Assembly (NCBI GenBank): GCA_963748815.1
Contig: CAVVKJ010000008.1
Location: 96,001-160,000, forward strand
DNA from: an uncultured Gemmatimonadales bacterium
GTDB taxonomy: Bacteria > Gemmatimonadota > Gemmatimonadetes > Gemmatimonadales > GWC2-71-9
Length of the DNA stretch: 64,000 nucleotides
Direction: 5' to 3'
Part shown: positions 1 to 64,000 of the stretch, in pieces
Layout: each line of letters opens with the position of its first letter
Numbering within the stretch: position 1 is the first letter of the stretch
Made by a program: the position numbers and the translations under genes
Notes under the pieces: generated by a model
The model's database searches: none
What the model was told of the DNA's origin: nothing
What the model saw: the letters and a program-made list of their open reading frames with translations, nothing else

Positions 1-1
1 C

Positions 2-1846
2 ATGCGGGTGAGCAGTGGCAGCACGATTCTCCGCGGCGATCTCCGTCTCGAACAGCGCGGCAATGCGCTCACCGGAAGCCTGGCGCTCGAGTCGAGTGAC
101 GGCCCGCCGGTCGCCATTCAGGCGGGCCGGGTCGGCACCGGTGGGGACGTGGAGTTCAGCGTGGACGGCCCGGAGTCGATGCGATTCACCGGCCGGCGGA
201 ACGGGGCGGGGCTGGCGGGTCAGGTGGGGGTCGATCGGGGCCGCGCCTGGCAGTGGACCGCCGAGCGTCTCCCGGAGGGGGCGGAGTTCTACGCGGCGCT
301 GCCGCGCTTTCGTGTGGTGCAGCTGACGCTCGGACGAAACGTGACCGAGATTCGCCTGCCGGGCGCGTGGGTGGCGGCGGCAGAGCAGGGTGACGGCGCC
401 GCCGCGCGCGCGGCGGCGCTCGCCACGGCCGCCGGCCTGACGCCCATCCCCGCCGATTCGATTCGCGACCTCGGCTACTTGCCCGCGCTGGGCCTGGCGC
501 GGCGGGCGGAGCTCGTTCCCGCCCTGGTGCGGGCGCTCGAGGCGATCCGCGCCGACTTGCCGCCGGGCGAGCGTCCGCAGTTCGACGCGCTCTTCCGGCC
601 GCGCGGCGAATGGCTGGTGGACCTGCACGCCGCCGCCCTCGACGCGGCGCGCCATCGATTTCGGAGCGCCACCTGGGAGGACGCGGAGCCGGCCCTGGCC
701 GGGTCCGGGCTCCTCCCCTCCAACCTTCCGGCCGGCGCCTCGATCATTCCCATCGCGCTCTATCGACTCGCGGTGCTCCGCGAGCGGGACAGCCTCGCGT
801 TCGAGGCCGCGCGGGACCGACTCCAGCGCGGGGGGGACGCGTCGGCGCGGGTCACCGACGCGCTCCTCGACGGCTACCGCGACGCCGCCCCCTGGCAGGG
901 ACAGGCGGTGGCGTTCCTGCTTTCGGCCAACTGGGTGCAGGACGCGCGGGGGCGCACCTCCCTCGCCGGCCTGATGCGGGCGGCGTGGGACGACCCCGAC
1001 CTCCCGATCCCCGCGATCCGGCCCCGCTTCTTCGGCATTCCCGAAGCGATTCCCCGGGTGGGAATTCCCGGCGAGGCGGTGCGGCGGATGGTCGTTCCCG
1101 AAAACTGGGCGGCGGAGCAGTGGGCGGCGTTTCGCGGTGCCGGTGCGGTGCTCGATGTGGTGCGCCGGCTCCGGCTCGACATCGGCGTCAACACGACGCT
1201 CGACGCCGACGGGCCGTGGCTGGTGACGAGCGTGGCCCGGGAGGCCGCGGCCACGCCGGCCGGATTTCTCGAGTCGCTCGACGAGATCGTTGAGGACCCC
1301 GGGAGCCCGCCGCTCTTCGCGGTGGCGACGGCGCTCCACGAGTGGCAGCACCTGCTGATGGAGCGGTATCGGCTCCTCCAGGAGGACGAGGGCACCCTGC
1401 AGCCGGCCGGGACGGGGCTCCGCTACGTGGCCGCGGACCTCTTCCTGGCCGAGGGCTACGCGGAGTGGGCCACGGCCCGCATGCTGGCGCCGGTGCTGGC
1501 GCGCGTGCCGATGCTCGGGGTCGGCGACGCACAGAAGCTCGCCGTGCTCGAGGCCGAAGATGCGGCCAATCCGCATGTGCTCGGGCTCCAGATGCTGCGG
1601 GCCCTCGACGCCGCGCTCGGCTCCCCGGACGCCGCCCGCAACCTCGTGTTCGCGCACGCGGACTCCCCGGCGGCCGTGGCCGCCGCCGTACCCGCGTGGC
1701 GGCACGCCGAGACGCCGGACCGGGTGCTGGCAGCCCGCGGCCAGCGCAAGCTGACACCCGAGACTATTTTTACGATTGAAGACGGGGTCGGTGACGTCAT
1801 CGGTGCGCGCATCCGCGTCGCACCCGATCCCTCGGCAACCCGATAG
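2..1846 (+). CDS. Hypothetical protein with a gluzincin-type metallopeptidase motif (5' end probably outside the window)
   Basis: 614-aa ORF; ALHEWQH (HExxH) followed about 35 aa later by LAEGYAE (third-ligand ExxA/E motif). Confidence 0.6.
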   Translation: MRVSSGSTILRGDLRLEQRGNALTGSLALESSDGPPVAIQAGRVGTGGDVEFSVDGPESMRFTGRRNGAGLAGQVGVDRGRAWQWTAERLPEGAEFYAALPRFRVVQLTLGRNVTEIRLPGAWVAAAEQGDGAAARAAALATAAGLTPIPADSIRDLGYLPALGLARRAELVPALVRALEAIRADLPPGERPQFDALFRPRGEWLVDLHAAALDAARHRFRSATWEDAEPALAGSGLLPSNLPAGASIIPIALYRLAVLRERDSLAFEAARDRLQRGGDASARVTDALLDGYRDAAPWQGQAVAFLLSANWVQDARGRTSLAGLMRAAWDDPDLPIPAIRPRFFGIPEAIPRVGIPGEAVRRMVVPENWAAEQWAAFRGAGAVLDVVRRLRLDIGVNTTLDADGPWLVTSVAREAAATPAGFLESLDEIVEDPGSPPLFAVATALHEWQHLLMERYRLLQEDEGTLQPAGTGLRYVAADLFLAEGYAEWATARMLAPVLARVPMLGVGDAQKLAVLEAEDAANPHVLGLQMLRALDAALGSPDAARNLVFAHADSPAAVAAAVPAWRHAETPDRVLAARGQRKLTPETIFTIEDGVGDVIGARIRVAPDPSATR

Positions 1847-1854
1847 GTGCCTGC

Positions 1855-2721
1855 ATGACCGACACGCCGCGCTCGATCGTTCCGGCCGCTCCGGCCCTCA
1901 AGTCCCCCGAATTCGGGCTGGCCCTCGGCCTGGTGCTCGGGCGCTTCGCGCTCGACATGAACGACCTGCACTACGGCTACTGGACGCCGGACCTCCCGCT
2001 CACGGCGGCCAACCTCCCCGTGGCCCAGGCGCGGTACACCGACAAGCTCATCGCCGACATTCCGGAGGGGGTCACGTCGATCCTCGACGTCGGCTGCGGC
2101 GCCGGCAACACCGCGCGCAAGCTGCTCGACAAGGGCTACGAGGTGGTGTGCCTGTCGCCCAACGCCTGGCTGAACGTCGAGGCCCAGAAGGCGGTCGGCG
2201 ACCGGGCCGTCGTGTACCTGTCGCGGTTCGAAGACTTTGCGCTCGACCGGAAGTTCGACCTGATCCTCTTCAGCGAGAGCTTCCTGTTCATGAACGCCGA
2301 CCAGGCGCTGGCGAAGGCCGAGTCGATGCTCAATCCGGGCGGCTACATCCTGATTTCGGACATCTTCCGGGTGCCGTCGGACCAGAAGAGCCCCATCGGC
2401 GGCGGACAGGACATCCGCCGGTACCAGGCGCTGATGGCGGCGTCCCGGTTCGCCATGGTGAAGGACACCGACATGACGGCGGAAATCGCGCCGACCTTCG
2501 ACCTCCTGAACCTGGCGTACCAGGAGGCGATCATGCCGGCGTACGCGCTGATCCTCGCCAAGCTGGAGGCGTCCAATCCGCTGGTGATGAAGTTCGTGCG
2601 CTGGAAGTGGCGCAAGAAGTTCGCGAAACTCGAGGCGAAGCACTTCACCGGCCAGCGCACCGGCGCCCACTTTCGCGTCCACAAGAGCTATCGTCGCACC
2701 CTCTACCGGCTGGCGGCCTGA
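1855..2721 (+). CDS. Class I SAM-dependent methyltransferase
   Basis: DLHYGYW, motif I ILDVGCGAG, LFSES and LNPGG motifs; strong GC3 coding pattern. Confidence 0.9.
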   Translation: MTDTPRSIVPAAPALKSPEFGLALGLVLGRFALDMNDLHYGYWTPDLPLTAANLPVAQARYTDKLIADIPEGVTSILDVGCGAGNTARKLLDKGYEVVCLSPNAWLNVEAQKAVGDRAVVYLSRFEDFALDRKFDLILFSESFLFMNADQALAKAESMLNPGGYILISDIFRVPSDQKSPIGGGQDIRRYQALMAASRFAMVKDTDMTAEIAPTFDLLNLAYQEAIMPAYALILAKLEASNPLVMKFVRWKWRKKFAKLEAKHFTGQRTGAHFRVHKSYRRTLYRLAA

Positions 2722-3194
2722 TGGCGGCGGCCTCCGGCCCCGCCGTGGGGGCCAAGGCGCCCGCCTTCCGGCTCCCCTCGGACGCGGGTGAGCCGGTGGC
2801 GCTCACGGATTTCAAGGGCCGCCCCGTCGTGCTGTACTTCTACCCGAAGGACGACACCTCCGGCTGCACCACGGAGGCCTGCGAGTTCCGCGACAGCTGG
2901 CGCGCGGTCCAGGCGGCCGGTGCGGTGGTGCTCGGCGTGTCGCCGGATGGCGCCGCAAGTCACCAGAAATTCAAAAGGAAGTATGAGCTTCCGTTCACGC
3001 TGCTCGCCGACGAGGACCACGCCGTGGCCGAGGCGTACGGTGCCTGGGGCGAAAAGAGCATGTACGGGCGGAAGTATTTCGGGGTGCTCCGCAAGACGTT
3101 TGTCATAGACGGACGAGGGAAAATCACGCACTGCTTTCCCAAGGTGAAACCCCGCGGCCACGCCGCCGAAGTGCTCGCCGCCCTCGCGGAGTGA
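2721..3194 (+). CDS. bcp: Thioredoxin-dependent thiol peroxidase (BCP/PrxQ)
   Basis: VVLYFYPKDDTSGCTTEACEFRD (PxxxTxxC) motif; the ATG overlaps the upstream TGA. Confidence 0.95.
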   Translation: MAAASGPAVGAKAPAFRLPSDAGEPVALTDFKGRPVVLYFYPKDDTSGCTTEACEFRDSWRAVQAAGAVVLGVSPDGAASHQKFKRKYELPFTLLADEDHAVAEAYGAWGEKSMYGRKYFGVLRKTFVIDGRGKITHCFPKVKPRGHAAEVLAALAE

Positions 3195-3253
3195 CGCCGG
3201 CCCGTCCGTAGTCCTACGGATTGCCGGCCCCGCTGCGGGGACCGTACTCTGGT

Positions 3254-4342
3254 GTGCCCAAATACCTGGAGATTCCCATTCGTACCGCATCGTTCCTGGC
3301 CCTGCTGGCCGCCGCCCCGCTGCTCTCCTGCAGCAGCACCGTCAAGGTCGTCGCGACGCCCGCCATGCCGGTGGAGGCCCTGCCGGGCGAAACCCACCTC
3401 CGCAACATCCAGCAGCTGACGCACGGCGGCAACAATGCGGAGGCGTATTTTTCGAAGTCCGGCCGGCAGCTGATTTTTCAGCGCCAGGAAGACCTCGCCG
3501 CCGGGTGCGACCAGGAATACATCATGAATACCGATGGCACCGGCATGCAGCGGGTGTCGAACGGGCTCGGGCGCACGACCTGCGGATTCTTCTACGACAA
3601 CGACAAGCGGATCCTCTACAGCAGCACCTTCGAATTTGACGCGGCCTGTCCGGTGCGGCCCGACATGTCGAAGGGGTACGTCTGGCCGCTCGGGCACTTC
3701 GAGATCTATTCGGCGCGGAGCGACGGCACCGAGCTGACCAAGCTCACCGACGACAAGGCGTACAACGCCGAGGCCACGGTGTCTCCCGATGGCAAGCGGA
3801 TCATCTTCACCAGCACCCGCGACGGCGACATCGACCTGTACAGCATGAACATCGACGGGTCCGACGTCCGCCGCCTCACGTCACGCGTCGGGTACGACGG
3901 CGGGGCGTTCTACTCCCCGAACGGCAAGCAGATCGTGTGGCGCGCCTCGTATCCGGTCACGGCGGCGGACAGCGCCGATTACCGCGACCTGCTGACGCAG
4001 CGCCTGGTGCGGCCGGCCGCGCTCGAGCTCTGGGTGGCCAACGCCGACGGCAGCGACCCGCGCCAGGTCACCCGGATCGGCGGCGCCAACTTCGCCCCCT
4101 TCTTCACCCACGACGGCAAGCAGATCATCTTCACGTCGAACCACCTGGACCCGAAGGGGAGGAATTTCGACCTCTTCCTGGTCAACGTGGACGGCAGCGG
4201 GCTCGAGCAGATCACGACGGATCCCGATTTCGACGGCTTCCCGATGTTCAGCCCCGACGGCAAGCGCCTGGTCTGGGCCTCGAACCGGAACGCGAAGACC
4301 CGCGGCGAGACCAACGTCTTCATCGCGGAGTGGGTCAAGTAG
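3254..4342 (+). CDS. TolB-like PD40 beta-propeller lipoprotein (start uncertain)
   Basis: Repeated SPDGKRI/FSPDGK WD40-like PD40 motifs; LLSC lipobox. Confidence 0.85.
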   Translation: MPKYLEIPIRTASFLALLAAAPLLSCSSTVKVVATPAMPVEALPGETHLRNIQQLTHGGNNAEAYFSKSGRQLIFQRQEDLAAGCDQEYIMNTDGTGMQRVSNGLGRTTCGFFYDNDKRILYSSTFEFDAACPVRPDMSKGYVWPLGHFEIYSARSDGTELTKLTDDKAYNAEATVSPDGKRIIFTSTRDGDIDLYSMNIDGSDVRRLTSRVGYDGGAFYSPNGKQIVWRASYPVTAADSADYRDLLTQRLVRPAALELWVANADGSDPRQVTRIGGANFAPFFTHDGKQIIFTSNHLDPKGRNFDLFLVNVDGSGLEQITTDPDFDGFPMFSPDGKRLVWASNRNAKTRGETNVFIAEWVK

Positions 4343-4371
4343 CCGCGCGGCACCGGGCGGCAGGGGAAACT

Positions 4372-4410
4372 GCGGGGCATCGACGCGCGTACGGAGCGTC
4401 GATGCCCCGC
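4372..4410. repeat. 15-bp perfect inverted repeat (hairpin without U-tract)
   Basis: GCGGGGCATCGACGC-N9-GCGTCGATGCCCCGC between the PD40 gene and lepB. Confidence 0.6.
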
Positions 4411-4489
4411 GGCGCGACGCCCCTTCACCACGCGCGCGCCGCCGGTTAGGTTACCGCGCCCTCCCTCTCACCAGGACTCGACGACGCCC

Positions 4490-5212
4490 ATGGCCCAGCC
4501 CAAACCCGCTCCGGCACAGCCGGCCTTCCTGCTCTGGCTCTGGGAATGGGTCAAGTCCATCACCGTCGCGCTGCTCGTCTGGCTGGTCCTCCGGACCTTC
4601 CTGGTCCAGGCGTTCCGGATTCCCTCCGGCAGCATGGAAAACACCCTGCTCATCGGGGATTTCCTCTTCGTCAACAAGGCGCTCTACGGCGCGGAAATCC
4701 CGCTGATCCACAAGCGGCTCCCCGCGTTCCGGGAGCCGCAGCGCAACGACATCCTGGTCTTCGACTCCGTCGAGGAGCCGATCGACGTGGTCAAGCGCAT
4801 GGTGGGAATGCCGGGGGACACCCTGGCGATGGAAGGCGGGCAGCTGATTCGCAACGGCGTGCGGCTCGACGAGCCGTACGTGGTGCACGCGTCGCCACTG
4901 CCGCTGGCGGGGCCGGAACAGCGGTTCATCATGCGCCAGTGGCAGGTCAAGCATCTCGTGGGGCGCGACACTGCCACCTACAACCCCGATCTGCAAGACT
5001 GGGGGCCAATCGTCGTCGCCCCCGATTCGTACTTCATGATGGGCGACAGTCGCGACAACTCGCATGACAGCCGCATGTGGGGCTTCCTGCCGCGGAACAA
5101 CGTGCGCGGCCGCCCGATGTTCATCTACTACAGCTACGACGCCAAGAGCTGGAAGCCGGTGCCGTTCCTGACGGCGATTCGATGGGGACGGACCTTCAGC
5201 CGCCCGAGGTAG
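4490..5212 (+). CDS. lepB: Signal peptidase I
   Basis: IPSGSMENTL (catalytic Ser), VVKRMVGMPGD (catalytic Lys), MGDSRDNSHDSR; N-terminal TM segment. Confidence 0.97.
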   Translation: MAQPKPAPAQPAFLLWLWEWVKSITVALLVWLVLRTFLVQAFRIPSGSMENTLLIGDFLFVNKALYGAEIPLIHKRLPAFREPQRNDILVFDSVEEPIDVVKRMVGMPGDTLAMEGGQLIRNGVRLDEPYVVHASPLPLAGPEQRFIMRQWQVKHLVGRDTATYNPDLQDWGPIVVAPDSYFMMGDSRDNSHDSRMWGFLPRNNVRGRPMFIYYSYDAKSWKPVPFLTAIRWGRTFSRPR

Positions 5213-5391
5213 CGGCGGAACGCCCCGCGGGGCGGTTCCGGCGGTGGTGGCGCTTCCCCAGGAGCTGGGCGGAGGTGCGTCGCCTCGGCTGGCGCGCGGT
5301 GCTGGCGTTCGTGCTCTTCTACCTCGTGCGCGACCTGCTGCTCTACGTGCTCCTGCCCTACCTCGTCTATCGCGAGGTCGTGACGCCCTAG
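5209..5391 (+). CDS. Small basic membrane protein (start uncertain)
   Basis: Reads ...RRLGWRAVLAFVLFYLVRDLLLYVLLPYLVY...; coding-like GC3 and one hydrophobic segment, but no canonical start codon. Confidence 0.45.
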   Translation, partial: VAAERPAGRFRRWWRFPRSWAEVRRLGWRAVLAFVLFYLVRDLLLYVLLPYLVYREVVTP

Positions 5392-5657
5392 CCGGCCTCG
5401 GGCGGATGATACGGGGATTCCGGCGAACGCGAGGGATCGGGGGCCCGGGGCAGGTACGCCGCGCTCCGGCCGCACTTGGTACAGTGCAGGGCAATGCGGC
5501 CAAGTTCCGGCGGCGCGCTGGCGGGGGGACGCTTGGGGGTGCGGGTAATCGATTCGGTACCGCAGGAGGGGCAGACCAAGGGCTTCCCGTCACGGTCAGC
5601 TGCGACCAGGGCGAGCGCTTCCGGCGCACGGAATTCCTTGATGCCCCGACGGCCCAT
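5388..5657 (-). CDS. Small zinc-ribbon protein (89 aa)
   Basis: CPSC...CTKC pair; GAAGGA-like SD sequence upstream of the ATG. Confidence 0.6.
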   Translation of the reverse strand: MGRRGIKEFRAPEALALVAADRDGKPLVCPSCGTESITRTPKRPPASAPPELGRIALHCTKCGRSAAYLPRAPDPSRSPESPYHPPEAG

Positions 5658-5860
5658 GGGCGGTCCTTCCGAGGGGCGAGTGTCGCCCCCGCTCCAATCT
5701 ACGGTTTGCCGATGGACCGCGCAAAGCCGTCCCGACGGGCCTGCCGACTCCCGATCCGGCTCTGGCGTGATGGTGGCGATAAGGTGTAGCGACGGTGTCG
5801 CCAAATCTTGCTCCTCCCCACATTTCCTGTCCTGATTCCATTCGCCGCAGCCGGTTCGGC

Positions 5861-5889
5861 TTGACTGGACCCCGCCGGTGTGGTACGTT
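5861..5889 (+). promoter_or_regulatory. Sigma70-like promoter
   Basis: TTGACT-N17-TACGTT with a TG extended -10 element. Confidence 0.6.
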
Positions 5890-5963
5890 GGCGCCGGCAA
5901 GGCTTAACGCGACATAGCGTTACGCCGTCCCAACCCCTGCTGTCCCGGTCTGAAGGAGTCCCC

Positions 5964-6371
5964 GTGGTGTCTGAACTCGGCGGTGCACAAATCTCCACCC
6001 TCCTCGAGAGCCTTCCGGGCATCGCGACGGTGCTGCGGAGTCCTGTGGCGGACGCCCTGGTAAATATCATCCGTGCCGCGGCCCGACTCTCGGAGTTCGA
6101 CATCGCCGATGCCGATGAACTGGTCAAATACGCCACCCGTCGCGGGCTCCTGGCCGAGGATGAAGGCGACCGATTGATGTCCGACCTGCAGGCGGCGCAC
6201 CAGAAGAAACTCGACCGGATCGCGGCCCGGCCAAAGCCCGGGGCCGCCAAGGCGGCCAAGGGAACCAAGGCGAAGCCGAAACCGAAGGCCAAGCCCAAGG
6301 CGACGGCGGTCAAGAAAGCGCCCACCAGGAAGGCGCCGGTCAAGAAGGGCCCCGCCAAGAAGAAGCACTAG
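5964..6371 (+). CDS. Phasin/PhaF-like helical protein with a histone-H1-like Lys/Ala/Pro tail
   Basis: GAAGGAG SD; ELVKYATRRGLLAEDEGDRLMSDL helical motif, then KAAKGTKAKPKPKAKPKATAVKKAP. Confidence 0.7.
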   Translation: MVSELGGAQISTLLESLPGIATVLRSPVADALVNIIRAAARLSEFDIADADELVKYATRRGLLAEDEGDRLMSDLQAAHQKKLDRIAARPKPGAAKAAKGTKAKPKPKAKPKATAVKKAPTRKAPVKKGPAKKKH

Positions 6372-6388
6372 GTTCGCCCTCCCAAGAG

Positions 6389-6423
6389 AAAGCGCCCCCC
6401 GGCATCGAGCCGGGGGGCGCTTT
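6389..6423. terminator. Bidirectional intrinsic terminator
   Basis: AAAGCGCCCCCCGGC-ATCGA-GCCGGGGGGCGCTTT between convergent genes. Confidence 0.9.
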
Positions 6424-6443
6424 GTCGTGGAGCCGGCGGCGGC

Positions 6444-8138
6444 TCAGGTACGGAAGGCGTTCATGGCGTCGGTCAGTCGCGTCGCGCCCTGCAGGAGATC
6501 GCCGGCGGCAGCCGCCATCTCCTCGGTCGAGGCGCTCTGCTCTTCCGCCGCCGCGGTCACTTCCTGGCTGGCGGAGGCGTGCTCCGTGGCCGAGGCCGCC
6601 ACTTCGGCCGTCTTGCCGCCGAGCTGGTCGACGATCGTCCGGTTGAGGGCCGCCTGCGCGGAGACCACCGCGGCGGCGGTCCGCACCTCCTGCACCGCGG
6701 CGCCGATGTCGTCGAGTGCGCGGGCGGCGGCACCCGCCACCCCCTCGATGCCCCGCACCTTCCCGGTGCCGATCTGCATCGTGCCCGACACCTCGCGCAC
6801 CTGGTTGCGGATGAACTGCACCGTCTTGGTCACATCCTCGGCGGCCCGCGCGCTGGAGTCCGCGAGGTGCCGGACCTCCTCCGCCACCACCGCAAATCCC
6901 CGCCCATGTTCCCCCGCGCGCGCCGCCTCGATGGCGGCGTTGAGCGCGAGCAGGTTGGTCTGCGAGGAGATCTGCTTGATCAGGTCGATGAACTCGGTGA
7001 TCGACTCCGACTTCCGCGCCAGTTCCTGCACCTGCTGGGCGGACGTCTGCACCACTTCCCGGACGTCGAGCAGGGTCTGGCCCGCGGCCGCCACGTCGGT
7101 CCGGTGCCGGACGGCGAGGTCCCGGATGGTGTCGCCGAGGGCCACGACGCGGGTCGAGGCCTCGTCGGCCTGAGCGGCGGTGGCCCGGAGCCGGCCGAGG
7201 AGTTCGTCGGCGTCGCGCATCCCGTGCACCTGGGTCTCGGCGCTGTGCGACATCTTCACCATCGCCGTCGAGATTTCGCCGCTGCTGGCCGCCAGCTCCT
7301 CGCTCATCGCGGAGAAATCGCTGGCGCTCCCCGAGATCTGGTTCGACTCCTTCACCACGATGCCCACGACTTCGCGGAGGCGGGCCGCCATTTCATCCAT
7401 GGCGCCGGCCAGCCGCCCGAGCTCGGTCGGCATCTCGCCGAGGGTCACGGGGCGGAGGTCGCCGCCGCCGAACCGTTCCGCGGCGCCGACGAGCCGGCGG
7501 AGGGGGAGGTCCACCGTGCGGACGGTGTAGATCGTGGTGGCGACGCCGAGGACCAGCGCCAGCCCGAAGAGCGCCCAGACGTTCCGCTCGCGCCGGCCCG
7601 CCTCCTGGCGCAGCGCCTGGATGCGGATCAGCGCCCGGGCGCTCTGGGAGCGGGAGAGGGCGCGGACGTCGGCCACCAGCGTGTCGGCGGGGGCGCGGGC
7701 GGCGTCGGCAAACCGGCGCGCCTCCGCATCGCGGCCGAGGTCGGCGAGCGCGTGCGCCATCGAGTAGGAGACTTCGATCATCGCCTGTTCTTCGGCGATC
7801 TTGTTCGTGATGTAGCGGTCCTGCGTCGAGAGGCCCGACAGCTGCCGGAAGGTCTGCTGGTAGGCGTAGGCGGAATCGCCGCTGGCGATGAACTCCCGCT
7901 GCAGCGCCACCGACGGGTCGAGGAGGTACTGCTCCGCGCTCCGGATTTCGTTGAGCACCGCGCCGACCAGCCCGCTGCCGGCCTCGGTGCCGGCCAGCAG
8001 GGCGGAGGTCTCGACCTCGACCGCCTGGCTGATGGAACGCACCGCGCGGGTGGCGCTCACGGCGATCAGGAGGACGAGCGTCACCAGCACCGCCATGCCG
8101 AGGCTCACCCGGCTCCGGAGGCTCTTGAGGAGGTTCAT
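6444..8138 (-). CDS. Methyl-accepting chemotaxis protein (2 TM, helical periplasmic sensor, HAMP, MA domain)
   Basis: [31 protein letters not shown] hairpin signature. Confidence 0.96.
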
Positions 8139-9277
8139 TGCCCCCCCGCCAGTTGCATGACGCCGTCGCGCACCTCGCCGACGTAAATCTTCAGGCTCGG
8201 CACGTCGCCGTTCTCGTCGAAGGCGATGGTGCCCATGGCCCCCTCGTAGGCCGGCGTCGTGGTGCCGATGCCGGCAAAGGCATCCCGCACCGCCTGCCGG
8301 TCCGTCCCCACCCGCTGCATCGTCTCCCGCAGCATGTACACCGCGTCATACGCCGCGGCGCCCGACCCGTTCGGGTCGCCCGCCGCCGGGAACCGGGCGC
8401 GATAGGCCTCGACGAAGCGGCGGTTGGCGGGGGTGTCCGTCTGCGGGAAGTACGACGAGGTGACATACGTGCCGTTGGCGACCGGTCCGGCGAGCGCGAT
8501 CTGCTCCAGGCCGTCGCCGCCCATGGCCGGGATGCCGAGGTTCTTCTTCCGGGCCTCCGTCAGGATGGTGCGGCCGTCGAGGTCGTAGCCGGCGATGACC
8601 ATGAACTGCGCCCGCTTGTTGCGCGTGAGGAGGTCCACGTACGGACTCACGTCCGGCGTGTCGCCCAGATAGGGATAGGCGCCGATCACGCTGCCCTGGA
8701 GCGAGGTGAACTCCGTCTCGAAGGCGGTGCGGATGCCGCGGCCGTATTCGCTGTTGGTGTAGAACACCGCCCCCCGTGTGAACCCCAGCCGCTCGCTCGC
8801 CCAGTGGGCCAGCGCCGACCCGTGCGCCAGGTCGCTGGGGCAGACGCGGAAGGTGTAGGGGCCGGCGTCGGTCACCGCCGGGGCGGACGCGGCGGGGGCG
8901 ATTTCCAGGAGGGGGTTGTCGCCGCCGTTGTAGACCGGCGCCGCCGCCAGCGTCGGACCCGAGAATCCATGGCCGATGACGGCCACGACCGGCGAGTTGT
9001 AGAAGTCGGTCGCCACGACGATCGCGGAGTCGGTGTCGGCGTAGTCCTCGCGTTCCACCAGCTGGATGGGGCGGCCGTTGACGCCGCCCGCCGCGTTGAT
9101 TTCCTCTACGGCCAGCTGGGCGCCGTAACGGATGGGCAGACTCAGCGGGTCGGTGAAGTTGGCCGCCACCCCGATCTGGATGGCACCACTGCCACCGCCG
9201 CAGGCGGCAACGAGAACAAGACCCAGGAGGACCGCGCCAAGGCGCGTGCCACCCGGCCGACGAGAATGCAGGACCAC
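8135..9277 (-). CDS. LivJ/LivK-type (periplasmic binding fold type 1) substrate-binding lipoprotein
   Basis: LVAAC lipobox; [36 protein letters not shown] and G.IAFDENGD motifs. Confidence 0.92.
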
Positions 9278-9346
9278 GTCAGGCTCCGGGCGTGATGCTG
9301 TGGAAATCCGCGCGAACGGACAGGTGCTCAGGGGAGATACCGTAGG

Positions 9347-9898
9347 TTAGCCGGGTGGACGGGGCTTTGCAATCGGCGGTGGGCGTGTTTCGCCGACGTT
9401 CCAGCCGTCGAGGACGGGGCCGTCCACGAGGCTGACCGACGTTTCGATCCGGCCCGCACCCGAACGCCAGGTGAGACGCAGCATTTGCGTACCGAGAATC
9501 CACTGCGCCATCCCCTGGGCGCCCTGCACCGTGGCAGGTTGCGGACCGTACGTGCCTTCGATCTCGTCGCGCCACCGGAGGAAGTCGGCGGTGGGAAGGG
9601 TGGCGGAAACGGTCACGACGCCGGTAAGGCTGTCGATGGCGGCGAGCCAGACCGCGACCGGCGTGCTGGTCACGGGATCGACCGCCGTGGCCCGGCATTC
9701 CTGCAGCCGGGGATCGGCGGTGCTGCGCTGGCAGGACAGTCCCTTGCCCAGCAGGAGCCGGACCTGCGCGTCGGTGGCGGCGAGCGACACGCCGGCGCGG
9801 AACCCGTAAAACGAGAGCGAGGCGCCCTGCGCCTCGGCGGGCGCGGCCGCGCAGAGGCCGAGCAGCGCGAGGGCGAGTCCCGGCGGGACGCGGATCAA
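9347..9898 (-). CDS. Secreted hypothetical protein
   Basis: Signal peptide ([17 protein letters not shown]) and a Cys pair; the start overlaps the cspA stop. Confidence 0.6.
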
Positions 9899-10095
9899 CC
9901 CTTCCGGACGTTGGCCGCCTGGAGGCCCTTGGGACCCTCGACGATGTCAAACTCGACCGCATCTCCCTCGGCGAGGGAGCGGAATCCCTCCATCGTAATC
10001 GCGGTGTGGTGCACGAAGACGTCCTTCCCGCCTTCCTGCGCGATGAACCCGAACCCCTTCGCGTCATTGAACCACTTCACGGTGCCCTTCGCCAT
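9895..10095 (-). CDS. cspA: Cold-shock protein
   Basis: [16 protein letters not shown]...DVFVHH RNP1/RNP2 motifs. Confidence 0.97.
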
Positions 10096-10224
10096 TGCCG
10101 CAACCTCGGTTCAGCGGGAAAAAAATGGCCGATCGGAGCTGGCGCATCCGAGCGGCGGGACCTATGACGACTCCATCTTTCGACTGCCACGCATGATCCA
10201 AGCTGCGACGAGCGGGGATTTCTG

Positions 10225-10761
10225 TCAATACGCCGGCGGCGCCGACAGCGTGAGTCCCACCGAGCGCAGTTCGTGGTCCAGCAGCCAGCCCTTCGTCTCG
10301 AGTCCGCCGCCGTAGCCGACCAGCCCGCCGTCCTTCCCCACGACGCGGTGACAGGGGAGCAGGATGGCCAGGTGATTCGAGCCGTTCAACTGGCCCACGG
10401 CCCGGGGATGGATGCCCGTGACCGTGGCGATCTCCTCGTACGAGCGCGTCTCGCCGAACGGAATGGCGGTCAGCGCCCGCCACACCGCCGCCTGCGCGTC
10501 GCTGACGGTCAGGTACTCGGTGAGGTAGGCGGGATACGGGAAGGGGCGGGGGCGTCCGGCGAAATAGGCGGTGAGCCACGAGGTGGCCTGCCGGCAGGGG
10601 CCGGTGTCGATGACCGCCCCGGGGGCGTGCTCCTGCAGTCGTTCGGCCAGCCGCAGGCGTCCGGTCCGTTCGGCAAACTCGACGATCAGCGGGCCTTCGC
10701 GCGCCTCGAGGATGGTCAGGACGCCGACGGGTGACTGGTAGGATGTCCACTCAATGCGCAT
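10225..10761 (-). CDS. ogt: Methylated-DNA-protein-cysteine S-methyltransferase
   Basis: IPFGETRSY, PRAVG, LPCHRVV (active Cys) and GYGGG motifs. Confidence 0.93.
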   Translation of the reverse strand: MRIEWTSYQSPVGVLTILEAREGPLIVEFAERTGRLRLAERLQEHAPGAVIDTGPCRQATSWLTAYFAGRPRPFPYPAYLTEYLTVSDAQAAVWRALTAIPFGETRSYEEIATVTGIHPRAVGQLNGSNHLAILLPCHRVVGKDGGLVGYGGGLETKGWLLDHELRSVGLTLSAPPAY

Positions 10762-10874
10762 CGGGTTTCTCCCCCGCCCAATCTACCCGTGGCGGGGCGC
10801 GTTGGCCACGCGCCGGCGGTGGACGTTTTCCGCCACCGGTGTAACTTGAGCGACCCTTTGCACGGAGCAACCCG

Positions 10875-12845
10875 ATGCTGTTCGCCCTCGCCTTGATGCT
10901 GCAACAGGTGCCGACGCCGACGCCGGTCGCCACGGTCAGGATTCATCCTGCCGAGGCGGCCGTGACGGTCGGCGACACGCTCCGGCTCACCGCGCAGGCG
11001 TTCGACTCCGCCGGGCGCGAACTTTCGGAGGTGCGCGTCCGGTGGTTCCAGGCGGGGGGACAGTTCGAGGGGACGGTGGACAGCACCGGGCTTGCGACGG
11101 CGGGCGCCGTCGGCGCGTTGCGAGTGACGGCGCTCGTCTCCGCGCAGGGGGGCGGCCGGGCCAAGACGGCGTTCGCGGTCATCACCATCGTGCCGGGACC
11201 CGCGGCGGCCATCGCGCTGCAGCCGGCGCCGACCGGGCTCTACGTCGGGCAGAGTGTCGCCGTGCGCGCCGCCGTCACCTCCGCCGCCGGCGATGCGCGG
11301 CACGATCCCGTCACCTGGACCTCCGACCAGCCGGGCGTCGTGAGCGCGTCGAGCACCGGCATCCTGACTGCCGTGCGGCCGGGCCGCGCCACGGTCACGG
11401 CCCGCGCCGGACAGGCCGCCACCACCCTCCAGATCTCGGTGGCCGCCAACCCCGTCTCCAGCGTGGAGGTGAAGCCCGCCGTCGCGACGGTGCGCACCGG
11501 CGACGTTGTCCGGGTGACCTTCGAGGCCCGGGACCGCTCCGGCGCCGCGGTGGCGGGTGTCCTGCCGGAGTGGACGGTCCAGCCCGGCTCGGCGCTGATC
11601 GAGTCCGATGGCGGGTTCGTGGCGAACGCGCCGGGGGTGTACCGGGTCGTCGGGACCTTTGCGGGGCGCGCCGCCACGGCCACCGTGACCGTCGGGCCGC
11701 GCGACGTCGTGCGCCCCACCACGCTCGTCGGTCGCCTGCCGGTCAAGGGATTCGCGACGATGGAGTTCTGGCTCCATCCCGACGGCCGCCACGGCTACCT
11801 CTCCACCCTCGGTGACCGGGTGTACGCGATCGACCTGGCCGACCCGGCCGCCCCCGCCATCACCGATTCGGTGATGGTGGACGCCCGCGCCATCAACGAC
11901 ATCATGACCACCGAGGACGGCCGCTACGGCGTGCTGACCCGGGAGGGCGCCTCGAGCCGCAAGAACGGCATCGTCATCCTCTCGTTCGAGGACCCCGCCC
12001 ACCCGAAGGTGATCTCGGAGTTCACCGAGACCGTCACCGGCGGCGTGCACAGCACCTTCATCTACCGCGGCTACGTCTACCTGACCGACGACGCGACCGG
12101 CTCGATGCGTGTCATCGACATCCGCGACCCGATGACGCCGAAACAGGTGGCCCGCTGGGAGACGCCGGGGAGCGGCGCCGGACGGATGCTGCACGACATC
12201 GACGTCCAGGACGGCCTCGCCTACCTGAGCTACTGGAACGACGGCCTCATCATCCTCGATGTCGGCAACGGGATGCGCGGCGGCAGCCCGGACAACCCGC
12301 AGCTGGTGTCGCAATTCAAGTACGACCTGGAGTCGCTCTACCGCGACGTGGCCGCCGTCGGCGGCCCCGGCTTCATCCGCGGCACCCACACCGCCTGGCG
12401 GAGCGGCCGCTACGTCTTCGTCGGCGACGAGGTGTTCGCCGCCAAGCCGCAGGTGACCGCCGGCCCCAGCCTCCTGGGCCTCGGCCGCGCCTACGGTCGG
12501 CTGCATGTTCTCGACGTGTCCGACATTGCGCGCCCCCGCGAGGTGGCCTGGTACGAGCCGAAGGACGGCGGCACCCACAACGTCTGGGTGGCGGGCGACA
12601 CGCTCTACCTCGGCGACTACCAGGGCGGGTTGCGCGTGGTGGATGTCAGCGGAGAGCTGCGCGGTGACCTCCTGGCGCAGGACCGCGAAATCGCCCACGT
12701 CTACACCGGCGACGCCAAGGGGAACACCCCCAACGCCGCCATGGCGTGGGGGGCGATCTATCGCGACGGCAAGATCTATGTGCCCGACGTCTTCTCCGGA
12801 CTCTGGGTGGTCCAGGTGGAGCCGAAGAACGCGTTGACGCCCTAG
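10875..12845 (+). CDS. Secreted protein with Ig-like (Big_2) domains and an LVIVD-repeat beta-propeller
   Basis: Signal peptide; WTS.QPGVVS Ig motifs; repeated LRVVDVS/LIILDV...P blades. Confidence 0.85.
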   Translation: MLFALALMLQQVPTPTPVATVRIHPAEAAVTVGDTLRLTAQAFDSAGRELSEVRVRWFQAGGQFEGTVDSTGLATAGAVGALRVTALVSAQGGGRAKTAFAVITIVPGPAAAIALQPAPTGLYVGQSVAVRAAVTSAAGDARHDPVTWTSDQPGVVSASSTGILTAVRPGRATVTARAGQAATTLQISVAANPVSSVEVKPAVATVRTGDVVRVTFEARDRSGAAVAGVLPEWTVQPGSALIESDGGFVANAPGVYRVVGTFAGRAATATVTVGPRDVVRPTTLVGRLPVKGFATMEFWLHPDGRHGYLSTLGDRVYAIDLADPAAPAITDSVMVDARAINDIMTTEDGRYGVLTREGASSRKNGIVILSFEDPAHPKVISEFTETVTGGVHSTFIYRGYVYLTDDATGSMRVIDIRDPMTPKQVARWETPGSGAGRMLHDIDVQDGLAYLSYWNDGLIILDVGNGMRGGSPDNPQLVSQFKYDLESLYRDVAAVGGPGFIRGTHTAWRSGRYVFVGDEVFAAKPQVTAGPSLLGLGRAYGRLHVLDVSDIARPREVAWYEPKDGGTHNVWVAGDTLYLGDYQGGLRVVDVSGELRGDLLAQDREIAHVYTGDAKGNTPNAAMAWGAIYRDGKIYVPDVFSGLWVVQVEPKNALTP

Positions 12846-12897
12846 GGGCGGGCGTCCGGTGGCAGCGACGGGGACACCCCTCTATCTTTCCCTGTCT

Positions 12898-13509
12898 ATG
12901 ACTACAACTCAGAATCTCGTGGTACGAAACTTCAACGATCGCGCCGAGGGCCTCGCGCATTTCATGCTGCGGGCCGGAGCGGCGCCGCGATTCATTGCGA
13001 TCGACGACCAGGCCGGTTGCCCGATGGATACCGCCCTCGCCGCCCTCGAGTGGACCCGGGTGGTCGGCATCCTCCGGGATGACGACCTCCTGCACGCCGG
13101 CCGGCTGACCAGCGAAACGGCCGCCGCCGTCGTGGAGCGCAAGTCCGATCGGGGTCCGCAGTTCGTCTACCTCGGCCCGCGCCTCGACGCCCCCCCCATG
13201 GACGTCTTCGAAGGCGCGGTCCTGTACGACGAGCCGGGCGTCAAGGCGGTGGAGTTCAACCAGCGGGCGCACGCCCTCGCGCACTTCCTGCGGGCCACCT
13301 CCGGCGTCGGCGCACTGATGGCGCTCCTCGGCCGGCGCGCCCCCGAGCTGCGGCACCTGCGGCGGTGGCTCGGTCCCATCCTCCAGGAACTCGACGCGCC
13401 CCGCCCCCTCATGGCCGGATGGTTTGCCGCCTCGGCGGGCGGCTGCCTCTTCGCCCTTCCCGAGGGCGACGTCGTTTGCCGGTACATCGAAGTGGGCCTC
13501 GACCCGTGA
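12898..13509 (+). CDS. Hypothetical protein with an internal repeat
   Basis: Strong GC3 pattern; FNDRAEGLAHF and FNQRAHALAHF repeats. Confidence 0.75.
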   Translation: MTTTQNLVVRNFNDRAEGLAHFMLRAGAAPRFIAIDDQAGCPMDTALAALEWTRVVGILRDDDLLHAGRLTSETAAAVVERKSDRGPQFVYLGPRLDAPPMDVFEGAVLYDEPGVKAVEFNQRAHALAHFLRATSGVGALMALLGRRAPELRHLRRWLGPILQELDAPRPLMAGWFAASAGGCLFALPEGDVVCRYIEVGLDP

Positions 13510-14075
13510 GGCGCCTCCTGGTCCTCGCCCTCTGGGCCTGCGCGCTCGCCGCTCCCCTCGCGGCCCAGGTCGGCCGGGAACACTTCCCTGTGGCGGAGGA
13601 CACCGCGCTCGACGCCGCGCACGCCGTGCAGCAGTCGGCGTTCCTCGTGCTGCGCGACTCGACGGCGTCGATCAGCGCCGCCGGCGCCAAGCTGATGAGT
13701 GACCTGACGCCCACCAGCTCCGTGGTCTGGATGCGGGCGCGCGCCGGTGCGGTCGCCGCTGCCTGTGCCCGCTCCCAGGCCCCCCTCGCGCACGCGAGAA
13801 CGGTCACGGAGCAGGCGGCGTGGCCCAACAAGAACCAGAAGAAGGCCCAGTCCGACCTGCTCAAGGAGATGACGAGCTTCACGCGGGAGCTGACGAAGTG
13901 CCAGGAAGAGTGGACCGTCCTGGCCGCCGACACCAGCCAGACCACGTTGCGCGAAAAGAGCCCGCACGAGATGCAGAAGCTGAATGTCGAGTTGGACAAG
14001 TTCAACCGCTCCGCGCGGACGTACCTTCAGTACATCAGCATCAAACTCCCCCCGCCCGGCAAGGCAGCCCCCTGA
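13506..14075 (+). CDS. Secreted helical hypothetical protein
   Basis: GTG overlaps the upstream TGA; signal peptide RRLLVLALWACALAAPLAAQ. Confidence 0.75.
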   Translation: MRRLLVLALWACALAAPLAAQVGREHFPVAEDTALDAAHAVQQSAFLVLRDSTASISAAGAKLMSDLTPTSSVVWMRARAGAVAAACARSQAPLAHARTVTEQAAWPNKNQKKAQSDLLKEMTSFTRELTKCQEEWTVLAADTSQTTLREKSPHEMQKLNVELDKFNRSARTYLQYISIKLPPPGKAAP

Positions 14076-14081
14076 GATCGC

Positions 14082-14108
14082 CCCCATTCCCTCAACCAGG
14101 GGATGGGG
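14082..14108 (+). terminator. Probable terminator hairpin
   Basis: CCCCATTCCCT-CAACC-AGGGGATGGGG followed by ATTTGT, just after a stop codon. Confidence 0.55.
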
Positions 14109-14111
14109 ATT

Positions 14112-14195
14112 TGTGGATACACATTTCCACATTGGGTGGACAAGCCTGTTACAGGGCTGTCCAGCATCGGTTTATGCGTCCACATTCACCCCACA
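14112..14195. promoter_or_regulatory. Cluster of DnaA-box-like nonamers
   Basis: TGTGGATAC 14112, ATTTCCACA 14123, GGTGGACAA 14135, GCGTCCACA 14176, CACCCCACA 14187, compared with consensus TTATCCACA. Confidence 0.45.
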
Positions 14196-14227
14196 TGAAA
14201 TCGCGTAACCCGAATAAATACAGGCAC

Positions 14228-14255
14228 TTGCGAGATTTTCACCGCGCCCTAGCTT
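14228..14255 (+). promoter_or_regulatory. Sigma70-like promoter facing an ORF-free region
   Basis: TTGCGA-N16-TAGCTT. Confidence 0.55.
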
Positions 14256-14259
14256 AGGG

Positions 14260-14619
14260 GAGCATCTGGACAGGCTGGACTGGCGCTCTCAGGGCGCCCG
14301 GATGGCCGATTCAGGTGAGTTCGGACCGGAGGAGCAGGGGAGGGGACCGATGCTGTAATGGCGCGGTTGCCGATGAGCCTGGACCAAGCCGGCCGAACGG
14401 GTGGAGCCAGTCGCGCGCTCTGCCCACCCCGATCTGGCGCCTCGGGGTGCCGTGCGAAGGGACGGTCCGCGACCCGACCCGACTCGCAGCGCTCGCAACG
14501 ACGACCTCGGCCGGCCACTGCGCTGGCCGGGGCCATGACCGAAGGGGCTCGGCCCCGACGGGTCATTGTGTGAAGCGGCCGCCCGGTGAAGAACCGGGCG
14601 GCCGCTTCTGCTTTGCTTT
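14260..14619 (+). ncRNA. Candidate novel structured ncRNA (about 350 nt)
   Basis: Lies between a promoter and a terminator with no credible ORF; many nested helices and loop-loop complementarity (see findings). Confidence 0.65.
14572..14619 (+). terminator. Intrinsic terminator
   Basis: 16-bp perfect stem GAAGCGGCCGCCCGGT-GAAGA-ACCGGGCGGCCGCTTC followed by TGCTTTGCTTT. Confidence 0.9.
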
Positions 14620-14632
14620 CACGACCTCTCCC

Positions 14633-15610
14633 TCACCCGCCCCAGTCGCTCCGGCCGCGGTAAGCACGGCGGCGGTCGAGTTGCCAGAGGGTCCGGGCGC
14701 TCACCAGGCTCTCTCCCTCGAAATTTCCCTCGTCCGCCAGGGCATCGGCCATGCTCGCCGTCTTGGCGCTCGCGTTGTCGGCGTAGTGCAGCACCTCGGC
14801 CTCGAGCGTCATCGGCGCCACGGCGGCCCCGTACTCCAGCCGGCCGTGATGGGACAGCACGAGGTGCTGCAGGATGGCGAGTTCCTGATCGGTGCACGGC
14901 ATCGGGTGGGCCGCACGCACCGCGCGGTCGAGCATGAGCGCGCCGAGGACGACGTGGCCGTGCAGCGTGCCAGCCTCCGACATCGTGAACAGCCCCCCCT
15001 CCCAGCCGTAGGACTCGAGCTTGCCGATGTCGTGCAGCAGGACGCCGGCCAGGACGAGGTCCTGCTCGGCGCGGCAGACCCGCGCGATGGCCCGGGCGAT
15101 GGTGGCGACCTCGGCGGTGTGCTTGAGGAGTCCACCCAGCACGGCGTGGTGCCCGGCGAGGCTGGCGGGACAGGCCTCGTACCGCAGCCGAAAATCGTCG
15201 TCGGCATAGAAGAGATCGAGCGTGGCGGCCAACCGCGGCCGGACGATTTCGGCGCGCCACCCGTCGAGCGTCTTCCAGTAGGGCGCGGGGTCGCCGATGG
15301 AGGGCACCAGTTGGCCCAGATCGACCGCCCCCTTCGGCAGCGGGCGAAGCGACGTGACCTTCAGTTGCCGATGCCCGCGGTAGAGCGCGATTTCGCCGAT
15401 GACCTGCGCCACGTCGCCGGGCGCCAGCCCCGCGATCTTCGGCTGGTCCTCCTGCCAGAACGGGGCGCTCGGCAGCCGGCCACTCGCGTTGCCGAAGGTG
15501 AGGATGGTATGCGGGGTGTCGCCCCCCCGGCGCTCGACCTCCAGGATCAGCAGCGGATCCTGGATGCGCTGGCCGGTGGACAGGCCCGGCAGGTCGGTGG
15601 GGTGGCTCAT
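14633..15610 (-). CDS. yhaM: YhaM/Cbf1-family 3'-5' exoribonuclease (OB fold + HD domain)
   Basis: N-terminal OB fold; HHAVLGGLLKHT, LLHDIGK, GHV, SHHG and YAD HD motifs. Confidence 0.85.
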   Translation of the reverse strand: MSHPTDLPGLSTGQRIQDPLLILEVERRGGDTPHTILTFGNASGRLPSAPFWQEDQPKIAGLAPGDVAQVIGEIALYRGHRQLKVTSLRPLPKGAVDLGQLVPSIGDPAPYWKTLDGWRAEIVRPRLAATLDLFYADDDFRLRYEACPASLAGHHAVLGGLLKHTAEVATIARAIARVCRAEQDLVLAGVLLHDIGKLESYGWEGGLFTMSEAGTLHGHVVLGALMLDRAVRAAHPMPCTDQELAILQHLVLSHHGRLEYGAAVAPMTLEAEVLHYADNASAKTASMADALADEGNFEGESLVSARTLWQLDRRRAYRGRSDWGG

Positions 15611-15712
15611 CAGGTCGGCTCGGTCCGGGAGAAGGGAACGGAGCAAAGGTAACAGCCTCCGCCAGATCGGAGCTCCTTGCCTCGGTTCGTGTCGCGGATA
15701 CCTTCTCCCCCC

Positions 15713-16114
15713 ATGGACGCCCTCCCCCTGCTCCTCCTGACGATGGACCCCGACGGCGCCCCACGCCTCGCCGCCGCCCTGGTGGCCGCCGGACATCAGG
15801 TCATCCCCGCCAGAACCGGCGAGGCGGCGGCGGCGGCGCTCGGCGTGCCCGGGCTCGGCGGCGTGGTCGTGGACCTCGCGCTGCCCGGACTCGATCTGGC
15901 CGCCCTCCGCCGTTCACTCACGCCGGCCAGCCCGGTTCCTCCCGACTCGCTCGCGGACGCCGAGCGGCGACACATTGCCCTGGCGCTGGGCCACACCAGG
16001 GGGAACAAGCGCCAGGCGGCGCTGCTGCTCGGCATTTCGCGCTCCACGCTGCTGCACAAGGTCCGGCGCTATGGCCTCGAGGCGGTCGCGGTTCGGGGAC
16101 GATCGGGCGGGTAG
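15713..16114 (+). CDS. Degenerate receiver-like domain fused to a Fis-type HTH
   Basis: VVDLALPGLD receiver remnant; SLADAERRHIALALGHTRGNKRQAALLLGISRSTLLHKVRRYGL HTH_8 motif. Confidence 0.8.
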   Translation: MDALPLLLLTMDPDGAPRLAAALVAAGHQVIPARTGEAAAAALGVPGLGGVVVDLALPGLDLAALRRSLTPASPVPPDSLADAERRHIALALGHTRGNKRQAALLLGISRSTLLHKVRRYGLEAVAVRGRSGG

Positions 16115-16234
16115 GGGGCTGGCCCGGAGTCGGGAGGACCTCCGGACCCGGCCTCCGCCGGTGCCGTCTTCCGGCGTCGACCGTGCTGAAGCTCTCCAGG
16201 CCCCCGCTCCACTCCGCTCACCGCTCCGCTTCGC

Positions 16235-16666
16235 TCATCGCTCGATCCGCACCCGCCCGAGACGGGAGATGACCACCCGTCGCATCGCCGATCCCTTGGT
16301 GAGGGTCCACGACGCGTTGGAAAACCCCGCGGTGACACCCGTGGGGGAAAAGGTCAGGGTGCGCGCCGGACCGCTCATGGCAACGGCGAAATGGCCTGGG
16401 CCGGGCATGCTCCACCGCCGCGCCGGCCCGCCCGGTTCGATCGCGTCCATGGTGAGGGAGTCCGCCGCGATATGCAGCACCGTGATCCGTGATTCAACGA
16501 CCGCGGCGACCCGCGCCCGCGCGTGCGCCCCGGCGATTTCCCCGGCGGCATGTTCGACCGCCAGGGTGTCGAGCGGTTCGGTGAGCCGGGGCGCGGCGAT
16601 GCCCAGCACCAGCGCCACGAGAGCGATGGCAACGAGGAGTTCGGGGAGGGTGGCGCCGCGGTTCAT
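16235..16666 (-). CDS. GspH/FimT-like pseudopilin
   Basis: MNRG|ATLPELLVAIALVALVLGIAAP type IV prepilin cleavage motif; ARARVAAV and ISRLGRVR. Confidence 0.8.
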   Translation of the reverse strand: MNRGATLPELLVAIALVALVLGIAAPRLTEPLDTLAVEHAAGEIAGAHARARVAAVVESRITVLHIAADSLTMDAIEPGGPARRWSMPGPGHFAVAMSGPARTLTFSPTGVTAGFSNASWTLTKGSAMRRVVISRLGRVRIER

Positions 16667-16806
16667 GGGACACGATAGGTTCCCCCCGGCGGCGTGCGTC
16701 ATCCTGGGGCGGCCAACGTCATCCTTCCCGCGCCGGCGGGCCTTGCTCCCGCCCTGCTCCGGGGGCATACTGCGAGTCCGCTCTCACCCCCCAAGGATCG
16801 GCCCGT

Positions 16807-17211
16807 ATGACACCACGCGTGCTCGTCGTGGACGATGAGCCTGCCATCCGCCATGCGGTGGGTCGGCTCTTCCGACGCGAGGGGTGGGAGGTCGTCACCG
16901 CGGCTACGGCGGGCGAGGCGCTCGCGGAGCTGGAAACGGCGGCGGCGCACGCGGTGCTTCTGGATTATCATCTACCCGGCATGTCGGGCGCGGCGCTCGG
17001 CGCCGAGATCGTGGCGCGCTGGCCCGCGCTCACCGGGCGGCTGGTCTTCGTGAGCGGGGATCCGCACCTGAGTGCCGACGCCTTCCCGGCGGCCTGCCGC
17101 GGGGCGCGGCTGATTCCAAAGCCGTTCGACCTCCTCGAGCTCGCGGCGGCGGTGCGGGAAATGCTCGCCGCGCCAGGCGCCCCTACAAATTCCTCCGGGA
17201 ACTCTGCATGA
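16807..17211 (+). CDS. Single-domain response regulator
   Basis: VLVVDDE, LLDYHLPG, VSG and PKPF receiver motifs. Confidence 0.9.
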   Translation: MTPRVLVVDDEPAIRHAVGRLFRREGWEVVTAATAGEALAELETAAAHAVLLDYHLPGMSGAALGAEIVARWPALTGRLVFVSGDPHLSADAFPAACRGARLIPKPFDLLELAAAVREMLAAPGAPTNSSGNSA

Positions 17212-17864
17212 CACTTCCTTCCGGGCTGGCCTCGCTGGCGGGCGCCGACCCGCTGGTGGCCCTCCGTGCCTATCGTGCGCTGGCTCCCTGGAGCCTGCGG
17301 GATCTCGCGTCGCTGGCCGGCGCCTTGCTGGAGGCGTCGAACATCGTCCCGGTCAATGCGGCGGCGCGCGCCCTGCCGGGGGAGCGGACGATCCGGTTCT
17401 ACGTGGCCCGCGGCCTGGTGAGCCCGCCGGAGGGGCGGGGCACGGCGGCCACCTACGGCTACCGCCACTTGCTGCAGGTGCTCGTGATCAAGTTGCGGCA
17501 GATGGAAGGCGCGACGCTCGATTCGCTCGGCAAGGAACTGGCGGAGCTGGCCGGCGACATGATGGAGCGGCGGGTCGCGAGCGCGCTCGGACCGGCGCTC
17601 CCGCCGCCGGAGCGGGTGCTCGCCGCGCCGGGAACGCACGAACCGCGGGGGCGCGTGGCGCGCGCCATGCAGTCGGCGTTGCCGGTACCCGGGCAGCCCC
17701 CGCGACCCACGACCTGCCGGCGGCTGCCGTGCGGGCCGGGGGTGGAGCTCCTCCTCGACGAGCGGCATCCCGCCCTCCAGGTACCGGGGGCCGAAGGGGC
17801 CCTGGCCCGGGACATCGCGCGGCTGCTCGAACAGGCGGGAACCGGCGCGCCGACCACGCCTTGA
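17208..17864 (+). CDS. MerR-family HTH regulator
   Basis: ERTIRFYVARGLVSPPEGRG...YGYRHLLQVLVIK; ATGA overlap with the upstream gene. Confidence 0.85.
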   Translation: MTLPSGLASLAGADPLVALRAYRALAPWSLRDLASLAGALLEASNIVPVNAAARALPGERTIRFYVARGLVSPPEGRGTAATYGYRHLLQVLVIKLRQMEGATLDSLGKELAELAGDMMERRVASALGPALPPPERVLAAPGTHEPRGRVARAMQSALPVPGQPPRPTTCRRLPCGPGVELLLDERHPALQVPGAEGALARDIARLLEQAGTGAPTTP

Positions 17865-17892
17865 GTCCGTTTCTTCCTCCCCGGAGTCTGGC

Positions 17893-18465
17893 ATGACGAC
17901 GATTCTCTTCTTCGTGGTACTCGCGGCGATCCTCCTGTGGGGAGTCGGCGCGTACAACGCCCTCATCAGCCTGAAGAACCAGGTGCAGAACGCCTGGACG
18001 CAGATCGACGTGCAGCTCAAGCGGCGGCACGACCTGATTCCCAACCTGGTGAACACGGTCAAGGGGGCGATGGACTACGAGCGCGGCACGATGGAGGCCG
18101 TCATCAACGCGCGGGCCAAGGCGATGGGCGCGCAGGGCGTGAAGGCCACCGCCGAGGCCGAGGGGCAGCTGACGCAGGCGCTCGGCAAGCTCTTCGCGCT
18201 GATGGAGAACTATCCCGACCTCAAGGCCACCGCCAACGTGCTCCAGCTCCAGGAGGAGTTGACCAGCACAGAAAACCGGATCGGGTTCTCGCGGCAGCAC
18301 TACAACGACGTCGCGACCGAGTACAACACGAAGCAGCAGCAGTTCCCCGTCAACCTCGTGGCGGGCATCGCGAAGGCGACCCCGGCGGATCTCTGGGTCA
18401 TTGCGGATGACAGGGAGCGCGCCGTGCCGACGGTCGACCTGTCCACCCGTCCTCCGGGCGCGTGA
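17893..18465 (+). CDS. lemA: LemA family protein
   Basis: AWTQIDVQLKRRHDLIPNLV, ENYPDLKA and LQEELTSTENRI motifs. Confidence 0.96.
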   Translation: MTTILFFVVLAAILLWGVGAYNALISLKNQVQNAWTQIDVQLKRRHDLIPNLVNTVKGAMDYERGTMEAVINARAKAMGAQGVKATAEAEGQLTQALGKLFALMENYPDLKATANVLQLQEELTSTENRIGFSRQHYNDVATEYNTKQQQFPVNLVAGIAKATPADLWVIADDRERAVPTVDLSTRPPGA

Positions 18466-19496
18466 GCGAGGCCAATCTCTTCGCCCAGCAGGCGGCCAAC
18501 CGCCGACGGTCGGCCTGGTTGGTCGCCGGCTTCGTGTTGTTCTTCGCCTGGATCGGGTTCGGCGGTGACTACGCCTTCTACCTCCTCACCGCCGGCGCCC
18601 CGGCCGGCGCGTACCGCCACGTCGTCCCCTTCATCGGCCTGCTGACGACCGCGGCGGCGGCCGGCCTCTGCTATTTCTCCTGGAAGACCGGTCCCCGACG
18701 CGTCCTGCTCGCGGCAGGGGCGTGGGAAATCGTGACGCCCGCGTCGCCGGCGCACCTGCAGCTCATGAACGTGACCGAGGAGATGGCGATCGCGGCCGGG
18801 CTGCCGAAGCCCACGGTCTGGGTTGTGCCGGACCCGGACCTCAACGCGTTCGCGACCGGCCACGACGCGCGGCACGCCAGCATCGCCGTCACGGAGGGGC
18901 TGCTGGCCGCGCTCGATCGCGATGAGCTGCAAGGGGTGGTCGCGCACGAGATGTCCCACATCCAGAACGACGACGTGAAGCTGATGACGCTGCTGGCGGG
19001 GATGCTGGGGGCGGTCGCGCTGCTGTCCGACGGGATCGGCCGCTACCTGCGGATGGGGGGGCGGATGGGCGGGTCGTCGCGGAGCGGTGGGGGCCGGAGC
19101 GGCGGGAAGGGGGGTAATCCCCTGGGCGCGGTGCTGCTGGTGCTCTGGGTCTTCACGCTGCTGATCGCCCCGGTCGTGACCCGGCTCCTGGCGATGGCGG
19201 TGAGCCGGAAGCGGGAATACCTCGCGGACGCGAGCGCGGCGCAGCTGACCCGGCACCCGGAGGCGCTCGCCCGTGCGCTCGAAAAACTCGACGCGGCGTC
19301 GGCGCCGACCCGGAGCATCACGCAGGGGGCGGCCCACCTGTGCATCGTGGATCCCGCCGAGCGGCGGTTCAGCGAGCGGGAAGGCATCGTCGGAGACGTC
19401 TTCGCCTCCCACCCGCCGATCCGGCTCCGGGTGGCCCGCCTCAAGGCGATGGCCTTCCAGCAGGCGAAGCGTGAGGCGGGAGTGCTGCCCGCCTAG
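18462..19496 (+). CDS. htpX: HtpX-like M48 zinc metalloprotease
   Basis: NAFATG, VAHEMSH (HExxH), SRKREYLAD and SHPP motifs. Confidence 0.93.
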   Translation: MSEANLFAQQAANRRRSAWLVAGFVLFFAWIGFGGDYAFYLLTAGAPAGAYRHVVPFIGLLTTAAAAGLCYFSWKTGPRRVLLAAGAWEIVTPASPAHLQLMNVTEEMAIAAGLPKPTVWVVPDPDLNAFATGHDARHASIAVTEGLLAALDRDELQGVVAHEMSHIQNDDVKLMTLLAGMLGAVALLSDGIGRYLRMGGRMGGSSRSGGGRSGGKGGNPLGAVLLVLWVFTLLIAPVVTRLLAMAVSRKREYLADASAAQLTRHPEALARALEKLDAASAPTRSITQGAAHLCIVDPAERRFSEREGIVGDVFASHPPIRLRVARLKAMAFQQAKREAGVLPA

Positions 19497-20524
19497 GCGA
19501 GGTCCGGCAGGGAGAGCGCCGCGGCCAGTCCCTCCGGGTCGAGCGGGAGACCCAGGACCTCGGTCGGCTCGGCCGCCCGCGCCACCGTGCCGTCGCCGTC
19601 CTGGAGGATGAACAACTGGTAGGGCCGGACGCCGGGCGCCGGGAGGTTGGCGGGGAGGGAGCGCTCCGCCACCAGGACCAGTGACACGTCGAATCCCTGC
19701 GCGGCCGGGACGAGCGCCCCCGGCCCGAGGACGCGCTGCACCGAGTACCCGGCGCGGCGGAGGATGGACTCCACCACCCGCGCAGTGCCTTCCTCCGGCA
19801 CCAGCACCAGGGCGCGCCCCCGCTGGGGCACTTCCGCGCGGGCGCCCTCCTGCAGGTCGATCATCCGCACGCCGTGCGCGTATTCCGAGGTCGCCGCCCG
19901 CCGCAGTTCCCCCGCCCGCTTCACGATTTCCCGGATCCGCTCGAGCATGCCACGGATGGTGTCCAGCGACTGGCGCTGCGCGGCGCTCAGGGGATCGGGC
20001 CCGCCGGCGAGCAGCTCCAATTCGGCGGACGCCGCCATCAGTGGGTTGTTGATCTCGTGGTGCAGGGTCACCGTCATCTCGCCGACCGCGGCGCGCCGCT
20101 CGACGTGCAGCAGTTCCCGCTCCGCCGTGGCCAGCGCCTCGCGCAACGAGCGCATCCGCCGCACCCGTTCCACCACCTCCGGCAGCATCGCGGCCAGCGA
20201 GCCGTCCTTGACGAGGTAGTCCTCGGCCCCCGCGCGCAGCGCGTCGGCGGCAAAGGTCTCGCTCCCGTGGGCGGTCACCATGACCACGCTCGGCGGCTCG
20301 GGCCAGGCGCGGAGCGCCAGCAGCACCTCGCGCCCGGCCAGGTCGGGGAGGTTCTGGTCGAGGAGCAGCACGTCGGCCCGGGCGGCGGCGAGGAGCGCGT
20401 CGCGCCCCGTTGCCACGTGCTCGAGATCGGTGAACCCGTGCGCCATCAGCGCCGTGGCCGCCAGCCGGACCATCGCGGGATCGTCGTCCACCACCAGGAT
20501 GCGCAATGCGCTCCGTTCAGCCAC
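19493..20524 (-). CDS. Response regulator with REC + HisKA dimerisation domain and a degenerate C-terminal REC-like domain; no ATPase domain
   Basis: ILVVDDD, LLDQNLPD, LHHEINNPL; no N/G1/F/G2 boxes. Confidence 0.8.
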   Translation of the reverse strand: MAERSALRILVVDDDPAMVRLAATALMAHGFTDLEHVATGRDALLAAARADVLLLDQNLPDLAGREVLLALRAWPEPPSVVMVTAHGSETFAADALRAGAEDYLVKDGSLAAMLPEVVERVRRMRSLREALATAERELLHVERRAAVGEMTVTLHHEINNPLMAASAELELLAGGPDPLSAAQRQSLDTIRGMLERIREIVKRAGELRRAATSEYAHGVRMIDLQEGARAEVPQRGRALVLVPEEGTARVVESILRRAGYSVQRVLGPGALVPAAQGFDVSLVLVAERSLPANLPAPGVRPYQLFILQDGDGTVARAAEPTEVLGLPLDPEGLAAALSLPDLA

Positions 20525-22079
20525 GTGCCGCCTCCGTCTCGGTCCGGAATCCCACCCGCGCGAATTTTTCCCATGTCGTCTTGCCCCGCCAGGCGTCGAA
20601 CAGCCCGCGGAGCCGCCAGTACAGTGTAATGTGGCGGAAGCTGAAGGGCACGTTTTCCAGGATGGCGTACCCCAGCAGCACCAGGACGTCCCGCCGCCGC
20701 CCGAAGGGGAGCAGCCCCCGCTGGAGCCGGTCCGCCAGCCCGAACCGGAATCGCCAGGCCCCGACCAGCACCGCGAAGAGGTTGACCAGCATGCCGTAGC
20801 CGAACGCGGCCAGGAAGAAGGCGATCGCGTACGGCCAGTTGATAAGATGGATCCCGAACGCCCACTGCAGGAACAGCAGGAAGGAGAAGAAGAAGTACCC
20901 CGCCATCTCGATCATCGGCCCGTAGTACTCGAAGACCCAGAACGCCGGCAGCGCGAAGGCGCCGATCCGGCCGAAGCGGCGCCGGAACAGCATCGCGCGG
21001 TGGTAGTACAGCGATTCGCGGAGGCCGCGATACCAGCGGCCCCGCTGCTTGCGCAGCGATTCCAGCGATTCCGGCACCTCGGTCCAGGCCACGGGGTGCG
21101 GCAGGAAGGCGATCCGCCGGTCGAGATGCTTGTCGCGGATGTACCGGTGGAGGCGCACCACGATCTCCATGTCCTCGCAGACGGTGCCGGCGCCCTCCGC
21201 GACGTACTCCTGCACGATCCGGTGGCGGACGAACGGCGTCAGGTACCCCCCCGCGCGGATGACCGTCTCCTTCTCGAACACGGCGAACACGCCGGAGAGG
21301 ATCAGGATCGAGTCGAGGCGGTCGAGCCCGGTCCGGCCGGTGGTAAAGGAGCGGAGATACTCGACCATCTGGAACCGCGCCAGCGGATGCCGCGGGAGGC
21401 CGACGCTCACCACCCGCCCGTTGCGGATGGTGCACCCGTTGGCGATGGCCACCTGCCCGCCGACGGCCACGACGCGGGGATCCTCCTGGATCACCCGCAT
21501 CATCTCCTTCAGCGCGCGCTGGTCCAGGATGGAATCGGCGTCGAGGCAGACGAAGTACGGCGCCGTCGAGGCGTTGACGCCCACGTTCAGCGCGTCCGCC
21601 TTCCCCGCGCTCTCCTTGTCGATCACTACCAGCCGGAGCACCCCCGCCGGCATCGGGGCGGTGGCCTCGTAGAGCGCCCGGACCCGCGCCGTCCCGATCG
21701 CCTCCCGGTAGGGAAGATCGGTGCGCCGGAGCTTGAAGGCGCGCTTCAGCCGCTCCAGCGTCTGGTCGCTCGAACCGTCGTTGACCACCACCACCTCGAA
21801 TCGCGGATAGTCGCAGTGGATGAGGTTGGTCACCGAGTCGACGATCGTCACCTCCTCGTTGAACGCCGGGACGATCATCGTCAGCGGCTTCGTCGAGCCG
21901 CTGTGATCGATCAGGTCGAGGTCCTCCACGAAGTGCCCCGCCACCTTGCGCCGGACCTGGCGGGCGGAGAGGCCGATCAGGAGCAGCGTGTAGCTGTTGT
22001 AGAGGATGAAATACGCCAGGAAGAACGGCTGGACCGCCAGCGCGACGACCGTGAGCGTGGTGAGGACGGTTTCCTGCAT
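20517..22079 (-). CDS. Processive family 2 glycosyltransferase (IcaA/PgaC-like)
   Basis: VPAFNEE, NDGS, GKADALN, DAD, ED and QRGRW (QxxRW) motifs plus TM helices. Confidence 0.92.
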   Translation of the reverse strand: MQETVLTTLTVVALAVQPFFLAYFILYNSYTLLLIGLSARQVRRKVAGHFVEDLDLIDHSGSTKPLTMIVPAFNEEVTIVDSVTNLIHCDYPRFEVVVVNDGSSDQTLERLKRAFKLRRTDLPYREAIGTARVRALYEATAPMPAGVLRLVVIDKESAGKADALNVGVNASTAPYFVCLDADSILDQRALKEMMRVIQEDPRVVAVGGQVAIANGCTIRNGRVVSVGLPRHPLARFQMVEYLRSFTTGRTGLDRLDSILILSGVFAVFEKETVIRAGGYLTPFVRHRIVQEYVAEGAGTVCEDMEIVVRLHRYIRDKHLDRRIAFLPHPVAWTEVPESLESLRKQRGRWYRGLRESLYYHRAMLFRRRFGRIGAFALPAFWVFEYYGPMIEMAGYFFFSFLLFLQWAFGIHLINWPYAIAFFLAAFGYGMLVNLFAVLVGAWRFRFGLADRLQRGLLPFGRRRDVLVLLGYAILENVPFSFRHITLYWRLRGLFDAWRGKTTWEKFARVGFRTETEAARG

Positions 22080-24370
22080 CAGGCCGCCGGGAGCGCGGCG
22101 CGCACCGCGTGCCGCACCGCCGGGGCTGGATCGTCCGCCGCCAGCCGGTGCGCCGCGGAATCGTCGAGCAGCGCCAGCACGATCCCGGCCGCCTGGCGTC
22201 GCTCGGCGGAGGCGTCGCTGGCCCGCCGGTGCAATTCGGCCAGCGGGAGGACGGAGGCCGCCGCCTCGGCGAGTGCGCGGCGGGGAATGTCCGCTGGCAG
22301 GGTGTCGCCCGATCCCGCGAGGAGACTCGCCACTGCCGCCATGGCCCGCACCTCCTCCGCGGAGTCGGTCGCCAGCACTGCCAGGCTCTGGCCCGCGCTG
22401 CCGGCTGCGCAGGCGGCCGCCACCGCGACCCGGACCGCCGCCACCGGATCGCGCGCCATGCGCTCCAACAGCGTCGCGTCGGCTAGATCGGGGTGGTGCC
22501 ACCAGAGACGGACGAGCGCCGCCCGCACCTCGGCGTCCGGGTCGCGCCACAGCACGCCGAGCACCGCCGAGGCGGAGGGGGGATGGGCCTCGGCCACCGT
22601 GTGGATCACGGCCAGCTTGCCTGCACGATCGTCCGCCTCCATCAGGCTGGCGAGCAGGGCGGGCACCTGGGCCACATCGAGTCGCGTGACGGCGGTGGCG
22701 ATGGCGACGCGCACCAGCGGGGCCGCCGACGGGAAGTGGTCGAGGAGGGTGACGGCCGTCGCGGCGTCGCCCAGCTGGCCGAGGGCCAGGACAGCCTCCC
22801 GCTGCACGGTGGAATCGCTGTCGGCCAGCAGTCCGAGCAGGCTTCGGGACGCCGCGCGGGCCCCCGTCAGCCCGAGGGCCGTGGCGGTTGCGGCGCGGAC
22901 CGCCGGGTCGCCATCCGTGATGTGGGATTCGATTCGCTCGGCGATTGCCGGTCCGCCGAGCTGCCCGACGAGGAGCAACGCGGCGGTGCGCACTTCCCGC
23001 GCCCCGTCGTCGAGATGGTCGAGCGCGGCCGCGATGCCCTCGGTGACCTGGAGTGCGCGAAGCACCTCGAAGGCCCCGGCGCGGAGGGCCGGGTCGGCGT
23101 CGCTGCGGGCGACGTGCACGAGCTCGGTGGCCAGGTCCCGGCGGCCGGCGCGCCGGATCGCCTCGACGAACACGGCGCGGACCGCCGGCGTGGGATGCGC
23201 GAGCCCCTCGGCCAGCAGCTCGCGGGCGCCCGCGTGGCCGAACCTCGCCAGCGTGTCCGTCGCCAGGGTCGTGTTCTCGCCACGTTCGATGGCCTCGATC
23301 ATCCGGGCGGGCACGCCGAGCCGCTCCAGCGCCACCGCCGCGCGGATGCGGATTTCGGGGTCGGCGTCGTCGAGCGCCAGGAGCAGCGGGCCTTCGGCCT
23401 GGGCGCCGACTTGCTCCAGCGCCTCCACGCTGCGCATGCGCACCCACCAGGCGGGGTCGCCGAGGGCGCGGACCAGCCGCTCCACCACGTCGGGCTTGTC
23501 GAATTGTCCGAGCGCCTGCGCGATCCGGGCCCGGACGAAGGGGGCGGGATCGCTCAGGAGGTGATCAAGGAGATACCCGACGGCGCGGCCGTCGCCGAGG
23601 CGCCCCAGGGCGCTGGCGCTCTTGGCGCGGACTTCGTCGTCGAGGTCGCTCAGGGCGTGCACCAGGGAGGGGAAGGCGCGCGCGGCCCCGACTTCGCCGA
23701 GGATGCTCGCGGCCCACGCCCGCGCCGGGTGCCGCGCGGAGTCCTCGAGAAACGCGATCATCGGGTCCACCACGAGCGCGCCGTGCCTGGTCAGGATGTC
23801 GGCGATGCGCGGGACAAGCCACACCTCGGAGTGCTTGAGCGCCTCGACGAGGGGGGCCACCGCGCGGGGGTCGCCGATCCGTGCGAGCGCGCGCAGGGCG
23901 ATTTCGCGGACGTCGGCGTCCTCGCTGCGCGTCGCGGCGACCGTGTCGAGCAGGGCGGGCACCGCGTTCGCGTTGCCGACCCGGCCGAGGAGTTCCGCGG
24001 CGAAGGCGCGCTCCCGCCACTTGGTCGCGGTGCGGAGGCGCGTCACGTACTTGTCCACCAGGCCCAGCTGGTCGTAGGCGTCGAGCAGCCAGGCGGGGCG
24101 CTCGGTGGCGCCGCGGGCCTGCTCCTCGAGCACCGCTTCCAGCGCCTCGAAGTCCCGGAGCGTCGTCAATTCGCGCAGCTGCGGCTCGAGCAGCGCCCGG
24201 TCGCGGAGTGCCAGCCCGGTCACGAGGTCGCGATAGAGTCCCTTGCGGTAGGCGAGGCGCCGCTCGAGGCGGTTGAGATAGGAGGTGTAGAGCAGCCACG
24301 CCAGCACGGCGGCGAGACCGACGCCTGCCATGGCCGCGGCGATGCCGAGGATGATCGGAAGGGTGATCAC
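22079..24370 (-). CDS. Membrane-anchored HEAT-repeat protein
   Basis: N-terminal TM, then many D.D..VR..AA.ALG.LG repeats. Confidence 0.92.
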   Translation of the reverse strand: MITLPIILGIAAAMAGVGLAAVLAWLLYTSYLNRLERRLAYRKGLYRDLVTGLALRDRALLEPQLRELTTLRDFEALEAVLEEQARGATERPAWLLDAYDQLGLVDKYVTRLRTATKWRERAFAAELLGRVGNANAVPALLDTVAATRSEDADVREIALRALARIGDPRAVAPLVEALKHSEVWLVPRIADILTRHGALVVDPMIAFLEDSARHPARAWAASILGEVGAARAFPSLVHALSDLDDEVRAKSASALGRLGDGRAVGYLLDHLLSDPAPFVRARIAQALGQFDKPDVVERLVRALGDPAWWVRMRSVEALEQVGAQAEGPLLLALDDADPEIRIRAAVALERLGVPARMIEAIERGENTTLATDTLARFGHAGARELLAEGLAHPTPAVRAVFVEAIRRAGRRDLATELVHVARSDADPALRAGAFEVLRALQVTEGIAAALDHLDDGAREVRTAALLLVGQLGGPAIAERIESHITDGDPAVRAATATALGLTGARAASRSLLGLLADSDSTVQREAVLALGQLGDAATAVTLLDHFPSAAPLVRVAIATAVTRLDVAQVPALLASLMEADDRAGKLAVIHTVAEAHPPSASAVLGVLWRDPDAEVRAALVRLWWHHPDLADATLLERMARDPVAAVRVAVAAACAAGSAGQSLAVLATDSAEEVRAMAAVASLLAGSGDTLPADIPRRALAEAAASVLPLAELHRRASDASAERRQAAGIVLALLDDSAAHRLAADDPAPAVRHAVRAALPAA

Positions 24371-24554
24371 CGGCGGAACTCGGGGCCGACATGGATAACC
24401 AGGGTCAGTGTTGCCATGGGCCGACGTCGAGCTCCAAGGTGTTTAGGGGTAAAGGGTTACAAAAACGATCGGCAGCGCTTCCGGCGGGGTTGCCGGGGGG
24501 CACAGCCGATCGCAGAGTTGCACGAATCGCGCCACTGACCGGCGCGAATCGGTG

Positions 24555-25628
24555 TCAGGCGGGGTCGTTGTCTTCGAGGAAGACGAGCGTCTGCCGACGG
24601 GCCATGACGGTTTCGAGGCCGGCGAAGACGGCGGGATCGACGGCGATCCCGGCCAGGTCGCGGATGCGATCCACCGCGAAGTTCGCCGGCATCTTCTCCT
24701 GGTAGGGTCGCGAGGTGGTGAGGGCGTCGAAGATCTCGGCGATGCCCAGGATGCGCGCCCCGAGCGGGATGTCCTCGCCCTTCAGGCCGTCGGGATAGCC
24801 GTCGCCGTCCCACCGCTCATGATGGCTGCGGATGCAGGTGATGGTGTTGTGCAGGTGGGCGAGGGGCGCGAGAATTTGCGTCCCGATGATCACGTGGTCC
24901 TTCACGTGCTCGTACTCGGCGGGCGTCAGCGGACCCTGCTTGGCGAGGATCTCCTCGCGAATGCCGATCTTGCCGATGTCGTGGAGGCGGCCGGCAGTGC
25001 GGATGACCTCGATGTCCTCATCGGAGAGTTGCAGCTCGGCAGCGATCATGGCGGAGAGGTCGGCCACCCGCGCCGAGTGTCCCCGCGAGAAGGGATCTTT
25101 CGCCTCCAGGGCGTTGACCAGCACCTCGAGGGTGGCAATCGTCACCCGCTCCAGCGTGGCCCGCTCGCGCCGCACTTCCGCCGCCCGGATCGCCACCTCT
25201 TCCTTCAGCCACTGGTTGACCTGCGCCGTTTCCATCTGGGTGGCGCGCCGGCGCATGGCCCGCTCCAGCGCCCGTCCGAGGTCCACCAGGTCGATCGGCT
25301 TGATCAGGTACTCGAAGGCGCCCCGCTGCATGCAGAGGGCGGCGGTCGTCGCGTCGGTGACGGCGGTGAGCATCAGGATGGCGAGGTGGGGTTCCAGCTC
25401 CAGCGCTTGGGGAACGAGATCGATTCCGCTCACGCCCGGCATCCGGACGTCGAGCAGCATCCCCGCGATCTTCTGCCGTCCGAGCACGGCGAGCGCCTCC
25501 TCCCCGGAGGCGGCGAGGCTGACCTCGTAGCCCTGCTGGGTCAGGTAGCGCGCGAGCGCGGCCCGAATCGGTTCTTCGTCGTCAACGACCAGCAGTGACG
25601 CCGGTCCCTCTGGCATCGACACGGGCAC
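24555..25628 (-). CDS. REC-HD-GYP c-di-GMP phosphodiesterase (RpfG-like)
   Basis: REC domain (LLDVRMPG); LHDIGKIG and HHERWDGDGYPDGL motifs. Confidence 0.94.
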   Translation of the reverse strand: MPVSMPEGPASLLVVDDEEPIRAALARYLTQQGYEVSLAASGEEALAVLGRQKIAGMLLDVRMPGVSGIDLVPQALELEPHLAILMLTAVTDATTAALCMQRGAFEYLIKPIDLVDLGRALERAMRRRATQMETAQVNQWLKEEVAIRAAEVRRERATLERVTIATLEVLVNALEAKDPFSRGHSARVADLSAMIAAELQLSDEDIEVIRTAGRLHDIGKIGIREEILAKQGPLTPAEYEHVKDHVIIGTQILAPLAHLHNTITCIRSHHERWDGDGYPDGLKGEDIPLGARILGIAEIFDALTTSRPYQEKMPANFAVDRIRDLAGIAVDPAVFAGLETVMARRQTLVFLEDNDPA

Positions 25629-25660
25629 CCTCCGCTGCGGGGAAACGCAGGAAACCTAGC

Positions 25661-26503
25661 CTATCCGACGAACTCCGCCACGACCCGCTCCGGGATCAGG
25701 CCGGCCGCGAAGGCGCGGTCGAGGAGGAGCTGCACCGCCTCGCGTCCCCGCGGGCCGTAGTCCACGGTCCAGTCGTTCACGTACATCCCGACGAACGCGT
25801 CGGTCCGCTCGTCGCCGATGCCGCGGTTATACTGCTTCGCGTGCTCGAGCGCGGGTTGCCGGTGCGCCAGGGCGTACTCGATGCTCATCCGAAGGTCCCG
25901 CGCCACCTGCGCGGTCAGCGCCGCGCCGAGGTCGCGTCGCACCACGTTGCCGCCGAGCGGCAGGGGGAGGCCCGTCTCCCGTCCCCACCACGCCCCGAGA
26001 TCTTCCCACAACTGCAGCCCGTCGTCGGCGTAGGTCAGCTGGCCCTCGTGGATCAGGAGGCCCACGTCGACCTCGCCCCGGTGCACGGCGTCCTCGATCT
26101 GGTCGAAGGGGATGATCACCTCCGTGACCGCCGGCTGGTAGAGCCGCAGCGCCAGGGCGGCCGTGGTCAGGGTGCCGGGGATGCCGACCCGGAGTCCGCG
26201 CAGCGCCTCGCGCGGATCCGCCGGTGCGGGGGCCTTGCTCACGAGGCGCGGTCCGTAGCCGTCGCCCATCGACGACCCGCTCGCCAGCAGCGCGTAGGTC
26301 CGGTGGAGGTGCGCATAGGCGTGGATCGAGACCGCCGAGACTTCGAGTTCGGCCTGCAGCGCCCGGCGGTTGAGCGACTCGATGTCGGAAAGTTCGTGCT
26401 CGTAGCGCAGGTCGCCGGTGTCGAGCTTACCTTCGGCGAGGGCGTAGAACATGAACGCGTCGTCGGAATCGGGGCTGTGGGCGACGTGGATGGTTCGGGT
26501 CAC
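25661..26503 (-). CDS. mqnD: 1,4-dihydroxy-6-naphthoate synthase (futalosine pathway)
   Basis: AHSPDSDDAFMFYAL, GYGPRLV, IHEGQLTY, LPLPLGG and MYVN motifs. Confidence 0.9.
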   Translation of the reverse strand: MTRTIHVAHSPDSDDAFMFYALAEGKLDTGDLRYEHELSDIESLNRRALQAELEVSAVSIHAYAHLHRTYALLASGSSMGDGYGPRLVSKAPAPADPREALRGLRVGIPGTLTTAALALRLYQPAVTEVIIPFDQIEDAVHRGEVDVGLLIHEGQLTYADDGLQLWEDLGAWWGRETGLPLPLGGNVVRRDLGAALTAQVARDLRMSIEYALAHRQPALEHAKQYNRGIGDERTDAFVGMYVNDWTVDYGPRGREAVQLLLDRAFAAGLIPERVVAEFVG

Positions 26504-27177
26504 GGGGTCTCCGCTGCCTGCTGGACGTCGTTGAGAAGTTGTCGGTGCTCGACGTACTCCGGTCGGTCGGCGCGGGCGAGTTCCTTCTCGGCCCGCCGCC
26601 GAAACTGGTCGAGCGCCTCCTGGTACTTCAGGGTGTCGCCCTCGAGCCGGGCGAGGGCGCCCTCGAGGATCGGCCCGAAGAGATGGCCGGGATCCTTCGC
26701 CTCCAGCGTGTCGGCCAGGGCGTGGGCGCCCTGGAAGTTCCCGATCTGGATGGCGATCAGCCCCGCGTGGAATCGGGTGTCGGCGTCCACGGAGTCGAGA
26801 TCGGCGTAGGCCGCCACGGCCAGCGGCGAGAGGCTGGCCACGGTGGCGCTGTCCCACTCGGCGCCGGCCCGCATCAGGCGGTCGAAGAGCTGGGCAAACC
26901 GCTCCTCGGGCCCCAGGCTGCTCAGGTCGGGGAGCGGGACGACGTTCACCGGTGCGCTCCCGGCGTTGGCCATGGCGGGGGGTGCGCCGGGAGGGTCGCT
27001 TCGCGCGACGCCGAACACCACCCCCGCGACCGCCACCACCGAAACGATCCCGGCCACCCTCCAGGCCCGGCGATCTCCCGGGTGGCGGGTGCCCGTCGCG
27101 AGGCGGGCCCCGCACTGGCGGCAAAAGGCGCCGTCCGAGGCCGTGCCGCAGCTGGCGCAGGTGATCTGGGGTGACAT
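26500..27177 (-). CDS. Zinc-ribbon membrane protein with a helical/TPR-like C-terminal domain
   Basis: CASC...FCRQCG, a TM segment and a helical C-terminus. Confidence 0.7.
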   Translation of the reverse strand: MSPQITCASCGTASDGAFCRQCGARLATGTRHPGDRRAWRVAGIVSVVAVAGVVFGVARSDPPGAPPAMANAGSAPVNVVPLPDLSSLGPEERFAQLFDRLMRAGAEWDSATVASLSPLAVAAYADLDSVDADTRFHAGLIAIQIGNFQGAHALADTLEAKDPGHLFGPILEGALARLEGDTLKYQEALDQFRRRAEKELARADRPEYVEHRQLLNDVQQAAETP

Positions 27178-27275
27178 CTGGGCTCCAATCTAACCACCCC
27201 GGAGGGGCGCGGCACCGAGGAGTGCTGGCGCCCGATGGCCGATGGCGTTAGCGTGAGGGCATCTCGGAGGGTACC

Positions 27276-27551
27276 ATGGGACAGCCGCAGCACCCCTTGC
27301 CGGCCGCGCTGCCCGAGGCGCCGATGGCCCGCCACCTCGGCGACCTTGGCCGCGCGGATGAACGGTGGCAGGTCTTCCTCGAAACCCGGCCTCAGGGCAG
27401 GACGGTGGCGGGCCGGGTCCACTTCCTTCAGGGCGAGTGCACGCGCAGCTCGGCGTGGATCCTCCTCGAATGGAGCGAACCGGATGTCCTGCAGCGGTTC
27501 AACGAATTCAGCGCCGTGGAGCTCTGGCGCCTGTTGGAGAGCCTGGGGTAG
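27276..27551 (+). CDS. Small hypothetical protein
   Basis: GGAGGG SD; coding-like ORF of 91 aa. Confidence 0.7.
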   Translation: MGQPQHPLPAALPEAPMARHLGDLGRADERWQVFLETRPQGRTVAGRVHFLQGECTRSSAWILLEWSEPDVLQRFNEFSAVELWRLLESLG

Positions 27552-27620
27552 CCTCCGTCCCGATTCCGGGACGGGCGCCGCCTAGCCCCCTCACATCCGA
27601 TCGAGCTCCCGGAGTTCCCT

Positions 27621-29220
27621 CTGCCCCGCCGCCTTACCCTGGCTTTCGCACTTCTCGTCGTGCCCTCAATCGTCGTCGCCCAGGCGACGGGTGATTCGAC
27701 GCAGCCCCCGGTCATCCGCGCCATCGACCTGAACCGCCAGGAGATCTTCGACTCGATGGAAGCCACCCACTGGCTTCAGCGGCTCGCCAACGACCTCCAC
27801 ATCCGCACCCGCCCGATCGTCATCCGGCGGGAGCTGCTGTTCGGCGTCGGCGATGCGTACGACTCCGTGCTCGTGGCGGAGTCGGCCCGCAACCTCCGCT
27901 CCCTCGGCGTCTTTCGCGATGTCCGGATCGATTCGGTCCGCACCGACAGCGGCCTGACGATGCAGGTGGTGACGCGCGACGCCTGGACCACGCGCGCGGG
28001 GGGTCGCCTGCGGACGACGGGCAACCAGGTCTCCATCGGTCTCTCGTTCTTCGAGGACAATTTTCTCGGGACGGCGAGCCGGGCGGGCGTCTCCTTTTCG
28101 GCAGACCCGGTCCGCACCACCTTTGCCCTCGAGGGGTCGCAATCCCGGTTTCTCGGGAGCAGCATCGGGGTGGCCGGTCGATGGGAGAACCGCTCGGACG
28201 GGACGGTGCTCTACGGCCGGGTCAGCCGTCCCTTCTATTCGATCCAGGACCGCCGCGGTTTCCTGCTCACCGCGGAATACCGCGACGAGACCGTCGATCA
28301 GTACCTCGACGGCAATGACGTCGCCGTGGACAGCCTCGCCCACCGGTTCGGCGCCGTCCGCGGGACGGTCGGGTGGGCCCTCTACCGCAAACGGAGGGCG
28401 TACATCCGCAGCGGCGTGCTCGGGCAGGTCATTCGCAACAACTACCAGCCGGCCACCGACACCACCCCGATCCCGCGGACGGTGAATGCGGCCGTCGGGG
28501 GCTACCTGGAATGGAGTCACGTCCGGTATGTCGCTCGAACGGGATTCCAGACGTTCTCCCTCACGGAAGACATCGACCTCAGCACCACGCTGTCCGGCGG
28601 CGTGTATGCGGCCCCGACTTCTTCTGGGCTACGACAGCGCCGGTGTCGGCCTCTTCGCCACCTTCCGCACCGGCGCGACGTTCCGGAACGGCATCGTGCT
28701 GGTCAACGGGATTTCCGACGGGCTGATCACGTCGGCCGGCGTCGACTCGGGCGGCACCGTGCTCAATGCCACCGTGGCCTGGATGCCCGATTCGAACTCG
28801 CTCCTGGTGATGCACGGCAGCGGCGGCGTGCTGACCGACCCCGCCCCGGGGTACGAATTCGACCTGGGGCTGAACAGTGGCCCCCGGGCGTTCGGCGTGC
28901 ACAGCTTCACCGGCAACCGCGCCTTCTTCACTTCCGCGGAGGTGCGGCGCCTGCTCTGGCGTCGCCTCTTCGGCGTGGTGAGCCTGGGCGTCGCGGCCTA
29001 TGCGGATTACGGCGGCGCCTGGTGGAGCAACAGCCCGACCCGCACCGGCACGGACGTCGGCATCGGACTCCGGATTGCGCAATCGAGGTCGTCGCGCGGA
29101 ATCGTGTCGCGGGTGGACCTTTCCTGGCGCTTCGCCAACGATGCCGTGGGGGCGGGCTGGGTCGTGTCGCTCGGGCGCGGCTTCGCGTTCAGCCTCAACG
29201 CCCAGCGGCCGAGTTACTGA
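27621..29220 (+). CDS. BamA/TamA-like outer-membrane protein (POTRA + beta-barrel), split by a frameshift near 28620
   Basis: IRTRPIVIRRELLF...ESARNLRSLGVF POTRA motif; barrel strands continue in ORF 28486-29220 (GPRAFG, DVGIGLR, terminal F-rich strand). Confidence 0.8.
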
Positions 29221-29281
29221 CGCTGTCGCGCCGTCGGGCAGTCATCTACATTGCGGCACTCTCGACACCCCAGGAGCACCT

Positions 29282-29680
29282 ATGACGGAACCGGCGCCGG
29301 CGTCCCCTCGCCGCGGGTTGAAGCGGAAGACGAAGCTGATCCTGTTCGGCATCCTGCTCGCCCCGATCGCGATCTTCGCGCTGTATACCTGGGCGGCGCT
29401 GACGTGGAACTATTCGGAGGGGGAACGGGCGGGGATCGTGCAGAAGTTTTCGCAGAAGGGATGGATCTGCAAGACATACGAAGGCGAACTCGCCATGACT
29501 TCGGTGCCCGGGGTGATGCCGGTGCTGTGGGACTTCAGCGTGCGCAACGACGCGGTGGCCCAGCAGATTCGCGAGGCGATCGGCAAGCACGTGGCCCTGC
29601 ACTACACCGAGCACCGGGGCGTGCCCGGGACCTGCTTCGGCGAGACGAACTATTTCGTGGACAGCGTGACGGTGCGCTGA
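29282..29680 (+). CDS. Conserved hypothetical single-TM protein
   Basis: AGGAG SD; YSEGERAG.VQKFS.KGWICKTYEGEL...GETNYFV. Confidence 0.8.
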   Translation: MTEPAPASPRRGLKRKTKLILFGILLAPIAIFALYTWAALTWNYSEGERAGIVQKFSQKGWICKTYEGELAMTSVPGVMPVLWDFSVRNDAVAQQIREAIGKHVALHYTEHRGVPGTCFGETNYFVDSVTVR

Positions 29681-30966
29681 GCCGGGACCGGGCGGGCGAG
29701 CACGAGGATGCGCACGTACTGCCCGAGCACGGCCAGCACCCCCGCCAGGTAGAGTGACCCACCGGCCAGGACCAGGGGCCGGTGGCCCGCCATGGTTCCC
29801 CCCGCCAATCCCCAGACGCCGAGCGCCAGCAACGCGAGCGAGAGCCGCACCATCCCCGTCGAGGTGAGGTCCTCCTGTGTGGGGGCGCCGGCCTGCGCCG
29901 CACGCGGCCCGAAGAGGTTCATCCAGGCCAGGAACGGCAGGATCTTGTACAGCACCCCCACCACGAGCAGGACCAGCCATCCCGCGATCGCCAGCAACCC
30001 GTAGGTGGTCCAGCTCCGCATGCTGGCGTTCCCCAGCAGGATCGTCGCCCCCAGCACCACTGCCGCCGCAAAGTGCGCCACCCCGAGTGCCACGTGCGCC
30101 ATCGCCGGGTCCATCGGCCGCCGCTCGGCGTGGCGGAAGTAGAGTGCCAGCTGCAGCAGGTAGAGGAGGGCGCTGGCCAGGACCAGCGCGCCGCCGGCGC
30201 GGGTGACCACCGACCATCCGCCGAGTGCGCCAGTGGTCAGGGTGGCCAGGCCGGCCAGGCCGACGGGACCGATCCACTTGAGCGGCCAGGTGGGGGCGCT
30301 GGCCGCGAGCAGGAACATCGGGAGCATCCAGCTGCCCACGCCGACCGCGGTGAAGACCACGAAACCGAAGACGGCCAGGTGGAAGTGGCTGGCGATGACC
30401 GCCATCCGGTCCATCGGCCACCAGCCGAGACTGTTGCCGATCCGGGCCAGGGCCACGAGCATCGCGGTGCCGAGCGCGATGTGCCCCGCCGAGACGTAGC
30501 GGCCGACGACGAGTCCGCGGGGCGCCTTCCGGCGCTGGGGGAGGAGATTCCAGCTGGAGCCGAAGACGCCGGCAAAGAGGAGGAGCCAGCCGACGCCCAG
30601 CAGGGCGGGGCGCCAGAACCAGAAGCCTGTCACCAGCGCGAGGGTGCCGGCGGTGTGCAGGATCCAGGTCCAGTGTGCGACCCGGATGCTGCGGATGGCG
30701 ATGCCGAGGGCGCCGGGAAAGAACTGATTGAGGGCGCCGTAGATCGTGGTGGTCAGCACGCCGAGGGTGAAGATGTGGGTGACGGCGAGGAGGCGGGGGG
30801 ACAGGAAGTTGCCGGCGGCGAGGTCACCTGCGCTCGCGATCAGGCCCATCGCGCCGACCAGCAGCCAGAGCAGCGCGGTGGCAAAGTGTTCGGCGGTGAG
30901 CCAGAAGGGCGGCGGGTGGGCCGGCCCCGCGATCGGGAGGGGGCGGCCCGGAGGCGCAGGTGTCAT
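29650..30966 (-). CDS. His-rich polytopic membrane protein (about 12 TM; distant heme-copper oxidase subunit I/NnrS-like)
   Basis: VTHIFTLG, SHFHLAVFG and LYKILPFLAW in TM helices. Confidence 0.7.
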   Translation of the reverse strand: MTPAPPGRPLPIAGPAHPPPFWLTAEHFATALLWLLVGAMGLIASAGDLAAGNFLSPRLLAVTHIFTLGVLTTTIYGALNQFFPGALGIAIRSIRVAHWTWILHTAGTLALVTGFWFWRPALLGVGWLLLFAGVFGSSWNLLPQRRKAPRGLVVGRYVSAGHIALGTAMLVALARIGNSLGWWPMDRMAVIASHFHLAVFGFVVFTAVGVGSWMLPMFLLAASAPTWPLKWIGPVGLAGLATLTTGALGGWSVVTRAGGALVLASALLYLLQLALYFRHAERRPMDPAMAHVALGVAHFAAAVVLGATILLGNASMRSWTTYGLLAIAGWLVLLVVGVLYKILPFLAWMNLFGPRAAQAGAPTQEDLTSTGMVRLSLALLALGVWGLAGGTMAGHRPLVLAGGSLYLAGVLAVLGQYVRILVLARPVPAQRTVTLSTK

Positions 30967-30976
30967 CCGGCCTAAG

Positions 30977-32317
30977 CTAATTGCCTCCGCAGACCGCCGC
31001 AGCGTAGGAGAAGGGGATCACGCGCTCGCCGCCATTCCCCGGGCCGGCGATCTCCGCGTAGAGGCCGGCCGCACCGGACCGTCGATAGGAGATCCGGGTC
31101 GGGAAGTCGTGGGCGGGGTTGGCAAAGGTGACGCTGCTGTCGGTGACCTGGGTGGCGGCGAAGGACGCGATGGCCTGCCCCGAGGGATCGGCGGTGTAGC
31201 GCAGCGAGTCTCCCTGGCCGGTGATCCGGACGGTTTCCGAGCCGACGACCTTGCCGCCGCGCAGCGTGCGGCCCCGTCCGTCGAGCGATCCGTCGGAGGC
31301 CACCGTCCAGTGCTCCTCGATGGTGACGCCGTTGCGTGCGGTGCTCCAGCAGCCGATCAGCCAGGGGAGGGTGGCCTCGGCGGTCCGCGGGGCGAGCCGC
31401 GCCTTGAACTCCGCGGACTCGAATTCGGACAGGCCGAGGTAGAGCAGCGCCACGAACTGGTCCATGCGGCGCTGGCTTCCGAGCTGCGACGGCCAGGCGT
31501 TGGCGGGCTGGCTCCCCTGGGCCGCTTCCAGCGTGGCGCCGGCCTTCACCTCGGTGGCGACGCCACTGCTGACCCCGAGGAGCATCTCCCGGTAGCGCAG
31601 GAGATCGGCGCGATTCCCGACCGGGCCGTGGCCCGGGACGATGCGGGTGGCGCTGTCGCTGTGGGCCAGGCCCCAGTCCACGCCGGCGAGCATGCCGGCC
31701 AGGCGGCCGCCGGTCCACCAGTCCATGAACGGGGGCGCCAGGTGTTCGAAGAGGTCGCCGATGTGGATGAGGTTCGCGTCGGGGAGCCAGACGATGGCGT
31801 CGCCGTCGGTGTGGGCGGCGGGAATGTGGGTGACGATGACGCGCTGACCGTTGACGCGCAGGGACAGGGTGTCGCGAAAGGTGCGGGTCGGCATCGCGGC
31901 GGGGTCGGCGGGGGTACGATGCCAGTCGCCCCAGGCGGCGATGGTGGTGTCCTTCGCCATCTGCACCGGGAGTTGTTCCTGCCCGATGATCTCGGCGCCG
32001 CGGTTCCGGAAGAGGGCGTTGCCTTCGGTGTGGTCGCCGTGGTAGTGGGTGTTGATGACCCAGCGGACGGGTGGGGCGCCGAGGCTGGTCAGCACCGAGT
32101 CGGCGAGCCCCACCCGGCGGGCGCTCTGGGCGTCCACCAGCAGGGTTCCGTCGGGGCCGGTCAGGACGAGGATGTTGCCGTTGGCAAACCCGGAAATGAC
32201 GGCCAGGTCGGGCCCGAGCCGTTCGGCACGCATGACCATCACATCCTGCTGGGCGTGGGCCGGGGCGGTCAGGAGCGACAGCAGGGTGAAGGCGCCGATG
32301 GGGGTGCCACGGATCAT
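30977..32317 (-). CDS. Secreted MBL-fold metallohydrolase fused to a DUF6265-like domain
   Basis: Signal peptide; THYHGDH (HxHxDH), AHTDGD, GD, VPGHG; C-terminal WLIGCW...EEHW...FANPAHDFP.RI.Y. Confidence 0.85.
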   Translation of the reverse strand: MIRGTPIGAFTLLSLLTAPAHAQQDVMVMRAERLGPDLAVISGFANGNILVLTGPDGTLLVDAQSARRVGLADSVLTSLGAPPVRWVINTHYHGDHTEGNALFRNRGAEIIGQEQLPVQMAKDTTIAAWGDWHRTPADPAAMPTRTFRDTLSLRVNGQRVIVTHIPAAHTDGDAIVWLPDANLIHIGDLFEHLAPPFMDWWTGGRLAGMLAGVDWGLAHSDSATRIVPGHGPVGNRADLLRYREMLLGVSSGVATEVKAGATLEAAQGSQPANAWPSQLGSQRRMDQFVALLYLGLSEFESAEFKARLAPRTAEATLPWLIGCWSTARNGVTIEEHWTVASDGSLDGRGRTLRGGKVVGSETVRITGQGDSLRYTADPSGQAIASFAATQVTDSSVTFANPAHDFPTRISYRRSGAAGLYAEIAGPGNGGERVIPFSYAAAVCGGN

Positions 32318-32431
32318 CTGGGAACTCGGAGGTTGGGATGAATGGCCATACGGTTGTGAAGGGTCGGGAGTTCCGCGTCGGGTCGGTGGAACCTTGAGAA
32401 TTGGCCTTCGGGTAGCGATGTTAACCCTCCC

Positions 32432-32503
<72 letters not shown>

Positions 32504-32521
32504 CTTGCCCCAGAACGACTT

Positions 32522-32549
32522 AGGCCCTCCAGGTGGAGGGCCTTTGCTT
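32522..32549 (+). terminator. tRNA-Cys terminator
   Basis: AGGCCCTCC-AGGT-GGAGGGCCT followed by TTGCTT. Confidence 0.8.
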
Positions 32550-32611
32550 GCTCGCCGCGCCGCTGACCGCATTCCGTCGCTCGGTTTGCCCACTCCCGCC
32601 GTCAGGTCACC

Positions 32612-33061
32612 ATGCGGCTCTGGTCGATTCATCCCCAATACCTGGATTCCCGAGGGCTGGTGGCACTCTGGCGCGAGGCACTCCTCGCCCAGGCCGTGCT
32701 GGCGGGCCGCACCAAGGGGTATCGTTCGCACCCTCAACTCGACCGCTTCCGGGCGGGCTCCCGGCCGCTCGGGCTCCTCGCCAGATACCTGCACGGCGTC
32801 CGGGCGGAGGCCGATGCCCGAGGGTATTGCTTTGATGCGACGCGCATCCTCGAGCGCCCCGCGCGCAGCCGCCTGGAGGTGCCTGCCGGTCAATTGGCGT
32901 GGGAGTGGGTACATCTCCTTGGCAAGTTGAAGGCGCGTTCACCCGCGACCTATCGACACTGCCTCACGGTGGCCGACCCGATCCCTCATCCCCTCTTCCG
33001 CATTGGTCCAGGTGGCCCAGCCGAGTGGGAGCGAGGCGCTGCGGCCTCCCGGGCGCCATGA
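32612..33061 (+). CDS. Pyrimidine dimer DNA glycosylase / endonuclease V family protein
   Basis: MRLWSIHPQYLDSRGLVALWREALLAQAVL.G.TKGYRSHPQL.RF signature. Confidence 0.9.
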   Translation: MRLWSIHPQYLDSRGLVALWREALLAQAVLAGRTKGYRSHPQLDRFRAGSRPLGLLARYLHGVRAEADARGYCFDATRILERPARSRLEVPAGQLAWEWVHLLGKLKARSPATYRHCLTVADPIPHPLFRIGPGGPAEWERGAAASRAP

Positions 33062-34385
33062 GGCGCTTTCGCCTTCGAACTCGCATCGGCAATCCACCCT
33101 TCGGCGCCAGGGTCACGCCGGGATCGACAATCACCTGGTGACCAGGCAGAGGCTCCAACCGATAGCGCTGTACCACCGCCGTCATGATGACCGCCGCCTC
33201 CACCATCGAAAAATGATTGCCGATGCACTGGTGGGGCCCACCACCGAAGGGGAAGTACGCGAATTTCGGTCGCCCTGGCGAGCGGGAGGCCGTGAACCGG
33301 TCAGGGTCGAACCGGTCGGGGTCGTCCCACCATCGCGGATCGCGCTGAGTGGCGTAGGGGCTCAGCACGACGAGGCCGTTCCTCCGTATGGCAGTCCCGC
33401 TGATATCCTCCGCGCCACGTGCCTTGCGGGTGATGATCCACGCCGGGGGATAGAGGCGGAGCGTCTCCTGAAAGACATCCCTGACGTACGGAAGCGTGGC
33501 GAGTGAATCAACCGTCGGCGTGACCCCACCCAGGACCCGACTGGCCTCCTCCGCCAAACGATCATCGACCTCACCGTTTCCCCCAACCAGGTGCCAGGTC
33601 CAGCTGAGCGCGCTGGCCACGGTTTCGTGGCCGGCCACGATCATGGTCACCATCTCATTCCGGAGCTCCCGATCGGTCAACTGCTCGCCAGGATCGGCCG
33701 CGAGCAGCCGGGCCAGCAGATCCGTCGTGCCGGTGCGGGGGTCGACGAGTTCGCCTGCCGCCCGGCGCCGCGCGACCGTGGTGCGAATCGCCCCGTCCAG
33801 CACGGCCATCGCCTGGCGAAACTCCGCGCGTTGCGGCGTCGGCAGCCAGCCGGGAACCAGCCCAAGATTGCGCGCCCGTCCCATGATGTAGTGGAGCATC
33901 GTCATCACGGAACGGGTCAGCGTGCTGGATCGCTCGACCTCCACGCCGAAGAGCGAGCGGACCACGATCCGGAGCGCGACCTGCAGCATCTCCGCGTGGA
34001 CATCGATCGGCTCGCCCGACGCCGCATGGGCCTCCCATCGATCCAGCATCTCGGCCGCCGCCTCGTGCATCGACGGGATGAAGGTACCGACCTCCGCGCG
34101 GTGGAAGGCCGGCTGCACCATCCGCCGTCGCGCGAGCCAGGGCGGCCCGTCCATCGTCAGCAGTCCCTCCCCCGTGATGCCCGCCAGGAACCGATACTGA
34201 AACGTGTCCTTGCTGTAGTTGGCCTGATTGGTCACCAGCACATGCTGCACGTCGTCGGGATGCCGAAGAAAGTGGAAACCGACCGGCCCGACCCCGAATC
34301 GAAGGGTCCGCTCCGAGATCGGCTGTCGCCGGAGGAATTCGTGAGGCGCATCCCGCAACTGCTGCAGGTTGGCGAGGCTCGGCAT
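32964..34385 (-). CDS. Cytochrome P450 (probable carotenoid hydroxylase)
   Basis: AGHET I-helix, ETLR, PDRF and FGGGPHQCIG heme Cys; last gene of the crt operon. Confidence 0.92.
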   Translation of the reverse strand: MPSLANLQQLRDAPHEFLRRQPISERTLRFGVGPVGFHFLRHPDDVQHVLVTNQANYSKDTFQYRFLAGITGEGLLTMDGPPWLARRRMVQPAFHRAEVGTFIPSMHEAAAEMLDRWEAHAASGEPIDVHAEMLQVALRIVVRSLFGVEVERSSTLTRSVMTMLHYIMGRARNLGLVPGWLPTPQRAEFRQAMAVLDGAIRTTVARRRAAGELVDPRTGTTDLLARLLAADPGEQLTDRELRNEMVTMIVAGHETVASALSWTWHLVGGNGEVDDRLAEEASRVLGGVTPTVDSLATLPYVRDVFQETLRLYPPAWIITRKARGAEDISGTAIRRNGLVVLSPYATQRDPRWWDDPDRFDPDRFTASRSPGRPKFAYFPFGGGPHQCIGNHFSMVEAAVIMTAVVQRYRLEPLPGHQVIVDPGVTLAPKGGLPMRVRRRKRLMAPGRPQRLAPTRLGHLDQCGRGDEGSGRPP

Positions 34386-34386
34386 C

Positions 34387-35127
34387 TCAGGCGACCACTG
34401 CCGGCGGCGGCACGCGCTCCGCCGCCTTCCGTGCCGCGCTCCGGAAGAGAAGCAGCCCCTGGACCACCATCAGGTTCGTCACGAGAAAGAACACGGCCTC
34501 TTCGATCGGAAGGCCAACCAGCGCGATCCCGGTCGTGAAGCGATCGGAGATGTGCCAGATGCCCAGGCCGATCGCCAGCCGATCGCACACCCAAAGGTAG
34601 AGGGTCGGCACGGAGACGGCCCAGAGCAGGGCATGGCGGTGCGTCCAGAACATCGACCGCCCCACGAATAGCTGGAGCGCGAGCACGGGCGCCGTCCACG
34701 CGAGGATGAGGCCGAGATAAAACCCCGAGTCGGTGAAGAGCAGCCCGGCCCCCCCGAGCGCGAGCAGCGCCACGCCGGCCATGATCACGGGAGGCAGCCA
34801 CGGTGGCGGCCGATCTGATGCGGGCGGCCGCCGGGTCAGGACCAGGAACAACCACAGGCCGGTGAGGAGCGGCTGCACGAGGAAGAAGAAGTACTCCTCG
34901 ACCGGCACCCATCCGATGGTCGCCTGCACCCGATCAGGGCTATAGCTCCACACGCCCCGGGCGACGAGGTAGTTGTCCCATGGGGTGGTGTAGACGAGCG
35001 CGACGATGGACATCCCGGCCATCCACGCCAGTGCCTGGCCGGTGACCGCGCCGCTGCGCCATCCCAGCAGGGCCAACATGCCGAGGGCGGGCAGGATGAA
35101 CACCAGGTGGAATTCCCAGTAGGTCAT
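34387..35127 (-). CDS. crtY: Membrane lycopene beta-cyclase (fused CrtYc/Yd type)
   Basis: Two tandem domains: YTTPWDNYLV.RGVW.Y...PVEEYFFF and D.LAI.LGIW.I...LPIEEAVFF. Confidence 0.88.
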   Translation of the reverse strand: MTYWEFHLVFILPALGMLALLGWRSGAVTGQALAWMAGMSIVALVYTTPWDNYLVARGVWSYSPDRVQATIGWVPVEEYFFFLVQPLLTGLWLFLVLTRRPPASDRPPPWLPPVIMAGVALLALGGAGLLFTDSGFYLGLILAWTAPVLALQLFVGRSMFWTHRHALLWAVSVPTLYLWVCDRLAIGLGIWHISDRFTTGIALVGLPIEEAVFFLVTNLMVVQGLLLFRSAARKAAERVPPPAVVA

Positions 35128-35143
35128 CGGGTGCGGTTCCCCG

Positions 35144-35757
35144 TCACGGCTCGGACTCGAGCCACGCCCGGTACCGCGGCGGCGGATCGGAGGCGAGCAG
35201 CACGGTCCGAAGAGAATCCGCGGCCGGACGTCCCGCCTTCGCCGCACCCATCCAGGTCCAGATGCGCGCCTCGAGCACCGGCAGCCCGCACTCGGGCGCG
35301 ACGGTCACCTGCTGCGTCAGGGTCTCGAACCGGGTCAGGGCGGTCTCGCTGCTTCCTCCGAGGACACCCGGGCGATAGAGATACGACTGCCCGCTGATCA
35401 ACAGGACCCACGGGTCGTCGCGATCGAGCCGCTCGCGGCCTCAATGAGGCGGATGGAGGTGGCGCCGTACTGGGGCTTCTTGAGGAGTGGTGCCTGCTGC
35501 GCCCGAAAGCCCCAGAGGGCGGAGAGCCAGGCCAGCTCCCTGGCCGGCGCCGACGCATCGAGTTTCGAGGGCACGCCCTCCAGCAGGGACGCATCCCCGG
35601 TGAGCGGGACGAGACGAAACAGCGCGAGCAGTGAGTCGGATCGCGTGGGAGCCTCGGCGTAGAGGCGTCGGAGCGAGGTCTCGTCGGCATTGCCGAACGC
35701 CAGCTCGACCTGCGCGGCGAAACAGGTCGCCACGAGCGCGAAGGAGACCATCATCAC
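35144..35757 (-). CDS. Helical hypothetical protein inside the crt operon, frameshifted near 35420
   Basis: ORFs 35398-35817 and 35144-35401 join into one plausible protein of about 200 aa with a hydrophobic N-terminus. Confidence 0.5.
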
Positions 35758-35764
35758 GCGGCGG

Positions 35765-36641
35765 TCACTCGGCCCTGCTGCTGGCCAGCTGCTGGTGCGG
35801 AGCGGTCGACGAACCAACTGCCTCGAACTTCGCGATCATCTGTTCCACCGTCCGGCGGAGCCTGGTGGCGCCCTCCACGGCGGGAATGGCACGCACGGCC
35901 AGGCGACTGTGGCGCTTGAGCCGGGCGCGCGCGCGCGCGGCACCGAGCTCGAGTGACGCATTGGGTCGGCCCAACGCCGCATCTTCCTGGTCGGGGCCTG
36001 TGGCGTCGTTCAGGTCGTCGGCGGTCTGGTAGGCCAGGCCCAGGTGGCGACCCAGCGCGCGCCACGGCTCCGGTTCATGGCCGCACGCCAACGCCGCGGC
36101 CATCGTCGACGCCTCGAACAGGGCGCCCGTCTTGGCCTCATGGGTATCGACCCAGGTCGATGGTGGGTTCGCTCTCCCACGCCTGCCCGGCGACCAGTCC
36201 GCGCGGGGCGCCGGCCGCCGCGCTGAGCAGGGCGATCAGGCGGCCCGTCCGCTCGGGACGAAGATGCGCCACCGCGGCCACGCTGTTGATGGCGCCAAGA
36301 ATCAGTGCATCCGACGCGAGAATGGCCAGCGCCTGACCATGGACGGCATGCAGCGCCGGCCGGCCGCGTCGCTCACGCGCATCGTCAAAGGCTGGCAAGT
36401 CGTCCTGGATCAGCGACGCGCAATGCAACATTTCGAGGGCCACCGCGGTGGCGTCGAGCAACTGCGGCTCGTCTTCTCCCAACGCATCGGCGACCGCATG
36501 GCAGAGCGTGGGACGGAGCCGATGGCCCGCCGGAAGAGGGCATCGCGCAGAGCCAGCGCCAGTTTGGGGGGACAGCCGGCGGCCGTGAGCTGACCGAGCG
36601 CCACCCGAAGGGCCCGATTCGACACGCGCCCCTCGCGTCAC
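35765..36641 (-). CDS. crtE: Geranylgeranyl diphosphate synthase, with several frameshifts
   Basis: GHRLRP, LEMLHCASLIQDDLPAFDD...RRGRP (FARM), GQ and GLAYQTADDL (SARM) spread over different frames. Confidence 0.85.
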
Positions 36642-37611
36642 CCGGGCAGCGAGATGGATGGGCCGAGCAGGAGCACTCGGGATGACCCTCGGCGGGGACG
36701 TCACCGCTTGCACCAGAAATTGTGCCTCCGGTGCCGTGCAAAGACCGTCGCGTCGGTGGTCGCCGACCTTCCACCAGCGTGCCGGCAGGGCGCGGGCCGC
36801 CAGGGCCAGTTTCTGGGAGAGGGGCGTGTGGGCACGGCTCGTCACCGAGTCGTAGCCGGCGCTGGCAATACGGCCCCCAATGGCGGCATAGATGGACGCG
36901 CGGCACGGATCCCGACCCGGGTCCCTTCGGGCAGGCGCGCGATGCCATCGTCCGCCCGGTCATACAGGAGGTCGGCGCGTTCCAGCAGCCGGGACACCAC
37001 TGTCCCGATACCAGGATGGAAGCGAGGATCGGCCAGCCATGTTGCCGGGTCGACCCCGGCCTCTTTCATCGACTCCCGCGCGGCAGGTACGAGTCGCCCT
37101 CGCCGGGCATCCTCCCCGACGTCCCTCGCGATGTTGGTCAACTGCATCGCGACGCCGAGGTCCACCGCGCGCGCCAAAGTCTCGGCATCGCGTCGGCCGA
37201 GAATCAGTGTGGCCATGGCGCCGACCGTTCCGGCGACCCGGGCGGCGTAGGCCTCCACGTCATCCAGTGTCTCGTACTCCCGGCCCGACACCTCCCAGCG
37301 GAACCCCTCGAGGAGCGCCTGAGGGATGGCGCGGGGGATGGCGTATCGGGCGATGACCAGCGCGAAGGCGCGATCAACGGGGTCCGGTTCGGGCTGTCCT
37401 GCGTACAGCCGGTCGAGCCGCCGCTCCAAGAGCGCCACCGTATGCTCGTCGGCGGGATGCTCATCGATCGCGTCGTCCGCAACGCGGCAGAAGGCGTAGA
37501 GGGGGCGAGCGCCTGCCGGCTCGAACGCGGCAGCAACCGACCGGCGGTGTAGAAGCTCCGGGAGCCTTGGCGGAGAATGGATTCACAGTGCTGCCAGTCA
37601 GCGCGAGCCAT
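36638..37611 (-). CDS. crtB: Phytoene synthase, with several frameshifts
   Basis: GSRSFY, Y...VAGTVG and LGVAMQLTNIARDVGED.RRGR motifs across ORFs 37204-37611, 36842-37438 and 36138-36845. Confidence 0.88.
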
Positions 37612-39181
37612 GACGATTCCTCACGAGGACGGAGGGGTCCGGGACGACGGAGTCGAGCACCCGCGCCGAGGAGAGCACTCCGGGCACTCCGGCGCCGGGA
37701 TGGGTGCCAGCGCCGACCAGGTACAGCCCCTCGATTTCTTCGGACTCGTTGTGGGGCCGAAACCACGCGCTTTGGGTGAGTACCGGTTCGAGGCTGAAGC
37801 CGGCGCCGTGGACGCTCAGCAGCTCGTCCCGAAAGGTCTGCGGCGTCGTGACGCGCGACGTCACCAGATGCGTGTTCAGTCCCGGCAGCACCGTGGCGTC
37901 CAGGTAGTCGGCGATCTTCTGGCGATAGGCCTCGGCCTCGGTCCGCCAGTCGGTCGCGCCCAGCAGGTTGGGGACCGGCGACAGGACGTAGAAGCCGTCG
38001 CAACCGGGGGGCGCCAAGTGACGGGTCCGTCGCGGTGGGGCGGTGCAGATAGAGACTGAAGTCGTCGGCGAGGCTCCGACGGTCGAAGATGTCCTGCAAG
38101 AGGCCCCGGTACCGCGGGCCCAGGAGAATCGAGTGGTGGGGCACGTCGGGGTAGAGGCGGTCGGTGCCGAAATACCACACGAACAATCCCATGGAGTATC
38201 GCGCGCGCGTGAGCCGCCGGTCGGTCCAGCGGGTGCGATCCTCGGCATCCCGCAGCAGGCGCTGATAGGTCCACGCCGCGTCGGCGTTGGACACCACGAT
38301 ATCGGCGTCGATCGTCTCCCCGTCTTCCAGGCGCACGCCGGTGGCGCGGCCGTCCGCGCTGAGAATGCGATCGACCGTTCGCCCCGTACCGAACCCGCCC
38401 GCCCGCCGATTCGACCAGCCGGACCAGGCCCTGCACCAGGGCTCCCGTCCCGCCCGATCGGGAAGCGGACCCCCCACTTCCGCTCCAGGAAGGCGATCAG
38501 GATATAGATGGACGTCGTCGTGAGGGGGTTGCCGCCCACCAGGAGGGGGTGGAAGCTGAACACCGTCCGCAGGCGCTCGTTCTTCACGAATTGGGAGACG
38601 TACCCGAGCACCGAGCGATAGCTCTCCAACTGGACCATCTGCGGGACGATGCGCGCCATGTCGCCAAGACGACCAAACGGCACGTGGGCCAGCTGCTCGA
38701 ATCCGATCCCGAAGATCCGTTCGCTCGCCTCGACGAGGGCTTCATACCCCGGGACGTCCTCCGGCGCGAACCGGGCGACTTCCCGGCGCATCGCCTCCGC
38801 CGACCCGGTGTACTCGAAGGTCTCGCCGTCGTCGAACCGGATCCGGTAGAACGGAGCCACGGGCCGGAGGTCGATTTCGTCCTCCATCCGGCGGCCGCAG
38901 AGCTGCCACAGTTCCTCCAGGAGAAACGGGGCGGTGATGACGGTCGGCCCGGCGTCGAAGGTGAAGCCGTCTTGCCGGTGCACGCGGGCACGCCCACCGG
39001 GTTGGTCCAGCCGCTCGAGGATGGTGACCCGATACCCGCGCACGCCGAGTCGTATCGCCGCGGCGAGCCCGCCAAAACCCGAACCAATCACCACGGCGTG
39101 CGGCCGATCCTGCTGGTCGCGGTCCCTGGAGCGGGGCAGGCGGCCGGCCCCCGCGATCGGCGCGACGCCAGTGGCCATCAT
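37598..39181 (-). CDS. crtI: Phytoene desaturase, with internal frameshifts at about 38010-38460
   Basis: VIGSGFGGLAAA FAD motif, FDAGPTVIT, QSAWFRPHN and LVGAGTHPGAGVPGV; the middle segment is in ORF 37461-38477. Confidence 0.92.
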   Translation of the reverse strand: MMATGVAPIAGAGRLPRSRDRDQQDRPHAVVIGSGFGGLAAAIRLGVRGYRVTILERLDQPGGRARVHRQDGFTFDAGPTVITAPFLLEELWQLCGRRMEDEIDLRPVAPFYRIRFDDGETFEYTGSAEAMRREVARFAPEDVPGYEALVEASERIFGIGFEQLAHVPFGRLGDMARIVPQMVQLESYRSVLGYVSQFVKNERLRTVFSFHPLLVGGNPLTTTSIYILIAFLERKWGVRFPIGRDGSPGAGPGPAGRIGGRAGSVRGERSIAFSARTAAPPACAWKTGRRSTPISWCPTPTRRGPISACCGMPRIAPAGPTGGSRARDTPWDCSCGISAPTASTPTCPTTRFSWARGTGASCRTSSTVGASPTTSVSICTAPPRRTRHLAPPGCDGFYVLSPVPNLLGATDWRTEAEAYRQKIADYLDATVLPGLNTHLVTSRVTTPQTFRDELLSVHGAGFSLEPVLTQSAWFRPHNESEEIEGLYLVGAGTHPGAGVPGVLSSARVLDSVVPDPSVLVRNRHGSR

Positions 39182-39738
39182 GGCGTGGCCTCGACCGTCA
39201 GCGCCCGCCGCACGGCCTGCGCCCGAAAATCAAAAATGGCATCCAGCTGCCGACGGACGAGGGTGCGCACCGGGCGGGCGAGGGGGCCAAGCGCCGGCAG
39301 GCGATACCAGACCCGATCGGTGACGGTCGTGCCTCCCGTCGTCTCGCGGAACTCGTGTTCGTGAAGCCAGAACCGGTAGGGGCCGCGCAGCTGAAGATCG
39401 GCGAAGCGGTGGGGGGGCTCCCAGTCGAGGATGCGTGTTCTCCACCGCATGGGGATACCGTGCAGGCGGATGCGATAATCGATCAGGGTCCCGGCCTGCA
39501 TGTGGACCGGTCGGGGGCTGGTGATCTCGAACTGGAGGTCCGGCGGCGTTATCTGGCCGAGGTTTTCCGCGTGCGAGAAGAACTCGAATACCGCGGATCG
39601 TGGCGCCGGCAGGAACAGCCTCCGTTCGAGCGACATGGTTCCGGGTGGGAACCCGGCCAATCCAGAGCTGCCGGCGGAAGATTCCGCGTGGGCCACAGCC
39701 CCATCCACCGCAAAGCTGCCGTTCATGTGGCCCTCCAT
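39178..39738 (-). CDS. SRPBCC (START-like) family protein, first gene of the crt operon
   Basis: VFEFFS..ENL..ITPP, W.TRI..W.PP.RF.D.Q.RGPY..W.HEH.F. Confidence 0.88.
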   Translation of the reverse strand: MEGHMNGSFAVDGAVAHAESSAGSSGLAGFPPGTMSLERRLFLPAPRSAVFEFFSHAENLGQITPPDLQFEITSPRPVHMQAGTLIDYRIRLHGIPMRWRTRILDWEPPHRFADLQLRGPYRFWLHEHEFRETTGGTTVTDRVWYRLPALGPLARPVRTLVRRQLDAIFDFRAQAVRRALTVEATP

Positions 39739-39743
39739 CGAAT

Positions 39744-39850
39744 ATTATATGTCTAACTACTGTCTTATAAAGATAGCTGATAATTCAAGCATGTCAATGT
39801 ATTGTATAAGATTGATATTTGACAATGTATAGACGCCCCAGCATCTTGCA
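39744..39850. promoter_or_regulatory. Divergent crt/carH promoters with CarH-type operator repeats
   Basis: AT-rich; TGTCTA/TGTCTT at 39750/39761, TGTCAA/TGTATA at 39792/39803, TTGACA/TAGACG at 39819/39830 (11-bp spacing in each pair). Confidence 0.75.
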
Positions 39851-39855
39851 GGGCG

Positions 39856-40803
39856 ATGAACGATCCCCACGAAATCCCCAGGCATCCGGTCCGCGTGGTT
39901 TCCCAGCGAACGGGTCTCAGTCCCCACGTACTCCGGGCCTGGGAGCGGCGATATGGCGTCGTGAACCCCGGCCGGTCCGAAGGCGGGCGCCGGCTCTACA
40001 GCGACCACGACATCGAACGATTCAACCTGGTGCGACGCGCCACGGCCGCCGGCCACGCCATCGGGATGGTGGCCGGCCTTGATGCGGCGGCCTTGCGGGC
40101 CATGGTGATCGAAGTGGAAGGCGTCGGTCCGACGCCCGGTCGGACGGATGGGGAACTGGTGTCGGCAGAGGAAACGGTGTCCCTCTGCCTGCATTTTATT
40201 GAAGGGCTGGATGGGGCGAGCCTCGAGCGGACCCTTCGCCGCTCGGCCGTCGTACTCGGCGTCTGGGACCTGGTCCTCCAGGTGCTTGTGCCGTTGATCA
40301 GCGAGGTGGGCGAGCGATGGCACCGGGGTCGAATCAGTCCGGCCCACGAACATCTGGCCACCAGCGTGATCAGCCGAACACTGGCGTGGATCGTCGATTC
40401 CACGTCCCGTGAAGGGGCTGCCCCGGTCATGGTGGTGGCCACCCCCAGCGGAGAACCGCACGAGCTCGGCGCGATGCTCGCGGCGGCCGCCGCGGCAGCC
40501 GAAGGCTGGCGCGTGGTCTACCTCGGTCCCAGCCTGCCCGCCGAGGACATTGCCAACGCCGCCAAGCAGGTCGGGGCGACCTGTGTCGCCGTGAGTATCG
40601 TCTACCCGGCAGCTGCCCCGGACGCCGTCTCCCAGGTCGCCCGGCTGCGCGCGCTGCTTCCGCCGACCACCGCCGTTGTCGTCGGCGGCCCAGCCGACCC
40701 CGACACCGAAATGACGCCGGTGAACGGCGTGTACTTCCTTCGCGAGCTCGCGGAGCTGCCACACGTTCTCGAGACCCTGTCGTCCGACTCCGCGCCAGGG
40801 TAG
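39856..40803 (+). CDS. carH: CarH/LitR-type adenosylcobalamin-dependent photoreceptor repressor (MerR HTH + B12-binding domain)
   Basis: LRAWERRYG..P.RS.GGRRLY HTH; W-x9-EH (WHRGRISPAHEH) and ExHxxG (EPHELG) motifs; divergent from the crt genes. Confidence 0.92.
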   Translation: MNDPHEIPRHPVRVVSQRTGLSPHVLRAWERRYGVVNPGRSEGGRRLYSDHDIERFNLVRRATAAGHAIGMVAGLDAAALRAMVIEVEGVGPTPGRTDGELVSAEETVSLCLHFIEGLDGASLERTLRRSAVVLGVWDLVLQVLVPLISEVGERWHRGRISPAHEHLATSVISRTLAWIVDSTSREGAAPVMVVATPSGEPHELGAMLAAAAAAAEGWRVVYLGPSLPAEDIANAAKQVGATCVAVSIVYPAAAPDAVSQVARLRALLPPTTAVVVGGPADPDTEMTPVNGVYFLRELAELPHVLETLSSDSAPG

Positions 40804-40832
40804 GCCGCCGTCCCCGGCCTCGAATGCACACG

Positions 40833-40875
40833 AAAACGCCCGGCGATCGACCTGAGGTCAATCGCCGGGCGTTTT
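40833..40875. terminator. Bidirectional intrinsic terminator
   Basis: AAAACGCCCGGCGAT-N13-ATCGCCGGGCGTTTT. Confidence 0.9.
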
Positions 40876-40897
40876 GGCGTGCCGGTCCGGTGGCAGC

Positions 40898-41599
40898 CTA
40901 CTGAGGAATGGCCTGCAGGACGACTTCAAAGGTGTTGTTCGCCGGCGTGCCAACCGCGTACGCGGCATAAAAGGTCCCGGCCGTCAATTCCAGCGTCTGA
41001 TCGAAGACGTAGGTGCTGGTGGTGGTCGGCGCGATCGTGATGCGATACATCCCGGTGGCACCCAGGCCACCTCCGGCCTCGGCACCGTTCATCAGGTTGC
41101 TGAACGAGACCTCGCTTGGCGTCCCCACGTTCACCGCCACGTCGACGCCCCCGAAGTCCGCGGCGTGCCGGGCGAACACCTGCGGAGAGGAGGCGGCGAA
41201 TTCGTTGACGAACACCGACGCGGTTGGCGCGCCGCCGAGGGCCAGGTGCGCTACAATCGTCGCGTTCAGGCCCTCCGTCACCGGCACGTCCGCTGAGATC
41301 ACCGCCTGATTCCCGCACGGGGTGGCGGCGTTCGCCAGCGAGATGGCGATCGCGTAGGTGCCCGGCGCCAACGAGAGCGGGCCGGCGAACTCCTTGAATT
41401 CGAATCCCTGCAGGGTGCACGTCCCGTTCACCGAGACGTCGACCGGGAGCGCTGCCGTGGTGCCGAGATCAGTGCCGTTGATCCCGTGCAGGACGTACAC
41501 GGTTGCGTTGACCGGGGCAGGAGCGACCGGATCGTCGTCGCTGCACCCCGCCAACACCGCCGTCGCGAGCATGACTCCCGCCAGTGCCTTCCACTTCAT
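40898..41599 (-). CDS. DUF4397-like lipoprotein
   Basis: LAGC lipobox; VYVLHGING...PVDVSVNG and a second repeat ARHAA..GVDV.VN. Confidence 0.8.
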   Translation of the reverse strand: MKWKALAGVMLATAVLAGCSDDDPVAPAPVNATVYVLHGINGTDLGTTAALPVDVSVNGTCTLQGFEFKEFAGPLSLAPGTYAIAISLANAATPCGNQAVISADVPVTEGLNATIVAHLALGGAPTASVFVNEFAASSPQVFARHAADFGGVDVAVNVGTPSEVSFSNLMNGAEAGGGLGATGMYRITIAPTTTSTYVFDQTLELTAGTFYAAYAVGTPANNTFEVVLQAIPQ

Positions 41600-41652
41600 G
41601 ATGAGCCCCTCGAACAGATGGTTGGGTGGCCACACCCTCCGTGACCACGTGT

Positions 41653-41723
41653 TGTCTAACAATCGTATAGGATTATAGTGAATTGTCGCAGGTCTGTCAA
41701 GCATCTGTCTAATTTATTGTCAC
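41653..41723 (-). promoter_or_regulatory. Consensus sigma70 promoter overlapped by CarH-type repeats
   Basis: On the minus strand TTGACA (41695-41700)-N17-TATAAT (41672-41677); TGTC repeats at 41684, 41695 and 41706, and related hexamers at 41653 and 41664. Confidence 0.8.
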
Positions 41724-41982
41724 ACTTGACCTTGGCGGCACACGTGTTGGCTCGATGGGACCGACCGGTGGGATGCACGAAACAAGGGTGGGCAGGCGAT
41801 CAGAAGTGGCGCAGATCTGGATGGCGAGCTGTGGTGCGAGGTTGGCCGGCGCAAGTTGCGCGGCAACGACTTAGGTCATCTAGGAGGAGGAGCGTTGCCT
41901 TGAGTGGTGCCAGGATCGCGGGCGAGCCCCGAGGGCCCGTGCAGCGGAGACGGCGTTCGTCAGGCGCCGACCCGTGCCGGGC

Positions 41983-42493
41983 TCATCGCTTCCGCTTCCC
42001 CCCGACGCCGGGGAGGGCCGCGACCTGCTTCATCCACGCCACGATCTGGCGTTCGTCGAGGTCGGCTCCGGATTCGAGTTCCACGCCCCGCGTCGACTTG
42101 CCCATCGCCACCGGCGCCACCGGCGGGCACCGGCGTGAGCGCCGCGCCGTTGATGAACATGAGCTTGACGTGGTCGGCGAAGCCGCCGCAACAGAAGCAC
42201 CAGCCGTCGCCGACGCCATAGTAGGACATGCCCCACTTCACGGAGCGCTGCAGGCCGGGCAGCGTCTGGCCGCCAGGGCATCGACGCGTTCGGCGATGCC
42301 GCGCTGCGGCTGCGGCAGGCTGGCGATGTAGGCGAAGACCGGCTTGTCGCCGTCCGCCGCCTTCGCGGGGCTCGCTTTGCCGGTGAGCATGGATCTCCGG
42401 CAGCGTCGTGTCAGCCTTGCCGTGTGCCGTTGCGCGCTTGACCGGTTTCCGGCCGGCGGGTGCGGACGTCTTCTCGCTCTTGCGGGTGGGCAT
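41983..42493 (-). CDS. DUF1801 (YdhG-like) protein, frameshifted
   Basis: PGLQRSVKWGMSYYG...WCFCCGGFADHVKLMF.NGA and MGKSTRGVEL...IVAWMKQ in different frames. Confidence 0.7.
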
Positions 42494-42528
42494 GCTCGTT
42501 GCTCCTGTCTCCGAAGTGTTGTCGCGCG

Positions 42529-43021
42529 CTACTTCATCGCGAGCACGTGCTCCACGAACTGATCGACGGCCGATCTCGGTGCCCTGGTAGAAGCCCGACG
42601 CCTTGTTGGTCTCGAGGTCCGCTTCATTCCGGTGCAGCGCCGTGAAGACGTAGCGCGTGCCGGTTCCCACGGGTTCCATCGTCACGATGGCGGTGATCGG
42701 AATGTCGTCGAAGACCGCCGGACGGTAGCCGGGGAACAACATGGAGGTCCAGACCAGTCGCTCCATCGGAACGACCTCCAGGAAACAGCCGAGGTTGGGA
42801 GATCTCCGGGCCGTCTGCCGACGGCGATGTCGATGCTGAAGATGCCGCCCGGTCGCACGTCCATTTCGGCTCGCGCCACACGCCCCCAGGGCCTGGGCAT
42901 GTACCACTCCTTCAGGTGCTCCGGCTTCGTCAACGCCTCCCAGACGAGCCTCGTGGGGGCGTCGATGAACCGTTCGATGGCGAAATCAAGCTTGCGGATT
43001 GAAGGTCGCGGGCGTGCTCAT
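42529..43021 (-). CDS. SRPBCC/AHSA1-like protein, frameshifted
   Basis: IDAP..LVWEALT.PEHLKEWYMPRPW, DVRPGG and FLEVVP.ERLVWT. Confidence 0.8.
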
Positions 43022-43377
43022 GACTCTGATTCCTTTGCCTTGAGGTCGTTGACGTATTGGTCGAACCGGTCCAGCCGGGCTTCCCACAACTGGCGACGCG
43101 CGGTCAGCCAGTCATCGACGACCTTGAACCGTTCGGGTGCGATTTCGTAGGTCCGCACGCGCCCGCGCTTGGTCGACCGCACCAGCCGGCTCCGCTCGAG
43201 CACGGAGAGGTGCTGCACAAACGACGGGAGTTGCATGTCGAACGGTGCCGCCAGTTCGCTGACGGTGGCCGGTCCGACAGACAGTCGCTCCAGGACTTTC
43301 CGCCGAGTCGGGTTGGCCAGGGCATGAAAGGCTGCGTCCGCGGCGGCGCGTTGGGCCATGTCCGACATCATCCCCAT
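43018..43377 (-). CDS. ArsR/SmtB-family regulator
   Basis: FHALANPTRRKVL.RL..GPATVSELA...QHLSVLE...K.GRVR. Confidence 0.92.
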   Translation of the reverse strand: MGMMSDMAQRAAADAAFHALANPTRRKVLERLSVGPATVSELAAPFDMQLPSFVQHLSVLERSRLVRSTKRGRVRTYEIAPERFKVVDDWLTARRQLWEARLDRFDQYVNDLKAKESES

Positions 43378-43404
43378 GCGTGGGTTGACCGAGCTGACTG
43401 AAGG

Positions 43405-43446
43405 ATTCTACAAGCGCATCATACTTCTGTCAATACCTAAGTATTG
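43405..43446 (-). promoter_or_regulatory. ArsR operon promoter with an overlapping palindrome
   Basis: Minus-strand TTGACA (43428-43433)-N17-TAGAAT (43405-43410); CAATAC-CTAA-GTATTG inverted repeat at 43431-43446. Confidence 0.7.
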
Positions 43447-43655
43447 TCTGGCTTGAGGCACCCGTCGCCGCGCCGGAACAGGCACTCCGGCGAGCACGGC
43501 CTATCCAGCGCCGGTGGCTGGCAATGGGCGCGCTTGCGGCGGGAGCCATCGCGCCTGATACTGAATGCGAGGTCGCGCGGCGGCTGCCGCGAGCGCCCTC
43601 GCAGCGGATGCGCCATTCGTTCGGCCCGAGTGCCGTCATGGAAGAGAGGTCCGCG

Positions 43656-44222
43656 ATGCCTTCCCCACCCGACCTGCGCGAGACCATCCTGTCCGCCTGG
43701 CAGACCACTAGTCGGCTCACGCTCTATTTCGTGGAGCAGTTGCCGCCCGACCTCTGGGTCGCCTCCCTGCCAGGGGCACCGCGCCGCACGGTCCGCATGA
43801 TCGCCGGCCACATCCACAACGCGCGGTGCATGTGGATCAGGACCCTCGGCGTGCCCCACGGCCAACCCGTGCCAGCCTCGGTTGATCGGCGGAGGATCAC
43901 AGCCAGGCAGCTCCTGCCCGCCCTCCGACGCAGCGGGAACGGGATCGCCCATCTCCTGCAACTCGGCTGTGATCACGGTGGGAATATCCCGGCGACCCGG
44001 TCCTATCGGTGGCGCAATCTTCCACTGGACGTCGGGCACGTCCTCAGCTATTTCGTCGCCCACGAGGCGCATCACCGGGGACAGGTCGTGCTGGCGGCCC
44101 GGGCCCTTGGGCATCGCCTCCCACGCGAGGTCACCGCCGGCTTGTGGCAGTGGTCACGGCGTGCGGCCGAGGCCACGACACTCAGCGCGCGCTCACGCGC
44201 CACTCCTTCGTCTGGCGGCTGA
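43656..44222 (+). CDS. DinB-family protein
   Basis: AGHIHNAR..W and YFVAHEAHHRGQ His triad. Confidence 0.85.
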   Translation: MPSPPDLRETILSAWQTTSRLTLYFVEQLPPDLWVASLPGAPRRTVRMIAGHIHNARCMWIRTLGVPHGQPVPASVDRRRITARQLLPALRRSGNGIAHLLQLGCDHGGNIPATRSYRWRNLPLDVGHVLSYFVAHEAHHRGQVVLAARALGHRLPREVTAGLWQWSRRAAEATTLSARSRATPSSGG

Positions 44223-44238
44223 ACACCAGGGGGCAACG

Positions 44239-44643
44239 ATGGCAAGGATCACCGGAATCGGCGGCGTCTTCTTCAAGAGCACCGGCGACCACGCCGCACT
44301 GGCGGCCTGGTATCAGGCGCACCTGGGCCTGGCGCTGGAAGACTTTGGCGGCGCCATCCTCAAATGGCCGGACGACAAGGCCGATGATGACGGCCTGACA
44401 GTCTGGCACGTCGCCCAGAAGGACAGCGAGTGGTTCAGCCCAAGCCAGTCGTCGTTCATGATCAACTACCGGGTCGATAACCTCGGCGAGATGCTGGAGC
44501 AGCTGCGCGCGGGCGGCGTGGAGGTCATCCAGGGACCCGAATCCCACGAGAACGGCAAGTTTGCGTGGATCATGGACCCCGATGGCAACAAGGTCGAGCT
44601 CTGGGAGCCGATGCGCTGGGACGACAAGAACAAGGGCGCGTGA
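44239..44643 (+). CDS. VOC/glyoxalase family protein
   Basis: ITGIGGVFFKS, FMINYRVD and GKFAWIMDPDGNKVELWEP. Confidence 0.92.
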   Translation: MARITGIGGVFFKSTGDHAALAAWYQAHLGLALEDFGGAILKWPDDKADDDGLTVWHVAQKDSEWFSPSQSSFMINYRVDNLGEMLEQLRAGGVEVIQGPESHENGKFAWIMDPDGNKVELWEPMRWDDKNKGA

Positions 44644-45155
44644 GCACGATCTCCGGCGCCGAGCGCGCGTGGCGTCGCGCATTGACGGTGGCGCTGGCAC
44701 TCTACAGCGTCTGGTACCTGCGGACCCCCGATCGGTACCACCTGCTCGACGCCGTCGACCTGCCGATCCACGAGACAGGCCACCTGGTGTTCGCCTGGGG
44801 CGGAGACGTCCTCGCGGCCCTTGGCGGGACGCTGTTGCAGCTGCTCATGCCGCTGGCCTTCGTGGTCTACTTCTGGCGCCGTGGCGACCGCCACGCTGCC
44901 AGCATCCCGCTCTGGTGGACGGGACAGAACTGCTGGAACATCGCCCGCTACGTCGCCGACGCCCGGGCCATGGAATTGCCGCTGGTCGGCGGCGGGGAGC
45001 ATGACTGGAACTACCTCCTGAGCGAGTGGGGTGTGCTCAACCGCGACGCGCTCATTGCCCGTGACATCCGGTTCGTCGGCACCGTGCTCGCGATCGCCGC
45101 CCTCTGGATCGGCTGGCAGGCGCTGCGGGCCCCACCTCCGCCCGAGCCGCGTTGA
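44640..45155 (+). CDS. Membrane protein with an HExxH motif (M50-like)
   Basis: LPIHETGHLVF, ALGGT, YVADA and HDWNYLL. Confidence 0.75.
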   Translation: MSTISGAERAWRRALTVALALYSVWYLRTPDRYHLLDAVDLPIHETGHLVFAWGGDVLAALGGTLLQLLMPLAFVVYFWRRGDRHAASIPLWWTGQNCWNIARYVADARAMELPLVGGGEHDWNYLLSEWGVLNRDALIARDIRFVGTVLAIAALWIGWQALRAPPPPEPR

Positions 45156-45237
45156 GCCTGCCAGCACTGAAACGACTGAGGCCCTCCTGTCGGAGGGCCT
45201 CGGTCGTGGGACTGCCGGAGTTTCGGCGAATCCGCGG

Positions 45238-46184
45238 TCAGGGCTGTACCACCCGCGACCAGGTCGAGTCCGGGTTGTAGAGCTCCATCGTGCGGAAGGC
45301 CTCCAGCGTCGTCTCGCCCAGGTCCTTCTCGTATACCACCCCTTCCCAGCTCACGATGAAGGTCTGGATGCCGGTAACCCCATACTCCGCCGGCGCGGCG
45401 ACGAGGGCGAAGCCGCCGATCATCGCTCCTTCGACCATGAAGTTCATCGCCCCAATCGGCGCGTCGGGCCCCTGGCCCTTGAGGACCTTGTAGTAGTAGC
45501 CGTGGAACGGCTGACTGCGATCGGTGTAGCCCTCGGCGATGACGCGGGCGATGTTCTCGCCGACCGGACCCTCCCAGGTGCCGTCCGCGGCCTGCCACGC
45601 CAGGCCGTCCTGTGTGCCAGGCGTGCTGATGATGCGCTGCGCGTACTGATTGAGGAGCGATCCATCGTGCCGCACGAGCGCATACTCGCGCTCCGCCTCG
45701 ACGAAGCCGAGGCACACCGTGATCGCGTCGAGTTCGTTCTGCCCGATCCGCCGGCGCAGGATCTCTTCCTTCCCCGCCGCGGCATCGAAGTACCAGGCGC
45801 CGTTGCGCTCGACGATCGGGATTGGCATCGGCCAATCCTCGGCACCGACGTTGAGCACGGCGCTCGTGTGCGCGGAATCGAACTCGAGCCGCTGCTGCAC
45901 CCGCGCCTCCGCCGCGAAGGCGGCGGCATTGTTGCGGTCCAGGACGGTGTCGGCGGTCGCCACCAGCGGCTCCCCGTCCGGGCCGAGGATCGCCTTCAAT
46001 TCCGGCACGTCGAACCGCTCCGCCGCGGCGACGAGCGCGGTCACCGCCTCCTCGGGACGTCGCGAAGGTCCGCTCCGGCACCGATGGAAGCGGGGCCCTT
46101 CTGGTCGCCGCACGCCGAGACGACGCCGCAGAGCGCGACCGCGAGGCCGAGCCGATAGGGGAATCCCATGGTCATGGTCCTCAT
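45238..46184 (-). CDS. DUF2950 family protein (frameshifts near 46050-46080)
   Basis: WPMPIPIV...W.FD..AG.EEIL.RRIGQNEL, PFHGYYYKVL and PAEYGVTGIQTF; the N-terminal lipoprotein signal is in another frame. Confidence 0.85.
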
Positions 46185-47522
46185 TAGCGGCGCCCTCCGC
46201 CACCCCGTGAGCCACCGCCCGCCACCTCGCGAGCCGCCATAACTGCTGCCGCCCATGCTCGACGCGCCACGCGAGCTGCTCGCCCGGGCACTCGAGCCGC
46301 TGTATCCACCCTGGCCGCCGCTGAACCCGCTCTGGCCGCCCTTCGAACTCGGCACATCACGACCGCCGACCTGGTTCCCGCCCGTCCCCTTCGCCGGCTG
46401 GGTGCTGGCGCTCGGAACCCGCGCGCTCCCGCCGCCTGCCTGGCCCGCGCCGCCGGCCGGCTTGGTGCTCGCGGTGGGAGCCCGTCCCCCCGCGCCTCCA
46501 GCCGGCTGGGTGCCCGCGCTGGGAGCCCGACCACCGGCGCCCCCCGCCTGGCCCGCGCCGCCCGCCGGTCGGGTGCTGGCGCTCGGGCTCCGTCCCCCTG
46601 CGCCGCCGGCCTGGCCGCCATACTTGTTGGCCGTCGAGTTGTTCGGGTAGGGCGTCCCGCCGCGATGCGACGGGTTGTGCTGCCAGTTGTTGTTGCCGCC
46701 GCCCCCGTTGTGGTTGATCTGGTTGAAATTGTTGTTGTTGTTGATGATGACCGTGTTGTTGCTGTGCCCCCAGCCGGCGTAGCAGCAGGAGCCCCCCCAG
46801 ACGGCCGACCTCCATACCACACCCACCGTGAAGGCGACCAGGTACGCGCCCGGCGGCGGCGGCGGCGGATAGTAAATGGGGGGATAGGGGTAATAGGCCG
46901 GCGGACCGTACACCACCGTCGGCGTGTATACCGGAACGTAGACCACCTCCGGATTGGTGGGCTGCACGACGATCACCGTCTGCTTTTCGACGACCTGGGT
47001 ATCGACCTTCTGCTGCTCGTTCGAGGCGAGAGCGCCGTTGGCCATGGCTTTCTTGCGCATCACCTGCACGGCGTCCATCACGTCGGTCTGCTGCGCGAGA
47101 AAGGCGTTGCCGAGCTCCGTGGTCCACTGGATGTCGTCGGCGAGCCGCTTGACCACGTCGGGGATCACCGCCATCGACTGGATGCTCGGGTCCCAGGGCT
47201 GCTTGGCCACAGAGTCGGCCAGCGCCTTGTCCTTGAGGTCGGGGTGCTTGGCCATCCACTGCTGCAGTTGGATGATTTCCAGCGGGTAGGTGGACGCGAC
47301 GAGGGTCTGGGCCAGGAGGGGATCGGGATAGAGGGCAATCGGGGCCACCAGCGCCTCGAGCTGCGCCATGGGGAGCTTGCCCGTGTCTGCGGTGGCGGCC
47401 GGCACCGCCGCAGGTTTGTCCTGTGCCGCAGCGGTGTCAGCGCCCAGCCCGAGGAGGCACACGCCGATGATCGACACGAACCACCGCCGTCGCGGTTGCC
47501 GCATATGGGCTCGAAACGCCAT
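46184..47522 (-). CDS. DUF3300 family protein with a Gly-rich repetitive tail (frameshift near 46220)
   Basis: LVAPIALYPDPLLAQ.L.ASTYP, WDPS, LG.AFL.QQ.DVMDAVQ and WQHNP.HR; TAATG coupling to DUF2950. Confidence 0.9.
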
Positions 47523-47670
47523 GGAATTCCTCACGATGCTGTTCCGGGTTGTCCCGCCGATTCTCCTGCGCGGCTGCTTGTCGCCTGCGCTCCGGGACAG
47601 GTGTACCTTAACGCACGAGAAGGCAATAGTGAAGAACGGTCCCTCGCCTGCGGAGCCTTCGGCCCCTCCC

Positions 47671-48592
47671 GTGACATTCTCGCTCCCTCCCGACGCCCCT
47701 CGCCGTCCGCTCACCCGCTTCGCGCCGGCGCCGACCGGGTACCTCCACCTCGGCCACGCGGCGAGCGCCGCCTGGGTCTGGGGCGTGGCGCGGGCTCTCG
47801 GGGGCAGGGTGCTGCTGCGCGTCGAGGATCACGACCGCGGCCGTTCCCGGCCGGAGTACGAGCAGGCGCTGCTGGAGGATCTCGAGTGGCTCGGCCTGGA
47901 GCCCGACATCGGTCAGCCAGCGGAGTATCGGGCCGGGAGATGCGAGTACCGGCAGAGCGACCGGGAGGCGTCGTATGACCGCGCCCTGGCGCGCCTCCAG
48001 TTCGAGGGCCTGGTCTTCGCCTGCGACTGCTCACGCCGCCGCCTGCGAGAGTCGGGACGCGACGTGCCGAACATGGAGACCCGCTATGCCGGGCGTTGCC
48101 GGCACCGTGACCTGCCGATGGAAAGTGGACTGGGCGTGCGCGTCACGGATGGAATCAGGGCAGGAATCATTCATGGACCTGCGGCTCGGCGCGCAGACTC
48201 AGGAGCCGGCCGCGCAGTGCGGCGACCTCCTGATCCGTGATCGCACCGGGCAGTGGACCTACCAGTTTGCCGTCACGGTCGACGACGCGGAACAGGGAAT
48301 CGATTTGGTGATTCGGGGGGCTGATCTGCTCGAATCCACTGGGCGCCAGCTGCGCCTGGCGCGCCTCCTGGGCCGCACGTCGGCGCCGCGCTACCTGCAC
48401 CACCCGCTCATCCTGGCCCCCACCGGCGCCAAACTCAGCAAGGCGAAGAGGGACACGGGGCTGCGCGAGCTGCGTGCGGCCGGGGTGACGCCGGAGGAGG
48501 TCTTGGGCACGGCGGCGGCCGCAACGGGGCTGCTGCCGAACCCCATGTCTATCTCCGCAGTAGACCTGGCGGGCCTGTTCATTGTGACGTAA
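47671..48592 (+). CDS. gluQ: Glutamyl-Q tRNA(Asp) synthetase, frameshifted near 48145
   Basis: TRFAPAPTGYLHLGH, LRVEDHD, CDCSR, YQFAVTVDD, VIRGADL and KLSK; no anticodon-binding domain. Confidence 0.85.
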
Positions 48593-48621
48593 CGCCCCCA
48601 CGCCCAACCGCTATATTCCTG

Positions 48622-48661
48622 CCCCGCTTCCCCGCTTCCCCGCTTCCCCGCTTCCCCGCTT
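48622..48661. repeat. Tandem octamer repeat (CCCCGCTT)x5
   Basis: Five perfect copies, ending in the gltP stop codon. Confidence 0.95.
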
Positions 48662-49947
48662 ACGAGTCGCCCGCTACCACCGCCGGCGCCATCCCTTCCA
48701 ATTCACGATCGATTCGGTCGATATAGACCGCCGCCGAAATGTCGCCACTGACGTTCAGGGTCGTGCGGGTCATGTCCAGGATGCGGTCGACGCCGAGAAT
48801 GATCGCGATCCCCTCCGGCGGCACGCCGACGGTGGCCATGACCAGCATCATCAGCGGCAGGGATCCGCCGGGCACGCCGGCGGCGCCGATCGCCGTCATG
48901 ACGGACAACACCACCACGATGATCTGCGATCGCGAACGACAGGTGCACGCCGAACACCTGGGCCAGGAAGAGCACCGTCACCCCCTCGAAGAGGGCGGTG
49001 CCGTTCATGTTCATCGTGGCGCCCAGCGGAAGGACGAACCCGGCGATTTTCGACTGCACGCCGAGCTCGCTTTCGGCGGTGGCGATGGAGGTCGGCAGCG
49101 TCGCCATGCTCGAACTGGTGGAGAAGGCCGTGATGATCGGCGCCTCGATCCCCTTCCAGAACTTGAGGGGACTCATGCGGCCGAACACCTTGACCAGGAA
49201 CGAGATGCCGACGGTGGCGTGCAGCAGCAGTCCGACCAGGACCACGACGACGTACATGCTCAGCTGTTGCAGGATCCCCCAGCCGAACTGGGAGGTGATG
49301 ACGAAGACCAGGGCGAAGACGCCGTAGGGGGCGAGCTTCATCGCCAGGTTGATGATGGCGATGACCGCCTCTCCGATCCCCTCGAGGATGGCGATGACCG
49401 GTTGGGCCTTTTCGCGCGGAATCATGGTGAGCGCGGCGCCGAAGATGAGGGAGAAGAAGATCAGCGCCAGCATGTCCATGTTGGCGGCGGCCGCCACGGG
49501 GTTCCGGGGGACGATGTTGACGAAGGTGTTGATGCCGAAGTCCTGCGCCCCCGACTGGGCCAGCCCCTGCGCGCCGCTCGCGAAGCGGGCCATCAGCTCG
49601 TCCCGCGTCTCGGGCGGAAGGCCCGCCCCCGGCTTGATCGTGTTCACCAGGGTGAGCCCGATGACCGCGGCAATGAGGGTGGAGAGGGCGAAGTAGCCGA
49701 AGGTGCGGCCTCCCAGCCGTCCCAGCGTCTTCATGTCGCCGATCCCCGCGACGCCCACCGCGATCGAGGTGAAGACGATCGGCACCACGGTCATGAACAG
49801 CAGGCGGAGGAAGACCTGCCCGACGGGATAGGCCACGTTGTCGGAGACGAAGGTCAACCACCCGGCGCCGCTGAACAGCCGGTTGCAGAGCCCGCCGACG
49901 AGCGCGCCTGCGACCAGGCCGATCGCGATCTTCGTGTGAAGCTTCAC
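48660..49947 (-). CDS. Dicarboxylate/amino acid:cation symporter (copy 2), frameshifted near 48925
   Basis: AFSTSSSMATLP, PLGATMNMNGT, GAAGVPGG and GVDRILDM; the C-terminus is in ORF 48660-48917. Confidence 0.9.
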
Positions 49948-49987
49948 GCCAATCTCCTTCGGTAGAGAGCGGGCCGCTGCAGAGGTC

Positions 49988-51286
49988 CTAGCCCGCCCGG
50001 GGCGCCGGCCCGGATAGCGGCGCCGAGTCCCTGCCCGTCATTTCACGGTCGCAGCGATCAATGTACGTGCTGGCGGCAAGGTCGCCAGCCACATTGAGCG
50101 TGGTTCGGCTCATGTCGAGGATGCGATCCACGCCGAGAATGATCGCGATCCCCTCCGGCGGGACGCCCACCGTGGCCATCACCAGCATCATCAGCGGCAG
50201 CGAGCCGCCCGGGACGCCCGCCGCACCGATCGCGGTCATGACGGACAGGATCACCACGATGACCTGTGCGCCGAGGGAGAGATCGACGCCGAACACCTGG
50301 GCCAGGAAGAGGACGGTCACCCCCTCGAAGAGGGCGGTGCCGTTCATGTTCATCGTGGCGCCCAGGGGCAGCACGAAGCCGGCGATCTTGGGCTGCACCC
50401 CGAGCCGGTTTTCGGCGGTCGCGATGGAGGTCGGCAGCGTCGCCATGCTGGAGCTGGTCGAGAAGGCCGTGATCATCGGCGCCTCGATCGCTTTCCAGAA
50501 CCGGAGCGGGCTCATGCGGCCGAAGAGCTTCACCATGGCCGAGATCCCGATGGTCGCGTGCAGCGCCAGGCCAAGCAGCACGACGATCACGTACATGCTC
50601 AGCTGTTGCAGGATGCCCCAGCCGAACTGGGAGGTGATGACGAAGATGAGGGCGAAGACACCGAAGGGCGCGAGCTTCATGGCCAGGTCGATGATCGCGA
50701 TGACGGCGTCGCCGATCCCTTCCAGGAGGGCGATCACCGGCTTGGCCTTCTCGCGCGGGATCATCGTCAGCGCCGCGCCGAAGATCAGGGAGAAGAAGAT
50801 CAGCGCCAGCATGTCCATGTTCACCGCCGCCGCCACCGGGTTGCGTGGCACGATGTTCACGAAGGTGCTGATGCCGAAGTTCGCCGCGCCCGCCTGGGCC
50901 AGCCCCTGGGCCCCGCTGGCAAATCGTGCCATGAGTTCGTCGCGGGTCTCGGCGGGGAGCCCCGCACCCGGCTGGATCGTGTTCACCAGCGCCAGGCCGA
51001 GGAGCGCCGCCAGCAACGTGGAGATCCCGAAGAACGCCATCGTGCGCCCGCCCAGCCGGCCGAGCGTCCGCATGTCCCCGATGCCCGCCACGCCCACGGC
51101 GATCGAGGTGAACACGATCGGCACGACGGTCATGAAGAGCAGTCGGAGGAAGACCTGCCCGATGGGGTAGGCCACGTTGTCGGACAGGAAGGCCAGCCAC
51201 CCGGCGTCACGGAAGAAGCGGTTGCAGAGGCCGCCGACCAGCGCGCCCAGCACCAGGCCCAGCGCAATCTTCGTGTGAAGCTTCAC
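49988..51286 (-). CDS. Dicarboxylate/amino acid:cation symporter (copy 1; GltP/DAACS family)
   Basis: Same DAACS motifs; intact 432-aa ORF. Confidence 0.95.
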   Translation of the reverse strand: MKLHTKIALGLVLGALVGGLCNRFFRDAGWLAFLSDNVAYPIGQVFLRLLFMTVVPIVFTSIAVGVAGIGDMRTLGRLGGRTMAFFGISTLLAALLGLALVNTIQPGAGLPAETRDELMARFASGAQGLAQAGAANFGISTFVNIVPRNPVAAAVNMDMLALIFFSLIFGAALTMIPREKAKPVIALLEGIGDAVIAIIDLAMKLAPFGVFALIFVITSQFGWGILQQLSMYVIVVLLGLALHATIGISAMVKLFGRMSPLRFWKAIEAPMITAFSTSSSMATLPTSIATAENRLGVQPKIAGFVLPLGATMNMNGTALFEGVTVLFLAQVFGVDLSLGAQVIVVILSVMTAIGAAGVPGGSLPLMMLVMATVGVPPEGIAIILGVDRILDMSRTTLNVAGDLAASTYIDRCDREMTGRDSAPLSGPAPRAG

Positions 51287-51359
51287 GCGAGGCTCCCTGT
51301 CTCAGTCGTCATGGATCGAGCGGAGGCCCCGCCGCGGTGGGCTCGGCGGGGTCGGAAGG

Positions 51360-52463
51360 TCAGCTGGCGAGCGCGCCAGCCTTGGCGTCGATGCCGCCGA
51401 GGAGCGAACGGAAGGAGGCGGCGAACTTGTCCACGCCCTCGGTCTCCAACTCATCGGTCACGCGGGCGAGGTCGATGCCGGCGGCAGCGAGGGCCGCCAG
51501 CCGAGCCGCGGCGGTCGCGGTACCGTCGGCAATCCGGACGGCCGGGGCGCCGTGGTCGCGGTAGGCCACGAAGGTCTCGGGGGGGAGGGTGTTCACGGTC
51601 TGCGGGGCGATGAGCGCCTCGACGTAGTACACGTCGGGGAGGGCAGGGTCCTTGGTGCTGGTCGATGCCCAGAGCGGGCGCTGAACCTGCGCCCCCTTCG
51701 CCGCGAGTGCATCCCATCGCCCTCCACGGAATACCCGCTCAAACGCCGCATACGCCAGGCAGGCGTTGGCGATGGCGATGGTGCCTCGCAGTTCGCCGTG
51801 CCCCGCCCGGTCCAGCATCGGGTCGACCTTGGTGTCGACCCGGCTCACGAAGAAGCTCGCCACCGAGGCCACGTGCGCCAGAGGCTGCCCCGCCGCCGCG
51901 CGCCGCTCGAGACCGCGCAGGTACGCCTCCATGACCGCTTCGTGCCGCGCCACCGAGAAGAGCAGGGTGACATTCACGTTGATCCCGTCGGCGATGCACC
52001 GCTCGATGGCGCCGAGTCCTTCGACGGTGCCCGGGATCTTGATCATCAGGTTGGGCCGCGCCACCGCCGCCCAGAGCCGCCGCGCCGCCGCCTCGGTGGC
52101 TGTGCCGTCACGTGCCAGCGTCGGCGAGACTTCCAGCGACACCAAGCCGTCCGTCCCGCGGCTGTGCTCGTACACCGGCCGGAAGGCGTCACAGGCGGCG
52201 CGCACGTCGGCAATGGCCAGCGCCTCGAAGATCGCCTCCGCGTCACAGCCGTCGGCGGCCAGCCGGCGGATGTCCTCGTCGTAGTCGGCGCTCCCCGCGA
52301 TCGCCTTCTCGAAGATCGTCGGGTTGGAGGTCATCCCCAGCAGGCCGTCGTTCGAGATCAGCGCCCGCAGCTCGCCGGTCGCGATCAGCTCGCGGGTGAT
52401 GAAGTCGTACCAGGGGCTCTGCCCGAGGGCGCCGAGCCGAACGAGCGGATTGTCGCTTGCCAT
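51360..52463 (-). CDS. tal: Transaldolase
   Basis: GQSPWYD, GMTSNPTIF, MIKIPGT (Schiff-base Lys), NVTLLFS and QRPLWASTSTK. Confidence 0.96.
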   Translation of the reverse strand: MASDNPLVRLGALGQSPWYDFITRELIATGELRALISNDGLLGMTSNPTIFEKAIAGSADYDEDIRRLAADGCDAEAIFEALAIADVRAACDAFRPVYEHSRGTDGLVSLEVSPTLARDGTATEAAARRLWAAVARPNLMIKIPGTVEGLGAIERCIADGINVNVTLLFSVARHEAVMEAYLRGLERRAAAGQPLAHVASVASFFVSRVDTKVDPMLDRAGHGELRGTIAIANACLAYAAFERVFRGGRWDALAAKGAQVQRPLWASTSTKDPALPDVYYVEALIAPQTVNTLPPETFVAYRDHGAPAVRIADGTATAAARLAALAAAGIDLARVTDELETEGVDKFAASFRSLLGGIDAKAGALAS

Positions 52464-52471
52464 GGAATCCC

Positions 52472-54595
52472 TCAAGCCGAGCGGGAAAGGACGCGCCGGA
52501 CGGTCTCCGCTACGTGGGCAGCGGTGAAGCCGAACTCCTCGAAGAGCCGCTCGCCGGGGGCGGAGGCGCCGAAGTGGTCGAGGCTCACCGCCTCGCCGCC
52601 ATCGCCGAGCCAGCGGTGCCAGCCGAAGGAGGTGGCGGCCTCAACGCTGACGCGGGCCCGGACGGCCGGCGGAAGCACGGCGTCCCGGTACGCGGCGGAC
52701 TGTGCGGCGAAGAGCTCCCACGAAGGGAGGCTCACCACTCGCACGCGCACGCCGTCCGTGAGCAGTTGATGCGCCGCATCGAGCGCCACCGACAGCTCCG
52801 ACCCGGTCGCCATGACCAGCGCCTGGGCGCCGCCCGGCGGGTCGAACAGGACATACCCGCCCCGCCGCACGCCGTCCGCCGAACCCAGCGTGCCGCGGTC
52901 GAGCACCGGCAGCTTCTGCCGCGTCAGCGCCAGCAGGGTGGGCCCATCCTGTCGCTGCACCGCCGCACGCCACGCTTCCACCGTCTCGTTGGCGTCGCCC
53001 GGCCGAAAGACCACCAGGTTGGGAATGGCCCGCAGCATCGCCAGCTGTTCGATCGGCTGGTGGGTGGGGCCGTCCTCGCCGACGCCGATCGAGTCGTGCG
53101 TGCCGAGATAGATCGTGGGGAGTCCCATCAGGGCGGCGAGCCGGATCGACGGCTTCATGTAATCGCTGAACACCAGGAAGGTGCTGCCGAAGGGGCGGAC
53201 CCCGCCGTGCGCCGCCATCCCGTTCATGCACGCGGCCATCGCATGTTCGCGAATGCCCCAGTGGACGGTCTGACCCACGGTGCCGGGACCGAAGTCGCCC
53301 CCCAGGCCGTGCGCCGTGCCGGTGCTCCCCGCCAGGTCGGCCGAGCCCCCCACGAGGTTCGGGAGGGAGGCCGCCAGCACCTTGAGCGCGGCGGCGGACG
53401 CCTTGCGAGTCTCGACCGCCTTCGCCTCCACGCCGAAGACGGGGAGCTTCGCGTCCCAACCCACGGGGAGCTCGCCCCCGAGCCATTGCGCAAACTCCGC
53501 CGCCTCGGCGGGATGGGCCGCGGCGTAACCCGACAGGAGCCGCTTCCACGCCGCCTCGGCGTCTGCGCCCCGGCTCGCGACCGCGCCCAGGTCGGTCCGT
53601 GCCGCTTCGGGCACGAAGAACGCCTCGTCGGGCCACCCGAGAATAGCCTTCGTCTTGCGGATCTCCTCGGCGCCGAGCGGCGCGCCGTGGGCGCCGGAGG
53701 TGTCCCGCTTGGTGGGGGCCGGGTCGCCGATGATGGTGCGGAGCACGATCAGCGTGGGCCGCTCCTCCTGCGCCCCCGCATCGGCCAGCGCCGCGTCGAT
53801 GGCGGCGAGGTCGTTCCCGTCGTCGACCCGCAGGACCCGCCAGCCGTACGCCTCGAACCGGGCGCCGACGTCCTCGGAGAAGGCCAGGTCGGTCCGGCCG
53901 TCGATGGTGATGCTGTTGTCGTCGTAGATGACGGTGAGTCTGCCGAGGCGCAGGTGGCCGGCCAGCGAGGCCGCCTCGGACGCCACCCCTTCCATCAGGT
54001 CGCCGTCGCTCGCCAGCACCCAGGTGCGGTGGTCGACGGGAGCGGCGTCGGGGCGATTGAAGCGGGCCGCCAGGAACCGTTCCGCCATCGCCATCCCGAC
54101 CGCGTTGCTGATGCCCTGGCCGAGCGGGCCGGTGGTGGTCTCGACACCGGCGGTGTGCCCGCGCTCGGGGTGGCCCGGCGTGCGGGATCCCCACTGGCGG
54201 AAGTCGCGGATGTCGTCGAGTGAAAGGTCGTACCCGGTCAGGTGCAGCAGGCCGTAAAGCAGCATCGAGGCGTGGCCGCAGGAGAGCACGAACCGGTCGC
54301 GGTCGGGCCAGCCGGGACGTCGGGGGCTGTGCTTCAGGTGCCGCGTCCACAGGAGGTAGGCCACCGGGGCGAGGGCCATCGGCGTGCCAGGGTGTCCGGA
54401 GTTGGCCTGCTCGACCGCCTCCATGGCGAGGACACGGATGGTGTTGATGCTGGTCCACGCGACATCGGGCTGGATGGGGGCGGCAGTCGGGGCGGTGGCA
54501 CGAGGCGCGGCGGTGTGAGGCGTCAGGACCCGACTCCCGGCTGGTGTGTTGCGGTGGCGATGCGGGGGTAAACGACGGAGGGAAAATAACACCAC
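52472..54595 (-). CDS. tkt: Transketolase (true start probably near 54526)
   Basis: [29 protein letters not shown] and [16 protein letters not shown]. Confidence 0.97.
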
Positions 54596-54922
54596 GCGTC
54601 GCGGACCGTCACCCGCAATTCGGTGGCGCTGAGGGTTGGAGTGACATGGCGATTCGCTCTCGCGATCTGGGCGTGCCCTGCCGCGGGAGGCGGGTTGCGG
54701 GCCACAAGTCGGTCAGGGCAGGAAGAGGTTGTTGAGACCCAAGGTCTTTTGACACAATGACTTACGGCGATATTGCAGGATCGGTTGGGCGGACATTGGC
54801 GGCGTCCGCGGGTGCGGGGGCTGTCGTGGAAGGGTCCCCTGTGGTACTTTTAAGGGTTGAATTGACAACGCATTAGGCGGCCCGGATGGTCCGGACCGTG
54901 TACGACACTTCAGGCAGGGTTT

Positions 54923-55327
54923 GTGGCACGAACATCCAGACGACGCAGAAGTCCCAGCTCGAACGCCGCGGCAGTCGCGGCTCCTTCCTTCCGCCGGTCC
55001 GCCGGTCGCTCCTACTCCGGTCATCGCGAGTGGCTCCTCGCCGAACACGGCTCGATCTGCGCCTATTGCGGCATCGAGACGGCTCCGGAGGCGATTACGC
55101 TCGACCACGTCCGTCCGCGCCGCGGCCAGGACGCCTATGACCGCCCCGACAACCTGGTCCTCGCCTGCCGCGATTGCAACGCGGCCAAGGCCGACACACC
55201 CCTCGTCGCGTTTCTCATGCAGCGACGCTCCCGCGGCGTGTTTCTCCTGCACTACGGAGAGCACCTCTCCGAGCCGCTGAAGGAACTGGCCCGGAAGGCG
55301 TCGGAGAGGCCGATACTCCCTGCCTGA
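54923..55327 (+). CDS. Stand-alone HNH endonuclease-domain protein
   Basis: CAYCG...TLDHVRP...DNLVLACRDCNAAK. Confidence 0.88.
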   Translation: MARTSRRRRSPSSNAAAVAAPSFRRSAGRSYSGHREWLLAEHGSICAYCGIETAPEAITLDHVRPRRGQDAYDRPDNLVLACRDCNAAKADTPLVAFLMQRRSRGVFLLHYGEHLSEPLKELARKASERPILPA

Positions 55328-55332
55328 CGGCA

Positions 55333-55443
55333 GGGGGCGGGAATGCGGGGAAGCGGGTCGGTAACAGCCGAAACGGAGAGTACCCAAGTGGGCGCTCTCC
55401 GTTCTCACATTGTTTCCGCTTCCCCGCTTCCCCGCTTCCCCGC

Positions 55444-55461
<18 letters not shown>
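55333..55461. repeat. Inverted G-rich/C-rich octamer repeats flanking a hairpin
   Basis: GCGGGGAAGCGGG near 55345; AACGGAGAG/CTCTCCGTT hairpin at 55372-55403; CCCCGCTT-type copies at 55422-55461. Confidence 0.8.
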
Positions 55462-59067
<3,606 letters not shown>

Positions 59068-59221
59068 GCACCACTCCGCTGCCTTGGGAAGTCCGTTCGC
59101 GGGGCCCCGGGGACCCCGGACAATCGTCCGAAAGATAACCGCGCGCCGCTCTTGCCTCCCTCCCCACGCCTCGGTAACCTCCCACGGGTCTCCCCGTGAC
59201 CTTCCCCCTCACCATCCTGCC

Positions 59222-60328
59222 ATGCGACTTCGCGCGCCGACGACGTTCCTTGCGGGCATGGCAGCCTTGGCGGCGTGCGAACGACCGACCGGCGCGGCCG
59301 TCATCGGGTATGCCTTTCCGCGGGACGGTCAGCGGGCGGCGCTGGTGGCGGCAGCAGCCCTGCCAGCGGACACCACGCTGGGGGCCACTCGCATCGTGGG
59401 CGACTGGGACTCTGGCGGGACCGAGTCGACGGTGGAGATCGCGAGGGCGCGGCGGCTGATTGCGCTGCCCGGGATCGTCGGGGTCGTGGGCCACGCCGGG
59501 AGCCGGAGCACCCTGATCACGGCGCCCATCTACACGGAGGCCGGCATCCCGCTGGTGGTGCCGACCGCCACGAGCGGCCGGCTCTGGGAGGTCGGGGATT
59601 GGATCTTCCCGATGGCCCCCACCGATTCTATCGAGGCGGCTTTCCTCGGCGAAACTGCGGTGGACGGACTCAAGGCGTCCCGCATCGCGGTGTACTTCGT
59701 CAACACGGCGTACGGCACCGGGATCCGGGCCGAACTTCGCCGCTGGCTGGCGGGGCGGGGCATGGCCCCCGTCGACGAGGTCCCCTACGTGATCGGCGCC
59801 GACCTGCAGACGCTCGTCGAGGCCTCCCTCCAGCGTGGCAAACCCGACCTCGCCCTGCTCGTGGGGCGCCGCGTCGAGGTCGCCCAGATGGCGGCCCTGA
59901 TCTTCGAGCACGACCCCTCCATCAAGCTGCTGGCGGCCGACGGCGCCTACGACCAGCTCGCCGAATTGATCGCCGCCGCCGGCGCCGCCGCCGACTCGCT
60001 CTACCTGACCACCTTCTGGGTGGCGGACACCACGGTCGAAGTTCAGCGCGAGTTCATCCGGCGTTACCGGCTCGAGACCGGCCGCGAACCGGCCGCCTTC
60101 GAGGCGATGCGTTTCGACGCCCTGATGGTGCTGGCCCAGGCCATCCGCGAGGTCGGTCCCGACCGGGCGGCGGTGCGCGACTGGCTCCATTCCCTCGGCG
60201 GGGAGCGCCCGCCGTACCAGGGCGTCACAGGCGACATCAGCTTCCGACGCGGGGCCCGGCGCAACCTGCTCCTGGTCCGGCTGCACGAGGGCGTCCCCGT
60301 GACGGTACCGGAAGCCGGGGTCTGGTAA
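59222..60328 (+). CDS. LivJ-type substrate-binding lipoprotein
   Basis: ALAAC lipobox; VVGHAGS, APIY.EAGIP, AYGTG, FDA and YQGVTGDISF. Confidence 0.88.
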   Translation: MRLRAPTTFLAGMAALAACERPTGAAVIGYAFPRDGQRAALVAAAALPADTTLGATRIVGDWDSGGTESTVEIARARRLIALPGIVGVVGHAGSRSTLITAPIYTEAGIPLVVPTATSGRLWEVGDWIFPMAPTDSIEAAFLGETAVDGLKASRIAVYFVNTAYGTGIRAELRRWLAGRGMAPVDEVPYVIGADLQTLVEASLQRGKPDLALLVGRRVEVAQMAALIFEHDPSIKLLAADGAYDQLAELIAAAGAAADSLYLTTFWVADTTVEVQREFIRRYRLETGREPAAFEAMRFDALMVLAQAIREVGPDRAAVRDWLHSLGGERPPYQGVTGDISFRRGARRNLLLVRLHEGVPVTVPEAGVW

Positions 60329-62289
60329 TGGCGACTGGCAGTCACCCCGTGGCGCGCCGCTGGCCGCGCGCGCTCAGCATCCGGACGCTCTTCCTGCTGC
60401 TCGTGAGCATGGTGGGGCTCTACGTCCTGGGTGTCTCGATCTTCCTCGCGGCGCGGATGCACCCCGGCGCGGTACTCCTCCGCCGGGACACCGAACCGGT
60501 GGTCGAGCTGTTCGGCGTCCTCAACGGCCGTTCCCAGCGACTCGAAGCGGAGGTGCGCGACCTGCAGGGGCTGGTGGCGCTCGGGCCGCCGGGGTACCCC
60601 GCCTCACTGACCCGACTGCGGGAGCAGCTCACCGAGGCGCCGGACGAGCGCAGCACGCGCGCCTTCACCGCCGTGCCGGAGGCCATGCGCACCGCGATGG
60701 CGACCGCCGACGAGGCGATCGCACACCTGGAGACGGCGGCGCTCGAAGTGGTGAGCCTCCTGGAGCTGGGCCGCTATGAGGCGGCCGCCGCCCGGATGAT
60801 GGCGGTCAACGCCCTCGTGGGCGAGATGAACCGGCACCTGGCCGAGGCGGAACGGCGCGGACTCTCCGACCTGGTGCGTCGGGAGGACGAACTTTCGCGC
60901 GCCACCGGCCAGGCGTTGCGGGCGGTGATCGTCTGGCTCGCCATCGGACTCTTCTTCCTGCCGATGGTGCTGCTGTTGGCGTATCGCCGGCTCGGGGCGC
61001 CACTGCGGGACCTCGAGGCGGGGCTGGCCCAGGTGGCCGAGGGAGACCTCCACGCCCAGGTGCCGGTCCGGCACGCCGACGAAATTGGCCGGCTCGCCGA
61101 CCACTTCAACCACATGACGTCGGTGCTTCGGGAGCGGGCGGAGGAGCAGGGGCGCTTCGCCGCCGCGGGGGAACTCATCGCGGGGGTGGCCCACGAGGTC
61201 AATAACCCGTTGATGGCCATCTCCGCCATTGCCCAGCAGCGGTTGGAGGACAACGACCTGCGCGCCGACGACCGGCAGGACCTGGTGCAGATTCTCCGGC
61301 AGTCCCGGCGCGCGGGCAAGCTGCTCTCCGGCCTCCTTCGGTTTGCGCGGAGCGGGAGCGAGCCGCGCGCGGAAACCGCCAACCTCGGCAAGGTCCTCCG
61401 CGAAGCCATCGACCTCGTGTCGTACCAGTTCGGCGTCGCCGAGATCACCCTCGACGCCGGCATCGCGGCCGAGTTGCCGAGGGTGTACGGCGATCCCGCC
61501 CGCCTCGAGCAGGTCTTCGTCAACCTGTTGAGCAACGCGATTCACGCTGTGCGGCAGGTGCCGCCGCCGCGGAAGATCGCGATCGCGAGCGGGCAGGACG
61601 CGGACGGCGTCTGGCTGACCCTCTCCGACAACGGTCCCGGCATCCCGACCACCGTCCATCGGCGGCTCTTCCGCCCGTTCGTCACCACCAAGGGGCGCCA
61701 GGGGACGGGGCTGGGGCTCTACATCTCGCGGCAAATCGTCCGCGACGCCGGGGGGGAGATCGAGGCGGATGCCGCACCGGAGGGGGGCGCGCGGTTCCGG
61801 ATCCGGTTGCGGCCCGCGGAGGATGGCGACTGGCTCATTACTCCGCGCGACCAGGTCCGCCCCGGCATCCCGGCCACGCTGCTGGGTGTGCGCGTGCTGG
61901 TGGTGGACGACGAGGCGGCGCTGCGGCGGCCGATCGCGCGGTTCCTGGCCCGTCGGGGGGCGGCGGTGGAGGAGGCGGGCGATGGGGTGGAGGCGCTGGA
62001 ACGGATTGCGGCGATGGACGGGAAGTTGGACGTCCTGCTCGCCGACCTGCGGATGCCAAGGATGGACGGCGTGGCGTTGCACGCCGAGCTGCGAAACCGC
62101 TATCCCGCGCTCGCCGACCGGGTGGTGTTCCTCTCCGGCGACCTTTCCCACCTGACGAGCGGCTCGCACACCATGCGCGCGGGGGAAAGCACCATTTCCG
62201 CCGACCGCATCCTGCTCAAGCCGGTGTCGCTGGAGGAGGTGGAGGCGCGCCTTCTCCAGGTGGTGCAGCAGGCGCCACCGGCGGGCTGA
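60328..62289 (+). CDS. Hybrid sensor histidine kinase (2 TM, HAMP, HisKA, HATPase, REC)
   Basis: AHEVNNPL, NLLSNA, DNGPGI, PFVTTK, GTGLGL; C-terminal VDDE/DLRMP; TAATG coupling to the SBP gene. Confidence 0.95.
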   Translation: MATGSHPVARRWPRALSIRTLFLLLVSMVGLYVLGVSIFLAARMHPGAVLLRRDTEPVVELFGVLNGRSQRLEAEVRDLQGLVALGPPGYPASLTRLREQLTEAPDERSTRAFTAVPEAMRTAMATADEAIAHLETAALEVVSLLELGRYEAAAARMMAVNALVGEMNRHLAEAERRGLSDLVRREDELSRATGQALRAVIVWLAIGLFFLPMVLLLAYRRLGAPLRDLEAGLAQVAEGDLHAQVPVRHADEIGRLADHFNHMTSVLRERAEEQGRFAAAGELIAGVAHEVNNPLMAISAIAQQRLEDNDLRADDRQDLVQILRQSRRAGKLLSGLLRFARSGSEPRAETANLGKVLREAIDLVSYQFGVAEITLDAGIAAELPRVYGDPARLEQVFVNLLSNAIHAVRQVPPPRKIAIASGQDADGVWLTLSDNGPGIPTTVHRRLFRPFVTTKGRQGTGLGLYISRQIVRDAGGEIEADAAPEGGARFRIRLRPAEDGDWLITPRDQVRPGIPATLLGVRVLVVDDEAALRRPIARFLARRGAAVEEAGDGVEALERIAAMDGKLDVLLADLRMPRMDGVALHAELRNRYPALADRVVFLSGDLSHLTSGSHTMRAGESTISADRILLKPVSLEEVEARLLQVVQQAPPAG

Positions 62290-63868
62290 GGGGCCGCCAG
62301 GCGGCCAACTCGTTTCTCATCCGATTCTCGTCCCAGTCCAGCTCCCGCCCCAGGAGAGCCGCGACCCTCGGCGCCGCCTGTGCGCCGTGGTCGGTGGTCT
62401 CGTAGTGAAGGTGGATCCGGCGCACCAGCACATCGTCAATGCGGGTCGCCAGCTCCCGCCGCGCGTGGTGGACGACTTCCGCCTCGATGGCCGGGTGGTC
62501 GGGATGCAGGCGCGCCAGGAGTCCCCGTTCGAGGCGGCCCAGGTTGCAGATCGCCGCGGCCTCCGTGCCGTAGTGCGACAGCAGGTGGGCCGCCGTTTCC
62601 TCGCCAAGTCCGAGGTCGAGCACGGTCTGTCGCATCGGTTCGAGGTCGGCGGCCTCTCCTCCCGGGAGCGGCTCGGTGTCGGTCGGGGCGGCGGCGGGTC
62701 GCGGCCGTCCCTCGCGTCGCGTGAGCTCCGCCACCACCTCGTCCACGAGCTCCGCGGCCATGGAGCGGTAGGTCGTCAGCTTGCCCCCCGCGATGGTGAG
62801 CATTCCCGCCGGGCCCCGTCGGATGATGTGTTCCCGGCTCACCGAGGAGGCGGTACCTGGCTCCCCGGTCGCAAGCAGCGCGCGGACGCCGGCCCAGCGC
62901 GAGACGACGTCGTCTTCGGTCAGGTGCGCCTGGGGGAAACAGGCGTTGGCCGAGCGGAGGAGGTAGTGCACATCGGCCTCGCTCGGCGTCGCAGCCTCCG
63001 GCGGGCCTGGTTCGTCGGTGTCGGTGGTGCCGATGTAGGAGAATTCGCCCCAGGGGAGGACGAACATCACCCGGCCGTCGATCGGACTCGTCAGGGTAAC
63101 GGCGTCGGTGTGGCCCAGCCGCTCGCGGCGGACCATAACGTGCGCCCCGCGAGTGCGTCGGAGGATCGGCCGGGCGGCGGGGTCCTCGAGCCGACGGAGG
63201 CCGTCGGTCCAGGGGCCGGTGGCGTTGACGACGACGGCCGCCCGCACCTGCGCCTGGCGCATGAACTCGTCCTCGACGATCGCCCCGCGCACCGCGCCGC
63301 CGCTCCGCTCGAGGCCGATCACGCGGGTGTAGGTCGCCACATCGGCGCCGTGCAGCATCGCCGAGCGGGCCGTGGCGATCACCAGGCGGGCATCGTCGCA
63401 CTGGGCGTCAAAGTACCGGGCGCCGCCGACGAGCCCCCGCTCGCGCAGCATCGGCTCCCGGGCGAGCAGGGCACGCTTGCCGAGGATGCGGTGTCGGCGC
63501 ACATTCCGGAGCGGGGCCAGCAGGTCGTAGAGCAGCATCCCGGCGGCCAGCTTCCAGAGCGGCACCCGGTCGCCCTTGTGCACGGGAAATACGAAGGGCA
63601 GCGGGCGCACGAGGTGGGGCGCAATCGTGAGGAGCGTCCGGCGCTCTCGCGTGGCCTCCCGCACCAGGTGAAATTGCCCCTGTTCGAGGTAGCGCAGGCC
63701 GCCGTGGATCAGGCGGCTGGACAGCGAGCTGGTTCCCGAGGCGAGATCCCGGGCTTCGATCAGTGCCGTGCGGTAGCCCCGCATGGCGGCGTCCCGGGCG
63801 ATTCCCGCGCCGGTGATGCCACCTCCGATGACGAGCAGGTCGTATGGCCGTGCCGTTAGCCGGTCCAA
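62216..63868 (-). CDS. glpD: FAD-dependent glycerol-3-phosphate dehydrogenase (start uncertain)
   Basis: DLLVIGGGITGAGIARDAA.RG, GTSSLSSRLIHGGLRYLE, VVNATGPW and GGKLTTYR. Confidence 0.94.
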   Translation of the reverse strand: MDRLTARPYDLLVIGGGITGAGIARDAAMRGYRTALIEARDLASGTSSLSSRLIHGGLRYLEQGQFHLVREATRERRTLLTIAPHLVRPLPFVFPVHKGDRVPLWKLAAGMLLYDLLAPLRNVRRHRILGKRALLAREPMLRERGLVGGARYFDAQCDDARLVIATARSAMLHGADVATYTRVIGLERSGGAVRGAIVEDEFMRQAQVRAAVVVNATGPWTDGLRRLEDPAARPILRRTRGAHVMVRRERLGHTDAVTLTSPIDGRVMFVLPWGEFSYIGTTDTDEPGPPEAATPSEADVHYLLRSANACFPQAHLTEDDVVSRWAGVRALLATGEPGTASSVSREHIIRRGPAGMLTIAGGKLTTYRSMAAELVDEVVAELTRREGRPRPAAAPTDTEPLPGGEAADLEPMRQTVLDLGLGEETAAHLLSHYGTEAAAICNLGRLERGLLARLHPDHPAIEAEVVHHARRELATRIDDVLVRRIHLHYETTDHGAQAAPRVAALLGRELDWDENRMRNELAAWRPLSPPVAPAAPPGEGAPPPPPATPA

Positions 63869-63902
63869 TGTCGCACAGCGGAAGGAAACGTTACGAGTGT
63901 CC

Positions 63903-64000
63903 ATGGCTTCCGAAGGGCGGCTGGTCCTGCCCAGTACCTGGTTCACGTGGCACGATTACCTCATTCGTCCGGGAATGCGCGTCCTGGATCTCGCGTGTGG
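63903..64000 (+). CDS. Class I SAM-dependent methyltransferase, N-terminus only (runs off the window)
   Basis: Translates as MASEGRLVLPSTWFTWHDYLIRPGMRVLDLACG (motif I). Confidence 0.65.
   Translation, partial: MASEGRLVLPSTWFTWHDYLIRPGMRVLDLAC

Follow-up and report, generated by a model that had tools for sequence, protein, structure and literature searches.

Large, strongly conserved bacterial RNAs without an assigned function are rare, and those that have been solved serve basic jobs. In the available parts of its descriptions (PMC12968392, PMC10861870), the raiA motif RNA or ModT (RF03072) is a single-locus, abundant, trans-acting RNA, with a compact core, two pseudoknots and optional peripheral arms (PMC12968392). 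OLE RNA, with its proteins OapA/OapB/OapC, is a large ornate RNA of ~600 nt that contains a kink-turn, has a dedicated protein gene next to it and is linked to stress (PMC9723947). 6S RNA (RF00013) and Ms1 (RF02566) are described in the available part of PMC9130861 as long hairpins with a central bubble, and the smtA motif, also named Soda Lake RNA, in that of PMC11109978, as found only in Thioalkalivibrio, upstream of smtA.

Here we analysed a 64,000-nt stretch of DNA from an uncultured Gemmatimonadales bacterium (the window) and found that positions 14262-14615 form an independent gene for a structured RNA, equipped with a conserved promoter and terminator of its own. It belongs to a large structured RNA class that is real and absent from catalogues. 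The raiA RNA is the closest known RNA in behaviour, sharing all the properties listed above. OLE RNA comes nearest in layout, as it too has a kink-turn and a protein gene beside it, and also shares the ornate fold and the stress link; the window RNA differs in its length (350-430 nt) and in that its candidate partner can be lost and has no Pfam or NCBIfam family. With 6S and Ms1 RNA it shares a free-standing gene, apparent abundance and a length of 200-400 nt, but its fold is pseudoknotted and multi-domain rather than the central-bubble hairpin of the available account. With the smtA motif it has in common a length above 350 nt, lineage restriction and support from covariation, and the two are set apart by description alone.

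A stand-alone RNA gene with its own promoter and terminator

The RNA gene (~350 nt) lies on the forward strand, as do all features below unless stated otherwise, and its ends are placed by its promoter and terminator. The sequence-only reading had proposed a promoter, and the sigma-70-type elements TTGCGA (14228-14233) and TAGCTT (14250-14255) are in place, separated by 16 nt. This -35/-10 layout recurs in 97 of 122 model matches, with a spacer of 16 in 82 and 17 in 15; a strict sigma-70 scan did not have the window promoter among its listed promoters. The intrinsic terminator (14572-14618) contains the 16-bp stem at 14572-14608 that had also been proposed, and in 17 same-genus copies this stem is 94% paired with 15 two-sided changes. 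With its own promoter and terminator the RNA has nothing to regulate in cis.

No conserved ORF is present, in agreement with the original claim that there is no credible one: the 71-codon ORF at 14358 has a start codon in 7 of the 17 same-genus copies and undergoes frame shifts. In Rfam 15 no family reached its gathering threshold at the locus (best score there 23.3 bits against 61), an E-value search at the locus was also empty, and seven homologous loci gave nothing relevant, in keeping with the novelty originally suggested. The RNA is not RNase P RNA or tmRNA, copies of which lie elsewhere in the genome (275.6 bits on contig C5 and 137.8 bits on contig C10), nor SRP RNA, as scanning the locus with Rfam turned up no SRP family. 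The sole Rfam match within the window is a tRNA-Cys at 32432-32504. With the terminator included, the folding z-score was -4.8; leaving it out gave -1.8, a value equalled or bettered by 7 of 100 shuffles, and the core by itself gave +0.2. Folding energy from a single sequence is weak support, and the case for the RNA rests on covariation.

The core is built around two covarying pseudoknots

The core consists of hairpin A (14400-14424, stem 14400-14407/14417-14424), hairpin B (14425-14449, stem 14425-14432/14442-14449) and, within 14453-14493, stems C (14453-14457/14484-14488) and D (14459-14465/14474-14480) with an invariant GA bulge at 14481-14482. In a kissing helix, GUCGCG of loop A (14410-14415) pairs with CGCGAC of loop D (14468-14473), while in pseudoknot 2 positions 14436-14440 of loop B pair with 14489-14493; both helices covary. 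Among 23 distinct family sequences, 98.3% of the cells of the core pairs were paired and 14 of 39 pairs showed two-sided changes (0 of 500 shuffles), whereas slid controls dropped to 35-46%. The two pseudoknots together were 97.9% paired with 35 two-sided cells in 62 more divergent rows (0 of 500 shuffles as high), or 96.3% for the kissing helix and 99.7% for pseudoknot 2 taken separately, in an alignment that was made by a model without pseudoknots, includes one weak antisense match and has cells that count related sequences rather than events. Few unpaired core bases are invariant (14408-14409, 14450, 14466 and 14481-14482), and because the conserved loop bases are engaged in tertiary pairs, no guide-like strand is left.

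The fold first drawn from the window alone survived in part. The helices CACCCCGA/TCGGGGTG, ATGACC/GGTCAT and GGGGC/GCCCC and the hairpin at 14399-14425 are kept in the genus. A loop-loop contact had been predicted from the right loop, and that loop does make a covarying contact, but its partner is 14468-14473 and not 14361-14369: in 74 diverse copies the pairing 14361-14369/14408-14416 was 55% paired with 5 two-sided cells. In the same copies the proposed long-range helix 14316-14324/14479-14486 was 75% and 72% paired (1 and 5 two-sided cells) and GGACCG/CGGTCC was 71% paired (2 two-sided cells); the strands of all three failed helices pair elsewhere, with covariation. The second pseudoknot and the kink-turn described below were absent from that fold. 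Homologues have now been collected from relatives and all core helices carry compensatory changes. These data support the original proposal that the RNA is structured and non-coding, acts in trans, makes a loop-loop contact and belongs to a class not yet catalogued.

The kissing loop bears on kinship with raiA. In one raiA copy, GCCAGUCGC is the loop that takes part in a pseudoknot of 6 bp, and these 9 bases are identical to those of hairpin A. If the window RNA were a remote, rewired relative of raiA, this identity would be explained, as would the two pseudoknots, trans action and abundance of both RNAs (for raiA, PMC12968392), the UGCGA complementary to loop A that follows hairpin B just as the raiA partner follows P5, and an extra copy of the RNA behind an HPF gene. 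An apical loop in a 6-bp PK1 is a raiA feature that is found here as well, and the 6-bp helix covaries, but by covariation the partner of loop A is a hairpin loop. The topology thus differs, with a loop-loop kiss and without a P1 that closes the ends, and the window RNA further departs from raiA in its kink-turn arm, 3' multi-junction domain, linked protein and occurrence in Gemmatimonadales rather than Bacillota/Actinomycetota. Sequence and alignments lack three features that define raiA, namely the end-closing P1 with GU/GGU bulges, the A-rich P3 internal loop and the UUAGAxGUAA linker. The RF03072 model gave no match at the locus at E<=10, whereas a control raiA copy scored 139 bits, and our core model gave no match on raiA RNA. 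We therefore consider such kinship quite unlikely. The pentamers UCGCG, UGCGA, CGCGA and UCGCA (within 14411-14488) would permit loop A to pair with 14453-14457, the raiA partner position; the A-D kiss is preferred by covariation, and a switch between the two pairings is conceivable from the sequence.

Peripheral arms and length forms

The variable 5' hairpin P1 (14263-14317) is dispensable, being missing from short forms. Its helix TCTGGA/TTCAGG, noted at the outset, is 96% paired with 10 two-sided changes in the genus, and GGCGCTC/GGGCGCC, proposed along with it, is paired in 90 of 113 cells. The P2 arm (14320-14397) has stems that are 91%, 97% and 84% paired with 59-89 two-sided cells in 74 copies. 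By the rules for kink-turn motifs P2 contains a kink-turn signature, with a non-bulged strand at 14339-14342, a bulge at 14372-14374 and tandem G.A/A.G pairs 14375.14341 and 14376.14340, and these tandem pairs are present in 68 of the 74 copies. The 3' domain (14494-14570) is closed by 14494-14498/14566-14570, paired in 83 of 85 cells, and in the window genus is a shortened form of a ~150-nt multi-junction domain that is found in most relatives and whose stems covary (81 sequences). The terminator loop of the window genus (14588-14594) reads GAAGAAC, a word that hardly varies where it recurs in one junction of the relatives' longer 3' domain; the loop may be left over from the deletion by which the RNA became shorter in this genus.

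Accordingly the RNA measures ~430 nt in most relatives and ~350 nt in the window genus, and in some lineages the ~95-nt core stands alone. In 9 of 122 matches the -35 box lies 30-38 nt before the core, and in seven of these nine core-only forms a terminator follows 34-64 nt past it. Since these forms start directly before the core and most end soon after, it is the core that all forms retain. Natural deletion variants thus delimit a core of ~95 nt that is small enough for probing and cryo-EM, and which would be expected to fold into a compact three-dimensional platform that is the working part of the RNA.

The RNA is confined to two families in the genomes searched

A covariance model of the core, built on window positions 14392-14497, was applied to three Gemmatimonadales families, here termed f1, f2 and f3. 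It matched 60 of 61 genomes of f1, 24 of 27 of f3 and 0 of 62 of f2, and in a sample of the phylum 70 of 71 f1, 2 of 2 f3 and 0 of 77 other genomes. These tallies include genomes flagged as unpublished (G030, G101 and G259), on which alone no claim hangs. A BLAST search with 14200-14640 was positive for 35 of 36 genomes of the same family, and in some genomes the RNA is present two or three times.

A pattern scan of GTDB returned at least 120 rows; among the 80 listed, the model gives scores of 62-123 bits to 61, and all of these are labelled Gemmatimonadales, Gemmatimonadota or similar, three bearing the submitter's label 'uncultured Gemmatimonadaceae'. The other 19 listed loci (18 labelled as other phyla and one as a Gemmatimonadaceae MAG) had no model score and were taken as chance. 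The same approach found 10 candidate loci in metagenome contigs and no match in viral contigs. As the scan pattern has fixed spacing, remote relatives in other phyla could escape it. The range known from the genomes searched is narrow, comprising two families within a single order.

Searches of the open literature, covering the main text of the motif surveys, yielded no description of this RNA, and no paper on gemmatimonads together with ncRNA and structured RNA or with 6S RNA; the main text of the 26- and 50-genome surveys makes no mention of gemmatimonads.

Neighbouring genes and upstream DNA

The RNA had been said to converge on a YhaM-like gene. A convergent HD-domain (YhaM-like) gene is indeed present on the reverse strand at 14633-15607, but it is a mere neighbour and is not co-distributed with the RNA, which is tracked instead by the gene at 12898-13509 (see below). 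The HD-domain gene is patchy, being present in 35 of 61 f1, 33 of 62 f2 and 16 of 27 f3 genomes, and so occurs in the family without the RNA as well. The DNA around it in 14 f2 genomes contained neither the RNA (best score 14.8 bits) nor the partner gene. In several f2 genomes (L236-L249) a conserved small gene, whose product starts MRKPRP, lies downstream of the HD-domain gene, at the place that the RNA takes in f1. On the other side, the gene at 13506-14075 encodes a protein with a signal-peptide-like N-terminus and no Pfam match, and is missing between the protein gene and the RNA in many relatives.

Alignment identified a conserved element at 14205-14230 that overlaps the -35 box and resembles an IHF site; this combination occurs once in the genome. 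Further upstream of the promoter is a cluster of DnaA-box-like hexamers (14112-14195, no strand assigned), at least two of which are present at 85 of 90 loci (a raw count). The contig's cumulative GC-skew minimum is ~2 kb away, at window position ~16300.

These elements, and the 71-codon ORF that ends at the terminator, are what would speak for the locus not being an RNA gene at all and instead being a small ORF, a cis leader or DNA conserved at a replication origin. Such a reading is extremely improbable, as the ORF is not conserved, compensatory changes occur in all core helices and extra copies elsewhere keep the fold. The origin of replication was set aside in particular because dnaA is encoded on another contig (C19), which also has the densest box cluster. 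With dnaA and its own box cluster placed there, the IHF-like and DnaA-like elements more likely serve promoter regulation than an origin.

A linked gene encodes a protein of no known family

The gene at 12898-13509 encodes a 203-aa protein of no known family with two ~100-aa repeats, and is a candidate accessory partner. Of 151 genomes it was found in 85, and these are the ones with the RNA, this co-presence being counted among kin and partly on shared contigs, and in the phylum in 156 of 166 f1, 5 of 5 f3 and 0 of 229 other genomes. In f1 it lies in tandem upstream of the RNA, whereas in f3 and one f1 genome it is downstream and convergent. Among the genomes examined the protein was never seen without the RNA. 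Conversely, nine of the ten f1 genomes without the protein gene were checked and eight have the RNA. Within genus g18 the protein gene is kept in one of five genomes, the locus having one remnant and three clean deletions, and the RNA of the g18 genomes without it is intact (115-117 bits). As the protein has been lost in g18 and the RNA kept, the RNA is the retained part; since the RNA also occurs without the protein in the extra copies (none of 16 has the protein gene within 3 kb), it can stand alone. The g18 remnant of the protein gene (L260, genome G364) is decayed and lies upstream of the RNA.

The predicted model of the protein (pLDDT 84) is a two-repeat alpha/beta structure without membrane helices, and the protein is acidic (median pI 5.5). 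Pfam gave no match and NCBIfam, PDB-sequence, Atlas, Foldseek and VIA searches gave no convincing one. A profile search of 1.84 billion representatives returned 131 matches, apparently the same protein family and its fragments. Similarity to the nucleic-acid-binding WGR/AP2 folds was weak (Z 5.2-5.7, rmsd 2.9-3.6 over 58-73 residues) and tied with microcompartment shell proteins, and the lack of a fold match does not equal a new fold.

In ToxIN a protein gene has a pseudoknotted RNA next to it, the layout seen here, and we considered that a type III-like toxin-antitoxin system might be present, in which the RNA would neutralise the 203-aa protein. The one-sided co-occurrence of RNA and protein would also fit. 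However, such a system is very unlikely here. The RNA is single-copy, vertically inherited and near-universal in two families, it is a single unit downstream of or convergent with the protein gene without tandem repeats, and it stays intact after protein loss; no ToxN, CptN or TenpN family and no HEPN family or fold was matched, and viral contigs contained no copy.

OLE RNA itself is not present at the locus, which has no Rfam match to it, lacks a ~600-nt RNA and has no OapA next door. By analogy with OLE RNA and its Oap proteins, an L7Ae-family protein could possibly bind the kink-turn. An L7Ae-family gene is present in 56 of 61 genomes and also in 19 of 20 genomes of the family without the RNA.

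The RNA is present in RNA libraries

Part of the stretch is contained in 24 sequencing runs, 20 of which are recorded as RNA. All four RNA libraries examined, from four studies, gave contigs within 14274-14514, two of which show no difference from the window across 207 and 198 nt. The summed depth over the core was 53,467, 61, 92 and 286 in the four libraries against 7.5 or less in flanking bins, where the libraries were picked because the stretch is present, the depth sums several organisms and the contigs give neither strand, ends nor level. The contigs do not cover the promoter (14204-14270), the terminator or most flanking bins, and are not evidence of transcript ends. These data show that the RNA is present in RNA libraries, and their depth suggests that it is abundant; it may rank high in abundance among the non-ribosomal transcripts of a group that is widespread and uncultured.

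Extra copies and the possible role of the RNA

Extra copies elsewhere retain the fold. Seven of 16 adjoin genes for Usp, CBS, BON, phosphoribosyltransferase, PRPP-synthase or RtcB/HPF proteins (a raw count), a gene set typical of low-oxygen and dormancy regulons. At 8 of 18 matches without the usual promoter, a count that includes two duplicate records, a tandem TTCAY-N6-YTCAY occupies the -35 position, compared with 0 of 92 usual loci under a slightly stricter pattern. Replacement of the -35 box by this repeat suggests that such copies are activator-dependent. At L069:2993-3406 two degenerate tandem copies lie between hydrogenase-maturation and Usp genes, with broken kissing loops and an intact pseudoknot 2 in both, and at L081:1125-3119 an extra copy stands directly behind rtcB and an HPF/RaiA-family gene.

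The best explanation, to which we assign a probability of roughly 45%, is that the RNA, abundant, free-standing and of a new class, acts in trans as an RNA-protein module for stress or dormancy. It would act as a ribonucleoprotein in which the 203-aa protein is the accessory partner, binding between the two being predicted. Its role would most likely be in stress, stationary phase or dormancy, a context that comes from the extra copies only. The covarying core, the core-only forms, the linked protein gene, the kink-turn, the L7Ae-family genes and the library contigs favour this reading. Weighing against it are the acidity of the protein, its lack of a significant fold match, its loss in g18, its absence beside the extra copies and the L7Ae-family genes in the family without the RNA. 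The system offers a candidate partner of no known family, lineages from which the protein is gone and extra copies with another kind of promoter.

The core might instead act by itself in trans as a ribozyme or a small-molecule or ion aptamer, with the protein as a downstream client or bystander. The compact double pseudoknot with its few invariant unpaired bases would suit such an activity, as would the core-only forms and the survival of the RNA after protein loss, but no ribozyme or riboswitch family was matched in Rfam and a few primary copies (L068, L085 and L087) have a damaged kissing helix. We regard this as possible but doubtful. A bolder combination, in which the ~95-nt core is an undiscovered trans-acting ribozyme or ligand sensor, the protein is a cofactor of new fold and a remote ancestor is shared with the raiA core, is speculative and we hold it with similar reserve.

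The sequence-only reading had suggested a 6S/Ms1-like RNA, and a functional stand-in for these, binding RNA polymerase in stationary phase, would be in line with the RNA-library depth, the stress context of the extra copies and the finding that 151 genomes of the order contained no 6S RNA scoring over the cut-off of Rfam. The fold does not fit, however, as the conserved part is the double pseudoknot and the rod-like P2 is dispensable. The Ms1 model scored 11.2 bits at the locus against a cut-off of 162, and on the terminator only; the 6S model had no match in the genome itself. 6S RNA is also unseen, save for three weak matches, in the family without the RNA, which indicates that the 6S search is insensitive in this order. 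A stand-in for 6S or Ms1 is thus unlikely, and the RNA-protein module remains our preferred reading. The three weak 6S-like matches (L230-L232, 25-28 bits) all fall in family f2 and may be a divergent 6S RNA of Gemmatimonadales.
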